Assembly: GCA_040285825.1 (NCBI GenBank)
Contig: JAUPSS010000001.1
Span: forward strand, 2,976,001 to 3,040,000
Source: Eukaryota sp. TZLM1-RC
Lineage: Eukaryota > Protista > Metamonada: BaSk clade
Direction of reading: 5' to 3'
DNA: 64,000 nucleotides
The translations under genes and the position numbers were made by a program. Under the pieces are notes generated by a model. The model worked only from the letters and a program-made list of their open reading frames with translations, made no database searches and was not told where the DNA came from. Positions 1-64,000 of the stretch are shown one piece after another (within the stretch, counting starts at the first letter, position 1; every line of letters begins with the position of its first letter).

Positions 1-2
1 GA

Positions 3-1055
3 TGGTAAAAAGCGTTGCCTATTCACATTATCAAGGGCAAGACGAGGAACATTGCAAAGAAGAGGAGAGGAAGTGGGTTGCTGGAGTGAATCAATAGAAG
101 TGAGCATTACATCTGAGATAGAACAGTCGTATTCGTCCTCATCAATAGACATTGAACTCTTGGCTCTAGACCCATGACTCACTGGCTCATTACTTTCAGA
201 CTGAGGAGAATGTTGAACATGGGGAGAGGGGAAGCGTGGAACGGAATTGGATTGCTCAACATCATCATCTTGTATTTCACCTTTTTCCTCTTGCATTTTC
301 TCTTGCATATTGTAATGATCATCATCAGTAGAATCATCACTATCAGATGTTACAGTAGTTTTTTGAACACTTGTGTTATGGAGATGGGACATGACTAAGT
401 AGCAGATAAGATGGATTACACTTTGGGAATAGGAACCCTCGCTTTGATTCACTTCTGGAACAACCACCGACTTTGTGTTAGGAGGGTTATTAATAGCAAC
501 AGATAGTCTTTTAAGAGCCATCATAGTTGGAGGAAATGACAACTCTTTAGCAAGACAATAATCATCCAGAATGGCAGGACGTCCCGACAAAAGCCAGTAC
601 ACAAGAGAAGCAACAATTTCTGGGGAAGGTTCAAGAAAATTTTGACATTTGCATAGATTATGATGTGGTTCTAAAGACATAGATGTGATTGAGTCATCAG
701 GAAAGTGGTTCCTGGATATAGTGTGTGATACTGAATCAATCGATATAGGATGGTTGTGGATACGGACTTCATTCGGATTATTTGCTTTCTGCTCCTGTAC
801 ACTGTCTTCAATTTGATTACATGGGTGCTGCTGCGCAAGATGGTACGGATTTGACATAGTTTCATTATCAGAATCTGACTCGAGTACCAACAACTGATCA
901 GTAACATGGTTAGAGTTTTGGGAAGAACCTGGTTGATGGTTGAAGTTGATAGCTTTATCCTGTGAAGTATACCTGGTATCTGCTATAGAGACAGGGGTTG
1001 CTCCTGTCCTTCTAACATATGTATCTTGGGCCGTTAACTCATCGCTTGAACTCAT
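3..1055 (-). CDS. Hypothetical Ser/acidic-rich protein, 5' part; runs off the left edge of the window
   Basis: Manual translation from ATG 1055 (MSSSDELTAQDTYVRR...) stays open to the window edge. It is absent from the ORF track because no stop codon lies in the window. No family motif recognised. Confidence 0.6.
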   Translation of the reverse strand, partial: MSSSDELTAQDTYVRRTGATPVSIADTRYTSQDKAINFNHQPGSSQNSNHVTDQLLVLESDSDNETMSNPYHLAQQHPCNQIEDSVQEQKANNPNEVRIHNHPISIDSVSHTISRNHFPDDSITSMSLEPHHNLCKCQNFLEPSPEIVASLVYWLLSGRPAILDDYCLAKELSFPPTMMALKRLSVAINNPPNTKSVVVPEVNQSEGSYSQSVIHLICYLVMSHLHNTSVQKTTVTSDSDDSTDDDHYNMQEKMQEEKGEIQDDDVEQSNSVPRFPSPHVQHSPQSESNEPVSHGSRAKSSMSIDEDEYDCSISDVMLTSIDSLQQPTSSPLLCNVPRLALDNVNRQRFLP

Positions 1056-1495
1056 GATTCAAGAAGTGAAAAATTTAATCTTGTTACAAAAAGGGTTTGT
1101 TTCTCATCATCATCCACCATTTATCACGAGACTACACCGAAAGTACCATTGTCATTGTTGTGGTGAGAATCCTTTTGTTGAATCAACTTATTAGTTAATG
1201 AAAATGTATTTTGTTCATTGGTTTTATATATACATACAGTTGAACATTGTGTTGACCAAACTGCCACAATGGGTAGAAATTCAGATAATTTCTGCTGTTT
1301 AAATGTTATCAATGTTAATTCAATAAACACAGGAGTCATACACCCTCTTGCTCTGGCATTGATGTAAAGAAACAACGATGACAAAATAGTGCAGTTTCTT
1401 CTATTTAATGTGATTTAGATTGGATAGGAAACATTTTGACAATGCTAATTTGTTTTGAGTTTTGAAATTTAATTGTCAATTTGTGGTATTTACCA

Positions 1496-3442
1496 ATGTC
1501 GCTGAATGAACTCCCATTGAAGCATCGCAACTCTTACAACTCTCTCATCAAGCATTTTGAGTCAAAAAACTACAAAAAGGCTCTAAAACTTGCCGATCAG
1601 ATCTTGGCAGCACATCCCCGTAATGGCGATACGATTGCTTTCAAAGCACTGGTCATGTCTACCCAAAACCCCAAAAAACTACCAGAAGCCTTTCCACTTG
1701 CTAGAGAAGCCATCAAATGTAACATAAAAGGTCACATCCCGTGGCATGTCCTTGGTCTCCTACACAAAGCCAAGGGAGAGTATCCACTAGCCTTAAAAGC
1801 CTTTAAGACTGCACTGAAGCACGATCCAAGCAACCCCCAAATACTCAAAGACACTGGCCTTCTTCAAACTCACCTTCGGGACTACACCGGGTTGGTAGAG
1901 ACCCGTAGAACCACACTTACGGAGAACCCAAGACCAGCCAACAATTGGTACCAGTTCGCAGTTGCTCACCATATGAACGGCAATTTTGAAGGCACTGTGG
2001 AAGTTTTAAAGGACTTCCTAGATACAGTCAAGGGAAGTGATACCCGCACTGCAGTGGAAAAATCAGAAGTTTATCTCTATTATGCCGAACTACTTTTAAA
2101 AACAAGAAAATATAGTGATTTGAAGCAGTTATTGTTAAACCACGAGGCTGAAATACTTGATGTTTTTGAAGTATTAAAAATTAAATCTGTTTTAGCAAAG
2201 TTTGGATATTGGGATGGACAAGAAAAGGATTATTTGTTTGAATTGATTGAATTAAATTCAGACAATAGATTGTTTTTGGAGAATTATCTGAGTTTATTTG
2301 ATGATGAAAATGAAGGAATTAGCCAACTATTAGCTAATTTTCCCAAAAGTGTGGCAGTCTGGAATTTGTACCTTGAATTCAATACTGAAAATCCAAAGTT
2401 TGACTCAATTCTTGAACTTTTTATCACCAAATTCTCAGTTCCTCCACTGTCCAATATGCTTCTAGGTTTATGTGACAAGTTTCCAGAAGTTTCCGAAAAG
2501 GTCAAAAAGGGTCTGGAGACTTCTCTTGAAACTTTCCGATCTGAATCTGACTGGGTCAAGGCATCCTGGACAGCTTTTGCTTTGGCCAATGTCATTCTTG
2601 AAAAGTCTGACAAAGGTCAATCAAAGTCTGATGAACTGTTGAACCTTTCTGAGCTTGTCAATGAGCTCTTCTCATCAGCAAACCTATCTGATCCTGAATC
2701 TTTTATAATTCGTGCCAAAATTTTCTGCGTAATGGGCCAAATGTCTCAAGCCTGCTCTGAAATGGAAAAGGCGCGCAATGCTGATCCAGGTGATAGGTTT
2801 ATTAATCATTTGTCAGTCGAGATCCTTCTTGATTCAGGCTTGATTGATGACGCCATTGATCTTTCCAGAAATTTTTGTGCCAAGGACACTTCTAGGTCAA
2901 CTTATTTTAAAAATATTCAGGATTATCAAGCCTCTTTTCTTCATTTAATGTATGGAAAGGCTTATTTAAAACAACAGGCTTTTGATAAGGCTTTGGTGCA
3001 ATTTAATTCTATTTTGAATCATTATGAGGATTATGTTGGTGAATTTTTCGATTTTCATTTGTACTGTGTTTCGAGAGGTTACCTTCGATCTTACGTGTCA
3101 GCATTGGGTTCAATACATGAGTATAAGAAATCAAAATTTTATTTAGAAGCTCTGGTCAATTTAATTAGTATTTATTCAGAATTGAGCACTAATTCTGAGC
3201 TTCATGTCAGACTTTTGGACTCTGCTCGACGTTCCCAAGTTGATGAAGGCCATGAGAATTCGCATGAAAATGATGATGAATATGTTAAAAGATTTGATTT
3301 GGTTTATTTATTAGAAAAGAATCCACAAGAGGAAATGTCTCGTTTAGTCTTGGAAGGTAAGAAGTTGATTGATAGTTTCAATGATAGTCAAAAAGCTAGT
3401 TTTGTTGATTTGATTAAGCAATTTGATAATGTTTCTAAATAA
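1496..3442 (+). CDS. NAA15: N-terminal acetyltransferase A auxiliary subunit (NatA, Nat1/NAA15), TPR protein
   Basis: N-terminus FESKNYKKALKLADQIL..P.NGDT.AFKAL, WHVLGLL, ALKHDPSNPQILKD..LLQ..LRDY and later FDFHLYC..RG..RSYV match the NatA auxiliary subunit family. First ATG at 1496. Confidence 0.92.
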   Translation: MSLNELPLKHRNSYNSLIKHFESKNYKKALKLADQILAAHPRNGDTIAFKALVMSTQNPKKLPEAFPLAREAIKCNIKGHIPWHVLGLLHKAKGEYPLALKAFKTALKHDPSNPQILKDTGLLQTHLRDYTGLVETRRTTLTENPRPANNWYQFAVAHHMNGNFEGTVEVLKDFLDTVKGSDTRTAVEKSEVYLYYAELLLKTRKYSDLKQLLLNHEAEILDVFEVLKIKSVLAKFGYWDGQEKDYLFELIELNSDNRLFLENYLSLFDDENEGISQLLANFPKSVAVWNLYLEFNTENPKFDSILELFITKFSVPPLSNMLLGLCDKFPEVSEKVKKGLETSLETFRSESDWVKASWTAFALANVILEKSDKGQSKSDELLNLSELVNELFSSANLSDPESFIIRAKIFCVMGQMSQACSEMEKARNADPGDRFINHLSVEILLDSGLIDDAIDLSRNFCAKDTSRSTYFKNIQDYQASFLHLMYGKAYLKQQAFDKALVQFNSILNHYEDYVGEFFDFHLYCVSRGYLRSYVSALGSIHEYKKSKFYLEALVNLISIYSELSTNSELHVRLLDSARRSQVDEGHENSHENDDEYVKRFDLVYLLEKNPQEEMSRLVLEGKKLIDSFNDSQKASFVDLIKQFDNVSK

Positions 3443-4037
3443 ATTGTTTTTAATACTTTAATAATACTGAATTGAACAACATCAAGAAACATTTTCTTTT
3501 GTTGTTGTTTGCTTTGTGATATCCAAATACCATTGTACTTCATGTACCGATCACAACAAGCATTGACAAGAGCTGTTTGTCGATGAACATCAGTTCTATG
3601 TCTGGAAAAACTCTTGCCGTGCATTGATGAAAAACTTAGATGAACTACTAAAGTTCACCAATTCCTTGATAATTTAGATTATGGGTTTTCAGATTAGCTC
3701 AGGTCAATGGGAAAGGGATTAGACGATCCCAGAGATTTCTAGGCGACAAAATGAAAAGGAGACATGATTGTGTTATAGTTGCATCCAAGATCGCCTTTTA
3801 GTGAACTATCTGATAGTTACATAAAGTGATCCACTGAAAGTAACACTGGTGCAGAAAACAATAAGGTCGTGTATTGTTTAAAGATGAACATCTAGTAAGA
3901 GAACACAACATGAATGTATCTCCTACTAGGTTACATGATGAAAGGATAATATGATAGGCAATGAGATATCTGACAACACATAGATATCTGTCAAGTATTT
4001 ACGTTCGCAAAGAAGAATTTTTCATCGTTAATTCTGA

Positions 4038-5424
<1,387 letters not shown>

Positions 5425-5701
5425 GTGGCTTTTTGTTGTAAATAAATAATCCGTTGTCATTATTTTCTTTGTGAATCTTTTTATTTCACGTTTTACCTTC
5501 ACATTTATCTATTAATAGACATTTGGTGTTAATGATACACCATACCAAAAGAGCTTTCATTATGTTCACATCACCTCCACAATTTGTTCTCAAAACAGAT
5601 TAAAACATCATTATTGTCATTAATCATTGATCAGAAAATTTTCAGAAATTTCCAAATGGGTCACAATCTTGTTGAAAAACTTCATGCACTCCATCAATAC
5701 T

Positions 5702-8449
5702 AATATTCTTCTTCAGGTGTTAAACAAGGCGATCCACTTGGTCCTTTTTTCTTTTGTCTGGCAATTCATCGATTAATGTGCGAATTAAAAGAAAAATTCC
5801 CACAAATAGATATTGTAGCATATATGGATGACATTTCTGTAATTGCTCCTATTACAATTCTCAAACAAATAGCAACTTTTATTCAACAGCGTTATGAAGA
5901 TATTGGTCTCTCATTGAATATCTCCAAATGTTTGATTATTGGCCATGAACCAATTGATTTTTTCATTAATGATGTCAATGTCCCCTTTATCAACTATGAT
6001 CAGTCTGGTTTTCGTTTTTTGGATTGTTATCTCGGAAATATTGATGAAATCAAAGGCCAACTTTCGACTCTGTTGACTCAATTTGGAAATGAATTAGAAT
6101 CAATAGAAAATTTAAATATTTTTTACAAATATTTTTATTCAACAACAAATATGAAATACACAATTAAAACTCCACATCCTCAAAACCTGCTTCCCCTACA
6201 TCAAAACAATTAATTGCTAAAGATTCAGAAAATTTCCCAAAAGAAGATAGTGAATCAGAAATTAGTTTTACCATTCCCTTAAAAATAGAAAATACAATCC
6301 TGTTTTGCCATTAAACACGATTGAAAATTCTTCCAGTTCTTTCCTTTACAACTACAACAAAATCCTCAAGGAAAGCCATAGCAGCCTTACCTAGAGATCC
6401 AAGCAAAGAAAAAACAAATGGACATAAATTATATTGGGCATGAGAATTTTCATTAACCGAGGAAATGGGTTTCGCATGTTTAGCAATTTTATATTTTTCG
6501 TTTGCAAGAAGAGGATTATTTACATCCGAGTTAATTAGATGTTCGTTAGAGGAATTACAAGGGTCAATAGACATGGCATCCAAAATAGTAAAACTACCAT
6601 TTCAACCAGGAACAACTAGATCACCTCTAGTCAGACCCATAGAAGCTCTGTTGTAACGCGTACTATCAATATTGGGATCATGAAGAATTAATTTTGATAA
6701 CAGCGGTTCTAAAAAGGAATCTACTCGATATGATTTGGACATTACATAAATTTGGTCCCTGACGTTATTATGCACTTTGCTTCTAAACGTAATGAATTGT
6801 TTACAGTTCAAAAGATAAGTAAACAAAAGAGGTTTACCACATTTACAAGTTAAATGATTGGGTAAATTGTTTGGCCACAGAAAACAACGAAAACGCATGT
6901 TTAGAAGCCATTCATTGTTTTTTAACAAAAGTCCATAAACAGAGGGAACTTGAGTTACAAAAGCAGCAGCTGAACTATCACGAATATCCCTTAAAAAATT
7001 ACCGAAAGCGGGATTATTAGTTTTGGCCAAGCCAAGTCTTACTTCATATTCTAAATTTAAATATTGAGAAACTTTGGAAATTCTTTTTCCTAAAATTTTG
7101 TTATTCTGGAAAATTTACTCATATTTTGAGATCAAAATCACCATCAATTTCTTTGGAGTTTTGTCGAATTTTTAATGAACAAAGAACCAATTCTTTAGCA
7201 AAATTATTGGAAATTGATGCATCTCAGTTACGAAGCCACATTTTTTGTGGTACAAATTTTGGTGGTGTTGATTTTCATAAATCAAGCTACCTTTGTAATG
7301 CTGCCTTTGTTGGAGGTGGAAAGAATTTTATTTTAGAATTTGTGAATCGTTTTCCTGAAAAAATTCATCTCATTGAAAATTGTGGCAGCTCTTATCTTAT
7401 TTCTTTGCAACAAGAAATTGAAACTCTTTTACCCAATATTTGGTCTAAATGTTTCCCCTCTGATATTGTGGAACTTCCTCCAAGAAGCTTGCTTTCCTTA
7501 CCACTGACTTTTGCAAAATTGCAGAAAACAATCTTGAAAGTTTTAGAAAACTTGGATCATAATGTACGTCTTAGCTTGGCTGAAGAAAAAAATCCCGTTT
7601 TTGCAAATTTTTTGAATGATCATGAAGACAGTTGCTCAAGTTGCCTAATCTCCCAAATTCCCAACATTTATGGCCTTCTACTTAATGATCACCAATTGAC
7701 CACTGCAATGAGAATGAGATGTTTTCTATGGCCTTGTTCTTTACCAAATGATTTAATTTGTCGCTGAAAGAGTGTTGTTTCCCATATTTTAAACTGTAAG
7801 TATTTTATAACTTATCGCTCAATTGTTCACGACTCAGTTCGTGATCAATTATATGCCATGTGCAAAAGTTTCAATATAGAGGCATTTATTGAGCCATTAG
7901 TACGTAAGCTGTCTTCAGATCAAACTGATGATTCCTTTGGTAAAAGAAGGGTAGATTTAGTAGCTCCAGGGATCGATGGTGTTCTCAATGTTGTAGATGT
8001 TGTCTCTGTTGATGTTTGCAAAAATTCTGCTGCTCGTTTAGTGTATTGAGCTGATTCGCCGTTATCTAACGCCGAAAAAATGAAGATAAAAAAATATGAA
8101 GAACCTTTGGCACAGTTAGGTAGAGTGGAACATGTGAAATATCAGTTTGTGCTTTTTGCAATTTCTCTTTTTGGCAATATTGGACCTGCAGGGTTGCACT
8201 TTTTTGAAAATTTCTAAAAGTGTTACTGAATAGGTCTGGTAAAACAATGAATTCCACGTTCTGGTTAAATAGAATTCTTTTTTGCTCTTTCAAGTCTATT
8301 CCAACAATGATTTCAAAGGCACTTTTAGCTATTGGTGTAGAAAATGAACGTAATGCTGTGAGTAGGTTTAGTAATAGTGACGCTTGTTTGGAGGATATTG
8401 AATTCTAGATGGGTTTTTTTATCTCAATAAATATTCCAGTTAAAAAAAT
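5702..8449 (+). mobile_element. 5'-truncated, decayed CRE-like non-LTR retrotransposon (RT + RLE endonuclease), family A, interrupted by a nested element
   Basis: GVKQGDPLGPFFFCL, AYMDD, CCHC-like knuckle, HDSVRD, R.DL..VDV RLE motifs and an A-rich 3' tail. Candidate TSD atcaatact at 5693-5701 and 8450-8458. Closely similar to 61617-63643. Confidence 0.88.
6121..7052 (-). mobile_element. 5'-truncated CRE-like non-LTR retrotransposon (second family) nested inside the family A copy
   Basis: CKCG...LLNC, HNNVRDQ, RGDL, D.MSIDP, CPFVFSLLGSLG motifs. 13-bp TSD aaatttaaatatt at 6108-6120 and 7053-7065. The host element sequence resumes after it. Confidence 0.87.
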
Positions 8450-8872
8450 ATCAATACTTAAGTTTCATGTGTCCCTTAATTTTCAATTTATTGATCTGAT
8501 GGGCAATTTGCTTCATTATATGGCTTCTTCTGCTCTTCTAGTTTGTCTAAAAAATGAGTTTCCAATTACGTGAAAGTTCATCTTAAAAAGTAGTTGATTT
8601 TTTCCGTTTTGTGTTGCATTTGTCAATGAAGATTTGCTACCGATGCTGGGTATAGAATAATGACATCAGGGTTACCCTTTGCACTGTACAAGATTACAAT
8701 GAAGAAAGTAAAGCATTACCGCTGGAATAAAATGATTAAATGTATCAGATGTTGAGCTCAATTTGGAAAGCGACATTGGAGCGCTACTTTAACCATTACT
8801 TGGTGGTTTCCAAATACAATGTTGACAATTATATTCTCAATGTAATATACGAGAATGCATTGAAATTCGTTC

Positions 8873-9525
8873 CTTTTTTTTATTTTTTTATCAAAAACCA
8901 ATAAATCAACATCTAAATAATCCATCTCTCCCAAAACAAAAACACTAGATGCAAATCTTTCATAGTGAGATCCAAGAGAAAGGAAAGCATCAGAAACCAT
9001 CTTCAACATCCCCTTCAAAATAGAAAACACAATTCTATTTTGCCAAAACAATCTGTTGAAATTTCTGTTAGTTCTTCTCTTTACAATCATTTTACAATCT
9101 GCCAAATAGGTATGGCAGTGGGAGCAATTGAACCAGATAGAAAAAATACAAATGGATGCAAATTGTATTTTGCATACTGTTGGCTGGAAATTTTGATAAA
9201 GGTTCATTGTATTTTTTGAATTTGAAATTTTCAGCATTTGAGAACGATCATGAATTTCAGAATTAGCGAGTCTTTCATTTGAGACATTACAAGGATCAAC
9301 AGACATTACATCCACTGAAATGAAGCTTCCATCAAGTCCAGGTAATATTAGATCACCTCTATTATTCTTATGAAGATCATCTTCAGTATCAAACAGATTT
9401 GACAACAGAGGTTCCAAAAAGGATTCAATTCTATGAGACTTACACATACAATATAATTGGTCTCTTGCAGCATCGTGAACCTTGCTTCTAAAAGTAATAG
9501 AATCCTTACAATTTAACAAATGAGT
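8873..9525 (-). mobile_element. 3' fragment of CRE-like RLE retrotransposon (family C)
   Basis: HLLNC..ITFRSKVHDAARDQLY, RGDLILPG..VDVMSVDP. Near-identical relatives at 33455-33950 and 50715-51265. Ends approximate. Confidence 0.85.
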
Positions 9526-9673
9526 ACCATAAACATGAGGAATTGTTGTTACTAAGGCAGAAGAAGCACTCTATTCTATTTGCATCAGAGAAGTGAAAGG
9601 TAGAACACCAGCAGATTTATTAGGTGAAAACAACAATCCTTTACAATTTTGCATTGTCATATTGTTTACTGAG

Positions 9674-10204
9674 ATGGGTGTACGTTGTCTTGTGTTGTTG
9701 GAGTCTGATTATGATACAATCTTCCAGCTTTTGAGACGATTGAACCACACGACCCACATTCAAACAGTCAATATGTCATTTAGACGATATCTTGATAAAA
9801 CCAAACAAACTCACCCGATTCTTACAATGACTTACGAAAATGGATCTATAGGGGTATCTTCAAACAACAACATCCTATCAGGTGACTCTGAGTTGTTGAA
9901 CGTACTACATAGGGGAAGATTACGATTTGGTTTTGAAGGTAGACAGGAACAACCTCTTCAAGGCCATTCTTTTCGTATTAACGACTTCAAAGTTACACTG
10001 CTACAATATGGAAACAAGCTTGCTGCAGAAGTTGAATACATCCCTCTTCAAGTTTATCTTGATTCAGTTGCTTTCATACTGGAGGAGTTCATTCACAATC
10101 TGTTTAGTTCAATAAAATATGACGGAATCTTTGTACCAAAGGGTATGGAGAGTGATGGCGATCTATTAGCACGGTCTTTTCTCTACTTTAAACTATTGAA
10201 ATAG
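9674..10204 (+). CDS. MED20: Mediator subunit Med20-like protein
   Basis: MGVRC start, G.SF.INDF.V and AEVEYIP...ILEEF motifs, about 176 aa. Resembles the Med20 (CYTH-like fold) family. Confidence 0.6.
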   Translation: MGVRCLVLLESDYDTIFQLLRRLNHTTHIQTVNMSFRRYLDKTKQTHPILTMTYENGSIGVSSNNNILSGDSELLNVLHRGRLRFGFEGRQEQPLQGHSFRINDFKVTLLQYGNKLAAEVEYIPLQVYLDSVAFILEEFIHNLFSSIKYDGIFVPKGMESDGDLLARSFLYFKLLK

Positions 10205-10499
10205 AAACAAGGTTTTGGTTGGCAGTTCTATACTGTTTAGGATGCTTGAAACAATGGTGTAATGTAGCTATAAAAGGTCCAATGTGGTTTGAATTTTATT
10301 GTGTATTTAATGGAATAAGTTTAATTTATTTTGATTAGTATTACTTCCAAATGTAAAACGTCAAAAATAATAAAATACTTCAATTCTGCTACTCCCAGTT
10401 GTTTCAGACAAGTGCACAATTTTATCGAAAACTACAAAAAACACGAATAAAATAAAATGGGCAATTGAAGTAAAATATAATGATCAAAATTTTAAAAAA

Positions 10500-12938
10500 T
10501 TAGAGCAAATTTTCATTTTTATATAAAGAACCCATTAAAGGATCAAAAGTGAAAAATTGATCTTCGTCAACCTTTATCTTAAAAAATGAGTTGTGATCCA
10601 CAAAACCTTGAAAACCAGGTAATTCTTGCTCAATTATTAATTCAATCGACTTGAATTTACAATCAAACTCACAAAACTGACTAAATTTAAATAATTTAAA
10701 TATAGAAGGATCGTGGCCAATTAACCCTATAAACAAGTCATCAAACAATTTGATTTGAATAGAAACAACTCCGAAATCATCAAAATCTACAGTATTTGCT
10801 AAAAATATTTTATCATTTGATAATTTATAAAGTAGTAATTGATTTGAAGAAATTCCTGATATAAAATTATCCACGCAAGCAAAAACACGACTTATTGGGA
10901 CTTTGAAAAAGCTAAAGGAAATTGATTGGCGATTTGATTGATGGCGATGGGCAACAAAGCGACTGAGTTCGATCACTCCAGCATACAATCCAATGCAGTT
11001 GTTCTTTAATACTTGACACAATATAAAATTCAGCAATGAACCAGTGGTAAAAACTGAAAAATGACAAGGTTGAAAGGCGAGAACACCGGAATGGAGAGAA
11101 ATGGGATCATCAAAAACTTTGAGAAAATGATTGAATTTCCTCAATTGTATAACAAAATTCTTGGAATGAATACATAACTGACAAAGAAATGAAGAATTAA
11201 TCAATTTGGAATAAAAAACTGTTGGGAAATACACCACATTATCCATTAATGAATGTAATAAAGGCACACGGTAATCAGATTGAAATTCATAAAAACATAG
11301 CCAAAGTTGATCTCCAAAGGTGAAAAGTAAAGGAGAAGTGTTGGATATAGATTTGAGGCAGTGAATGAAAGAGTTGAACGGAAAGAAGAGACGTTCAAAA
11401 TGAAGAGATGATGGGTCAAAATGATCAAGAAATCCAATCACATTTGATTGTACAAAATGTATTAATGACCAATCTCTAGTTGAGTTGAGAAGATGAAAAT
11501 TTCCAAAATTTGACAAATTAAGATCACCAACCAATTTGAAATAATAATTCCCCTTTTCCAGAACAATTTCAGTAACTAATAAGAAAGTTCCTGATTGAAT
11601 TATCGCAAAATTCTCTGAAAAATGAATTAATTTCGAAAAATGCTGAATTTTAGAACAATTCCATGTGTAAAGAGCAGTGAACATGGAATTTTCCAAAATA
11701 TAAACAGCTAATTGGCCAGTAAAACAAAAAAGAACCAAATTCTCGCAGGAAGAAGCAGAAAAATATTCAAAATCATTGAGATTTAAATCAATTGTTAAAT
11801 TTGTAATGTCAATAGTAAAACTAAATAAATCTTCAATTCTGCAATGTAAAACAATTTTAGAGATTTGGTCACCATAAAAGCAGATTAATTCAACAATTTC
11901 ATTACCATTTTGACAAATATCTGATAGTAATAAAACCATGAAAACATCAGTCTCAAATGGAAAGAAATAATCAAAAGAATTCTTATCAGAATCAAGCAAA
12001 GTCAAACTAGTTTTGGAACAGATCAGAAAATGGTCAGATTTCAGTTGAAATCCATCAATGAGACCAAAGATATCGAGATTTAAACCATTTAAAATGCAAA
12101 ATTTGTTGTATATATAATTAAAATTAAAATGAAATAGCTTTGAATCAGAAACTACAAGAGAAAATTCTGGAAATTGAAACAAATTTTCTTGATTAATACC
12201 AATCAAATTTAGTGGAATAGGCAAAGTGACTGATGAACTGATAGGTTTCAAACCGTCCCAATCAACTTCCTGATTGACAATCAAATATGACGTGTCTTTT
12301 GAGTTGAAATCAATGGATTTCAATTGGTTAGCCTCAACAAAGTAAAACGATTCTTTTTCAAAATAAACAGGATTAATTATTGAATTGAAGCTTAATTCAT
12401 TTTTCAAAATGAACCTATTTGAAAATAATCTAACATTGTAATCAGAGCAAATACAAAAGTTTTCAGAAGCTGAAAACACCTTGGGTTGATTAATAAACCA
12501 AGAAGATTCAAAAACAGGATCTTGATGGATGAACAAAGAATTGGAATTGAATAAAAAGCCTTGAATTTTGTATTTAGAATGGGAAAAACAACATAATAAG
12601 AGACAATTAAAAGGGTGAATGTTGGGCAAGATAACGAAAGAGACAACATCCGAAGAAACTTTATGTGAAAACTGTTTCATGATAGACGAACCATCATCTG
12701 AAAGAAAGAACAAGGACTGTGATGTGAGACAGACTGGAGCATCATTGAACAAACTTAAAAGAGGGTGTGAAAGGTTTTCATGAAGGATGACGTGTTGAGA
12801 GGATGAAGCAACACCAAGTGTAGAATCAGTGGTATAAAAGATAGTATGATTCGAGTGGATGGAGGAAGTGACTTGTGAGGTGGTACTGATGGTAAATAGG
12901 GTGTCTCTATGGACATGGAGAAGTGTGGTGGTCACCAT
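10500..12938 (-). CDS. Hypothetical 812-aa beta-strand-rich protein (possibly a divergent multi-beta-propeller)
   Basis: Long uninterrupted ORF with ATG start and short alternating hydrophobic segments. No motif confidently recognised. Confidence 0.6.
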   Translation of the reverse strand: MVTTTLLHVHRDTLFTISTTSQVTSSIHSNHTIFYTTDSTLGVASSSQHVILHENLSHPLLSLFNDAPVCLTSQSLFFLSDDGSSIMKQFSHKVSSDVVSFVILPNIHPFNCLLLCCFSHSKYKIQGFLFNSNSLFIHQDPVFESSWFINQPKVFSASENFCICSDYNVRLFSNRFILKNELSFNSIINPVYFEKESFYFVEANQLKSIDFNSKDTSYLIVNQEVDWDGLKPISSSVTLPIPLNLIGINQENLFQFPEFSLVVSDSKLFHFNFNYIYNKFCILNGLNLDIFGLIDGFQLKSDHFLICSKTSLTLLDSDKNSFDYFFPFETDVFMVLLLSDICQNGNEIVELICFYGDQISKIVLHCRIEDLFSFTIDITNLTIDLNLNDFEYFSASSCENLVLFCFTGQLAVYILENSMFTALYTWNCSKIQHFSKLIHFSENFAIIQSGTFLLVTEIVLEKGNYYFKLVGDLNLSNFGNFHLLNSTRDWSLIHFVQSNVIGFLDHFDPSSLHFERLFFPFNSFIHCLKSISNTSPLLFTFGDQLWLCFYEFQSDYRVPLLHSLMDNVVYFPTVFYSKLINSSFLCQLCIHSKNFVIQLRKFNHFLKVFDDPISLHSGVLAFQPCHFSVFTTGSLLNFILCQVLKNNCIGLYAGVIELSRFVAHRHQSNRQSISFSFFKVPISRVFACVDNFISGISSNQLLLYKLSNDKIFLANTVDFDDFGVVSIQIKLFDDLFIGLIGHDPSIFKLFKFSQFCEFDCKFKSIELIIEQELPGFQGFVDHNSFFKIKVDEDQFFTFDPLMGSLYKNENLL

Positions 12939-13090
12939 GAATCATTTAAAGGTTATGTACAAGTGCAAATGTGTCTCAAAAATAACAAAAAAAATTTAAA
13001 CAAAAATAATGAAAAACCTTTATTAAAAGCCGAAAATAATACAAACAAAAGAAGGAGAAGGAGAAGGAGAAAAAGAAGAAGTGATGCATC

Positions 13091-13567
13091 TTAAACATCG
13101 TAATCATGATACAAAAAGTTTCTACGTTTTATCGCCTTGATGTTGTTCAAGTATCTGATGAGTTGCTTTTCTATGCGAGGAGCAGCTCCACCAAAGACAA
13201 CGAAACGCGAGAGCGGGAATGTGAAAAAGACAAAAATACATGCACGAGAAAGAGGCCAAGCTATGTGAGCAGCAACGTACTTGCAGAGATAGACTGTGAG
13301 AAACATGTGCATGGTAGCTCCACTCCAGCACAGGAAGAAGTAGAAGAGAACAGAGTATAAACGGGAAACAGGGAAACGATTGTATATGTATTTGCTGCAG
13401 CAGACATAGTGTAAACTACCTCCGAGTATGGCCCCCAACATTGCCGATGTAGAGACCGAGCCGGTGATGTGGTTCGAAACTGCAAATACTAAGGCATCAA
13501 AGAAAGTGGCTGCTATGGAAGACAGAGTGGAACGCCCGAGATCAAACAACAACGACGCCTTAGACAT
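13091..13567 (-). CDS. GtrA-like 4-TM small membrane protein
   Basis: Four hydrophobic segments with the GtrA pattern AT..D..VF / A..G...G....Y...S..Y / ..SR......F..SR.VVF; 158 aa. Confidence 0.65.
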   Translation of the reverse strand: MSKASLLFDLGRSTLSSIAATFFDALVFAVSNHITGSVSTSAMLGAILGGSLHYVCCSKYIYNRFPVSRLYSVLFYFFLCWSGATMHMFLTVYLCKYVAAHIAWPLSRACIFVFFTFPLSRFVVFGGAAPRIEKQLIRYLNNIKAIKRRNFLYHDYDV

Positions 13568-13706
13568 TGAAAATGGAGAAACTTTGTATTAACTGTGAAT
13601 TTTACTTATCATGCATTCCCCTATGAAATTCACTCCTGTTTTCAACTTTCTCAATGTCTACTCACAGGCTGTAAGAGACATGTAGCGTCATTTGACAAAG
13701 ACAATC

Positions 13707-14228
13707 ATGAACTTCATCAATGGGCTACCTCACTTAAATACTCCTAGAAAGAATTTCCAGTTACCCTTCTTCTCTAACATTGTTTCTTGTAGTGTAGGTG
13801 TTCATCATACATTGGCACTCACTGCTTGTGGTAATTGCTATGGATTTGGTCTGAAAAAATTCTACCAATTAGGCAACAACTACCCCCAAAGCAGCACTTT
13901 CAAATCTCAACAACCACAACTACTTCTATCCAATGTTCTCTCTTTTGCTACTGGTGGACGTTATTCCCTTATCCTTACCTCTGATCACAAGCTTTATTAT
14001 TCTGGGAGAAACGACTTTTTTCAGTGTGGAGTTGGTGATGAAACTTTGATGGCAACCTGTGATTATTCTGAGCTTAATGAACCAATAGGTCCTTTTGGCA
14101 GTGTTTTCCTTCCTTCCTTGACTTTAGTTAACTCGAAGGAAAATATTAACATTGAGCTAAACGAACGAGAGCTGGAAGCCCTTTTCAATACTGTTGAAGA
14201 TATCTCTGTTCATTTAGACAATCTGTAA
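13707..14228 (+). pseudogene. RCC1-repeat gene fragment, paralogous to the RCC1 part of 57194-58758
   Basis: SVGVHHTLALT..G..YGFG....QLG and ATGGRYSLILT....LYYSG.N...QCG RCC1 repeats. About 13745-14103 is near-identical to 57205-57492 on the - strand. Confidence 0.65.
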
Positions 14229-14569
14229 TAAAGTAAGTTATTTTGTTAATAAATAGTTGATGTTTTTTGTTGTTTATTTGAACATTATTGGCACGTTATT
14301 ATGGTAAGAAGCTCCTGAACTGTGTGTTCTAGGTTTTCTGTGTTTTATGTCTACACCATTAAGTAAAAGTTGAAAACTAAGGCCCATAGATGTCGTAGGG
14401 AGAAACCAGACGTTGGTGCAAGATCTGGTTGGTGAAAAAAAATTACACCAAAATGCAACCAAAGTGAAAACCACAGAAAAGTTTTTTACATTTTTTAATT
14501 GTAAACATTTTATTACTTTCAAAACAAACTATACGACAACTAAACATTTTATTAAAAGTTTATTTTTTA

Positions 14570-15385
14570 GCTCCATTGTTTGTAACCATTGTACCACGAA
14601 GTTTTGGACTGTGTGCTACTAATGAAGCTTTTGTAACAAAAATGAGATAATATTTGAATATCCATATTAATCAGTTATTATCAAAAGAAAATTGTATTTG
14701 TTCGAATTCACCAAAGCTCACTTTGCGTCATGCTCTGAATTGTTCGAAATTGATAGCCTATCGTTCTTCATCACATGATGCTGTTAGAGACACTGTTTTA
14801 AATGTGGACGAATTGTAAGAATTTCGTGTATCAAAGAGTCTCTGCGGAAGGAAACACTGTCATTAAATAGTCTTGGTTCTAATGATAGAGGTGATGTATA
14901 CTGTGATTTGATTGAGAACTCTGAGTTATTGTTGACTTTGTCATATTCTCTATGTTTTTTTTGCTTTAAATTCAAGAACACTCACAGGATTAAGTTTTAT
15001 TCTTTGAACCAAAGTGTCATTTGCAACATTACAGGAGACAAAGATATCGAAGAAGCTAATGCTGATAGAAATAGACCACTTGTTTTTATTGCTTTCCCAT
15101 TTTCGATAAACGGAAGACTATCAGGAGAAGCAGGAACTATTTTGAAAGATTCCCAAAAAATGGTTCAAGAAAAAACAATGAAAAGATTTGATATTTTTTT
15201 ATGGAGCTCTCGGATTCAATTTGCCATTCTTAATAGGTTACCTCCGTTTTTCAATCCAATTAAAGAAGCTTTAGCTAGACAGCAAGTAGATCAAGATTTT
15301 GTAGAGGAAATCTTGGTTCAATGAATTTCGTCCCATTAGTTATGAATTAATTTTATTAAGTGTACATGTTCAATAAATATTAAAT
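14570..15385 (+). mobile_element. Decayed CRE-like retrotransposon 3' part (family D) with an internal micro-inversion
   Basis: Similar to 17712-19030 (CICSNS..L.HALNC, HD.VRD, RGDVY, PFSINGRL) and contains stops. Segment 14943-15036 is inverted. Confidence 0.8.
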
Positions 15386-15387
15386 TT

Positions 15388-17425
15388 TGTTAGTCTTGAA
15401 TAGTATTAAATAGTTTTGTATTTATAGTTTGTTAGTTCTGCCTATTAGTATAAGAAGAGAGAATACAATTCCTCTTCGAAATAAATTACACTTCATTTAT
15501 AGTTATGTCGATTTCACAACAGCCAAGATTATCAATACGTATTGGGTTGCCTTCGGCTCAGTGTTGGATCCTTGAAGAAGAGACTGGTCTTTCTTCTTTT
15601 CAACTAACCGCAGACCAAGCTTCCCTGCCTTCTCCTTCTGTTGAAGCTCCCGCGCTTCCTAAAGCAACTCCCCCTTCGAGTGAAATTTCCGCACTTCCCG
15701 AAGATCCCTTTCCTGAGGATTTCGCTCCTCTGGAAAAGGGTTCTCTTCCTGTGGACTTTATTCCTACGGAGAGAAACATTCCCCATGAGGATTCCGCTCC
15801 CATGGAAGGAAGAAGCCCTTCATTGGTTCCGTACGAAGAAGAAGATGAGGTTACCGAAGCTTAGTCTTCATTCTCTCAACAAAAAGGATCTGAAATTCCA
15901 TCTTCTCCATCCCTTCCCTTTAAAGAAGTGTAGACGTTTCATCTTCTTCTTTTACTCAAAGAAGTGAGATAATTCTCCTCCTCCTTTTTCAACGAGAAGA
16001 ACTGAAGTTCCACCTTCTCCTTTCTCATTAAGAATAAATGAAATTCTATCTTCTCTTTCAAAACGACTAGAGAAAAGAGTCCCGTCCTCTTCCTTTAAAA
16101 TTACATATCAGCCAGTCAGAATTCCATTCCTTGACTCTCCTGTTGTCTTACCCACAGGAATTTCCGAAACTCCACCTCCAGTATTTGAAGTCCGCAAAAT
16201 GGATTTATCTCCCCCCTGAAGGAGAACTTATCTCATCTTCAGAAGAACAATTTTTTGAAGTTCGTTTTGATAGACCTGAAACAGTACCGTCTGCACCTTC
16301 TGTCACTCCTGAGACAAATTCGTTCTCATCTTCAATGGCTCAAGAAGATGACATCAAAAAAAACTCACAAAGATCTAATGGATGCTTTAGCAGATCATGG
16401 GAAAGACTCTTTTGAATAGATGATTTTTTTTCTCCTAATTTATTTTTATTTATAATTAATGAATAAAAATATCTAATGGAGTTCATAGATGCTGCAAAAT
16501 GCTTTGAACATTCATTGAATTCTAGTCGGCATTCTTCAATAACAATGCCTAGTAATAAATTGATTCCAAGAGATTCTGCTACGAATATTTGGAAGGCTGA
16601 CCCAGGTCGTAGACCAAGGGACTTCAGAACAATTCCCTCTGATCCCGAAGCCATTCCCCCTACGAAATTGAGCAAAGGAATACCTCCATTTTATGGACCT
16701 CCTCAAAGAAACGACCTTGGAATTCCGTTTAGACCCAGGATTGGCCCCTACCTTCCTGATGAATGCATCACGGAAAATGATACCAAATCCCTTTGAAGTT
16801 GGCCAACTGGTATTAAAAGCTTCTAACTTCTTTGCTCAGCTGCATGGAGATTATTTAGGACCTTTCCTAGTAACCGAAATCGTATCAAATTCGTCTGTGA
16901 TATCAAGAACCTCTGCACCGGTAGCATAGTCTAAACTAGCATCAAACATCTGACGTTCTGGCACTCGAGCCGGTCTACCGACAATGAGTTCCATTCATGG
17001 GTTGCTGCAAGTGGTGTTGAAGAATACATTATCGAAAAGGTGCTCAGCCAGGGTGGTGACTTTTGTTAAGTGTAATGGCCGAGAAAAGAGATCACCACTG
17101 AACATTTATCTACAGTCAAAAATACCGCAGCATATCAAGACTTTCTCAAGACTTCCAAAGCACGTCGCCGTACCAAAACCGCTCCTCCCAAGAAGCGTTC
17201 TAAATCTAGTACTTTACCACCTACGACTAAAGCTTCTAGGGCTCGTCGCTTGAAAAAGAAAAAAAGGCAGTGTTAGTCTTGAATAGTATTAGATAGCTTT
17301 GTATTTATAGTTTGTTAGTTCTGCCTATTAATAGAAAAAGAGAGAATACAATTCCTCTTCGAAATAAATTACACTTCATTTACAGTTATGTTTATTTCAC
17401 AACAACCAAGATCATCACCATTACA
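15388..17425 (+). mobile_element. Internally deleted Ty3/Gypsy (chromovirus-like) LTR retrotransposon
   Basis: Direct repeats 15388-15534 and 17271-17417 start with TG (about 10 differences in 147 nt by manual count). Polypurine tract 17252-17270 precedes the 3' LTR. Interior has integrase-tail remnants (NPFEVGQLV..LHGDYLGPF; EEYIIEKVL chromodomain-like). No RT/RNase H and no TSD found. Confidence 0.85.
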
Positions 17426-17711
17426 AAATCCTTACAAAAATCACACTGTTTGAAGCTAGATGACACCTGAGGCATCAGTTATATGGTGTATGTTTGAACC
17501 AATATGTTCAAGTCGGTACTTCCATTCAGATCAGATATTGTGTCTTTTACTGTTTTGTTTTTGAAAAGAAGATAGTGTAAAGCTATTTTTAGGAAAGATA
17601 TATTGTAAATATCATGTTGAAAATTTGTACCAGATAATGCAAGAGCTATGATCACAACATGGGAACCAATTTGCAATTGATAGATGATTATCTTTATATC
17701 TATTGAACTTC

Positions 17712-19030
17712 CACACTTAACAAAATAAACTCATAACAAATGGAACGGAATTCATTGAACCAAGATTTCCTCTACAAAAGCTTGATCTGCTTGCTGTCTC
17801 GCTAAAGCTTCTCTAATTCTATTGAAAATCCAAGGCAATCTATTAATAATGGCAAATTGATTCGAGGTTGCCATCAAAAGATATCAAATCTCTTCATTGT
17901 TTTTTCTTGAACCATTTTTTGGGAATCTTTCAAAATAGTTCCTGCTTCTACTGATAGTCTTCCGTTTATGGGAAAGCAATAGAAAACAGGTGCTCTCTTT
18001 CTATCAGCATTAGGCTCTTCAATATCTTTGTCATATTTTCTATGTTTTTCTTTAGCTTTAAATTCAAGAGCACGCACAGGATTAAGTCTTCTTCTTTGAA
18101 CCAAAGTGTCATTTGCAACATTACAGGACACAGAATCAACAACAGCTTCAGAGTTTTCAATCCAGTCACAGTATACGTCACCTCTGTCATCAAAACCAAA
18201 ATTATTCAATGACAATGTTTCTTTCAGCAGAGGCTCTTTAATACACGAAATTCTTGCAGTTTGTGCCATATTGAAAACAGTGTCTCTAACAACATCATGT
18301 AATGAAGAACGATAGGTTATCAATTCGGAACAATTCAGAGCATGAGACAAAGTGAGCTGAGGAGAATTCGAACAAATACAGATCTCTTTTAATAATAATT
18401 GATCAATGGGGATATTCAAATATAATCTCATTTTTGTGACAAACGCTTCATTATTAGGACACATTCGCAATCTTCGTGGCACAATGATCACAAACAATGA
18501 AGAATCTGATGACTGATTTTCTCAAACACCCTTTTCCAATAACAATGAGTGAAGATCTTGATTTAAAACAGCCAAACTGCATATATTTTTTATAAACTTC
18601 ATTTTCATACATTCCAGTCAGTCGTTTCTGTAATGTTCGAAGAGTGCATTTTAAATTTAGATAATCCTTTTCTGGAATATTGCCATTGAATGATTGGGGA
18701 AAGCAAAGGCTCAATTTTTCTACTTCGAATTTGGAAATTTATTCAATTAATGCAAAAATAGTAGAAATTTGCGTTGTCATTTATAAATTTTCCCAATCTG
18801 CAAATCTTTCAGAAAATTCAAATATTACATTTCTGCATCCACTGATAAAAGCACACGAAGTTAGAATTGAGACTTTTGTCCCAACCAACACCGTTATAAT
18901 GTGGACTAAGATAAGCATGATCAGGAATATGGAACATTTTACACCATAGTAGTTGTGACAAAATTGTTGCACGTAATTCACTAAACTTCTGGGCCAAGGC
19001 CTAGAGATAAGAGGATTTGTAGATCGAAAC
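17712..19030 (-). mobile_element. Decayed CRE-like retrotransposon (family D)
   Basis: CICSNS...HALNC, RSSLHDVVRD, RGDVY, K.KEKHRKY, PINGRL motifs with frameshifts. Ends approximate. Confidence 0.85.
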
Positions 19031-19318
19031 ATAAAGATTCAAAATGATTTATTGTCCATATTGACATATTCAATCGTTGGTCGAAAAGACACCGCATTCT
19101 CAGGGCTATTGTCCACTGATGCTCATTGAACAAAAGTGTATGTGATTGGAAATTGGTGCAAATTGAGCTACAATCTTCAAGGTCAATTAGAAAGTTTGCA
19201 ACAACAGGATAAATTTTTTTTAGCTAGAACAATTGGTATAACTCACGTTTTCAAACAATTTAGCTTACCTCTTCTCCACAATGAAGTCTATTTTCAAATC
19301 AAACACAAAAGTTAAATC

Positions 19319-19400
19319 CGCGAGAAGTGAGATTCGAACTCACGCGGGGAAACCCCACTTGTTTTCTAGACAAGCGCCTTAACCGCTCGGCCATCCTCGC
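19319..19400 (-). tRNA. tRNA-Ser(AGA)
   Basis: Reverse complement gives GCGAGGA/TTCTCGC acceptor stem, TGGCCGAGCGGTTAAGG D arm, CTTGT-CTAGAAA-ACAAG anticodon arm, long variable arm GGGG-TTT-CCCC, GTTCGAATC T loop and discriminator G. Confidence 0.95.
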
Positions 19401-19889
19401 AATGAAATCAACATATTCGTACCTTAATGAGTACTTGGATATCAAATCTTTGCTTTCAAGTTTGCTATTATCTTGATCATTCTTCAATAGTTGACCCTTT
19501 TATTGCATCAACATAAGTGACCTTATCTGCAATGCCCAGTTATCTGGACAGTATCTGGAAAATAGATGAACTCCCCGTATTTGAGTTGAACGTTTTCATT
19601 TTGCTCTGAGTTTTTAGATTTTAAGTTAAAATTTTTAACTAACCATTTTGACAAGTGACAAACATCAAATGAAAGAACCAACTAAAAACAAAATATCGTA
19701 TCCTCAAGTCACTTGATTTTAGTTCTATATTTGTCTGCTATACCATCCGGATTAAGAAAATGATAGCGAAATTTTTTAATGATGAACACTAAGTATGAAA
19801 AATACATGAGAAATTGAAGAACATAAATATTAAAACAATTATACAAAAAATTAAAACAAAGGACACAAAATAAATAAACAACCAAACAA

Positions 19890-20759
19890 TCAACAATTAT
19901 TTACAAAATTAATAATTCTATTTTTTAAATCATCCGATATCACGGAGATAATACTCTTGGACATTCCAATCAAATCACTACTTGACAATGGTTCGAAGAA
20001 TTCAATCTTCAATACATTCTTTGGATCCCTACTATTCAAAAGCACGTCCCTATGTAGCAAAACCAACGCTGTCACCACAACTACTATAATAGAAGGGCCA
20101 CAAGGTCTGAAAGCTAGTAAAAAATCCCAAACTTTGATGACTTCATTTAATGGTTTGACAATAGATAATAAGGAATAAGTGAGTTGAAAACTCCAAATTT
20201 CAGCTCTGCAATCATTATCACGTAAATGGTTACTTAATAAAGGATCTACTACACCTAGAACTTCCTCTATGAGGGAGACAGCAGCATGAACTCCAGGTAA
20301 AGAAGGGGAAAAGAAAGAGGGGAGGTATGTTGAAATAAGGGAGTCAAGAGCATAAAAAGCGGCAGGTTCAGGAAGGACAGCCACTAAAGGGGCAGCTAGA
20401 GCAGACATGGCTTGGAAATATCCGGTATTGAATTTAGAAGAAAAGGCCACAAGAACACGTGATAATGATTGATAGAGTTCGTTTGTTGTTTCTGGAGAGA
20501 TTTGGAGTGTTTTAAAACAACCAATGCGGTTGACATCAGCTTGGATTTGTCTGGTGAGTTCATGTGACGAATTTGATAAAAATTGTATATATAAATCAGG
20601 GTTTATGGAAGTAAGCTTGAGAGCCAAGAGCCAGGCTGTTTGACGTTCTTGAGCATTGTATGTACATGTTAAACCATTCAACATTTTCGTTCTCATTCCA
20701 GACCGCAGCCTCACAGAGCAGGTTGAGGATGGAGTAGAACTTAATCCATCTTCATTCAT
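19890..20759 (-). CDS. BUB2: Bub2/Cdc16-like TBC-domain GTPase-activating protein
   Basis: I.AD.NR, YFQAM..LAAP, LPGVH....L....L..VDP.L..HL, AEIW.F and PL.EV..VWDFL match the Bub2/Cdc16 TBC subfamily. Confidence 0.8.
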   Translation of the reverse strand: MNEDGLSSTPSSTCSVRLRSGMRTKMLNGLTCTYNAQERQTAWLLALKLTSINPDLYIQFLSNSSHELTRQIQADVNRIGCFKTLQISPETTNELYQSLSRVLVAFSSKFNTGYFQAMSALAAPLVAVLPEPAAFYALDSLISTYLPSFFSPSLPGVHAAVSLIEEVLGVVDPLLSNHLRDNDCRAEIWSFQLTYSLLSIVKPLNEVIKVWDFLLAFRPCGPSIIVVVVTALVLLHRDVLLNSRDPKNVLKIEFFEPLSSSDLIGMSKSIISVISDDLKNRIINFVNNC

Positions 20760-20863
20760 GCTTTCAAAGCTTGTTTATAACAATGGAATAAGCGTCTGGT
20801 GCACCAATGTGGAGGTAGGTATTTCAATTATGTAGGTAATTTCTCCCATTTAATTTGTATCAT

Positions 20864-22657
20864 ATGTCATTTGAAGTAGCCTCTAAACTTGAAAGTGGCT
20901 ACAGAGCAGTATCCGATGAAATCGCTGAGCTCAAAAAACAGCTTCTACTACAAGCCAAACGACGAAAGTCAAAATCTAGACGATCCTCAGTAGCTTCATC
21001 TCCCCCACAAACCCAGCTCAATATTCAGTCTCCATCCACTGATCCATCCCCACCTCCTCCTGCCATAGATGTCGATGTGGTTCCTCCAACCATGCCTGAA
21101 TCTCCTGTTTCCCCCTCTCCACCTGCTTCGTCACAATCTACAGAATCCCTACACTTTGACCATGATTTCAATACATCTTCTTCTAGATCAGCCTCAAGTC
21201 CATCAAGTTCTTTCCTAAAACGTCAGGAATACTTTGACCAGCAACGAAGACTACGTAACGAAGAAAGGAAGAAGCAACATGATGCTCAAGAAGCAACCAG
21301 GGCTCGCCATACCCCTCAAATTAACCCTCAATCACAATCACTAAATCGATCAGTTTCTACTTTATTCTCTTGGAAACGTGATAAAGAGCTCAAAAAACAA
21401 AAACTTGCCCAGGAAAGAGCTCAAAAGTCAAGTGAAGTCAAGGGAACTCCACGTATTAATCCTAAATCAGCAGAAATAATGAAATCAAAACCCAGAACTG
21501 GGAAAGTAGAAAATGAATTATTACTGTCACATTTCAAAAAGAAAATTGAATTAGAATTAAGACAAAAACAGGAGGAAGATGAAAAGTTAAAGCAGGCTAA
21601 ACCTAATTTATCACATCATTCTAGTAATTTGTCACGTGATGGTGACGTATCTGACCGGTTATATTCACTTTCTAAAAATAGAAGGGTTGAAAAGGAAGAA
21701 GTTCCACCTCCCGATTCAGAGGCAACTTTCTCCCCAGTTATTAACCCCCTATCTAAATCAATGACGCGACGAGTTTCTGTTGAAGACCATTTGTATCAAG
21801 AAGCAGAAGCCAGAGAAGAACGCAAAAGATTGCTGTCAAAGAAGATTCAAAATAGGAGTGATTCTAGGTTTAAACCTAGCCCAATGACTGAGAAACTAGC
21901 TCAAAATTACGACAAGCGGTTAGGAATAAAAAATTCAAAAGATCGAATATTTAGAAGTAAAAGTGCACCAAAAAGTCGACCTGAGGATGATGATAATATG
22001 AGCTTTAAGCCGAAAATTTCACGAAATTCTAAAAATTTGGTTCGTCAGGGTGGAGACCGTATTGAGGAACTTTATAAAGAAGCACAAGAACGAAAAAAGA
22101 AGAGAGATTTGAAGAAATTAAGTGAAGAGCGACAAGAGTTACTTTCAATTGAAGAAAGCAAAAGAAAAAGCAAAATGCGTATAAAAAAACATTCTTTTAA
22201 TTCAGACCCTCTATCAGAAGCTGATTTGTTTGATCGGCAACAGATGTGGCTATCACGACTGGAAAGTAAACGTCAACATGGACGACGAGCTGCCGCTGAG
22301 GAAGAACTTGAAAGTTGCACATTTGCCCCAGATTTAAGTATTCATAAACCAATTAGTGATTTATCACCAATTCCTTACACCAAAGGGACCGCAGCACACC
22401 TGAAACGTATGGAAACTGTCAGAAGTCCTATGAATTCTTCCGATATTGACCTATCAGTAACTGGAATTGACAAGAAACTTGTTCCTTCTTGTTTACACTG
22501 TTTATTTTCCTTTGATGAATCTGAATTTAGACTTGCCTTTGGGAATGTCATTGATGTTATTGAAGGTAGAGTTGTTGAACAAGAAACTGTTTATAAGGAA
22601 AAAAGGGGCGTGTCCAGACCAAGAACTCCCAGGAAGAGGAGGCCAAGTTTTGTGTAG
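20864..22657 (+). CDS. Hypothetical basic coiled-coil protein with repeated (T/S)F.P.I(N/S) motifs
   Basis: 600-aa ORF with recurring HTPQIN, TPRIN, TFSPVIN, SFKPKIS, CTFAP and 'RLY' segments. Same motif type as 48546-49835. Confidence 0.75.
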   Translation: MSFEVASKLESGYRAVSDEIAELKKQLLLQAKRRKSKSRRSSVASSPPQTQLNIQSPSTDPSPPPPAIDVDVVPPTMPESPVSPSPPASSQSTESLHFDHDFNTSSSRSASSPSSSFLKRQEYFDQQRRLRNEERKKQHDAQEATRARHTPQINPQSQSLNRSVSTLFSWKRDKELKKQKLAQERAQKSSEVKGTPRINPKSAEIMKSKPRTGKVENELLLSHFKKKIELELRQKQEEDEKLKQAKPNLSHHSSNLSRDGDVSDRLYSLSKNRRVEKEEVPPPDSEATFSPVINPLSKSMTRRVSVEDHLYQEAEAREERKRLLSKKIQNRSDSRFKPSPMTEKLAQNYDKRLGIKNSKDRIFRSKSAPKSRPEDDDNMSFKPKISRNSKNLVRQGGDRIEELYKEAQERKKKRDLKKLSEERQELLSIEESKRKSKMRIKKHSFNSDPLSEADLFDRQQMWLSRLESKRQHGRRAAAEEELESCTFAPDLSIHKPISDLSPIPYTKGTAAHLKRMETVRSPMNSSDIDLSVTGIDKKLVPSCLHCLFSFDESEFRLAFGNVIDVIEGRVVEQETVYKEKRGVSRPRTPRKRRPSFV

Positions 22658-23228
22658 GTTGTAGTTGGTAATTTTAATTTTGTTTCTTTAAAATTTTTCA
22701 AGATAATCGTGTACATGGAGTTAATCTTGAATCTAATTAGTGTTATAGTTTATTTCAACTATTTAAATGAATATGTATTTTTCTTGTTGTCTCATGTTAC
22801 ACACTGGTTTTAATAACTTTTCTGGTATCTTAAACCATATATTCATTGAATGCCTACTATTTTAGATTCAGCTTTGATAACCACACCCAAAATCGAATAA
22901 GGAGGTTTATAATTTCAGCATGGAACTTCAACTGTTTTGTAGAATTTCACTTTATTACAACACTTCTGTAATGTATGGCGTTGTTTGACCAAATGAAAAA
23001 ACATTACTATAATGCTTTCCTCCACAGTTTTCAACATTGTAATGTCACCGCTGGTCAAAAGCAAACTAATTTGTTTAACTTATTAATTAAAACGAAAATA
23101 AATACTAATGCTATAAACATGATTTGAGACTGATTAAAAGACTAAATATGATCACGCTGTTGTCTTTGTTGATTTGATCATTTAAATTTGATTTTCATCG
23201 ACTTTTGGATTTATAAGCTATCTTCAGC

Positions 23229-25639
23229 GTGGTAAGTATTCCTTCTGCATCGTTTCGAGTTATATTATCATTTGTGCTGCTATTCTATCATCAATTGTAC
23301 TGCTGGGACTTTATGAAACAAACAAGGCCAAGACAACGAAGTGTATTAAGATTTATAAATTGGTTATTTTCAATTTACCCTCGTCTACAACTTTTCTGCT
23401 CTTTCCAAAGACATGTTTGCCATCTCCCGTCCTCGAGCTCTTTGTTATTCTGTCACTTCTTTTTTTATGTTGGTCATTGTTCCTTTTTCCTTTCCTTACA
23501 GATTCTTCCTTATACGTTGATGCTACCTCCCCTCTTCTGTATTTTCATCAATTCTACGTCAACTTTCCCTTTTACCGACTGAGTATCATCATGATCTGAG
23601 CTACTGGACTGGGGGTTTGGTTAGGAAATGCTCTTGCTTTCTTGATTTACTCAGTTTACACTCAATTTCTTGATTCAAATATTATTTTTAATTTTGTTTT
23701 ATATGTAATTTGTTCCTAAAAAATTTAAATTTAAATTTGTTCCTGAAATATATAAATTTTTGTCAAACTTTACTCACAATTTTGATGAGGACACCTACTC
23801 TATTGTTTCCTCAGTGAAACATCCTGATTCTCTTTTCTATTTCAATCCGGAATATGACTTTTTCCATCTGAATTCAATTATATTCCAATTGTCTAGTCTT
23901 TCGATAGATGTACTTTCAGCTAGTTGCTTCCACAGCCTGCTGTCATCAAATTTTGCCGAAAAATCCCAGATTGTCGTTTCAATCAGGTCAAATATTTTAA
24001 ATAATTCTAGATTCTGACTTATCTAGAGATTGTTACAGAAATTTGTGATATATTCTACCACTCTTTGCTCTCTTTGAGTTATGATTTTCTTTCTTTCAAA
24101 GAACCATTCTAGAAGATCAAAATTCGTCAGTTTTGTATTACTATTGTTACTTCCTTGCTCCTTCTTGTGTCTCGTGAACAATAACAATTCGCGGTTTAAT
24201 CAAATCACTTTGGAATATTCAAGACTGAAAGAACATTCCCTGTGGTTTGTTAGTTGAACTAAAAATTAGTTTTCACGATTCATTTGGCAAGATGATTCAA
24301 TCCTTTGAATTCTACAGTTTATAACCTCAGTTACAATATCAAGAATTGTATAATTCTTTTTCCGAGTTTGAAACAGTTTATAACCAAAGTATTAATTTTT
24401 GTGAACGATTTGATTCCCAAAATTCTCTTTGCTTGGACTTTTTTTACCCAGTTTAACAGAGAATGTATACATTCAATCAATCAAGGAAGTACTTGGTTTC
24501 AGTTGTAGATTCTACAATTGAGCGTTCTGGGGATATCAAATGAAGAAGATCATTTGGGTTTCCAATCAAAACTTGATTGGGGTGCCAATGGCCAGAAATT
24601 TGATGACAGTTTCACCAATTCGTCATTTTACTTTGAATTACCCTATTTTGAGCGAAAAGAAATTGCCCACCAACTAATCTTTGGTCTAAACTTTGACGAG
24701 TTGACAAGAAATGTCATGAATGAGATCAAATTGAGCTCTCCTCAATTGTGAACTGTTATCTCAGAAGAAGCTGAAAATTCTTACTTCATTGCCAAAAACT
24801 TAGATACAATGTCATTTAACAATTCTATGACATCTTTTATCCTTGCTCTTTGCTTGTTTTTTTACATTTGTGTCCAGTTTAATCAAAAATGATTCAATTA
24901 TTGACATAAAGGTGAAACATCAAGACGTAAACGTTTTTAAACCAAAAAGTCCATTTGTTTTAGTTCTAGTTGGGTTTTTCACAGTTTTACTAGCTGGAAT
25001 TCTTGTTATGCTATGGTTTCATCTACGGTCCACTAATCTTTTTTTATTAATGGACTCTTTGGCGAAGGTTTCGCTTGATGTGGAAGATATTGAGTTTTCG
25101 GTTTTGCAGACTATTCTTAATAATGAAATTTTTTCCCTCAGTTTTGATAGACTGACGACCATCATGCATCTTTTAAACCTACAACTGGTTGAACTCAGTC
25201 AAAATTTGAATGCTAAAGTTAATGATCTGCTCTACAGTGCCAAAATTTCGACCACCGACACCCAATCGGGTTTTACGTGGCATTTTCACTCCGTAGGATC
25301 ACTAGTCCAACAATATTTGGCAAACTTTGGCAATTCTGATCATGTTGTTGCATTGATTGATTCCACTAGTGCAACAAGAGAGGTTCTTTTAAATGTTCAG
25401 GTTGTTGTTTTGAAACTTCTGAATCCCTTCCAAGATCTACTCAAATCCTCATACTGTTAGTTTGCTTAATCGGACTGATTGGTATTGCGTTTTGCTTTAT
25501 TTTGTTTAGATCAATGTTAATTTCGCTTCAAAAAGAACAGGATACTGTGGTGAGCCTTCTCAAAATGTTACTTGACGAAGCAGTTGAACGTATACCAGAG
25601 TTAAGTAAATATTTAGAGTTTGTTCGAATTTCTAAATAG
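23229..25639 (+). pseudogene. Degraded multi-pass membrane protein gene (TmcB/TmcC-like C-terminus)
   Basis: Broken hydrophobic ORFs with stops and frameshifts. Terminal segment FRSMLISLQKE...VSLLKML...VERIPELSKYL* resembles the C-terminus of protist TmcB/TmcC-like proteins. Start approximate. Confidence 0.4.
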
Positions 25640-26429
25640 GTTTTAATGATAACTTTATTGTTATCGTTATTTGTATTTTTTGCAAAAATTTAACTTTGAT
25701 TCCTATTAATACTGTAATTTTAGTCTTTCGTTAAATTAATAAAATGTTTAATCAATTTATCCTAAATACATGATTTTTCCTACACCAAGTAATATGGTAT
25801 ACCATTCTGCAAAAGACATCAGAAAATATCTTCTCACACAACTATTTTAAACTCGACTATGAATTAAAAAACCAACACTATTGGATTGGTGCTTCATAGC
25901 AAACTGTGAACATTCAAGTTTGGAAACTAGCATTCATTCTATCAGCAAAAGTAAAACCACAACAGATGTTTAGTATTTTATAGAATTCATAAATGTACAT
26001 TTACTTTAGAGCATGTGAAATCAGTAATGCAAAAGAATTTGGTTTTAGAGAGAATCGAGTTTTGTTCTCATTTGGGAATGTTTGATAAAAACCTATTCAC
26101 CCCACCAAATTGCAGACTATTGACTCCACTTTGTCACATAGATAGTTCCAACTCTGTATACCGGAACCTGTTGAATGGATAAATAGATTTGCATATTTTG
26201 TAGAAATGTCTGAAACTCAAGTAAAAATACAAGTTTCCCAGTGTTAACACCAGGTTGATTCATAAGCATTGGAGCTCTGTCATCAAGGAAAGAGTGTTGT
26301 CTTCATGATTGATCACTTTTGTAAACGCTTTTCAAAAAATAATAAGTATTTTATTTGAGTGACCAATACACAAACCACTTATCATCCATATTGCAAATAG
26401 CATATTTGGCATTGAAGTTACAGTAGCTG

Positions 26430-28100
26430 ATGTCGGGCTCACATCCTGATAGCTTCATCTGTGATATTCATGGTTCACTTTTGCACGACCCTGTTCTCTT
26501 TCCAGGATGTGGTCATACTTTCTGTAATGATTGTATAACTAAATGGGTTCACATCAATCCCACATGTCCTTCATGCAGAACTAAACTTAAAGATCAAAAG
26601 TTAACTCCAAATCTTCGGTTAACTGACGTCATGTCTGAGGTTCTTCGTCCTAGAACAATACGAACTTCCGATCTATCCGATCTATCTGTTCTTTCCCGGA
26701 CTCCTCGTGCAGTTATTGAATCTGGAACTTTCAATGGAAGACCAATAGTGTTCAAACAACCCTATTTTACCAAAGACAATGAGGAAAAGCTGTACCAATC
26801 CGTAACTCGTGTTTATCAAGCTTTTCAAGCGATGGACTGCCCCTCCAGTGTTGTAGGCATATTGGGTATTACCACCAGCCCTCCTGGTGTCATTCAGGAA
26901 AAACTTGACTTATCACTCCAAATGTGCTTTGATCAAAAGAGAAGAGTGTCAACCAGGGAAGCACTAATCATTGCCGAAGATATAGCAATGGCACTTTTAT
27001 CATTTCATTCAGTAGGTTTTGTTCATCGTGATGTTTCAGCTGGTAATGTTTTTCTTAAGATTAGAGGCAATCAAGTGATCGGGGCAAAATTAGGTGACTT
27101 TGATGAAGTTCGAAGTACTGAAGTTACTCTAACTCAACCAGGATTGGGTACGGTTGCGTATGTTGCTCCTGAAGTAATGTCTGGTAAGAATATGAAAGCA
27201 AATGTTGCATCAGATGTCTTTTCATTTGGTGTCCTTTTATGGGCACTTTTTACCAACACTGACCCTTCTAGAGTGGTGGATAATGTCCATCAATTCAATT
27301 ACAAAAGAGTGGAGAAGGAGGGGGCAGCACTCATTGATTTAGAATTATTAAAAAAACCTTTAAAATCAATGATTACTTCAATGGTTAGTCTTAATGAGAC
27401 TAGCCGTCCATTGATTAGAGAAATTGCGGAACAAATTCAAGGGATTCATAGAGAATTCAACCCTATTAGTGAGGGGGAGTTGATTTCGAAAGTTCAAAAG
27501 ATGCAGGAGGATATTGTTCAACAACAAAGTTTAATCAAGGATTTAAGAGAACAAAATGCCATTCTTGAGTCTAAACTTTCAAGACATTCTAATGAAAATG
27601 TAACATCCACAACTCCAGGCTCCACCTCCCCCTCTCCCATCACTTCTGGTGGGGAGGAGGAGGAATCGACTTGTGACAAATCTTTTGTCAATTCAAATGA
27701 TGATTCTTTAAAAAGGCCACGTGTTGGTCTTAAGCCTGAGGAGGGTAGTCAGCTTGGTGACAACGAGGTCAAGAACTGCACAGATGATTTAATGGTTGAT
27801 AATCGCTTCAGTCAGTCATGTCCTTATGTGAAACCTCAACCCTCAGTCAATGATCCACAAACCATTAGTAATTCATCCATAGGTGATCATCATTCTCAAC
27901 AAGAAGGTCCAACCAAACGTTTTCATCATGAGAATGCAATTGCAAATACCCCCAATAGTGTAAAGGTTGGCAATCCTCTGAAAAAACCTACGTTTTCTCC
28001 CCTGGTTATAAGAAATTCCCCATATGGCAAACTCAGAAAACCAATGGGAGCACCACAACGGAAATGTGTGCTCAACACATCAAGATTATTTGAGGATTAG
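26430..28100 (+). CDS. RING-finger plus Ser/Thr (TKL-like) protein kinase
   Basis: C..H...PV...CGHTFC..C.......CP.CR RING, then HRDVSAGN, LGDFD, GT.AY.APE, DVFSFG, followed by a coiled coil and disordered tail. Confidence 0.88.
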   Translation: MSGSHPDSFICDIHGSLLHDPVLFPGCGHTFCNDCITKWVHINPTCPSCRTKLKDQKLTPNLRLTDVMSEVLRPRTIRTSDLSDLSVLSRTPRAVIESGTFNGRPIVFKQPYFTKDNEEKLYQSVTRVYQAFQAMDCPSSVVGILGITTSPPGVIQEKLDLSLQMCFDQKRRVSTREALIIAEDIAMALLSFHSVGFVHRDVSAGNVFLKIRGNQVIGAKLGDFDEVRSTEVTLTQPGLGTVAYVAPEVMSGKNMKANVASDVFSFGVLLWALFTNTDPSRVVDNVHQFNYKRVEKEGAALIDLELLKKPLKSMITSMVSLNETSRPLIREIAEQIQGIHREFNPISEGELISKVQKMQEDIVQQQSLIKDLREQNAILESKLSRHSNENVTSTTPGSTSPSPITSGGEEEESTCDKSFVNSNDDSLKRPRVGLKPEEGSQLGDNEVKNCTDDLMVDNRFSQSCPYVKPQPSVNDPQTISNSSIGDHHSQQEGPTKRFHHENAIANTPNSVKVGNPLKKPTFSPLVIRNSPYGKLRKPMGAPQRKCVLNTSRLFED

Positions 28101-28519
28101 GAGGAAGGGTGATTTGGCAACAAAATATTATGGGGTTAGCTGTTTTTTTGGTTCAAAGTTTTTTGCAGTTTGTTATTTATTGAATGGTGGATTTAGATTG
28201 ACAAACATTGTTGAAAATTGAGGTTTTTATTATTTATTCTGATCATTTCTTCATTTGACTTGATTTTAAAACAGTTTAAATAAATTCCATTTAATTTGAA
28301 GCAAAGTAATTTAATTTAAGTTTATGATAATCATGTGTCAAAGTGTGGTAACCTCAATGTTTGGTATTAGCTTTTGACATAAAAAATTGAAAATAATTGG
28401 TCTTTTTTTGATTCAATGGGAATAATTGAAATTTGTTTTCATTAATAAGTCCATTTCATCTTCAGCTGAGCACTATTGAGATTTTCAACTTTAAGTGTGA
28501 GTGTATTGGAATAATCCAA

Positions 28520-28603
28520 TCTTGGTTCAATGATATTCGTCCCTTTAGTTATGAATTAATTTAATGATGTGTGCATGTTCAATCAATAATTTTTTTTGAA
28601 AAA
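28520..28603 (+). mobile_element. Ultra-short 3'-tail-only insertion of family D retrotransposon
   Basis: Matches the 15312-15385 3' end. Near-duplicated flanks aataatccaa (28510-28519) and aataattcaa (28604-28613). Confidence 0.65.
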
Positions 28604-28679
28604 AATAATTCAACTGTTGGAAATTGAAATTTCTGATCAATAACTCAAATCAACCTCCTACTCCTCTACTTGTTGGTGC

Positions 28680-31247
28680 ATGAACTGTCCTCATTGTCAT
28701 GGGACTTTTGACTTGGTTTCTGACTTACCCATGTTAATCTGTCTTGATGGTCACACAACTTGCACCAAGTGCGCTAATGTCCTTGAATTTTGTCCGATTT
28801 GTACCAACATAACACTGTTCCCTCCCAGAATCAACCACTCGCTTGTAGATCATCTCTCAAATCTTCACCATGAAGAAGTTTGTCCTGTCATCCCTGAAGA
28901 AAGTTTGGAATTCGATGAAACATGTGATGAAATTGGCAGAGGTGGATGTGCTGTTGTGTACGCTGCCAAGTGGTCTGGCCTTGACGTAGCTATTAAACTC
29001 GCTACAATCACTGTAGAAGGACAAGATCAACTACGCAAAGAGCTTGGCCTGCTAATTAAAATGAATAATCCTGGAATACTAAGAGTTTTTGGCATTTGTT
29101 TTATCAACAGCAAGGTTGGAATAGTTATGGAAAGAGCCAACCATTCGTTAATTGTACCTTCTGGACTGACAAAGAAAACCTTGACCTATGCCAAGGATAT
29201 CTGTAATGCTGTTCGTTTTCTACATTCAAAGTCTGTAGTCCATGGAGATTTAAAGCCCGAGAACGTTTTGATGGTTCAAGGTGTTGTCAGAATAGCAGAT
29301 TTTGGTACCTCTCGCATCATCAAAAGCACGGTTGACATTAATCCACAGTCAAAACAGATGATTACTCCCAAATACGCTCCTCCAGAAGCTTTTGATAATC
29401 AAGTCGTCAAGGAAGGCGATGTTTATTCACTTGCTCTAATTTTGTATGAGATGCTTACTGATAGGAGTGCTTTCAAAGGATTACGCACTTATGAAGCTTT
29501 GTATGGTGCTAAATACAGAGAAGAGGGGCTCCTTTTTGACCATGCATTTCCTCAGCAGTTACAGATGGTGCTGAACAGATCGTGTGTGAGGAACCCTTTT
29601 GACAGACCTACGATAGAAGAAATCCTCAATTGTTTGGATGAAGTAACTCATTATGTTGAGCAAAGTGAACTGGAAGTCATCAATTGTTGTTCATCAAATC
29701 AAAATGAACAATTGAGACTAGAGATGCAGCAACTTGGGCGTAATTATGATGAATTGCAACAACACAATAATGGACTACGAACAGATCTTGATAATTCAAG
29801 AAACGAAGTTGTGCAGCTGAAGCAAACAATTTCAAATCTCACGGCACAAGTGACCACGCTGACAGAGGATAAGGAAAGACTTTCAAACCTTGTAACTGAA
29901 AAAGAAGACTCGGTTTCAAGTAGTGCTCAAGAAGTAGACCGCCTCAAAAGTGTCATTATCAACAAAAATTCACGATTTCAGCAGACAATCAGGCAAAAAA
30001 ATGAGGAGCTCGAAAAGTATCAAAATTCATCCTTGAAAATGGAGAAAACCATTCAACAACTCAATGAGCAGAATGCGAAACTAAACAATTTGAACAAGGA
30101 ATTGGAGTCTGTCAATCATGAACAAGCTCAAAAACTTGATGAGTCAAGAAGATTAAGTGCAGAAACTGAAAATAATAGAGAACAAAACATTACTGAATTA
30201 GAAAAAGGAAATTCTGATTTGAGAAAAAATTTCTGGGAAAAGGAAACTCCTGCTGAACTTCTTGCTTTAGGAAGAAAACTGTTGGAGGGAGGGAGGGAGA
30301 CTGAAGAGTCAAGTAGCCCTAGGGTTAATAAGGCAATAGTTCAGGAAACTGATGCTGTTGTTGAACTTTTTGATGATGAAGAACATGAATTACCCAAGCT
30401 CCAATCAAATAGTTCAAGTGAAGCACAACTAGAATCACCCCTTAAAGGAGATGAAATTCTCGTTGGTCTTGAAAATGATGAAGATTCAGAGCCCGTGCAA
30501 AATCCATTAAATTTGAAAATTTCGATTGAAAATTTCGATGTTCGCCAACATAGTGATATTCCGCCACGTGTACCTTCCCCTCATGATGTGCCTCGAGGTT
30601 CACGTTATGAAATATCAGAACGACAGTTGAGGGAGGGAATTGGGGGTCGTTATCCAAGGTCAATTGCAGTAAATCCAATACCAACTACATTTGAGGAGCG
30701 ATTGGCTCAAATCAGAAATTCGCGCATTTCAAATCGCAATCGTGATAGCAATGTTGACTCTCATCGCAATCGAAATCATGACCAATTATTCAGTGAACAA
30801 AGACCATCACAGTCAACCAGTGAAGCTTCCTCTTTACCTAGACTTCCTCGTAGAATGGTTAGTTATAACAGAACTCCGAGTGACTTCCACAGAGCAGCCG
30901 CAACTCGCGATCATTTCGCTTCCTCTCCTGATAGGTCTTCTAATTCACACAATGCTGATTTTCGCAGTATTCCAGACAGTCAATCCATAGCTTCGCGTAC
31001 CAGAAGTAATGTTTTCTCCAATCAATCAAGATTGGGTGTCCATGAAAGACTTTATAGATCACACACTCAAGCATCGAGGCCGCTTCAACAAAATAGAGGT
31101 CCATTTATTCCTAATGAGGCACATTTCACGAAATTAATGTCTATGGGCTTTATTGAGAATGATATTGAGATTGCTTTAAGAAGAACTAATAACAATCTGG
31201 AACGGGCTCTTGAGCTTCTTTTGGCTGGATTTTCTTTGAATGTGTAA
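28680..31247 (+). CDS. RING - TKL kinase - coiled coil - UBA protein
   Basis: CPHC...PMLIC.DGHTTC..C......CP.C; GRGGCAVVY, VAIK, HGDLKPEN, DFG, PPE; long coiled coil; C-terminal LMSMGF.....ALRRTNNNLERALELL UBA. Confidence 0.92.
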   Translation: MNCPHCHGTFDLVSDLPMLICLDGHTTCTKCANVLEFCPICTNITLFPPRINHSLVDHLSNLHHEEVCPVIPEESLEFDETCDEIGRGGCAVVYAAKWSGLDVAIKLATITVEGQDQLRKELGLLIKMNNPGILRVFGICFINSKVGIVMERANHSLIVPSGLTKKTLTYAKDICNAVRFLHSKSVVHGDLKPENVLMVQGVVRIADFGTSRIIKSTVDINPQSKQMITPKYAPPEAFDNQVVKEGDVYSLALILYEMLTDRSAFKGLRTYEALYGAKYREEGLLFDHAFPQQLQMVLNRSCVRNPFDRPTIEEILNCLDEVTHYVEQSELEVINCCSSNQNEQLRLEMQQLGRNYDELQQHNNGLRTDLDNSRNEVVQLKQTISNLTAQVTTLTEDKERLSNLVTEKEDSVSSSAQEVDRLKSVIINKNSRFQQTIRQKNEELEKYQNSSLKMEKTIQQLNEQNAKLNNLNKELESVNHEQAQKLDESRRLSAETENNREQNITELEKGNSDLRKNFWEKETPAELLALGRKLLEGGRETEESSSPRVNKAIVQETDAVVELFDDEEHELPKLQSNSSSEAQLESPLKGDEILVGLENDEDSEPVQNPLNLKISIENFDVRQHSDIPPRVPSPHDVPRGSRYEISERQLREGIGGRYPRSIAVNPIPTTFEERLAQIRNSRISNRNRDSNVDSHRNRNHDQLFSEQRPSQSTSEASSLPRLPRRMVSYNRTPSDFHRAAATRDHFASSPDRSSNSHNADFRSIPDSQSIASRTRSNVFSNQSRLGVHERLYRSHTQASRPLQQNRGPFIPNEAHFTKLMSMGFIENDIEIALRRTNNNLERALELLLAGFSLNV

Positions 31248-31546
31248 ATGCTTTTAATAAACAATTTCTTTCAGTTTGTGTACTGTCCCAATAGCACATC
31301 AGCAGCTCATGAATTGCTCTCTTTTAAAAAAATCTTCACATGCCAACATAATTTTAATTCAGAATGACACTCTACAAAACATACAAAATCAGCTAGTTGA
31401 CGGGCTGACTACTGAATCCAAAGTCATTTCACTACAAAGTGGTAGTAAAGATGCCACTTGACTTGAAGTATTGAATAAGTGAAGACTAAATATATACAAA
31501 TTTATTATAAAGAAAAACAGTGTAACTTTGTGAAATTTGAGTAAAG

Positions 31547-33228
31547 TTAACGCAATCTAGAAGCACCTGAATGACTTCCAGAATTACGTACACCATGAAG
31601 AAAAACTTCACCGGTAGAGCCTCGTCGAACGTTGTTCTGAGCGGGATCTGCACCTTGAAACCAACGAAGGGGTGAAGAGGAAGTGTTGGGATCAATCGCT
31701 TGAACCGCATCCTCAATCACTTGATCTAGAAAAGTTGAATCAAGATAACATTTTTCAATTTCTTCCCAACTTAAAGCCAAAATCATTCCAGTTATTTGAT
31801 CAGCAAAGTCTGAACACCTAAACTCTACTAATGGAAAGAGGCAATTTCCCATGGCCTCGAACCGGGATGATTCATCCTCAAGTGATCTCAAAGCATCAAG
31901 AAATTTCTTCTTGTAATCCAAAGAGTCTTTCTTGATAAAGTTCAACTGAGTGAGTGATTCATTGACAGAGCCAAATAACCAAACCTGTAGTGGTTGGTCA
32001 GCATTGGCAATAACTTTACCATTAAGATTATAACAAGCTGCACGAGCTTCTTCTGCAGATTCAAAGGTAACAAACCCAAATTTGCGGGAATCTCCTGCAA
32101 ATGTCTTCATCAAGACCGCCGCACTCACTGTGCCATATGGACAAACTAATTCCTCCAACAATTCATCCGTAAAAGTTAAAGGCAAATTGTAAATCCAAAG
32201 ATTACAGTCAGCGTTTAACTGAATTTCTTTTAAATCAGGAATTTCCCGGCTTGGTTTCTTTTTCTTGAGAGATTTAGAAAGATCATTTTGTTGGAATACT
32301 GTCACATTAATCTGTTGACAATCTAAATAAGTTTCATTTAGACGTTTAATCGCTTCAACAGCTTCGTTCATTGATCCAAAACGAATAAAACCAAACTTTT
32401 TGTTGGCTTTTCTGTCTACTTTCAGCATACATGACTGTATAGTGCGACTACCACCAGAAGCGATAGTTTTGAATTCGTTTTCAGAGAGTGACATTGGAAG
32501 ATTCTTGAATAAAACGTTATTAATACTTGGAACCTCACCAACTACTCTATATCGTTTAACAGGAGGCACAAACTTTTTAACAGAAAGAGTGCATCTGGAA
32601 TTGGAATCTTCGTCAATGACAACCTCCTTCCCATCCAAGTGCTCAATAGCCTTCTGCGGGGCTTGTTCTCCTTGAAGATGAACATAGCCATATCCTTGGC
32701 TTTGGTGACGGTCATCCACTACCACTTTGGATCGAATCACAGAACCAAAGCTGGAAAACATGTCACCTAGATCAGAGGAGGAAACATCTGGAGGAAGGTT
32801 CTTGATGAAGAGATTACCAATGATATCATTACAGCTTTCCTTAGCGCTTCCTTGGGAGAACGAAAGACGGCATGGTTTGCCGTGGAACTTGGTACCTTGG
32901 AGTTGATCCAAAGCAACTTGTGCATCATCAGCAGTGTTGAACTTTACATATGCACAACCCAGGGGTTCACCCTTGGGGCTTTGCAATATAAAGACGTTAG
33001 AGACCTCACCAACTTGGGAAAATACTTGACAAAGTTCGAGCTCTGATGTTTCGGGGGATAAATTTCCGATGTAAAGGGTGTTGGACTTTGTCTGTAGGAA
33101 ATCATAGGCTGGTCTCCAGTTTTGGATGAAGTGGGAACTGCGCCGTGATCTATTGGTTGCTGGTTTACATCTGTGGTCTGAGTCTGATGCAAAAAGCTTC
33201 CAATAAGATCGCTGTCAGATTCGGACAT
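31547..33228 (-). CDS. PABP: Polyadenylate-binding protein-like (4 RRMs plus MLLE/PABC domain)
   Basis: Four RRMs (RRM1 NTLYIGNL lies upstream of the listed ORF in the same frame) and G..LFPLV.....A.QITGMIL.L MLLE. Joining to ATG 33228 needs either a 77-nt GT..AG intron (about 33092-33168) or a 1-nt indel. Confidence 0.85.
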
Positions 33229-33454
33229 CGGCGAATAGCACAGTAATACCAAGAAGTATTATTGTCGGGTGTATTGATACAAATTCTGACTTGAAAATCG
33301 CTTTTTTAGTGGATTGGTTTCACAAATTTAGTCTTGTAACAGACACATTTTAAAACTCAACCAAAAAACCTTAAATAATGCTTTTAGCTACTCAATCCAT
33401 ATCAATTGAATGACAAGAGATTTTCGCTATTCACTTGAATAGCAACTCCGTTGT

Positions 33455-33950
33455 TAAATCTGTTTGAAGCTGAAGTTGACTTTCACAAGAATAATAGAGG
33501 TGATGTCAAGTTACCTGGATTAGATGAAACCTTCATTTTAGTGGATATAAAGTCTGTTCATCCTTGTAATGGCTCAAATTAAGGGCTTGCTAATTCTGAA
33601 ATTCAGAGTCCTCTTTCAAATGCTGACAATTTAAAAATCAAAATATACAGTGGACCTTTGTCCAAATTGTCCACCCAACAGCACGCAAAATACAATTTGT
33701 TTTTATTTGTATTTTCTCTATTTGGTTCACTTGCTCCCACGGCTATACGCCTTTTGGCAGATTTTGAAATGATTGTAAAGAGAAAAACCAACAGAAATGT
33801 CAACTGATTGTTTTGGCAAAATACAATTGTGTTTTCAATTTTTAAGGGAATGTTGAAGATGGTTTCTGATGCTTTGCCTTCTCATGGATCTCACTATGAG
33901 GGAGTTGCATCTATTGTTTTTGTTTTGGGAGAGATGGATTCTTTAGATGT
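33455..33950 (+). mobile_element. Decayed CRE-like retrotransposon 3' fragment (family C)
   Basis: Nucleotide similarity to 8873-9525 and 50715-51265. Confidence 0.8.
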
Positions 33951-33954
33951 TGAA

Positions 33955-34647
33955 CAACAACTCCTCTCAACAACTGCCTGAAGTTAACAAACATAGGAAC
34001 CCTTTTAATAAAGGTGACTTAGTTTTGCGATTAAAGACTAATGGTAAACTCCATGGTTGCTTCGCTGGCCCTTTTCTCGTTGAAGAAGTTAAATCCAATA
34101 AAAGTTTATTACTCAAGAATCTTGTCACTGGTTCGATGTCTACGGCAAGTATAAATAATTGTAAACTATACCTTTCAGACTTCCCTAAAGAAGATCTTGA
34201 TTGGCATAAGAATATTTCTGCTGCCGATATGGAAAAATCTGTAATCGTTAAAATTATAGATCACTTTGATTACGTAGATTCGAACAATAATAAAGTTCCT
34301 TATTGTACCGCAGTTTGGTATGGCGGCGAGACTTCGTCTGTCCCAGTTGCTGACGTCAAAAGCACTGAGGCATATCAAACATATTTGCGCTCTATTAGTC
34401 CTCACACTACCAGGAAACGGAAGGTATCTTCTAATTCCAAATCTAAGACTAATTCCCCTGCAGTCAGTACTTGTAGCTCTCGTTCGAGATCTAAGAGAGG
34501 GAAAAGGTAGTGTTGTACTGTGGACAATTAGTCTAGTACATTTATATTTATAGTTCACTAGTGATGGCCTTTATAAGGGCCGGTGAAATTCTAATAAATT
34601 ATTCCTTATTCTTTGTTATCATATATGGATAAAGCATCACCATTATA
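33955..34647 (+). mobile_element. 3' end of a second Ty3/Gypsy chromovirus family: integrase tail, PPT and LTR
   Basis: NPFNKGDLVL...KLHG.FAGPF and chromodomain-like VIVKIIDH...WYGGETS. Purine tract ends at 34510. LTR 34511-34647 starts TGTT and ends catcaccattata, like the catcaccattaca end at 17413-17425. Confidence 0.8.
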
Positions 34648-34654
34648 TCTGATC

Positions 34655-34980
34655 AAATTCTATTTTTTTCTATTTTTGGTACTTTAGGCAGGGAAGAACT
34701 ATCTTTCTTGAATAATTTAGGCAGTTTCTTAAAAGACTCAGGACGTTCTTTTGATCAACTTATTTGGAAGAACAGAATTGTTTTCTCACTCTTTAAGGCT
34801 CTACCACGTTATTTTAACTCAATACTTTCAAGTATTACTGAGTTTCACAATGTACGTGCTCATGAACCCGTAAATAGTGAGAATCTACCTTCATTCTGTT
34901 AGTGATCACTTATTTAGAATATTGCTTTGCATTGTTGTTGTTTATAGTAATCTTGTTTGTATTCTTGAAATAAAGCCAAT
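34655..34980 (+). mobile_element. CRE-like retrotransposon 3' remnant
   Basis: FSIFG.LG and WKNRIVFSLFKALP.Y C-terminal signature shared with 55305-55958 and 56690-57180. Confidence 0.65.
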
Positions 34981-35395
34981 ATCAGTTAGTATTGCAGTAT
35001 TTCATTTCTGTATATTGTAAAACAATACAAACTATTATTGTCTAAATGTTTCTAGAAATCTGATGTTCTAATTTGTTGAATATCACAGGATGAATTTCAT
35101 GCTAAAGTATTACTTTTGAGTTGACGAGCATCACTCTTGTTTATCAAAAACTTGAGACTTTCTGAAATGTTTTTGTTGAATTACTGAAAAATCATTTATA
35201 ATTTGGGTTGGAACTGACACAATCAACTGATAATAAAAACAAATAAATCAACTTTATTAACAATTTTATATCGGACAAATGATCAATTCCATAGTACAAG
35301 ATGAGACAATTCGTGGTTGACAAAACTTTGCAGAATTTCACACACCAACATCTTCACACAAAACCAGAAAGTTACCAAAAAATTCGAAAAACCCT

Positions 35396-36133
35396 CTATG
35401 ATCGATAAAAACTAACAAGCCTATAATACAATTCCTTTTGTTCTTGAGGTAGAGCATCAATCTGCTCCTGGGTAGCTGCCAATAGCTGATTGACAACATT
35501 CTCGTATTGGTCTGGAGGTAAATGTGCCAATTCTGGTAACACTCTTCTGGTGGGAGGACCTGGTGGAGGATGGTGTGCAGAGGTAGGAGGAGCATGAGGA
35601 GCAACAGAAGGAGCTTGTACAGGTTGATCATCAATCACTGGTAGCTGGACAGATGACAAAAAGTCTAGTAGGGGAACAGAAGCGTTTTGAGCAAAACCTT
35701 GGGAATAGAGGGCAGAAAGAACGGCGTATGCAAGTTTAGGGTTGGAGAGAAGGTACTGACGGGCTAGATTTCTATTTGTCTTGGCGATTTGCTGCATTTG
35801 AAAGAGAAACTCTAATACTTTGGCTTGTGACAGAGTTTCTGATTCCAACGGTTCCCCATCAGCAGTTCGTTGGGCTTCTACAGGCTTATCGGCATCAGCA
35901 TAACCAACACGAAGTTGACGACCTCTATGTTCCCTCTTGTCAAGCTTCCGTATGGCTAAATGGGCAGATGCTTCGTTGTTATACTCAACGAAGCCAAAGC
36001 CTTTGGGTTTACCTGTATCATGATCTGTTACGAGATTAAAATTAGTCACTGTTCCTGCTTCGGAGAAGATATCCAAGATTTCATCACGAGTAGATTCAAA
36101 GGCGATGTTACCTACAAAAACAGTATGTACCAT
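35396..36133 (-). CDS. CSTF2: Cleavage stimulation factor 64-kDa subunit (CstF-64/Rna15)
   Basis: N-terminal RRM (VFVGNI, TGKPKGFGFVEY), hinge (ARQYLLSNPKLAYAVL) and C-terminal LL..TQEQIDALP.EQ domain. Confidence 0.92.
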   Translation of the reverse strand: MVHTVFVGNIAFESTRDEILDIFSEAGTVTNFNLVTDHDTGKPKGFGFVEYNNEASAHLAIRKLDKREHRGRQLRVGYADADKPVEAQRTADGEPLESETLSQAKVLEFLFQMQQIAKTNRNLARQYLLSNPKLAYAVLSALYSQGFAQNASVPLLDFLSSVQLPVIDDQPVQAPSVAPHAPPTSAHHPPPGPPTRRVLPELAHLPPDQYENVVNQLLAATQEQIDALPQEQKELYYRLVSFYRS

Positions 36134-36239
36134 TGATAAAAAGTGTAGCTAAAGAAGGAGTTACTCAGATTGGGAAAAGGTTCAAAAGTTAATGTAAGCA
36201 AAACAAATGGGTCAACATCAAAGACCTTCCTCTACACAT

Positions 36240-37050
36240 CAATGTTAGGATTTCGAACGTTTGGCCGAACTAGTTTTTGTTCATTTACACGTGTCAACAC
36301 TGTTTTGTTTAAAAATGTTTTCCCAAATCCCTATTTCAACTACTACAATAGATTTCATTGTTTAAAAATCTGTATTCATAGATAAATCCCCTTCTTTACA
36401 TCAACTTTCTTCAATGCCAAAGCACCCTGTTTACAAAATTCTAGACAACGTTAATTACGATAAAGTGTCCAAAAATATTGCTTCACAGTGCCGCTGCTGC
36501 AGTAAAATGCTAAAAGGTTCAGCCCGTCGCTTTTTCTCCCATTTCATTAAGGAGTATAGAGCTGGATATGCCTTATGTACTCAATTATCCACCATTTCTG
36601 TCAAGCATATAAACACTGTCCGTGTTCATGAAGGATATGATGCTCTTTTTGCTCCCGCAACTGAATCACTTGAAAGTCCTGCTCCTCGTCTCAAACAACC
36701 GCGAATTATTGATGCAATAAAGGACTGCGAAACAAATGATTTCAAACAAAATGCAGACGAACTTCTTACTAAATGGATATGTGCCTCTGAAGTTTCATTC
36801 AATTCTGTTATGCTTTCTGAATTTGAGCAGTTTGCCGACTTCATATCCTCGTCTCACTACCTTGTTTCTTCTGACACTTATTTAAAAAATAAAGTAGTTC
36901 CAGATATCAAAAACGGTCTCGAACAAGAATTATCTGGTTTTTTATCGTCTCTGACGAATGTAGGCTGTACACTTGTTTTTGATGGTTGGAAGGATGTAAA
37001 TGGTTCATCATTATTAAATATTCTTTTGGTAAGCAACACTTTCTCTTTCT
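36240..37050 (+). mobile_element. 5' half of a hAT DNA transposon (BED finger plus start of DDE transposase), truncated by a retrotransposon
   Basis: ORF from 36414 has a C..C...R...H...C BED finger, W......SFN.V...F..F and CTLVFDGW.D first catalytic Asp. Candidate left TIR caatgttagga at 36240-36250. Confidence 0.8.
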
Positions 37051-37920
37051 TTGTGATCCGAATATTTAAATATAATCTCATTTTTGTTACAAACGTTTTA
37101 TTATTAGCACACAGTCCAAATCTTCTTCGTAGAATGGTCACAAACAGTGAAGAATCTGATGACTTATTTTGACAAACACTTTTTTCCAATAACAAAGAGT
37201 GGAGATTTTGATTTAAAACAGCCGAGCTGCATATATTTTTATAAAGATCATTTTCATACATTCCGGTCAATCGTTTCTGTATTGTTCGAAGACTGTATTT
37301 TAAATTTAGATAATTCCTTTCTGGAATATTGCCATTGAATGATTGGGGAAAGCAGCGACTCCATTTTTCTACATCAAGTTTTGAAATTTCTTCATCTAGT
37401 ACAAAAATAGAAAATTTTTTTGAAATTTCTTCATTTAATGCAAAAACACTGGAACTTTGCGTTGTCATCATTAAATGTTCCCAATCTGCAAATCTTTCAG
37501 AAAACTCAAATATTGCATTTCTGCATCCACCAATAAAAGCACACGAAGTAAGAATAGAAGCCTTTGTCCAACCTAAACCGACATAATGTGGACTGAGATA
37601 AGCATGATCAGGAATATGGAACATTTTACATCCCAGTAATTGAGACAGAACTTTTGCACGTAATTCATTAAACTTCTGAGCCAAAGGCCTAGTGATAAGA
37701 GGAATTGTGGCTAGAATTATGTGATTAAAGTTGCAACTAAAACATAGCCTTATAATGGTAAATTTGATACGTTTCTGTATATCCAATTTCATCGTTTGGT
37801 CATTTTCTTCGGAAATTGAGTGTAACTTTTCAAACAATTCATTGGTAACTTGATCATTATTTCCTAAAAACGAACCCAGTGACGAATAGCATCAACTGAA
37901 CATAATTTTGCTTGAATTTC
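37050..37920 (-). mobile_element. Internal fragment of family D CRE-like retrotransposon
   Basis: High similarity to 18410-19030 (HAYLSP.Y.GLG.TK, AFIGG, TKMRLYLNI). Confidence 0.82.
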
Positions 37921-38181
37921 AATACCATTATCTATAGTAGAAACTGAAGAATTCGAGAGTTGTTGTTGTTTAATTTTGAATATTTTTTAATTTATTCAAA
38001 TTGTTGGACGGCTGTTAATTGTTGAAGAAATTGTCTGTGAGACACATCATGTTGACATTGTTGGGAGGATTCAAAATGAGATTTAATATTCGTGAATATT
38101 CTAATGTTTAACATTATATTTGAACCAAAAGAAGTTCAAATAGGGATAGATTTGGAAAATTTCATCAATCACAAATCTTCA

Positions 38182-41100
38182 ATGTCTCATCTATTCAACC
38201 TTGGAGTACTTACAGAATCTTATTCACAGTTAACTCGTCCTCAATCTTCCTCTATTTGTGAACTGGAAGATGAATCCTGCTTTTGCAGTAAATCATCAAA
38301 TCCCCTCATTTCTAGCATATCAGAGTGTACTGATGCAGCCAGTCGGTACTTCTACTTTGACCGCATTAACTCAATGCGATCTACTGTTTCCTCCTTTCAA
38401 TTCGAATCTCAGTTTAAATCAACTGTCACCAAGTTCAAGGAAACCTCACCCCAACCCCAGACACTTATTCACACAGAACCATCTATTGCTCACCTTCCTG
38501 CTATCCTACAGCTATCCCTCAAGCTTCAGATCACCTCTCTTAAGCACGTTCTTTCGACCAAACCTACTCTATCTTCTTCACTTCTTGCTACCACCAATGG
38601 CCTTCTCTCTTCCCTCAATGTTCTTTCTCTTCTTGAACAGCCATCTACTCTATGGGGTCACCTCCACGAACTTATCCAAACTCACCTCTCTGACCCTCAC
38701 CTATTCCCCTCTACTCTTTCCACTCTTACCTACCTCTTCTTGGGTAAGGGTCGTCTGTCCCACCTCCTTTCCCTCATCTCCTCTCTCCTATCCATACCCT
38801 CCTCACATGCTCTCCCTCTTCCTTACCTCCCCAACGACTCACTCTCCACCCAATCCCAGCTTCTCCACTCGTTTTTTTCCTACCCTTCAGCTATGTCATC
38901 ACTCAGTCAGTGGTCTTTTGGATCTGGGATTTATTCTTTTAATGTTTCTATTCCTTCTAGTTTAACTTCTTCCAGATTAATAGTTTACAATGGTTTTGTT
39001 ATTCTCTATTCCAACAAGTTTATCTATAAAATCGGCAGTGGGTACGGGGATTCTGAAAAGGGGCGTGTTTATTGTTCCATTAGTTTGGAGCAGTTATCAA
39101 AAGAGATTACCAAGATTTTGGGTCAATGTGAGTCAACGGAAGGTCAAAAAGATGACGTGATGGGTCAGAATACTGTTGAAATTACCAATGCTTCAGGGTT
39201 ATCAATGTGTTTTATTGGTGAAAATGTTTTGCTTTCTTTTCCTTCTATCAAATGCTTTGTCATTTTGAATTCATTTGATTTTTCCGTAATTAATGTCATC
39301 AAACATGACACAAACTCTACTTATGGCATTTGCTCCTGCAAAAAGTATTTGCATTTAATTAAATCTACAATTAAATCTGATTCACCAAGCAAGTTGGGTG
39401 GTTTTGTCAATGTTTATCGTTATGCCAGAATTATTTCTAATGAAGTTGATTTTGAACATCAAATCAATAAAGGTGATTACTCACTGATTCCTTACGACGA
39501 GAGAGTTTTTGCTTATTCAAATTCAAATGAGCTCTTCTCGAAATTTTCATTTGTAACAAACAATTATTTCATGTTGGCTACCAATTATAATTCAAAAGAA
39601 GAGTATTTACTAAAATTGCCAAATTTTGAGAAGGTCGAGCACTCTTTTGCAGCTAATTCATGTGTATATAATCACGATCCAATCACAAACCTTTGGGTCA
39701 CGTTGAATCCTGTTGACTTTGACCCACAAGAAAAGAAACCTGCTAAAATGCCAATAATTTCTATTTGTGAAGGTCAAGATCCCTTATTTTATGAAGAATT
39801 TAATGATTTAAATATTCCAAAAGTTGTTAGCTTTCCTCACCTCGGGAACCTATTACTTTCCAAACTGCATGTCATCTCGTCATCATTTAGGTACCTTGAT
39901 GTTCCTGGACAAAACCAAATTCCTCTGAACAATTATTTCAAAGTAGGTGGGGAAGTTTTGAAGGAAGTTTCTTTTGTTTTAGATGAATCACTTGAGACGT
40001 TTGAAATTTTGCTCGATATGGCAACTTTTTTTCAAAGTATTCAAAATTTGGAGTTTCTGAAAGCTATCCTAGCTCTATTTGAAATACATATAGGCCATTT
40101 AATAGTCAATAACGTTTGCATTTTTTCCCTTGGCGAGGTCGCTTCTGTTTCATCGATGATAAAAAAGACTAGAGAATTATTATTTGCTATTCGTAATTCT
40201 AATTTTAATGAAGAAATTAATTCACGAGCTGATAATGTTTTAATTATTGGCCTGAATTTCTTTTTCCCTGACAGTGAATCTAAGGTTGAGCTTTTCAATG
40301 AACTAATTTCATCCGCATCTCTGCCAAATAGAGGGATTTTCCTTACAAAATTGACAGAAATACCTTTTATTTCAAGTTTAATCATTCCTTTTAATTGTGC
40401 TGAATCAGAAAAACTTGATATAATGGAAGCAAAATGCTTAAATTTGGATGTTGATGATCTCACGATTGGACAATTAGAAACTTGTTCTATAGAATTTTAT
40501 GAGTTATTTTGTAAAGTGGCCTTTAATGGTTCTGTTGGTCTTTTTGTTTCAATTCTGAATGATTTAGGAAGTCGTGTGAATTCTTGGCCGTCTGTTTTGG
40601 CAGCTCATCACCACGTGTCAATATTTCAAATTTTGAACCTTTTTGAAATTTTTATAACGAGATGCGTAGATTTTATGAGCTCTTTTTTGGAAAACATTGT
40701 TGATGACGAATTAAATAAACTTAAACAGCTGGAAATGACACCAATCTATTCTTCTTTGCCTCTTTTTATTGATGTGTTAAAGCAAATTGATCAAATTAAT
40801 TTTAATTTTACGGAGATTATCGTGAAAATTGTTAAAAAATGCCAGAATTTATTAAATCTGACTTCTGCGATTGAAGAAAAACTTAGTCAATCAGCTAAAT
40901 TAATTGATCTTCAAGTTCCAATCAAACCTCTTCCCCAAACTCCAATCAAAATCGGGTCAAAAGTCGTTGAAAGTCAAGACAGTGAAGGAAACCCTATTCA
41001 CCCGTACCAGAATGACCAAGACTACGAAATAGAAGTGGTTTTTCCTAAAGCAGAATATTTGACTCTTGAATTTGATCCCAGAACTGGTTTGTTTTCTCCA

Positions 41101-44100
41101 ATTATCTAATTAACTTCAGCAATGGAAGATCGATATGACCATCTCACTGTGTCAAAAAAACCAAATAAAACTGACGTTGTGGCCAAATATTCAGGACGTA
41201 GACGTGAAAGTTACCCTTCTGAGCCAGTATTGGTAGAGGCTAATTCTTTGTTCTTTGCTTTTCACTCTGATGGTTCAAATACTGGTTTGTTTATGAATAT
41301 CTTAAATTTTTAACCCTAGATTGGGGATTTTTGGTGACTGTTACAGCTTATGGACGTGAAGATCCGATATTGCCGAATATTTCATGGTTATGCCACTTAA
41401 ACTCACTGATCTCTTCTCTGATTGCTGATTTGATTGGACATTTGATTACCCCAAAGTCTTTAAGGTTGCCTAACTCTGACAAAATGTCCACCTTTTTCCA
41501 ACATGGACTAACACCAGATTCGTTTCAAACTCTAACTCAATTAAAATCCAACCAAAAGAGCTCGTGTCAGCTCAATAACAATGACGAATTGGGATCAGAT
41601 AGTTGCTTCTTGACACGTCTATATTTTGACATGTCCAGCTCTCACTTGCCAAGTATTCAGCAAATTTCTGATTTAGTGGATTCCAAACTGATGCTTCTGC
41701 CTCAGGTGGTTCTTTTAAAAAGACATTTGTGTGACGACTACCTCAGAATTTTCCTTTTTTCAGCTCTGTATGCTTTTCATTGTCGAAATAGCCTAGAAAA
41801 TTCCAATATTCCAACTTTTGTTCTGTCGCTCACAATGGTGGTTCATCAGATGTTGCAGTCAGGCAAGGAGGATTTCAAATTTTTAAGGGATTTTGTTTTT
41901 AGAACCAAATTTTTGGTGAGCTCTACTGGTCAGTTGTCACCCAATCAAATTGTGTCATTTTACACTATGAATGATCCTTACTGTCTCCTAGATGATCTCT
42001 TTTGCTGCCACAAACTTGTCAACAACAGAATTTTGGGCATTGAGCTCTTTGAAACCATTTGTAATTCTAATTTATCACCACTTTACACAAGCGTTGTTCT
42101 CTCAAAATTTCAACCATTATTCCAAAATTTCACCAAAATTTCACCAAATAATGTTGGAAATCCACACTATACCTCAAACCTACACTTTATTCCAAGTAGT
42201 TTATCTACAAAATTATTAAATTGCTTCTTTTCTTTTTTAAATAGTCTTGATTTAATTTCTACAATTAAAACAAATTCTGAATTTCTTCCATTAATATTGG
42301 CCTCCAAAATTTCATGTTTTTGTTTCTCGCTCACAAGAGCTCAAGATTTGAAAAATTTGGTCGACTTAAACATCCAATCGGTACTCTCCTTTTCAAACAG
42401 TTCTGTTGATTTCATCATTTCCAAGTTTTTCAACTTTTTAACAATTCTTTTTTCTGCTGATAACTACATGTCAAGTTTCAGTTCATTTTTATTCAATTCT
42501 ATTATCGAAAAATTCATTGGCTTTGCACAGGAAGCGATATGTTTGCAATCTTGGAATTTCAATGTTTCAATCAAAGTTTCTGCTTATTTTGATCTTTTGA
42601 TCTCTTCCATGTTGTCAACAGATGTGAAAATTTACCACTCTGATCTCCTCTCGTCATTTACTGATCTATTCGCTGATATTTTCACAAGCTCTTCAAACAA
42701 TGATATTCTCAAATCATTTCTGTCAAATCCCTCACTGGTGAATTCGTTCTTCACGCTCTTCTCCCTGGGGTCTTGTAAGGTCATTTCCAAAGTTTTTCCA
42801 CTAGTTCAAATGATTTTACCTTTAATTGAAGAAGAAGAAGAACAATCATTTATAGTTGTACTTTTAATCAAGTTATTGTCTGTCAACTCACCAAATTCTG
42901 CCTTGAAAAGACCTTGTGTTGACAAAAATTTTAGTTATGATCCCTTTACATGTCAGCAATTCGTTACCAATCAATTTTTGATTGCTTCTTCCAAGTCCCT
43001 ATTACTAACAATAATGTCTCTTGTTTCATGGCAAAGCTGCTTGTTTGGTTATATTACGACTTTGGTTAACAGTAATCCAGTGAAACAATTGTTGAACTAT
43101 CTCACCAAGAATGTTCTCTCTACGCAATTGGAAAATTCTCTTTGTTTCAAAGACTGTTCTGAAAATGAAGAATTTTTAGACACGGGCTCAGTTTCTGTTG
43201 CAAGACGCAATGATTCTTACATTTTAACCACTGAAGGTACACCCTTTACACTAGATGCTCTGTGGGATAACGTGATATCTAATCATGGTGACGTGGCTAA
43301 TAATCATGATGACGTGATACAGACGCCTTTGAATGATGATGCAGATGAGGATGTGGAAGATTTGAATTTGGAAGCACTTGTTTCAGATGTCGAAAATTTA
43401 ATCCTTGTACTTCAAATTTTCGTAGTCAGTAGCATATTCGTCAAAGGTCAAGATGTTGAAATTTGTGATGCTGATGGTGTCAGACATGGTCAAATTTTTG
43501 AATGTGATCCTTATTCCCTGTCAGTTTGGGTTACTGTAGATGACGTCACCAAAGTCTACCCTCGAACCTCAGTTTTTCCGGTTTTGTCGTCACAACTTCC
43601 CAAATTTTTGCAATATTTTGGACCTGAGCTGCTTGAAATTTTTGAAGTGTCATTTAGTTCGCTTCTAGATTTGGAAATTTTACTTGATCCCTTCTCGTCT
43701 CGTTTTTGTGCATTATCAAGTCACTTAAGATTCATTCTGCTCTTCATTTTAAAATCAATTCTTCATTTGAAGGAGGATCAAGTTTGCTGCACGTTTGTGA
43801 AATCCCTGCACCGGAACGTTTTTGTAAATGTCATCCAACTAGCTCAGTCAAGATATTTCTTCAATCAAGAAGCATCAGTGTTGCCTTTTACCTCCTTGTA
43901 TTTTAATTCAATCTTCCTTAAGCATTTGTTACTCCCCGTAGAGCCAGCCAAAGCACCAGAGCCAAAACCTCGTTACACCATCACAAGTGAATATCAGCAG
44001 TCATTTGCAAAAACAGAGGATCCTCTCTGTATCTCTGCTTTATTCCAGGAAGAAGAAGGTCAAGCTGCTGCTCCATTAGCTACAAGAAGAGTGGCAAAAA

Positions 44101-44729
44101 TCCCACATTCTAGTTCTGTACAACTTGTAGATGCTTTCAATGCAGAAATCAACTTTGAAGTTGATAGTGATTGTAGCGAAGGAATCTTGGTTTATATTGA
44201 CCCTTCTAATCTTTCATTAACACATAAAGACTTAAAAAGGCATAGTAATAAGTTATTACGTCTAGTCAAGGTTCATCAAGATGGTGGTGTTGGCGTTGCT
44301 GATGTGGTTACTTTGGATTATTTGGATGGTACACAGTTGAAATTTCAAGTGCCCACGTCACTGTTGTCGAAAATTTCGGCTACTTGTTACTTGGCTCATT
44401 TATATGGCGGTCTCGACAATTCTCTTGTCACTATGACACGCAATGCTGTCAGTCATCAAGTTTCTCAAAATTTGGCCTTGTGTCAGTGTCATTTGTCTCA
44501 AATATTAGCCATGCACGTCATTGTACGTTCTATAAACGTCACTGAGCTCCCAGTGTCGGCTGACTGTGTCGCAAATATTTTGCAACAACTTTTTAACCAA
44601 AACTACGCCTCTGTCGCTCATGATAGTATTGGAACTGATGATCCCACTAATATTTGGCAAGGAGAAGCTCCTAGTTTTTGTGTAGACAGTTTGCCTGCAC
44701 TGAGGAAGATAATGGAAAAGCTTTTTTGA
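38182..44729 (+). CDS. Giant (~2160 aa) HECTD4/MYCBP2-like protein with a CUB-like domain and two short introns; no HECT domain seen
   Basis: GRLSHLL and KIGSGYG...GRVY motifs. CUB-like HPY...LEFD....E.RYD.L...FHSDGSNTDWGF is restored by splicing introns 41087-41119 and 41285-41319. Confidence 0.7.
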
Positions 44730-44949
44730 ATTTAGTATCTTTTGTACATAAATTTTTGTTTTCATTTTGTATGAAATTTTTGTCCTATCGTTTCATTAAA
44801 AATTCAAAATTTTGGTATGGTTAGTATGTGGACAAATTTATTGGTTGCTGCATCATCAAATTTCAAAATTTTACTAAATTTTCATTTTCTTTAGATCCGT
44901 GCCAGAATTTTTGAGATTAATTGTTACAGAGCACTATTAGAACTTAGTC

Positions 44950-45520
44950 ATGCATTCAAGGACAGAAAACTATGGGTCCATAATCTTCCACAGGATTACA
45001 CTAATTCAAGTAATTCAAGGACCTTTTTGCCAGTTATGGGAATGTCATATCTGCATCCATTATGAGGACCCCTGATGGAGTTTCGCGACAATTTGGTTTT
45101 GTTTGGTTTGAATCCCCGGAAGAAGCTAAAAATGCCATCTCTAACTTAAATGGAAAGATCCCTGACCAAGCTCTCCAACCTCTCAGAATCTGCTTCTTTA
45201 AGTCCCAAAAGGAACGTATAGAATAGAAAAAACAAGAAGCCGCAGTTGATGTAGCAGTGTCTGCCACCGATTTTTCAGTTCCTGCAGTTGCAACTGGAGC
45301 TGAACCTTTATATGAAAAACATGGTTTATTGAAATAATGAGAAACGAAGATGATGAAGCTGCCAGACGCGAAATTCTTGGTGACTGTTGGTTTGTTTTTG
45401 TCGAAGCCAAAAATGCTGAACTAGCATCCAACATTATTGGTATGATTTTATGTTTGGATTGTGTGGAAATTGAAAAGGTTTATTGTTGTCAAGTTGTTTT
45501 GACAGACTTAAAGTCACTTT
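44950..45520 (+). pseudogene. Decayed paralog of the PABP 3' half (RRM4 plus MLLE)
   Basis: LWVHNLP, YGNVISASIM...SRQFGFV.FES.EEA, and R.ILGD..F..VE.....A.NIIGMIL.L; contains a frameshift and stops. Confidence 0.75.
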
Positions 45521-46539
45521 TGAGAGCAAAAGTGAGACTCAACAATACCCGATACAGTTTACAACATTCTTGACCTAAGTTCATACTGTAAATACAAAAA
45601 TCAATGTTCTCATAAAAATTGTAATTGTTTGTTTTGAATCTGTCATTTTCAGAAAATCATATAAAGACTTCGGAAATACATAAGGTAACATGAATGAGAG
45701 ATCCAAGCAGGAGGAAAAACAAGTGGAGATAGAAATTGCAATATAGAAAATCATGATAATAAGAAATGATTTTCTGTCTATAATTTCTATGGTTGAAAAA
45801 GGATTGTAAAAATATAAATCAAGTAAATTGAATTGCAAGCACTGAAAGGATAAACAGACATCAGATCTAATGAAATACTGTTTTGAATAGGACACCTTCT
45901 CTTTTGTTTCTGCAATTTCTCCCGCAGAATAATTATTCCAATAAGATTCCACTTAATTGATAATGATATACATCAACGTATAATTAAAGAATCCCAGAAA
46001 ACATATTTCCATAGCTGGTAGCATCACATGATTGAAAACATCTTTATAGAGTGGGTGAAGATGAGAGTTTCTTGATTTTCGATTATGTAACTTTTGGTTT
46101 AACCTGCTGTTTATGCACACAAAAGCAAACTTAATTCTTTAATTCAACAAAAAAATTATTCAACTGTGTATTTTAGTCTTGAGATATAAAACTAATCTGT
46201 TTGAGAAGACACACTACCTCAACAGTTGTAATAAAATGAATATTAGAATTAAATCACCGTTGGAAGTTCTCTCAAGTATGACCATTCTAAACTAACGTCA
46301 CATAAACATTGAATTTAAAGTTAATAAATAAGATATGCAAAATTTTGGGAGTATTGATGGTAAAGCAAGGGAACAAATAGGAGCAATTTCAAGGACTTGG
46401 TTGTTCAATGTTCTTTTTTTCTTCAATAATACACAAATCATTATTTGAACACAGAAGACACAGAGTTCGACAATTCTTTTGGCTAAGGACCGTTTTTTTG
46501 TTCAAAACAAATGGTTGTACGGATAGTCTCCAGTTGATA

Positions 46540-46700
46540 AAAAATGGGAGACATTGAGCAGAAGTTACTGATTTCTATAAGCATTAACTTCGTCAATAAG
46601 ATTATCACGGTTTCTATGTTGTTTTCATACTTTAAGTTCAAATGCACTGTCAGAATTAAGTTTTCTTCTTTGAACCATTTTGTTCTTCACAACTACAGCA
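46540..46700 (-). mobile_element. Highly decayed family D retrotransposon remnant
   Basis: Reverse strand resembles the RRRLNP..A.E.K..KHRKY segment of 18000-18110. Confidence 0.45.
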
Positions 46701-46885
46701 AACAAAGTCTAGAACAACTTCAAAGTTATCAATCCAACTGATTGTTATTTTCAAAGCTGTTTTAGGCTCCATTTCCCTGAAGTATTATTTCCTGTGATGT
46801 CCAACAAAATCAATCAAAATCAATTGTTGAAATCAAAACCCAAATGAAATGAAATCAGAAGAGTTCGTTTCTCTTCCTTCTTTTA

Positions 46886-47029
46886 ATGAGTTCAAAAGGT
46901 CGTCAAGTCACTGTTCGTACCCGTGATGAAGGTCTCCGTGTCGGACCTTCTGGTGTGATGGTGTTTTCTGTTGCCACTATCGGAACCGTCATTCTTATGC
47001 ATGTGTTCTCTCGGGTTTTCTCTAAATAG
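46886..47029 (+). CDS. SEC61B: Protein translocon subunit Sec61-beta (47 aa; below the ORF-track cutoff)
   Basis: MSSKGRQVTVRTRDEGLRVGPSGVMVFSVATIGTVILMHVFSRVFSK* has the DEGL.VGP loop followed by a tail-anchor TM ending in H. Confidence 0.85.
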   Translation: MSSKGRQVTVRTRDEGLRVGPSGVMVFSVATIGTVILMHVFSRVFSK

Positions 47030-47809
47030 AGTTCTATCAACACCCTTAATCGCCTTCTTCCATTTGTCCAGCATTCTGTCAGTATCCAAAAGTTCTATTG
47101 TATCTGTTTTGTGAATAAACACCTTTTCATATCAAAGTGTACATGTTGTCGTTTGTTGATTTCCTACAACTTTGATCACACTGTGTCGATCGCTATATTA
47201 CCAAATGTTCTATCATCTCTACAGAAAGATTTATTGATCTAGGTAGATTTACACGATGTTTTCTACGATAGAGGCGCAAATATGCACAAAACTATGCTAT
47301 ACTCAAACACTACATTGGCATGAGTTGTCATTCAGTCATTGAAATGCTAACAATTCAACCAACTTATTTCTGTGTACAATAGAACTGTATTGATTGATAA
47401 AGCACAAACATCATAAAGGTCCACATGCGATGTTGAGCTTGGTATTAAGTGCGTGTCATAGACCAACCCTAGTAATTCCGTTGTCCCAAATCAAATCTGT
47501 TGAATATTCTATGGTTGAGGCACCGTTGGTTATTGGGACTGCTTTGGTACAATAAAACATTTATAAAATATGGTTCAGTATTCAAGATAAATTTGTTTGA
47601 GCTGTGCAAGTAGCAAGCTGGAAGAAAACAACTTATCTTCATACCGTTACATTTTCATTAATGTTCGAAATAGCAGTAGGTACTAATTGGTTAAACAGAT
47701 AACACTTGTTTTTTAATTTGTTTTTCAAATATTTCATTTTTACCATCCATTAATGCTTTCTCTTTTCTTCACCATTTCCGTCATTTCATTGTTATTGTTT
47801 TATCATTTG

Positions 47810-48465
47810 CGGATGAGAAGTTCATGATGCAGTCCATGATCAGCTCTATTGTATGTTTAAGTCTTACAAGATCGAATCCTTTTTAGAACCTTTGCTTTCA
47901 AATTTGGCTGATGAAGTTGACAGAAATTCTTTTGGTGACAACCAAGGTGGTGTGTTTGTTCCCTGTCTTGATATATCAATGATCATTATTGACGTCAGAT
48001 CTACTGATGTGTCAATCAGCTCAAATGAAAAACTGGCTCCATCTTATAATTCACCTTTACTTCACCTTTACGAGCTGAAGAAGCGAAAATTATCTAGTAT
48101 GCTGAAAAAAACAATAATCTGAATTCCAGCTCACATACTCAATTCTTCCTTTGTCATTTGCTTCCATATTATATATATAATACATATAATCTTCCATATT
48201 TGGAACCTTGAATAAAACTGCGTTATCTCCTATAGACGATTTTTCATATATTGTCAAGAACAGAACTGGAAGAATATTTGACCGAACCTTTGAGGTAAAA
48301 TAGAATTGTGATTTTCTATTTTTTAAAAGGAATGCATAGCCTTGTTTCTAGCTCGTTGTTATCACTAGGAAGATTTCATGAAGAAAATGCTCTAAATAAA
48401 TTTTGAATAGTAGATGTGGAGTTTGAGGAAAGTGATTTTTAGTTTTTAAAATAGTTTTTTAAAAT
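47810..48465 (+). mobile_element. Decayed CRE-like retrotransposon 3' fragment
   Basis: VHDAV.DQLY.M.KSYKIESFLEPLL, IDV.S.D, KNRTGRIF; related to 6121-7052. Confidence 0.78.
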
Positions 48466-48545
48466 AAATCTAAGTTGTGCAATATCTAGTGTACATTGGG
48501 GAATTTCCTCACGTTTCTGACCCGCCTACTCTTCTTAATGATTGC

Positions 48546-49835
48546 ATGAGTCTTAGACAAACTACTACTCCTCAAAAGTTCCGTCTACGTCTCAGTGAAC
48601 GTAAGGGCGAACGACCCGATTCTTTCTCTGACTTTGAATTCTCCCCATCCTCACCACTATCTTCTTCCCGTTTTTCTACAGACTCTTTTGATGGCGACTC
48701 TTTCTATGAACGAAATCAGCTTTGGGTCCAACGTAGATCCCAATATCTTGACGAACAACGTAAGCTCAATGAACAATCCACCGACACTTATTCATTTACT
48801 CCCAACGTAAATCGTGATCCTGCCTCTGGTTCTAGGTCGTCTGTCATTTCTCGTCTCAGTGCCGCAGCTGAGAAGCGTGAGGCCTATAGACTTGAAGCAC
48901 TGTCTCGCATAGAACGAGAACGGGAGTCAGAATGCACCTTTGCTCCAAAGATTAATACCTCTAGAAAGGTTTCTTCCAAGTTTGCCAGTCACTCCTCGCA
49001 AAAGAAAGTCACACCGCCCCCCGCAGACCAACCCTCTCAATCTTTCAAGCCCAAAGTCAACGAGACTTTTGTTGACAATGGTCTTGTTCGGTCTTATCTA
49101 TCACGTGATCCTTTTGAGCGACTTTACCAAACTAATACCAAAGGAACTGAACCGCTATCCAACATTCTTTCCTCTCCTCTTCATGGTAAATCTCCTCAAG
49201 CCACTCAAGAGGATATAGCTGCTTTTCTATATAGACAGGAATGCTTTCAGAATAGGAGGGAGAAGTCACTGCAGAGGTCAGAAATGATGTCAAGTAATAG
49301 CGCGGGGAAGCCAGCTATCTGTCCTACAAGCAGAAAATTAGTTTCACAAAAGCATAATATTGAAAAAATGCCAGTGCACGAGCGTTTGTTGAAGGAAAGT
49401 CAAGGTAAGTCAAGGAAGAATCACGTTGACACGGGAAAGTTTACGTTTACACCTAAAATTAATAACCATCCAACGACCAAAAGAGCGGGTTCGATACACG
49501 ATTCATCGCAGGAATTCTTGAGAAGAAAGGAGCGAAGATTAGAGAATGCCAGAAAAATGCTAGAGCAGAAAGAGGCGAATGAAGCCACTTTTAAACCCAA
49601 AATTCAAAGTGTTGGTGCCAGATCCAAATTACAACTCAACGAACAAGGGCTTTCCACGTATGTTTCAAGGGTAGCACAAGAAAGAATGGCTCATGACAGG
49701 AACGTCATGAGGAAAAGTCATTCTATGGAAGCAGAGCGGATGAGTGAATGTACATTTAAGCCAAAGATAAGAGAAACTCCTGATTTCATTAGGAATATTG
49801 CTTCAAAGTTGAGAAATAGTTTGGACAGTTCGTAG
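48546..49835 (+). CDS. Hypothetical basic protein with repeated (C)TF.PKI motifs
   Basis: YSFTPNVN, ECTFAPKIN, SFKPKVN, FTFTPKIN, ATFKPKI, ECTFKPKI repeats and ERLY/VHERL segments. First ATG at 48546. Confidence 0.8.
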   Translation: MSLRQTTTPQKFRLRLSERKGERPDSFSDFEFSPSSPLSSSRFSTDSFDGDSFYERNQLWVQRRSQYLDEQRKLNEQSTDTYSFTPNVNRDPASGSRSSVISRLSAAAEKREAYRLEALSRIERERESECTFAPKINTSRKVSSKFASHSSQKKVTPPPADQPSQSFKPKVNETFVDNGLVRSYLSRDPFERLYQTNTKGTEPLSNILSSPLHGKSPQATQEDIAAFLYRQECFQNRREKSLQRSEMMSSNSAGKPAICPTSRKLVSQKHNIEKMPVHERLLKESQGKSRKNHVDTGKFTFTPKINNHPTTKRAGSIHDSSQEFLRRKERRLENARKMLEQKEANEATFKPKIQSVGARSKLQLNEQGLSTYVSRVAQERMAHDRNVMRKSHSMEAERMSECTFKPKIRETPDFIRNIASKLRNSLDSS

Positions 49836-50080
49836 TCTAGAAGGTGTATTTAGTTAATTAAGGCTTGGTGTTTTTCAAACTTTAAAGATTCATTTAGTTT
49901 AAAATCATTGTTTTTGTAAAATAGACACTTGAATTAAATTGATTTAGTGTTGCATATGAGAAGATTAGTGACAATTGAAGTCTTTCAAAGAATAAGATCT
50001 AATTCACCAGATAAACAAGCATGATTGGAATAACATGTTCTGGAAATAAACAGGTTCAACAAAATAAACTTGTAACGAGA

Positions 50081-50617
50081 CTACAAGTTACTCAGTTTGA
50101 CAATAAAACTCAAAGCCTTAGCAAATTCTAACAACTTTGCCTCGTATATAGCAGTTTCTTGGCTATTACAAAACACTTGAAGTTCACCAATCATCTCCTC
50201 AGTTGAAGCACCCTTCAAGTAAAAAACATCAAAAACAAAACATTGAAAGGTGAACCGAGTGCCTTCTTTTTCCTTTGAACTAACATCGGTCATGCCAATC
50301 GAACGAAGAAACTCTGTGTGAGAACCCTTGATGGTGCTTACATGCCAAGTTTCCATACGAACAGACATCGGGGTTCGTTGTAGGATATTATTTATTAAAA
50401 AAGAAGGAATATTTGGGCCAATGAGATTCCTCCGGACCATGAGTTGTGCTTGTGGAATCTCAATGGGATGTGTACATTGAAGACGTATGTCTTCAACGTG
50501 CAGAGGTTCTGATTGAGCCCCAAAGGTATCCTCAAGTAGTGATGATAGTGTCTGTATTGATGATGCTGGAAAAACACCACGTAATAAACATCTTGTGTCA
50601 ACAGAGGATTTTGACAT
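50081..50617 (-). CDS. MED18: Mediator subunit Med18-like protein
   Basis: N-terminal CLL.G......L...L...G, L.VRR, EFL.SIG......K.G..F and C-terminal L.EFA.AL..IV.L pattern typical of Med18; 178 aa. Confidence 0.65.
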   Translation of the reverse strand: MSKSSVDTRCLLRGVFPASSIQTLSSLLEDTFGAQSEPLHVEDIRLQCTHPIEIPQAQLMVRRNLIGPNIPSFLINNILQRTPMSVRMETWHVSTIKGSHTEFLRSIGMTDVSSKEKEGTRFTFQCFVFDVFYLKGASTEEMIGELQVFCNSQETAIYEAKLLEFAKALSFIVKLSNL

Positions 50618-50714
50618 CGGCTAATAGCACAAAAATACCAAATAGTTGTAACTCGTTGAGATTACTGGAATATGAAATGAATCAAGTTGTTTTCAAAACT
50701 TGAGGTCTTTTCCT

Positions 50715-51265
50715 TCTTTTGGAACCTCTGTTGTCAAATCTGTTTGATACTGAAGATGATCTTCATAAGAATAATAGAGGTGATCTAATATTACCTGGAC
50801 TTGATGGAACCTTCATTTTAGTGGATGTAATGTCTGTTGGTCCTTGTAATGTTTCAAATGAAAGGCTCGCCAATTCTGAAATTTCTAATCCTCTTTCAAA
50901 TGCTGAAAATTTCAAAATCAAAAAATACAATGAACCTTTGTCCAAATTGGACAGTCAACAGCCAGCATGCAAAATATAATTCGCATCCATTTGTATTTTC
51001 CCTGTTTGGTTCACTAGCGCCAACGGCTTTACGTTTTTTGGAAGATTTTGAAATGATGATAAAAAGATGAACTGGCAGAAATTTCAACCGATTGTTTTGG
51101 CAAAATGGAATTGTGTTTTCTATTTTTAAGGGGATGTTGAAGATGGTTTCTGATGCTTCTTTCTCTTGGATCTCACTATGAGAGAGTTGCATCTAGTGTT
51201 TTTGTTTTGGGAGAGATGATTTTTTAGATGTTGATTCATAGGTTTTTAATAAAATTAATAATACA
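50715..51265 (+). mobile_element. CRE-like retrotransposon 3' fragment (family C)
   Basis: LEPLLSNLFD..RGDLILPG..VDVMSV, AE..K.KKY, PFVFSLFG; similar to 8873-9525. Confidence 0.85.
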
Positions 51266-51384
51266 AAAACAACTGTGACATGTCCGAGAGGACTTTGACA
51301 TCGGGTTATAGTACAAAAATGGATGCTGAATAGTTGTTTGATAGAATGTCTTTTAATTCAAGTTTTTGAATTATCGAAGATGCG

Positions 51385-51830
51385 AACTAATACTGATAGA
51401 AATAGACCACTTGTTTTTATTATTTTCCTATTTTCTATAAACGGAACAATATCAGTAGAAGCAGGAAATTTGTTTGAAAGATTTCCATAAATTGAAAAAC
51501 AGGAAATACAATGAGAAATTTGATATTTTTTCTATGGTGCCCTCGAATTCAATTCGCTATTTACTCATACATTTTGTTTGCTGACACAAAATGCTACCTT
51601 ACTGTTCTAGAAAGTATGATGTGATGTACCACGTCATGGATAGTTTATATTATGTTTGTTCCGTTATTATTTCAGTTTTCTTATTCCGTTTCATAAATTT
51701 CTCATTTTAATTCCTTATGAAGAACAGTGCATTAAAGCCAACAATTACCTCTATTCTCTCATAGAATGAGAGAAGCTTTGCAGATGATGATTTTGTGAAG
51801 GAAATGTTGGTTCATAAAATTTAGTACCAT
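51385..51830 (+). mobile_element. Fragmented family D retrotransposon 3' remnants
   Basis: 51385-51560 resembles 15055-15230 and 51755-51830 resembles 15250-15330. Confidence 0.55.
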
Positions 51831-51915
51831 CAATAATGAATTCATTTTATAAAAATTGTTGTAGTTCACTTAAAAGTTATTTTCACTTTCTGAATGAATC
51901 AATCATTTCAAATTT

Positions 51916-52632
51916 GGACTGTCCAAGCTTTCGTCCTGAACCTGGTTTCCTGCCAAAAACCAGTTTAAATTTCAGTCTGGTCAGTTCTTGGGTTTGGTTT
52001 CAGTTCAATTTTTGATTCTCTGATTTAGGTTCCGAACCAGAAAACCACCAATTTAGGAGTTAACAAAAATATTGAAATTGTTAATTAAATCAAAAGAAAA
52101 TTGAACATATATTGTTTGTTGTTTAGAGCTGAATACATTAAATACAAGAAATTTTATATTTCAACAACAAGAAACTCATCAAAATCTTGCAAATAATAAC
52201 AAAAACTGTGGAATCACAAAGTTAACCACCATTATATTATTTCAAAACCTTTTCCATGCCCTCAGATTCACAATAGCTTCAGTAGTTTCGCCAGTTTATG
52301 AGTTCTGACACCATCCTTCCTGTAGCAGAGACAACTTGTTTACAAGGAACCAAAGATGCTTGTATACTCAACACGTCCCGAGCAAGCGATGCTCAATGGG
52401 GAACAAATCAAGTGCATCGTGGTCCATAGGGAAAGGATATACTTTGATATTATCAATTATAATATAATTCAATAAATTGTCAACAATTGATCTTGCAGTG
52501 TGTCATTTTTTATTGAAACTGTGACTGGTGGTTTTCAGGTTCCAGCGTGGTTTTAGTACAGCAGCGTTTGGTTCAGTGCCGTTCAGGAAATTATTTTTGG
52601 TTTGGAACCAAAACACTGAACCTGGACAGCCT
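51916..52632. mobile_element. Putative non-autonomous hAT-like element (MITE)
   Basis: Imperfect TIRs ggactgtcca / tggacagcct, flanking direct repeat (t)tcaaatt at 51907-51914 and 52632-52639, and clustered subterminal ggttc/gaacc/tggttt motifs at both ends. Confidence 0.55.
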
Positions 52633-52667
52633 TCAAATTAACTTGCCATTTTTCGTGGTGTCAGCTG

Positions 52668-54886
52668 ATGTCCTTTTCATTCAGTACTGGACAGACTAAT
52701 CAAACAACAACTCCTAGTTTTTCCTTTTCAGGTCAACCAAGCACAACTCAGCCTGCTAGTACGTCAGCTTTTGGATCTACTACATCGCAACCTTTTGGAT
52801 CTACATCCCAAACAACTTCATCTCAACCTTCATCTTTATTTGGAGGTGGACAGACAAGTCAACCTACAACAACCCCCAGTTTTTCCTTTTCAGGCCAACC
52901 AAGCACAACTCAGCCTGCTAGTACATCAGCTTTTGGATCTACTACATCGCAACCTTTTGGATCTACATCCCAAACAACTTCATCTCAGCCTTCATCTTTA
53001 TTTGGAGGTGGACAGACAAGTCAACCTACAACAACCCCCAGTTTTTCCTTTTCAGGCCAACCAAGCACAACTCAGCCTGCTAGTACGTCAGCTTTTGGAT
53101 CTACTACATCGCAACCTTTTGGATCAGCAACACAACAGACGACCACACAGTACGCCACTCCTACCCAGGTTCTTCCCGCTTTTCATCCCTTCTCTGAATC
53201 CACCAAGTTTACCGATCTTCCCGCTGAACTCAAGGACCAATTATCCAAGTTACACCAACACATTCATCAACATCGCGTCATTACTCGGTCTATAACTGCG
53301 CCGGAAACTGCCAAAGAACTCAAAGACACTCGTCTTCTTGAAAAAGATGGGCCACTTTCCTCAATTCTCAATACCTCTCATACTCTTCTTCAACGTTATG
53401 TAGATGTAAGAAGGAAGGCGGATCGTTTATGGCAGACGGAACAGTGGTTGTCTTCTGATTTATCTGTTGTCCTTGGTAATTTCGATCTAATAAAACATCG
53501 TGTGTTACCCTCGTTTTCTTTTAAAATTTAACCTCAGAACAAACATGGAATGTTCAAATACCATCACCTCTGTTTGAGCGGCTGATTTCTGAGTTTGAGA
53601 GACAGATCTCCAATCTTCATGCTAGGACAAATAGCATTGCCATGGCCCTTACTCAGCCACGAGGTGCCCATCCAGAGGTACTAAAAGATTGCCTCCGCCT
53701 TCATCAGTGGTTTATTGTTAAATTGGGCAATAGAGTTACAGAGACTGATCAGTTCTTGAGTAGTAGGCTTAAACGAGCATTTCTGGAGTTTGTATCCAGA
53801 TATAAGCCAGCTATTGGAGAAGCTTTCTTTGATTCTATAGAGTCATTGGAAGCTGCCAAGTTAATGCTGTCCACAACGACTGCAGGTACTTCTGGAACGA
53901 CAACTACTACTGGAGCTACTCCGTCCTTTGCATTTGGTCAAAGTCAGCCATCAACAACGGCTGCAGGTACTTCTGGAACGACAACTACTACTGGAGCTAC
54001 TCCGTCCTTTGCATTTGGTCAAAGTCAGCCATCAACAACGGCTGCAGGTACTTCTGGAACGACAACTACTACTGGAGCTACTCCGTCCTTTGCATTTGGT
54101 CAAAGTCAGCCATCAACAACGGCTGCAGGTACTTCTGGAACGACAACTACTACTGGAGCTACTCCGTCCTTTGCATTTGGTCAAAGTCAGCCATCAACAA
54201 CGGCTGCAGGTACTTCTGGAACGACAACTACTACTGGAGCTACTCCGTCCTTTGCATTTGGTCAAAGTCAGCCATCAAAAACGGCTGCAGGTACTTCTGG
54301 AACGACAACTACTACTGGAGCTACTCCGTCCTTTTCATTTGGTCAAAGTCAACCATCAACAACGACTGCAGGTACTTCTGGAAAGACAACTACTACTGGA
54401 GCTACTCCGTCCTTTTCATTTGTTCAAAGTCAACCATCAACAACGACTGCAGGTACTTCTGGAACAACAAGTACTACTGGAGCTACTCCTTCCTTTTCAT
54501 TTGGTCAAAGTCAACCATCAACAACGACTGCAGGTACTTCTGGAACAACAAGTACTACTGGAGCTACTCCTTCCTTTTCATTTGGTCAAAGTCAACCATC
54601 AACAACGACTGCAGGTACTTCTGGAACAACAAGTACTACTGGAGCTACTCCTTCCTTTTCATTTGGTCAAAGTCAGCCATCAACAACGACTGCAGGTACT
54701 TCTGGAACGACAACTACTACTGGAGCTACTCCTTCCTTTTCATTTGGTCAAAGTCAGCCATCAACAACGGCTGCAGGTACTTCTGGAACAACAAGTACTA
54801 CTGGAGCTACTCCGTCCTTTTCATTTGGTCAAAGTCAACCATCAACAACAAGTGCTAGTTCACCCACCTTCTCTTTTAGTAAGTAA
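52668..54886 (+). CDS. NUP58: FG-repeat nucleoporin, Nup58/Nup49-like (about 726 aa, one 38-nt intron)
   Basis: N- and C-terminal FG/FxF repeats flank a helical core (KF.DLP; P.PLF..L..EFE..I; H.WF..L). Intron 53500-53537 (gtgtgt...ttaacctcag) joins the two ORFs in frame. Confidence 0.75.
52689..53125 (+). repeat. Coding tandem repeat, 159/162-bp unit, about 2.7 copies (N-terminal FG domain)
   Basis: Units start at 52689, 52848 and 53010. Confidence 0.9.
53873..54844 (+). repeat. Coding tandem repeat, 81-bp (27-aa) unit x12 (C-terminal FG domain)
   Basis: Unit TT(A/T)AGTSGTT(T/S)TTGATPSF(A/S)FGQSQPS is repeated 12 times. Confidence 0.95.
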
Positions 54887-55203
54887 TTATTTTTTGGCCT
54901 CATCTCTTGATTCCCCACTATTTTTATTTGTTCTTGTTTCAAACATTTCTGTCATTTAAAATAAATAATACATAGAAATGCATTAAAATAGTTCATTAAA
55001 TTTGTTTGTAAACAGTAAATCAACTAAATTTTCCGCAATCAGCAACTATAAAGTCAACTTTTTCTTTTGTCAAAGGGAAAGAAAGACAGAGGGCTAAACA
55101 TTGGCCCACAAACTCCACAAATGATGTTCAATGGTTCAAAACGCTTAATCTTTTTGAATCACTTACTGAAACTGTCCTAATTTGATACCTTATTTCCAGT
55201 TTA

Positions 55204-56052
55204 TTAATGATCTCAAACCCTTTCAATAATAATACAATGTTATGTTGTCAAATGTTTGTTTGTGTCGGCCTAAGAATATTAACTATAAATATTTATATTA
55301 TTTATTATATTTATATATATTATATCAAATCTTTTTCTACGAAGAATCAAATAAAACAAACTAAAACACATAAGAAACTAAATTCTCCACGCCAACTCTT
55401 GATGAATCCTTATAAAGTTTAGACATCATTAAACTCAAGTATTTGGGAACACTTCTGTACAAAGCGAAAATGATACGATTTTTCCATAAATTCTCTGCAA
55501 AATTCTTACCACTTGAACGACATAAATTACCAAAATCATTGATGAAATTCATGGCGGATTGTCCAATGTTGCCAAAAATCGAAAAGGCAAAAGGAACAAA
55601 CGAAAACTTCGAATAAAGGTTCTTATTTAAATCATTTAATATCTCAGTATATTTATCTCTCTTACGATCTTCAGCCTTGTTTAAATGACCATTAGTACTA
55701 AGTAAAACATCATCGCGATAAACCAAAGCAAAGGGATCAACTGTAGTGAAATCAACAACAACTTGAGAGGAATCCACAAAAGGAGCAATTAAATCACCTC
55801 GACGTGAATTAAAAAGATTATCATCACTATAATGCTTCAACAAAGGTTCTACTTTGCAACTAAAATTGTAACACTTGAACATCTCATATGTCACATCACG
55901 AACGGCATTATGAAGAACTGACCTATATTGGAGAAATTTCTTACAGCTCACAAAATTTATATTTATATTATTTAAATACCAAACAAAATTTAATATTGAA
56001 TGAATATTAACCGACAAACATGCATTATGTATCATATTATCGAGACCATTAA
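55204..56052. mobile_element. Putative ~180-bp MITE hosting a nested retrotransposon fragment
   Basis: TIR ttaatgatctc / gagaccattaa (10/11) plus further imperfect inverted similarity. Flanked by ttta at 55200-55203 and 56053-56056. Confidence 0.45.
55305..55958 (-). mobile_element. 5'-truncated CRE-like retrotransposon (family E), RLE domain
   Basis: RSVLHNAVRD, RRGDL, VDFTTVDP, AE..KRDKY, FVPFAFSIFG, WKNRI. 16-bp direct repeat atatttatattattta at 55289-55304 and 55959-55974. Confidence 0.85.
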
Positions 56053-56689
56053 TTTAGATGTAACTTTGTATTTCCACTTTCCTTCGCAATTAGTGGTTTG
56101 ACAGGAGAATTGTTGGTGACTTCATTGTTCTCCACAATGTCTTCTGAGCGAGGTAGTTTTCCTGGCCTCATTTTCTGGTCGGTCAATTGCCTTCTTTTCT
56201 TCTCAAAGAATTTCTGTCTGCGAATATAGTTTGAAGGCTGTCCAATAGATCTGTTGCTCTCCTGAACCTCGGTTACTTTGTCTGTTTGGACATCATTCGG
56301 CGATAACATCCTGTGGTATCAGACCTTTTTGTTTTAAAAATAAAGACGCTTGACTCTACATTGTATACTTTTTAAGGTTGTTCAAAAACAAGGTTTTTAA
56401 ATATGATTAAGTGTAGAAGACCTCTTTGTCAGTTTTGATAGAGTAGACACGTACATTGGTATTTGCTTCTAAGGAAACACCTCATCTACTATTTTCAAGG
56501 TCATGTTCCCAGTTAAGTAATTGTTTGAAAGAATGTGCTTCATAGTGGATGAAATACAACGATTTTTCCAAAAACAAATAATAATAAATAAAATAAATAA
56601 ATAAATAAAAAGAACAAATTGTCGAACTACAAAAACCCGAGAATAAAGAGAACGAAGAAGATTCTAATTATATTATATTTTTTCAACTG

Positions 56690-57180
56690 TCGTGATTTGA
56701 TTGTACCCTTTACTAACTCATCTCAGGCGGTTGTTGATTTTACTACCGTTGATCCTTGTGCAAAAGTGTACTTGTCTTCAGTTTTTAATGATGAAAATTC
56801 GCATCTGTGTCAGGCGGAGGCACGTAAGAATCAGTTGTATGATGAAGTAATGAGGAATTTTAATCAAAATTTATACTCTTCTTTTGTCTTCATTCCGTTT
56901 GCAATTTCGATTTTTGGATGTATTGGTAAGATATGTCAAAAGTTTCTTATTCTTTTGCCAAGTTATGTCTTGAACCTAACAGATTATTTACCATTTCCAT
57001 TTGGCGTAATAGAATCATCTTTGCTTTATTTCGAAGCTTTCCCAAATACTTGTCTCAGATATTCAAAAAGTTATATAGAAGTGTAAGGGTAGATGTAGAG
57101 AATTTTTCTTCTTATAAGTTCTAGCTTTTAGCTGTATGTTGTCCCTCTATAATAATAATAAATAAATAAATAAAAAGAAC
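56690..57180 (+). mobile_element. CRE-like retrotransposon 3' fragment (family E-related) with (TAAA)n tail
   Basis: RDL..VDFTTVDP, AEARK..Y, FIPFAISIFG, WRNRI; contains a frameshift. Confidence 0.8.
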
Positions 57181-57193
57181 AAATAATAATATT

Positions 57194-58758
57194 TTAGATC
57201 AAATCACTGCCAAAAGGACCTATTGGTTCATTAAGCTCAGAATAATCACAGGTTGCCATCAAAGTTTCATTACCAACTCCAAACTGGAAAAAGTCGTTTA
57301 TCCCAGAATAATAAAGCTTGTGATCAGAGGTAAAAATAAGGGAATAACGACCACCAGCAGCATATGAGATTGGTATAATTTGTTCAGACCAAATCCATAG
57401 CAATAACCACAAGCAGTGAGTGCCAATGTATGATGAACACCTACACTACAAGAAACAATGTTAGAGAAGAAGGGTAACTGGAAATTCTTTCTACCAGTAG
57501 CATGAGGAGGAAAATATCGGGAGAGAACACCAGGTGTTGGAGATGAGAATAAAGAAACCGAAGGTGCAACAGAGCCAATAAGATTGATTCGTTTTGTGCG
57601 AGACCAGAGAATTGTTTTTATAAATTGAAATTTATTTTGAAACGCTAAGAAAACATTAAACAAAAAACTAGAACTCAATATCCTCAATACACGCATCAAC
57701 ATCATCAAATCTTTTAAGCGCGCGATTTTCATACTCTATTCCTAATTGTCACAGTGCTTTGGTCAACATTTCTGGAATTGCTTTAAGAATACTAAAAACA
57801 ATTCTATTGCCAGATATTCCAATGTTACCAACAAGAGAAACAGCAAATGGAACCAACTGATACTTGACATGCTCAACACGTCCTAGCTGAGATAAGGGTT
57901 CATTGTACTTTTTGATTTTGCTCTTTTCAGCAAAGCAAAGTGGAGTTTCATCTCTTTTAGCAAAATCAATTGCTGAATCTTTACAAACATCAACAGTGAC
58001 AACATCAACAACTTTAATAACACCATCAGACGCAGGTGTAATTAAATCAGCACGGCGTTTCCCAAAAGTATTTTCATCTTCATTTTCAGTTGACAACCTT
58101 CGCACAAGTGGTTCAACAAAAGCTTCAATGTGATGACTTTTGCACATAGCGTATAGTTGGTCTCTAACAGCATCGTGAAAAACTGAGCGATATGTAATAT
58201 TAAATTTACAATTGAATAAATGATTCAGATTGATGAGCTGACCACAACGACAAATCAATTCATTTGGCACACTGTGTGGCCACAGAAAACACCTCATCCT
58301 GAAGGCAGTTGTCCATTGATGATCATTTAATAATAGACCATATACATTTGGAATCTGGGAAATAAGACAACTTGAGCTACTATCCTTGAGGTCAATTAAA
58401 AAGTTTGCAAAAACGGGATTCTTTTCTTTAGCCAAGCTAAGACGAACAGTGAAATCCAAGTCTTCAAAAACTTTTAATATCTTTTTCTGCAATTTAGCAT
58501 ATGCAAATTTCAAGGAAATCAAACTCCTGGGTGGAATTTCTTGAATATCAGAAGGAAAGCATTTGGACCATATGGGAGAATTGAGTTTCCTTTAGATATG
58601 TAGCGAATTCTGTGAAATGGTATAGATAAGGCAAGAAAATCGTGAAGAGTGAGGAAGAATACACCACCAAATCTATCCTCAAAACCAACAAAGAAACGTT
58701 CTTTGGACAAAGAAGTAACGTGGACTAATCTGTTGATGATGCTGAGAGCGTCTTTCAT
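57194..58758 (-). pseudogene. MJ1316-domain / RCC1-repeat fusion gene split by a retrotransposon
   Basis: Removing 57615-58575 plus one TSD copy gives in-frame MKDALSIINRL...FFVGFEDRFGG...IPFHRIRYISKGNSIL|WSRTKRIN (MJ1316-like), followed by RCC1 repeats. The RCC1 part has a deletion/frameshift. Confidence 0.75.
57615..58575 (-). mobile_element. 5'-truncated CRE-like retrotransposon (family A-related)
   Basis: CRCG...HLFNC, HDAVRD, RADL..VDV, AEKSK.KKY. 8-bp TSD gagaattg at 57607-57614 and 58576-58583. Confidence 0.9.
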
Positions 58759-58963
58759 GAGTTACATAGAGTTGAAATTCCAGAAAATTTTAAAGGATAC
58801 CTAGTTTATGAACCTAGTTTATGAAGTGAGGGGAAAGTGTGGGAATAGCGAAAACCTTCCAAAACCAAGTTGAGGGTTAAAAACCTCCCAGAACAGGCAA
58901 CAAGAAGTTGAAAATGGGGTGACAAGTGTAAGATTTGATAAATGAGCTGTTTATCCTCACTAT

Positions 58964-61406
58964 ATGACAGACACCCACTCTGTGTCACGTGTATTCACTT
59001 GGTCTTATGCACTTAACTCACTGCTCACCCCTGCAGCGGTGCAACAAATTCGAACTGACCTTCCTTTGGTCACCGAGATTTGCCATGAAGCTTCTTTATT
59101 GCTTCAATTTTTTCTTCTGCAATCTCAGAATTGTAATTTTATCAATAGAAAAGGGCTTTCTCCTTATTTTGCTTGTCGGGCTCGTCAATTGGCGTCTAAC
59201 GTGAAGACAAGTTTACCTAAAATTTGTTAATCCTGTACAAAAAACTTTATTCGTGCTCATTGTAGAGCGCTGGATAAAACAAATCTCTTTGCAAATAATA
59301 TTCTTTCACTTTTGCCAGATGAACCATTAGCCCAACCCGAGGAAGTAGTAGTTGATTCTGTTCTTGAATACCTCATCAATTTCAATTTGAATAATTCAAG
59401 AGAAAAATTCTTTTTATTAAATGCATGTAGGTTTATCTTGAATCTCCTTCAAAGATTTCCTATTACTGCCTCCCTACTGTCCTCACATGATAAAATCATC
59501 TTTTCATCAAAGGAAATTGGTGAGCTTTTTCTCTTCAATCTTAAGATTTCACAATACTTACTCACTTTCATTTCTCATATGCATTGCTGGAAGAAATTTA
59601 GAATAATACCTTTAGCTTCTTATAAAGGTTCTAAATTAATTCAGGTACCTTCACATGTTTTCCACTCTGTGAAAAAATTTCCACTTAATGCAAATTATCT
59701 TCCAAAAGAAAGTTTATCAGAAATACATGTCTGAAACGAATATTCAAACAATTTTCTTACCAAAAATTCAATATAAACAGAAAAAGTTTGAAAAATAGAT
59801 TTAAAAATTTTTTATTGAAAACTAATGGTAATGAACTGCTTTTGACCTTTGAAGGTAAAAATAATGACTCAGAAAGCACAAATGAGCTGGAGGAAGCACC
59901 GAAAAAGAAAAGAAGATCAAAAAATGAAATGAAAAGTGACCCTGATGCCAACAAAACCAGAGAAACACAGTTGAAGAGCACAAAAAAATGCCCCGTCGAA
60001 GACGTAGACATCCAGTCGAAATTTCACCTGAAAGGCCCCTTGTTGGTGTTGATCTGGGACAATCAAGATTATGTGGTTACTTCTTAAATGATTATCAATG
60101 TGGAGTTATCCCTTGTCCAACTGGCAGAAGAAACCAGTGTTCGGAATTTTGACCACGCGGTGGTGTATTTTTTAGCCTATAAAATGCTGTTACCTTCTGA
60201 CATTGTCAAATCATTATGAATAAAACATGTTTATTTCAACTAACAAATACTTAACCCATAACTCATCTATCGAACCAAAAAAGCATTTGAGATCGATCAT
60301 ATCATTCCTCCTCAATGTCCTCCGAAACATAAAGATTTCTGAAATAACAAGGATCGTATAGGACTTCCTCGTCCAGTGGATAATCTACTTCTTGGTCCTG
60401 CTCTGCAACTTCTACCTCTGCAACTTCCTCCATCTCTTCCATCATCTCTACTATTTCAGCATTCATCCATTTGGGGTATTCTTGACGATTGACCAGCAGT
60501 TTCTTCTTTAGTTTAATTAATTAATTAGTTTAATTAATTTAGTTTAAGTTGCAATAGATGAACACTAAGGACTTCACTGGTCATTCTATTTCGCCTTTGA
60601 TTGATTATGAAACCAAAAGCTTAGGGGAAATGCATTCAAAAACAGGGTGTTTTCTACCAGGCCATGGCATTTAGATGAAAGGAGAAGGGAATAATGAAAT
60701 GAAATTGACCACCAAGAAAACCACCATGGTGGCACCAACCACCACGTGGTCCACCTGGTGGTAAAATTGAACCACCTGGTGGTGTCCGAACACTGGAAGA
60801 AACATGACAAAACCTTCACCCAGTAAACACTCTCCCAACCAATATTCCGTTCAAAATATCAACCCATATTTGAACCATTGGAATTTGGTCAGGAGGAAAG
60901 TGTATTTGGAAAGTAATCGCCAAAAATGGAAAATAATTAAATTTGATAATCGAAGACGAAAAGAGAGACGGTTCAGAGAGACTCTCAACAAATTTCAAAG
61001 GCTGGCTGGACATCCTGATAAACTCTATCTTGCTGTGCGTTCTGCTAATTTCCCTTTTCATTGCCGAAAAGTCAATCGATATGGATCAGCAAGAGCTTTC
61101 AGAAAATGGTTGTGTTATCAAAAGGACGTGAAGCACTTGTCAACCAGTGAATTTAATACAAGCAAACTGTCAAGTTGTTGCATGGCCGAGAATATTCAAG
61201 CAGGATCATGGCAGATGCGTAATTGTACTGAGTGTCAAATAGTATATGACAGAGATATTTCCGCTGCAAAAAATATTCAAATTAAGAAGAAAGCGGAATT
61301 GTGGCCAGAAAGATACATTTGCCCAGATGCTCTGTTGAGGAGATTGAATAGGGGCCGTGAGCATACAGAAACAAAAACTTTTGAGACCGATCTACAAATG
61401 CCTTAG
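58964..61406 (+). pseudogene. Fanzor1-type RNA-guided endonuclease gene (TnpB/Cas12-like RuvC), disrupted; about 590 aa reconstructed
   Basis: N-terminal VTEICHEASLLL, F.IIP, LKTNG...L.F, RuvC-I VGVDLG (D 60051-60053), RuvC-II SEFNTSK (E 61149-61151), Zn-ribbon SSCC...CTEC, RuvC-III DRDISAAKNI (D 61254-61256). Lesions: TAA at 59228, frameshifts near 59700 and in the A7 run 59982-59988, and a hAT MITE insertion. Confidence 0.87.
60135..60795. mobile_element. Non-autonomous hAT element (661 bp) inserted in the Fanzor gene
   Basis: Perfect 11-bp TIRs cagtgttcgga (60135-60145) / tccgaacactg (60785-60795). 8-bp TSD gaagaaac at 60127-60134 and 60796-60803. Subterminal palindromic ccacctggtgg-type repeats. 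Confidence 0.93.
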
Positions 61407-61560
61407 TAGCATTTGGTAGATCCACTTAGATACATCAAGTCGCGAGGCTTTGTTCTGTGAAAGCAGTAGGTGTATTTAAGTGAGGTAGGCCATTGATGAA
61501 GATCATGATTGTCTTTGTCAAATGACGCTACATGTCTCTTACATCCTGTGAGTAGACATT
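61389..61560 (+). ncRNA. Putative Fanzor omegaRNA scaffold
   Basis: Hairpin 61389-61422 over the stop codon. 14-bp stem 61423-61436/61469-61482 with two G-U pairs encloses aagtc-GCGA-ggctt and ctgt-GAAA-gcag tetraloop hairpins. A further hairpin at 61532-61559. Ends uncertain. Confidence 0.7.
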
Positions 61561-61616
61561 AAATAAGTTGAAAACAGGAATGAATTTCACAGGCGAATGT
61601 ATGATAAGTGAAATTC

Positions 61617-63643
61617 TCTTTTTTAAAACTGGAATATTTATTGAAATAAAAACACCCAGCTGGAATTCAATATCCTCCAAACAAGCGTCACTATTACTAA
61701 ACCTACTCACAGCATTACGTTCATATTCTACACCAATAGCTAAAAGTGTCTTTGAAATCATTGTTGGAATAGACTTGAAAAAACAATTCTATTTAACCAG
61801 AACGTGGAATTCATTGTTTTACCAGACCTATTCAGTAACACTTTTTTGAAATTTTCAAAAAGGTGCAACCCTGAAGGTCCAATATTGCGAAAAAGAGAAA
61901 TTGCAAACGGCACAAACTGATATTTCACATGTTTCACTCTACCTAACTGTGCCAAAGGATCTTCATATTTATTTATCTTCATTTTTTCGGCGTTAGATAA
62001 CGTCTAATTAGCGGAATACACTAAACGAGCAGCAGAATTTTTGCAAACGTCAATTGAGACAACATCTACAACATTGAGAACACCATCGATCCCTGGAGCT
62101 ACTAAATCTGCCCTTCTTTTACCAAAGGAATCATCAGTTTGATCTAAAGACAGCTTACGTACTAATGGCTCAATAAATGCCTCTATATTGAGCCTTTTGC
62201 ACATGGCATATAATTGATCACGAACTGAGTCATGAACAATTGAGCGATAAGTTACAAAATACTTACAGTTTAAAATATGGGAAAGCCTAACAACACACTC
62301 TTGCAGCGACAAATTAAATCATTTGGTAAAGAACAAGGCCATAGAAAACATCTCATTCTCATTGCAGTGGTCAATTGGTGATCATTAAGTAGAAGGCCAT
62401 AAATGTTGGGAATTTGGGAGATTAGGCAACTTGAGCAACTGTCTTCAAGGTCAATCAAAAAGTTTGCAAAAACGGGATTTTTTCTCTTAAGCCAAGACGT
62501 ACAATATAATCCAAGTTTTCTAAAACTTTCAAGATTTTTTTCTGCAATTTTGCAAAAGTCAGTGGTAAGGAGAGCAAGCTTCTTGAAGGAAGTTCCACAT
62601 TATCAGAGGGGAAACACTTGGCCCAAATATTGGGTGAAAGAGTTTCAATTTCCTGTTGCAAAGAAATAAGATAAGAGCTGCCACAATTTTCAATAAGATG
62701 CATTTTTTCAGGAAAACGATACACAAATTCATAAATAAAATTCTTTCCACCTCCAATAAAGGCAGCTTTACAAAGGTGGCTTGATTTATGAAAATCAACA
62801 CCTCCAAAATTTGTACCACAAAAAATGCGACTTCGTAAAAATATTGAAGATATTGAGTTCTTTTTTAATGTTTTGTTAGCGTTGAAAAGTGGCTTCGTAA
62901 CTGAGATGCATCGATTTCCAATAATTTTGCTAAAAAATTGGTTCTTTGTTCATTAAAAATGCGACAAAACTCCAAAGAAATTGATGGTGATGTTGATCTC
63001 AAAATATGAGTAAATTTTCGAGAATAACAGATTTTTAGGAAAAAGAATTTCAAATGTTTCTCAATATTTAATTTTTCTATTGATTCTAATTCATTTCCAA
63101 ATTGAGTCAACAGAGTCGAAAGTTGGCCTTTGACTTCATCAATATTTCCGAGATAACAACCCAAAAAACGAAAACCAGACTGATCATAATTGATAAAGGG
63201 GACATTGACATCATTAATGAAAAAATCAATTGGTTCATGGCCAATAATCAAACATTTGGAGATATTCAATGAGAGACCAATATCTTCATTACGCTGTTGA
63301 ATAAAAGTTGCTAATTGTTTGAGAATTGTAATAAGAGCAATTACAGAAATGTCATCCATATATGCTACAACATCTATTTCTGGGAATTTTTCTTTTAATT
63401 CGCACATTAATGGATGAATTGCCAGACAAAAGAAAAAAGGACCAAGTGGATCACCTTGTTTAACACCTGAAGACGAAAGCAGGACAAAGTTTTCATAGAC
63501 CAATGTGGATGATTTTCGATAAAATGAATGGAAAAAAGGCTCAATTTCAGGAAAATGCTTTCGCAGCAAAGTTAAAATGGAAGAACGAGATACAGAATTG
63601 AAAGCATTCTTAAAATCTAAATTGAAGATGTAATTAGAATCAC
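61617..63643 (-). mobile_element. 5'-truncated CRE-like non-LTR retrotransposon (family A)
   Basis: LDFKNAFNS, GVKQGDPLGP, AYMDD, FLGCYLG RT motifs followed by knuckle and RLE. 12-bp TSD taagtgaaattc at 61605-61616 and 63644-63655. Confidence 0.92.
62839..62888 (+). mobile_element. 50-bp 3'-tail-only retrotransposon insertion nested in the family A copy
   Basis: Matches the 3' end of the 57615-58575 family. Flanked by gcgacttcgtaa (62827-62838) and gtggcttcgtaa (62889-62900). Confidence 0.65.
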
Positions 63644-63711
63644 TAAGTGAAATTCACAGTACATCAAATCTCCAGTCACTTTCCATTATACTATCTCTTT
63701 ACATAGTATAA

Positions 63712-64000
63712 ATGAACTGTGAAGTGTGTTGTGGATCATTTCAAAGGGAATCGAGGATGCCTCTAGTCATATGCAAGACTGGACACAATGTGTGTAGTGA
63801 ATGTGATCCTCAACTACCTTCTTGTCCATTTTGCAGGGATGACCGACTACCATCTACCATCCGCAACTTGGCTTTGATGAATGCAATAGAGGAGCTTAGT
63901 GCTAAATTCAATTCACATAACAATCAACAACAAAATCAAAAGATGAAACAAGAAATATCAATCAAGTCGTTGGTAAACGGTGTTTTCTTCACCATTATCA
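63712..64000 (+). CDS. N-terminal RING-finger protein, partial (runs off the right edge)
   Basis: MNCEVCCGSF....MPLVICKTGHNVCSEC......CPFCR....RNLAL; same RING type as 28680-31247. Confidence 0.8.
   Translation, partial: MNCEVCCGSFQRESRMPLVICKTGHNVCSECDPQLPSCPFCRDDRLPSTIRNLALMNAIEELSAKFNSHNNQQQNQKMKQEISIKSLVNGVFFTII

Follow-up and report, generated by a model that had tools for sequence, protein, structure and literature searches.

A decayed copy of a probable non-autonomous Fanzor1-type element in the metamonad Skoliomonas litria

The genome of Eukaryota sp. TZLM1-RC, the type isolate of the free-living metamonad Skoliomonas litria (PMC11603281), contains what we regard, with a probability of roughly 0.8, as a decayed copy of a multicopy non-autonomous element, the core of which encodes a 650-aa Fanzor1-type endonuclease and a 3′ omegaRNA scaffold. 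The copy lies in a window of 64,000 nucleotides (the whole stretch of DNA that was analysed, to which all positions without a locus name refer), which is AT-rich, gene-dense eukaryotic DNA with many fragments of non-LTR retrotransposons. What is new is the occurrence of DLG at RuvC-I and of a TIR-less, one-ended element in a divergent Fanzor1-type family. The following features make up the copy and its surroundings.

57201..58758, minus strand: left-arm cargo with MJ1316 domain and RCC1-repeat fragment, head-to-head with the Fanzor gene, interrupted by a retrotransposon (57615-58575, 8-bp TSD)
58807..58963, plus strand: conserved 5′ leader of the core element, with a start common to all copies of either arm type
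58964..59230, plus strand: N-terminal Fanzor piece (start of WED, and REC), with an in-frame deletion and, at its end, a nonsense codon
59231..59693, plus strand: REC/WED piece in the same frame as the preceding one, with a 1-bp deletion at its end
59694..59981, plus strand: WED piece with the TNG motif and a basic stretch that, judged by its residues, resembles an NLS; ended by a 1-bp deletion
59982..60134, plus strand: RuvC-I piece, read from the sequence, with VGVDLG and the catalytic Asp at 60051-60053
60135..60795, no strand assigned: hAT-like non-autonomous insertion of 661 bp
60804..61406, plus strand: REC2, RuvC-II, zinc ribbon (SxCC/CxxC) and RuvC-III
61345..61616, plus strand: structured and conserved 3′ region that ends in a hairpin; from fold z-scores, a candidate omegaRNA scaffold
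61617..63643, minus strand: CRE-like non-LTR retrotransposon with an RVT_1 match and a 12-bp TSD (61605-61616 / 63644-63655)
63644..63659, plus strand: true right end of the element (...TTCACAG) once the retrotransposon is removed
13593..14289, minus strand: second, internally deleted copy, in which an RCC1 arm directly abuts the final ~150 nt of the right end

An earlier note on this DNA had proposed that four plus-strand ORFs, starting at 58964, 59312, 59788 and 60804, are pieces of one TnpB/Fanzor gene, and this is confirmed in essence. The ORFs are collinear, and sibling proteins in S. litria read straight through every junction, holding the N- and C-terminal pieces in one protein. Neither outcome that would have contradicted the note came about: profiles and structure do match the TnpB/Fanzor RuvC, and the N-terminal pieces belong with the C-terminal ORF in other genomic copies. 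The first two ORFs share one frame across a single TAA, and TGRRN joins MTKPSP in frame once the insert at 60135-60795 is removed. This insert is hAT-MITE-like, as the note had said, with perfect 11-bp TIRs (CAGTGTTCGGA) and an 8-bp TSD (GAAGAAAC) at 60127-60134 and 60796-60803; short TIRs starting with CAG and an 8-bp TSD are what we take to mark the hAT class. Every sibling has the empty site, and no second copy of the insert was found in the window or in 12 loci. As for the frame change placed in the A7 run, the frame at 59988 does carry VGVDLG, but its cause is a T missing before the run (59981) rather than a changed run length; a homopolymer error at the run was rejected, since the missing base is a T.

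Two further views of the locus had to be revised. The gene is not hidden but belongs to a high-copy family with at least 46 annotated fragments; four protein clusters by themselves contain 32 annotated members. A protein search with the C-terminal ORF (60804..61406) gave 20 relatives, which are 66-94% identical to it and belong without exception to Eukaryota sp. TZLM1-RC. Nor do the limits 58964-61406 hold, because the element runs from ~58807, where its core starts, to 63659, past the retrotransposon insertion.

The core shared by all copies is ~2.4 kb long and extends from ~157 nt 5′ of the ATG to ~272 nt 3′ of the stop codon. Its 3′ region is conserved and ends in a hairpin and CACAG, and the right end is identical among copies. 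In the window copy, the CRE-like insertion sits in the 3′ arm of the terminal hairpin and splits it, which places the true right end at 63659; the flank beginning with the next base (63660, an inferred boundary) would supply the putative guide. Against shuffled sequences, the 3′ region folds with z-scores of -3.4 (window) and -3.75 (a sibling), compared with +1.9 for a coding control, and the minus strand folds about equally (z -3.3), so that folding shows no strand specificity. Zero compensatory pairs were found in the 3′ RNA among the copies, which are too alike, and the region has no Rfam match. From its folding and conservation, this stretch of ~270 nt is a candidate omegaRNA scaffold.

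The left ends, in contrast to the right end, are variable, and consist of an MJ1316-RCC1 arm, a CCT 3′ fragment, other RCC1-tail arms or unrelated filler. A 13-bp direct repeat (58799-58824) marks the joint between the MJ1316/RCC1 arm and the core; copies that have the other arm type contain only one unit of it. An MJ1316 RNA-end-recognition domain with an RCC1 fragment is carried as cargo by five copies (for example, 57201-58758 on the minus strand of the window and L002:5372-5794). The CCT chaperonin 3′ end that adjoins the copy at L008 on its left (L008:7250-7675) is carried by the copy at L002 (L002:4688-4850), which points to capture of a flank from the donor locus. This CCT cargo is in the sense strand and retains an intron-like segment in two copies. 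CRE-like retrotransposons occur repeatedly in or beside the Fanzor element (57615-58575, 61617-63643 and 55361-57184 in the window; L003:6398-7750), and two Fanzor copies (the small one at L011, and L012) lie within CRE sequence. At L004:1448-6347, two Fanzor subfamily copies and other repeats form a composite within one 11-bp target duplication.

Each right flank read begins with T followed by A or T (TW), and in four copies right-flank sequence is repeated at the left limit, giving TSDs of 13, 11, 10 and 11 bp. For the window copy the only TSD candidate, at 55321 (11/12), is non-significant, with 0.13 such matches expected by chance; no TSD was found for L001, L008, L009, L010, the copy at 13593 or the copies of the related Skoliomonas sp. 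RCL. Nothing consistent that could serve as a TAM was seen across the four left flanks, and no left end matched the right end within three mismatches at the copy boundaries, as TIRs would. Helitron ends (5′-TC / CTRR-3′), asymmetric TIRs and a RepHel partner were not found, the end being the hairpin and CACAG. The note had seen no partner transposase next to the gene; likewise, we found none among the window ORFs, none at a conserved position in 13 loci and the window, and no IS607 serine recombinase among the called genes of the 13 loci or the ORFs of the window.

The S. litria element thus shares a fixed 3′ end, variable 5′ ends and TSDs, captured sequence and the lack of a transposase with the Fanzor1 elements CRe-1/2/3 of Chlamydomonas and MCi-2 of Mucor. 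In those elements the 3′ end is intact and the 5′ end truncated or variable; they have TSDs of variable length (7-19 and 11-12 bp), extra captured sequence after the 5′ TSD and no transposase of their own (PMC3627910). The S. litria element differs from them in that no Helitron2-like termini or TTTT target were found, the target starting with TW, and in that its right ends lean to same-strand gene starts and its cargo consists of MJ1316/RCC1 and CCT fragments. By analogy with characterised Fanzors, the scaffold transcript would run into the flank, which would serve as the guide, and the enzyme would cut element-free versions of the site, the repair of which would restore the element; in this RNA-guided cutting we have high confidence. 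New insertions would come from DNA-level copying in trans, a one-ended process that begins at the right end, terminates at different positions on the left and takes host fragments along. For this second step, modelled on the proposal for Chlamydomonas CRe-1/2/3, our confidence is moderate.

The copies may alternatively have spread by retrotransposition, with a CRE-like non-LTR reverse transcriptase copying the Fanzor transcript in trans, in the fashion of a SINE, although we consider this unlikely. Truncation at the 5′ end, a fixed 3′ end and variable TSDs are hallmarks of non-LTR elements and fit the Fanzor copies; in addition, the CRE insertions of the window have TSDs of 8 and 12 bp, and several Fanzor copies lie in or adjoin CRE sequence. 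However, no poly(A) or A-rich tail was found on the Fanzor right ends, whereas the CRE ends here are A-rich, and the sense-strand CCT cargo with its intron-like segment is difficult to reconcile with this route. Moreover, the element ends exactly at CACAG, whereas a guide-bearing RNA would continue.

The position of the copies relative to host genes was also compared. The window holds ordinary host genes, among them a polyubiquitin gene and FG-repeat nucleoporin-like genes (4050-5222 and 52668-54886). Of 11 right ends, seven are followed at 18-113 nt by a same-strand start codon, the distance being approximate for one of the seven, which has a degenerate end. In the window copy, 52 nt separate the right end from the start codon (ATG, 63712) of a host ORF of RING type; in the deleted copy (13593-14289, minus strand) the corresponding distance is 25 nt, to the ATG at 13567 that opens an ORF for a membrane protein of 158 aa. 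Null rates at the same loci were 0.07-0.26, giving p values from 2e-6 to 0.009, with a null that relies on automatic gene calls and a small sample of 11 ends. The proximity to start codons is a tendency, which survival bias in a compact genome may also explain. Exact docking at start codons was rejected for this family, as the offsets range from 18 to 113 nt.

Relatives of the family in Skoliomonas sp. RCL bear on how such elements may move. One of them, P0065 (L007:7001-10972), is an intact open frame of 1323 aa that comprises a DVEPNPG 2A motif, an Exo1 nuclease, an acidic linker and a Fanzor. Its Exo1 part matches human EXO1 with E 3e-39 and conserves the acidic catalytic motifs, and P0065 is 31% identical to the window-family majority over 747 columns, nearly the whole length of the majority; the piece at 58964..59230 aligns from residue ~581 of P0065 onwards. 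A second RCL family, 64% identical to the first, has the same 2A-Exo1-Fanzor layout, and broken copies from these two families lie at L005:3923-7980 and L006:3800-7149. A literature search found no paper describing an Exo1-Fanzor1 fusion. Only ~45 nt follow the stop codon in the RCL fusion copies, so their omegaRNA probably overlaps the end of the coding region. Upstream of the intact fusion, a PAZ-Piwi Argonaute gene lies head-to-head with it (L007:3110-5803); this neighbour is absent at L005 and L006, so the arrangement is probably due to chance. The P0053 cluster, with seven members of exactly 592 aa each and DPN at RuvC-I, is probably a young, intact Fanzor family. Together, P0065, P0047, P0048 and P0053, which are undescribed database proteins, resemble the window family in the orthologous Fanzor region (28-31% identity) and fall into one clade of the RuvC tree (0.92), but they have DPG or DPN where the window family has DLG.

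These fusions give some substance to a scheme in which the Fanzor drives its own spread by cutting, end resection and copy-in through gap repair, with exonuclease fusions in its relatives aiding resection. Skoliomonas would then harbour a transposase-free Fanzor1 class that makes its own breaks, prefers promoter zones and has repeatedly recruited exonucleases, such as Exo1 in the sister family, that bias repair to copying. The lack of a transposase in the 13 loci and the window is in keeping with it, as are the nearest relative being an intact Exo1 fusion with the acidic catalytic residues of human EXO1, and the internal deletions and captured flanks, which look like abortive gap repair. Known Fanzors, however, cut well downstream of the TAM, which leaves the duplication of the first 10-13 nt unexplained. 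Furthermore, a guide taken from one flank cannot specify unrelated new sites, and neither a 2A motif nor an exonuclease was found in the window family. We therefore consider the scheme quite improbable and retain one-ended copying in trans as the preferred route of new insertion.

The note had assigned the protein to a divergent Fanzor1 family, and an assignment to a divergent Fanzor1-type branch is supported by profiles, by language-model and structure neighbours, and by motifs. The C-terminal piece passes the cut-off of Pfam Cas12f1-like_TNB (PF07282) with E 6e-7. A family profile matched a 593-aa protein that is typically Fanzor1-like (probability 98%, 293 columns), the alignment covering the WED, RuvC and zinc-ribbon motifs, and the atlas neighbours are NCLDV and eukaryote TnpB-domain clusters of 600-800 aa (score 0.97-0.98, TM 0.69). 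A RuvC model of a sibling (P0044:120-357, pLDDT 73), which includes a long REC2 helix, had only TnpB, Fanzor and Cas12 among its top structure matches (Foldseek E 1e-5, VIA Z 11.9). Fanzor2 and Cas12f came first by E-value and Z and SpuFz1 by query TM-score (0.53), so the structure shows the TnpB/Fanzor superfamily but not the subtype. A full-length model of P0047 (pLDDT 36) was set aside. In a 17-sequence RuvC tree (FastTree) with unsupported deep nodes and no characterised Fanzor1, the family lies apart from the Fanzor2-like group; neither this tree nor the RuvC-only structure separates Fanzor1 from Fanzor2.

The motifs and the size were compared with those of known Fanzors. Fanzors are defined by replacement of the canonical RuvC-II Glu by Gly or Pro, with an alternative Glu six residues ahead of the zinc finger (PMC10711439, PMC10530073). 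The family majority has AVGSANF at RuvC-II, where Gly takes the place of the canonical Glu, and SEFNTSK with the alternative Glu; the pattern D-X(125-275)-[TS][TS]-zinc finger-RD is present in the 650-aa majority (D446, NTSK ~589, CxxC 612, RD ~621). This ORF, with its expanded REC, lies in the 600-700 aa class of the Fanzor1 proteins SpuFz1, GtFz1 and PpFz1 (PMC11423790, PMC10711439), with which it also shares the D-E-D RuvC and a structured, non-coding stretch at the 3′ end of the element. Where other Fanzor1 proteins have TDG in WED, the family has the similar TNG (12/12 siblings), which lines up with TDG in P0082 and with SDG in P0048. Unlike these Fanzor1 proteins, the S. litria family has a shifted first Cys pair of the zinc ribbon, reading SxCC, and DLG for DPG, and its element has no TIRs or transposase. 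With Fanzor2 and IS607 TnpB (ApmFz2) the family has in common a rearranged RuvC, and the RuvC-only structural score is at least as high as that to Fanzor1 (Z 11.9). Fanzor2, however, is shorter (~400-520 aa), is partnered by an IS607 serine recombinase, lacks the TNG/TDG motif in WED and forms a separate tree clade.

DPG is found at RuvC-I of Fanzors "near exclusively" (PMC10711439), but DLG was read in 29/35 siblings and in the window copy. The sister RCL families retain DPG and the S. litria family nests among them (support 0.99), and the Leu is therefore most likely secondary. Among 1.84 billion representatives, the only strong matches outside S. litria were two Skoliomonas sp. RCL proteins (42%); outside Skoliomonas, no relative better than E 3e-5 was found in the 1.84 billion proteins, and a metagenome scan yielded no relative of the family. 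It is very improbable that the gene is a TnpB of prokaryotic type from the D-hydrophobic-G / alternative-Glu clade, separately acquired or a contaminant: DLG does fit the motif of that clade (PMC10711439), but the family groups with DPG-bearing RCL families at the identity given above, has 650 aa with Fanzor1-like WED motifs, reaches at best 26 bits with NCBIfam TnpB against a cut-off of 100, far under the prokaryotic models, and has its copies among eukaryotic genes on megabase contigs.

Measured against the majority frame of seven aligned copies (650 codons), the window copy is dead, as the note had concluded, and bears seven lesions. These are a 240-bp in-frame deletion near 59119, the nonsense codon at 59228-59230, 1-bp deletions near 59693 and of a T at 59981, the 661-bp insertion, a Gly-to-Arg change in RuvC-II (61038; Gly in 27/28 siblings and Arg in this copy only), and an extra base at 61344 that abolishes the normal stop and appends 20 non-family residues. 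The RuvC triad had been called intact: the catalytic D (60051), alternative E (61149) and RuvC-III D (61254) are present, but the conserved RuvC-II glycine is the Arg just mentioned. The estimated size of ~590 aa follows from 650 residues less the 80 deleted plus the 20 gained with the lost stop, and with 80 codons gone, this copy by itself does not suffice to rebuild the gene. No intact gene was present in the nine S. litria loci read. Nearest to intact is the copy at L008, with two frameshifts, both in homopolymers, that could be nanopore errors, but with Tyr at the RuvC-III Asp. Substitutions shared among the seven copies have an omega of 0.28, compared with 0.63 for private ones (Fisher p 0.0009); the shared changes are under purifying selection and the private ones much less so, as expected of a once-active family decaying after insertion. 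After its insertion, the window copy itself would have succumbed to deletions, to point changes and to three insertions nested within it.

Reads at the A7 run and near 59700, which the note had recommended checking, add frame-restoring bases, but speak for the family rather than this locus. High-depth Illumina-derived contigs (three DNA runs, one study), which are collapsed and equal the family majority, show the bases absent from this copy (T following 59981, G following 59693) and do not have the additional base at 61344; they also skip the 661-bp insert and both retrotransposon-type gaps that they cover. It is hardly credible that the breaks are assembly errors in a family that is intact in the cell. 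The assembly was made from R9.4 nanopore reads corrected with Illumina data, and the homopolymer frameshifts at L008 and the frame-restoring bases agree with this idea. Base-calling errors, however, cannot produce a nonsense codon, a deletion of 240 bp, two retrotransposon insertions or a 661-bp insert with TIRs and a TSD, and the collapsed contigs do not reflect this locus.

The copy in the window is itself only a dead relic; it is the family to which it belongs that extends Fanzor1 to Metamonada, and a literature search found no paper combining the two. The lineage has no close relative elsewhere and, as a naturally occurring departure from the DPG fingerprint, would be missed by searches based on this motif. 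In the sister species, the intact Exo1-Fanzor1 fusion is a natural version of a fusion built by genome engineers. The one-ended, TSD-making layout without a transposase reopens the question, raised in 2013, of how Fanzor elements move, and in a genome with dozens of copies this question becomes testable by counting.
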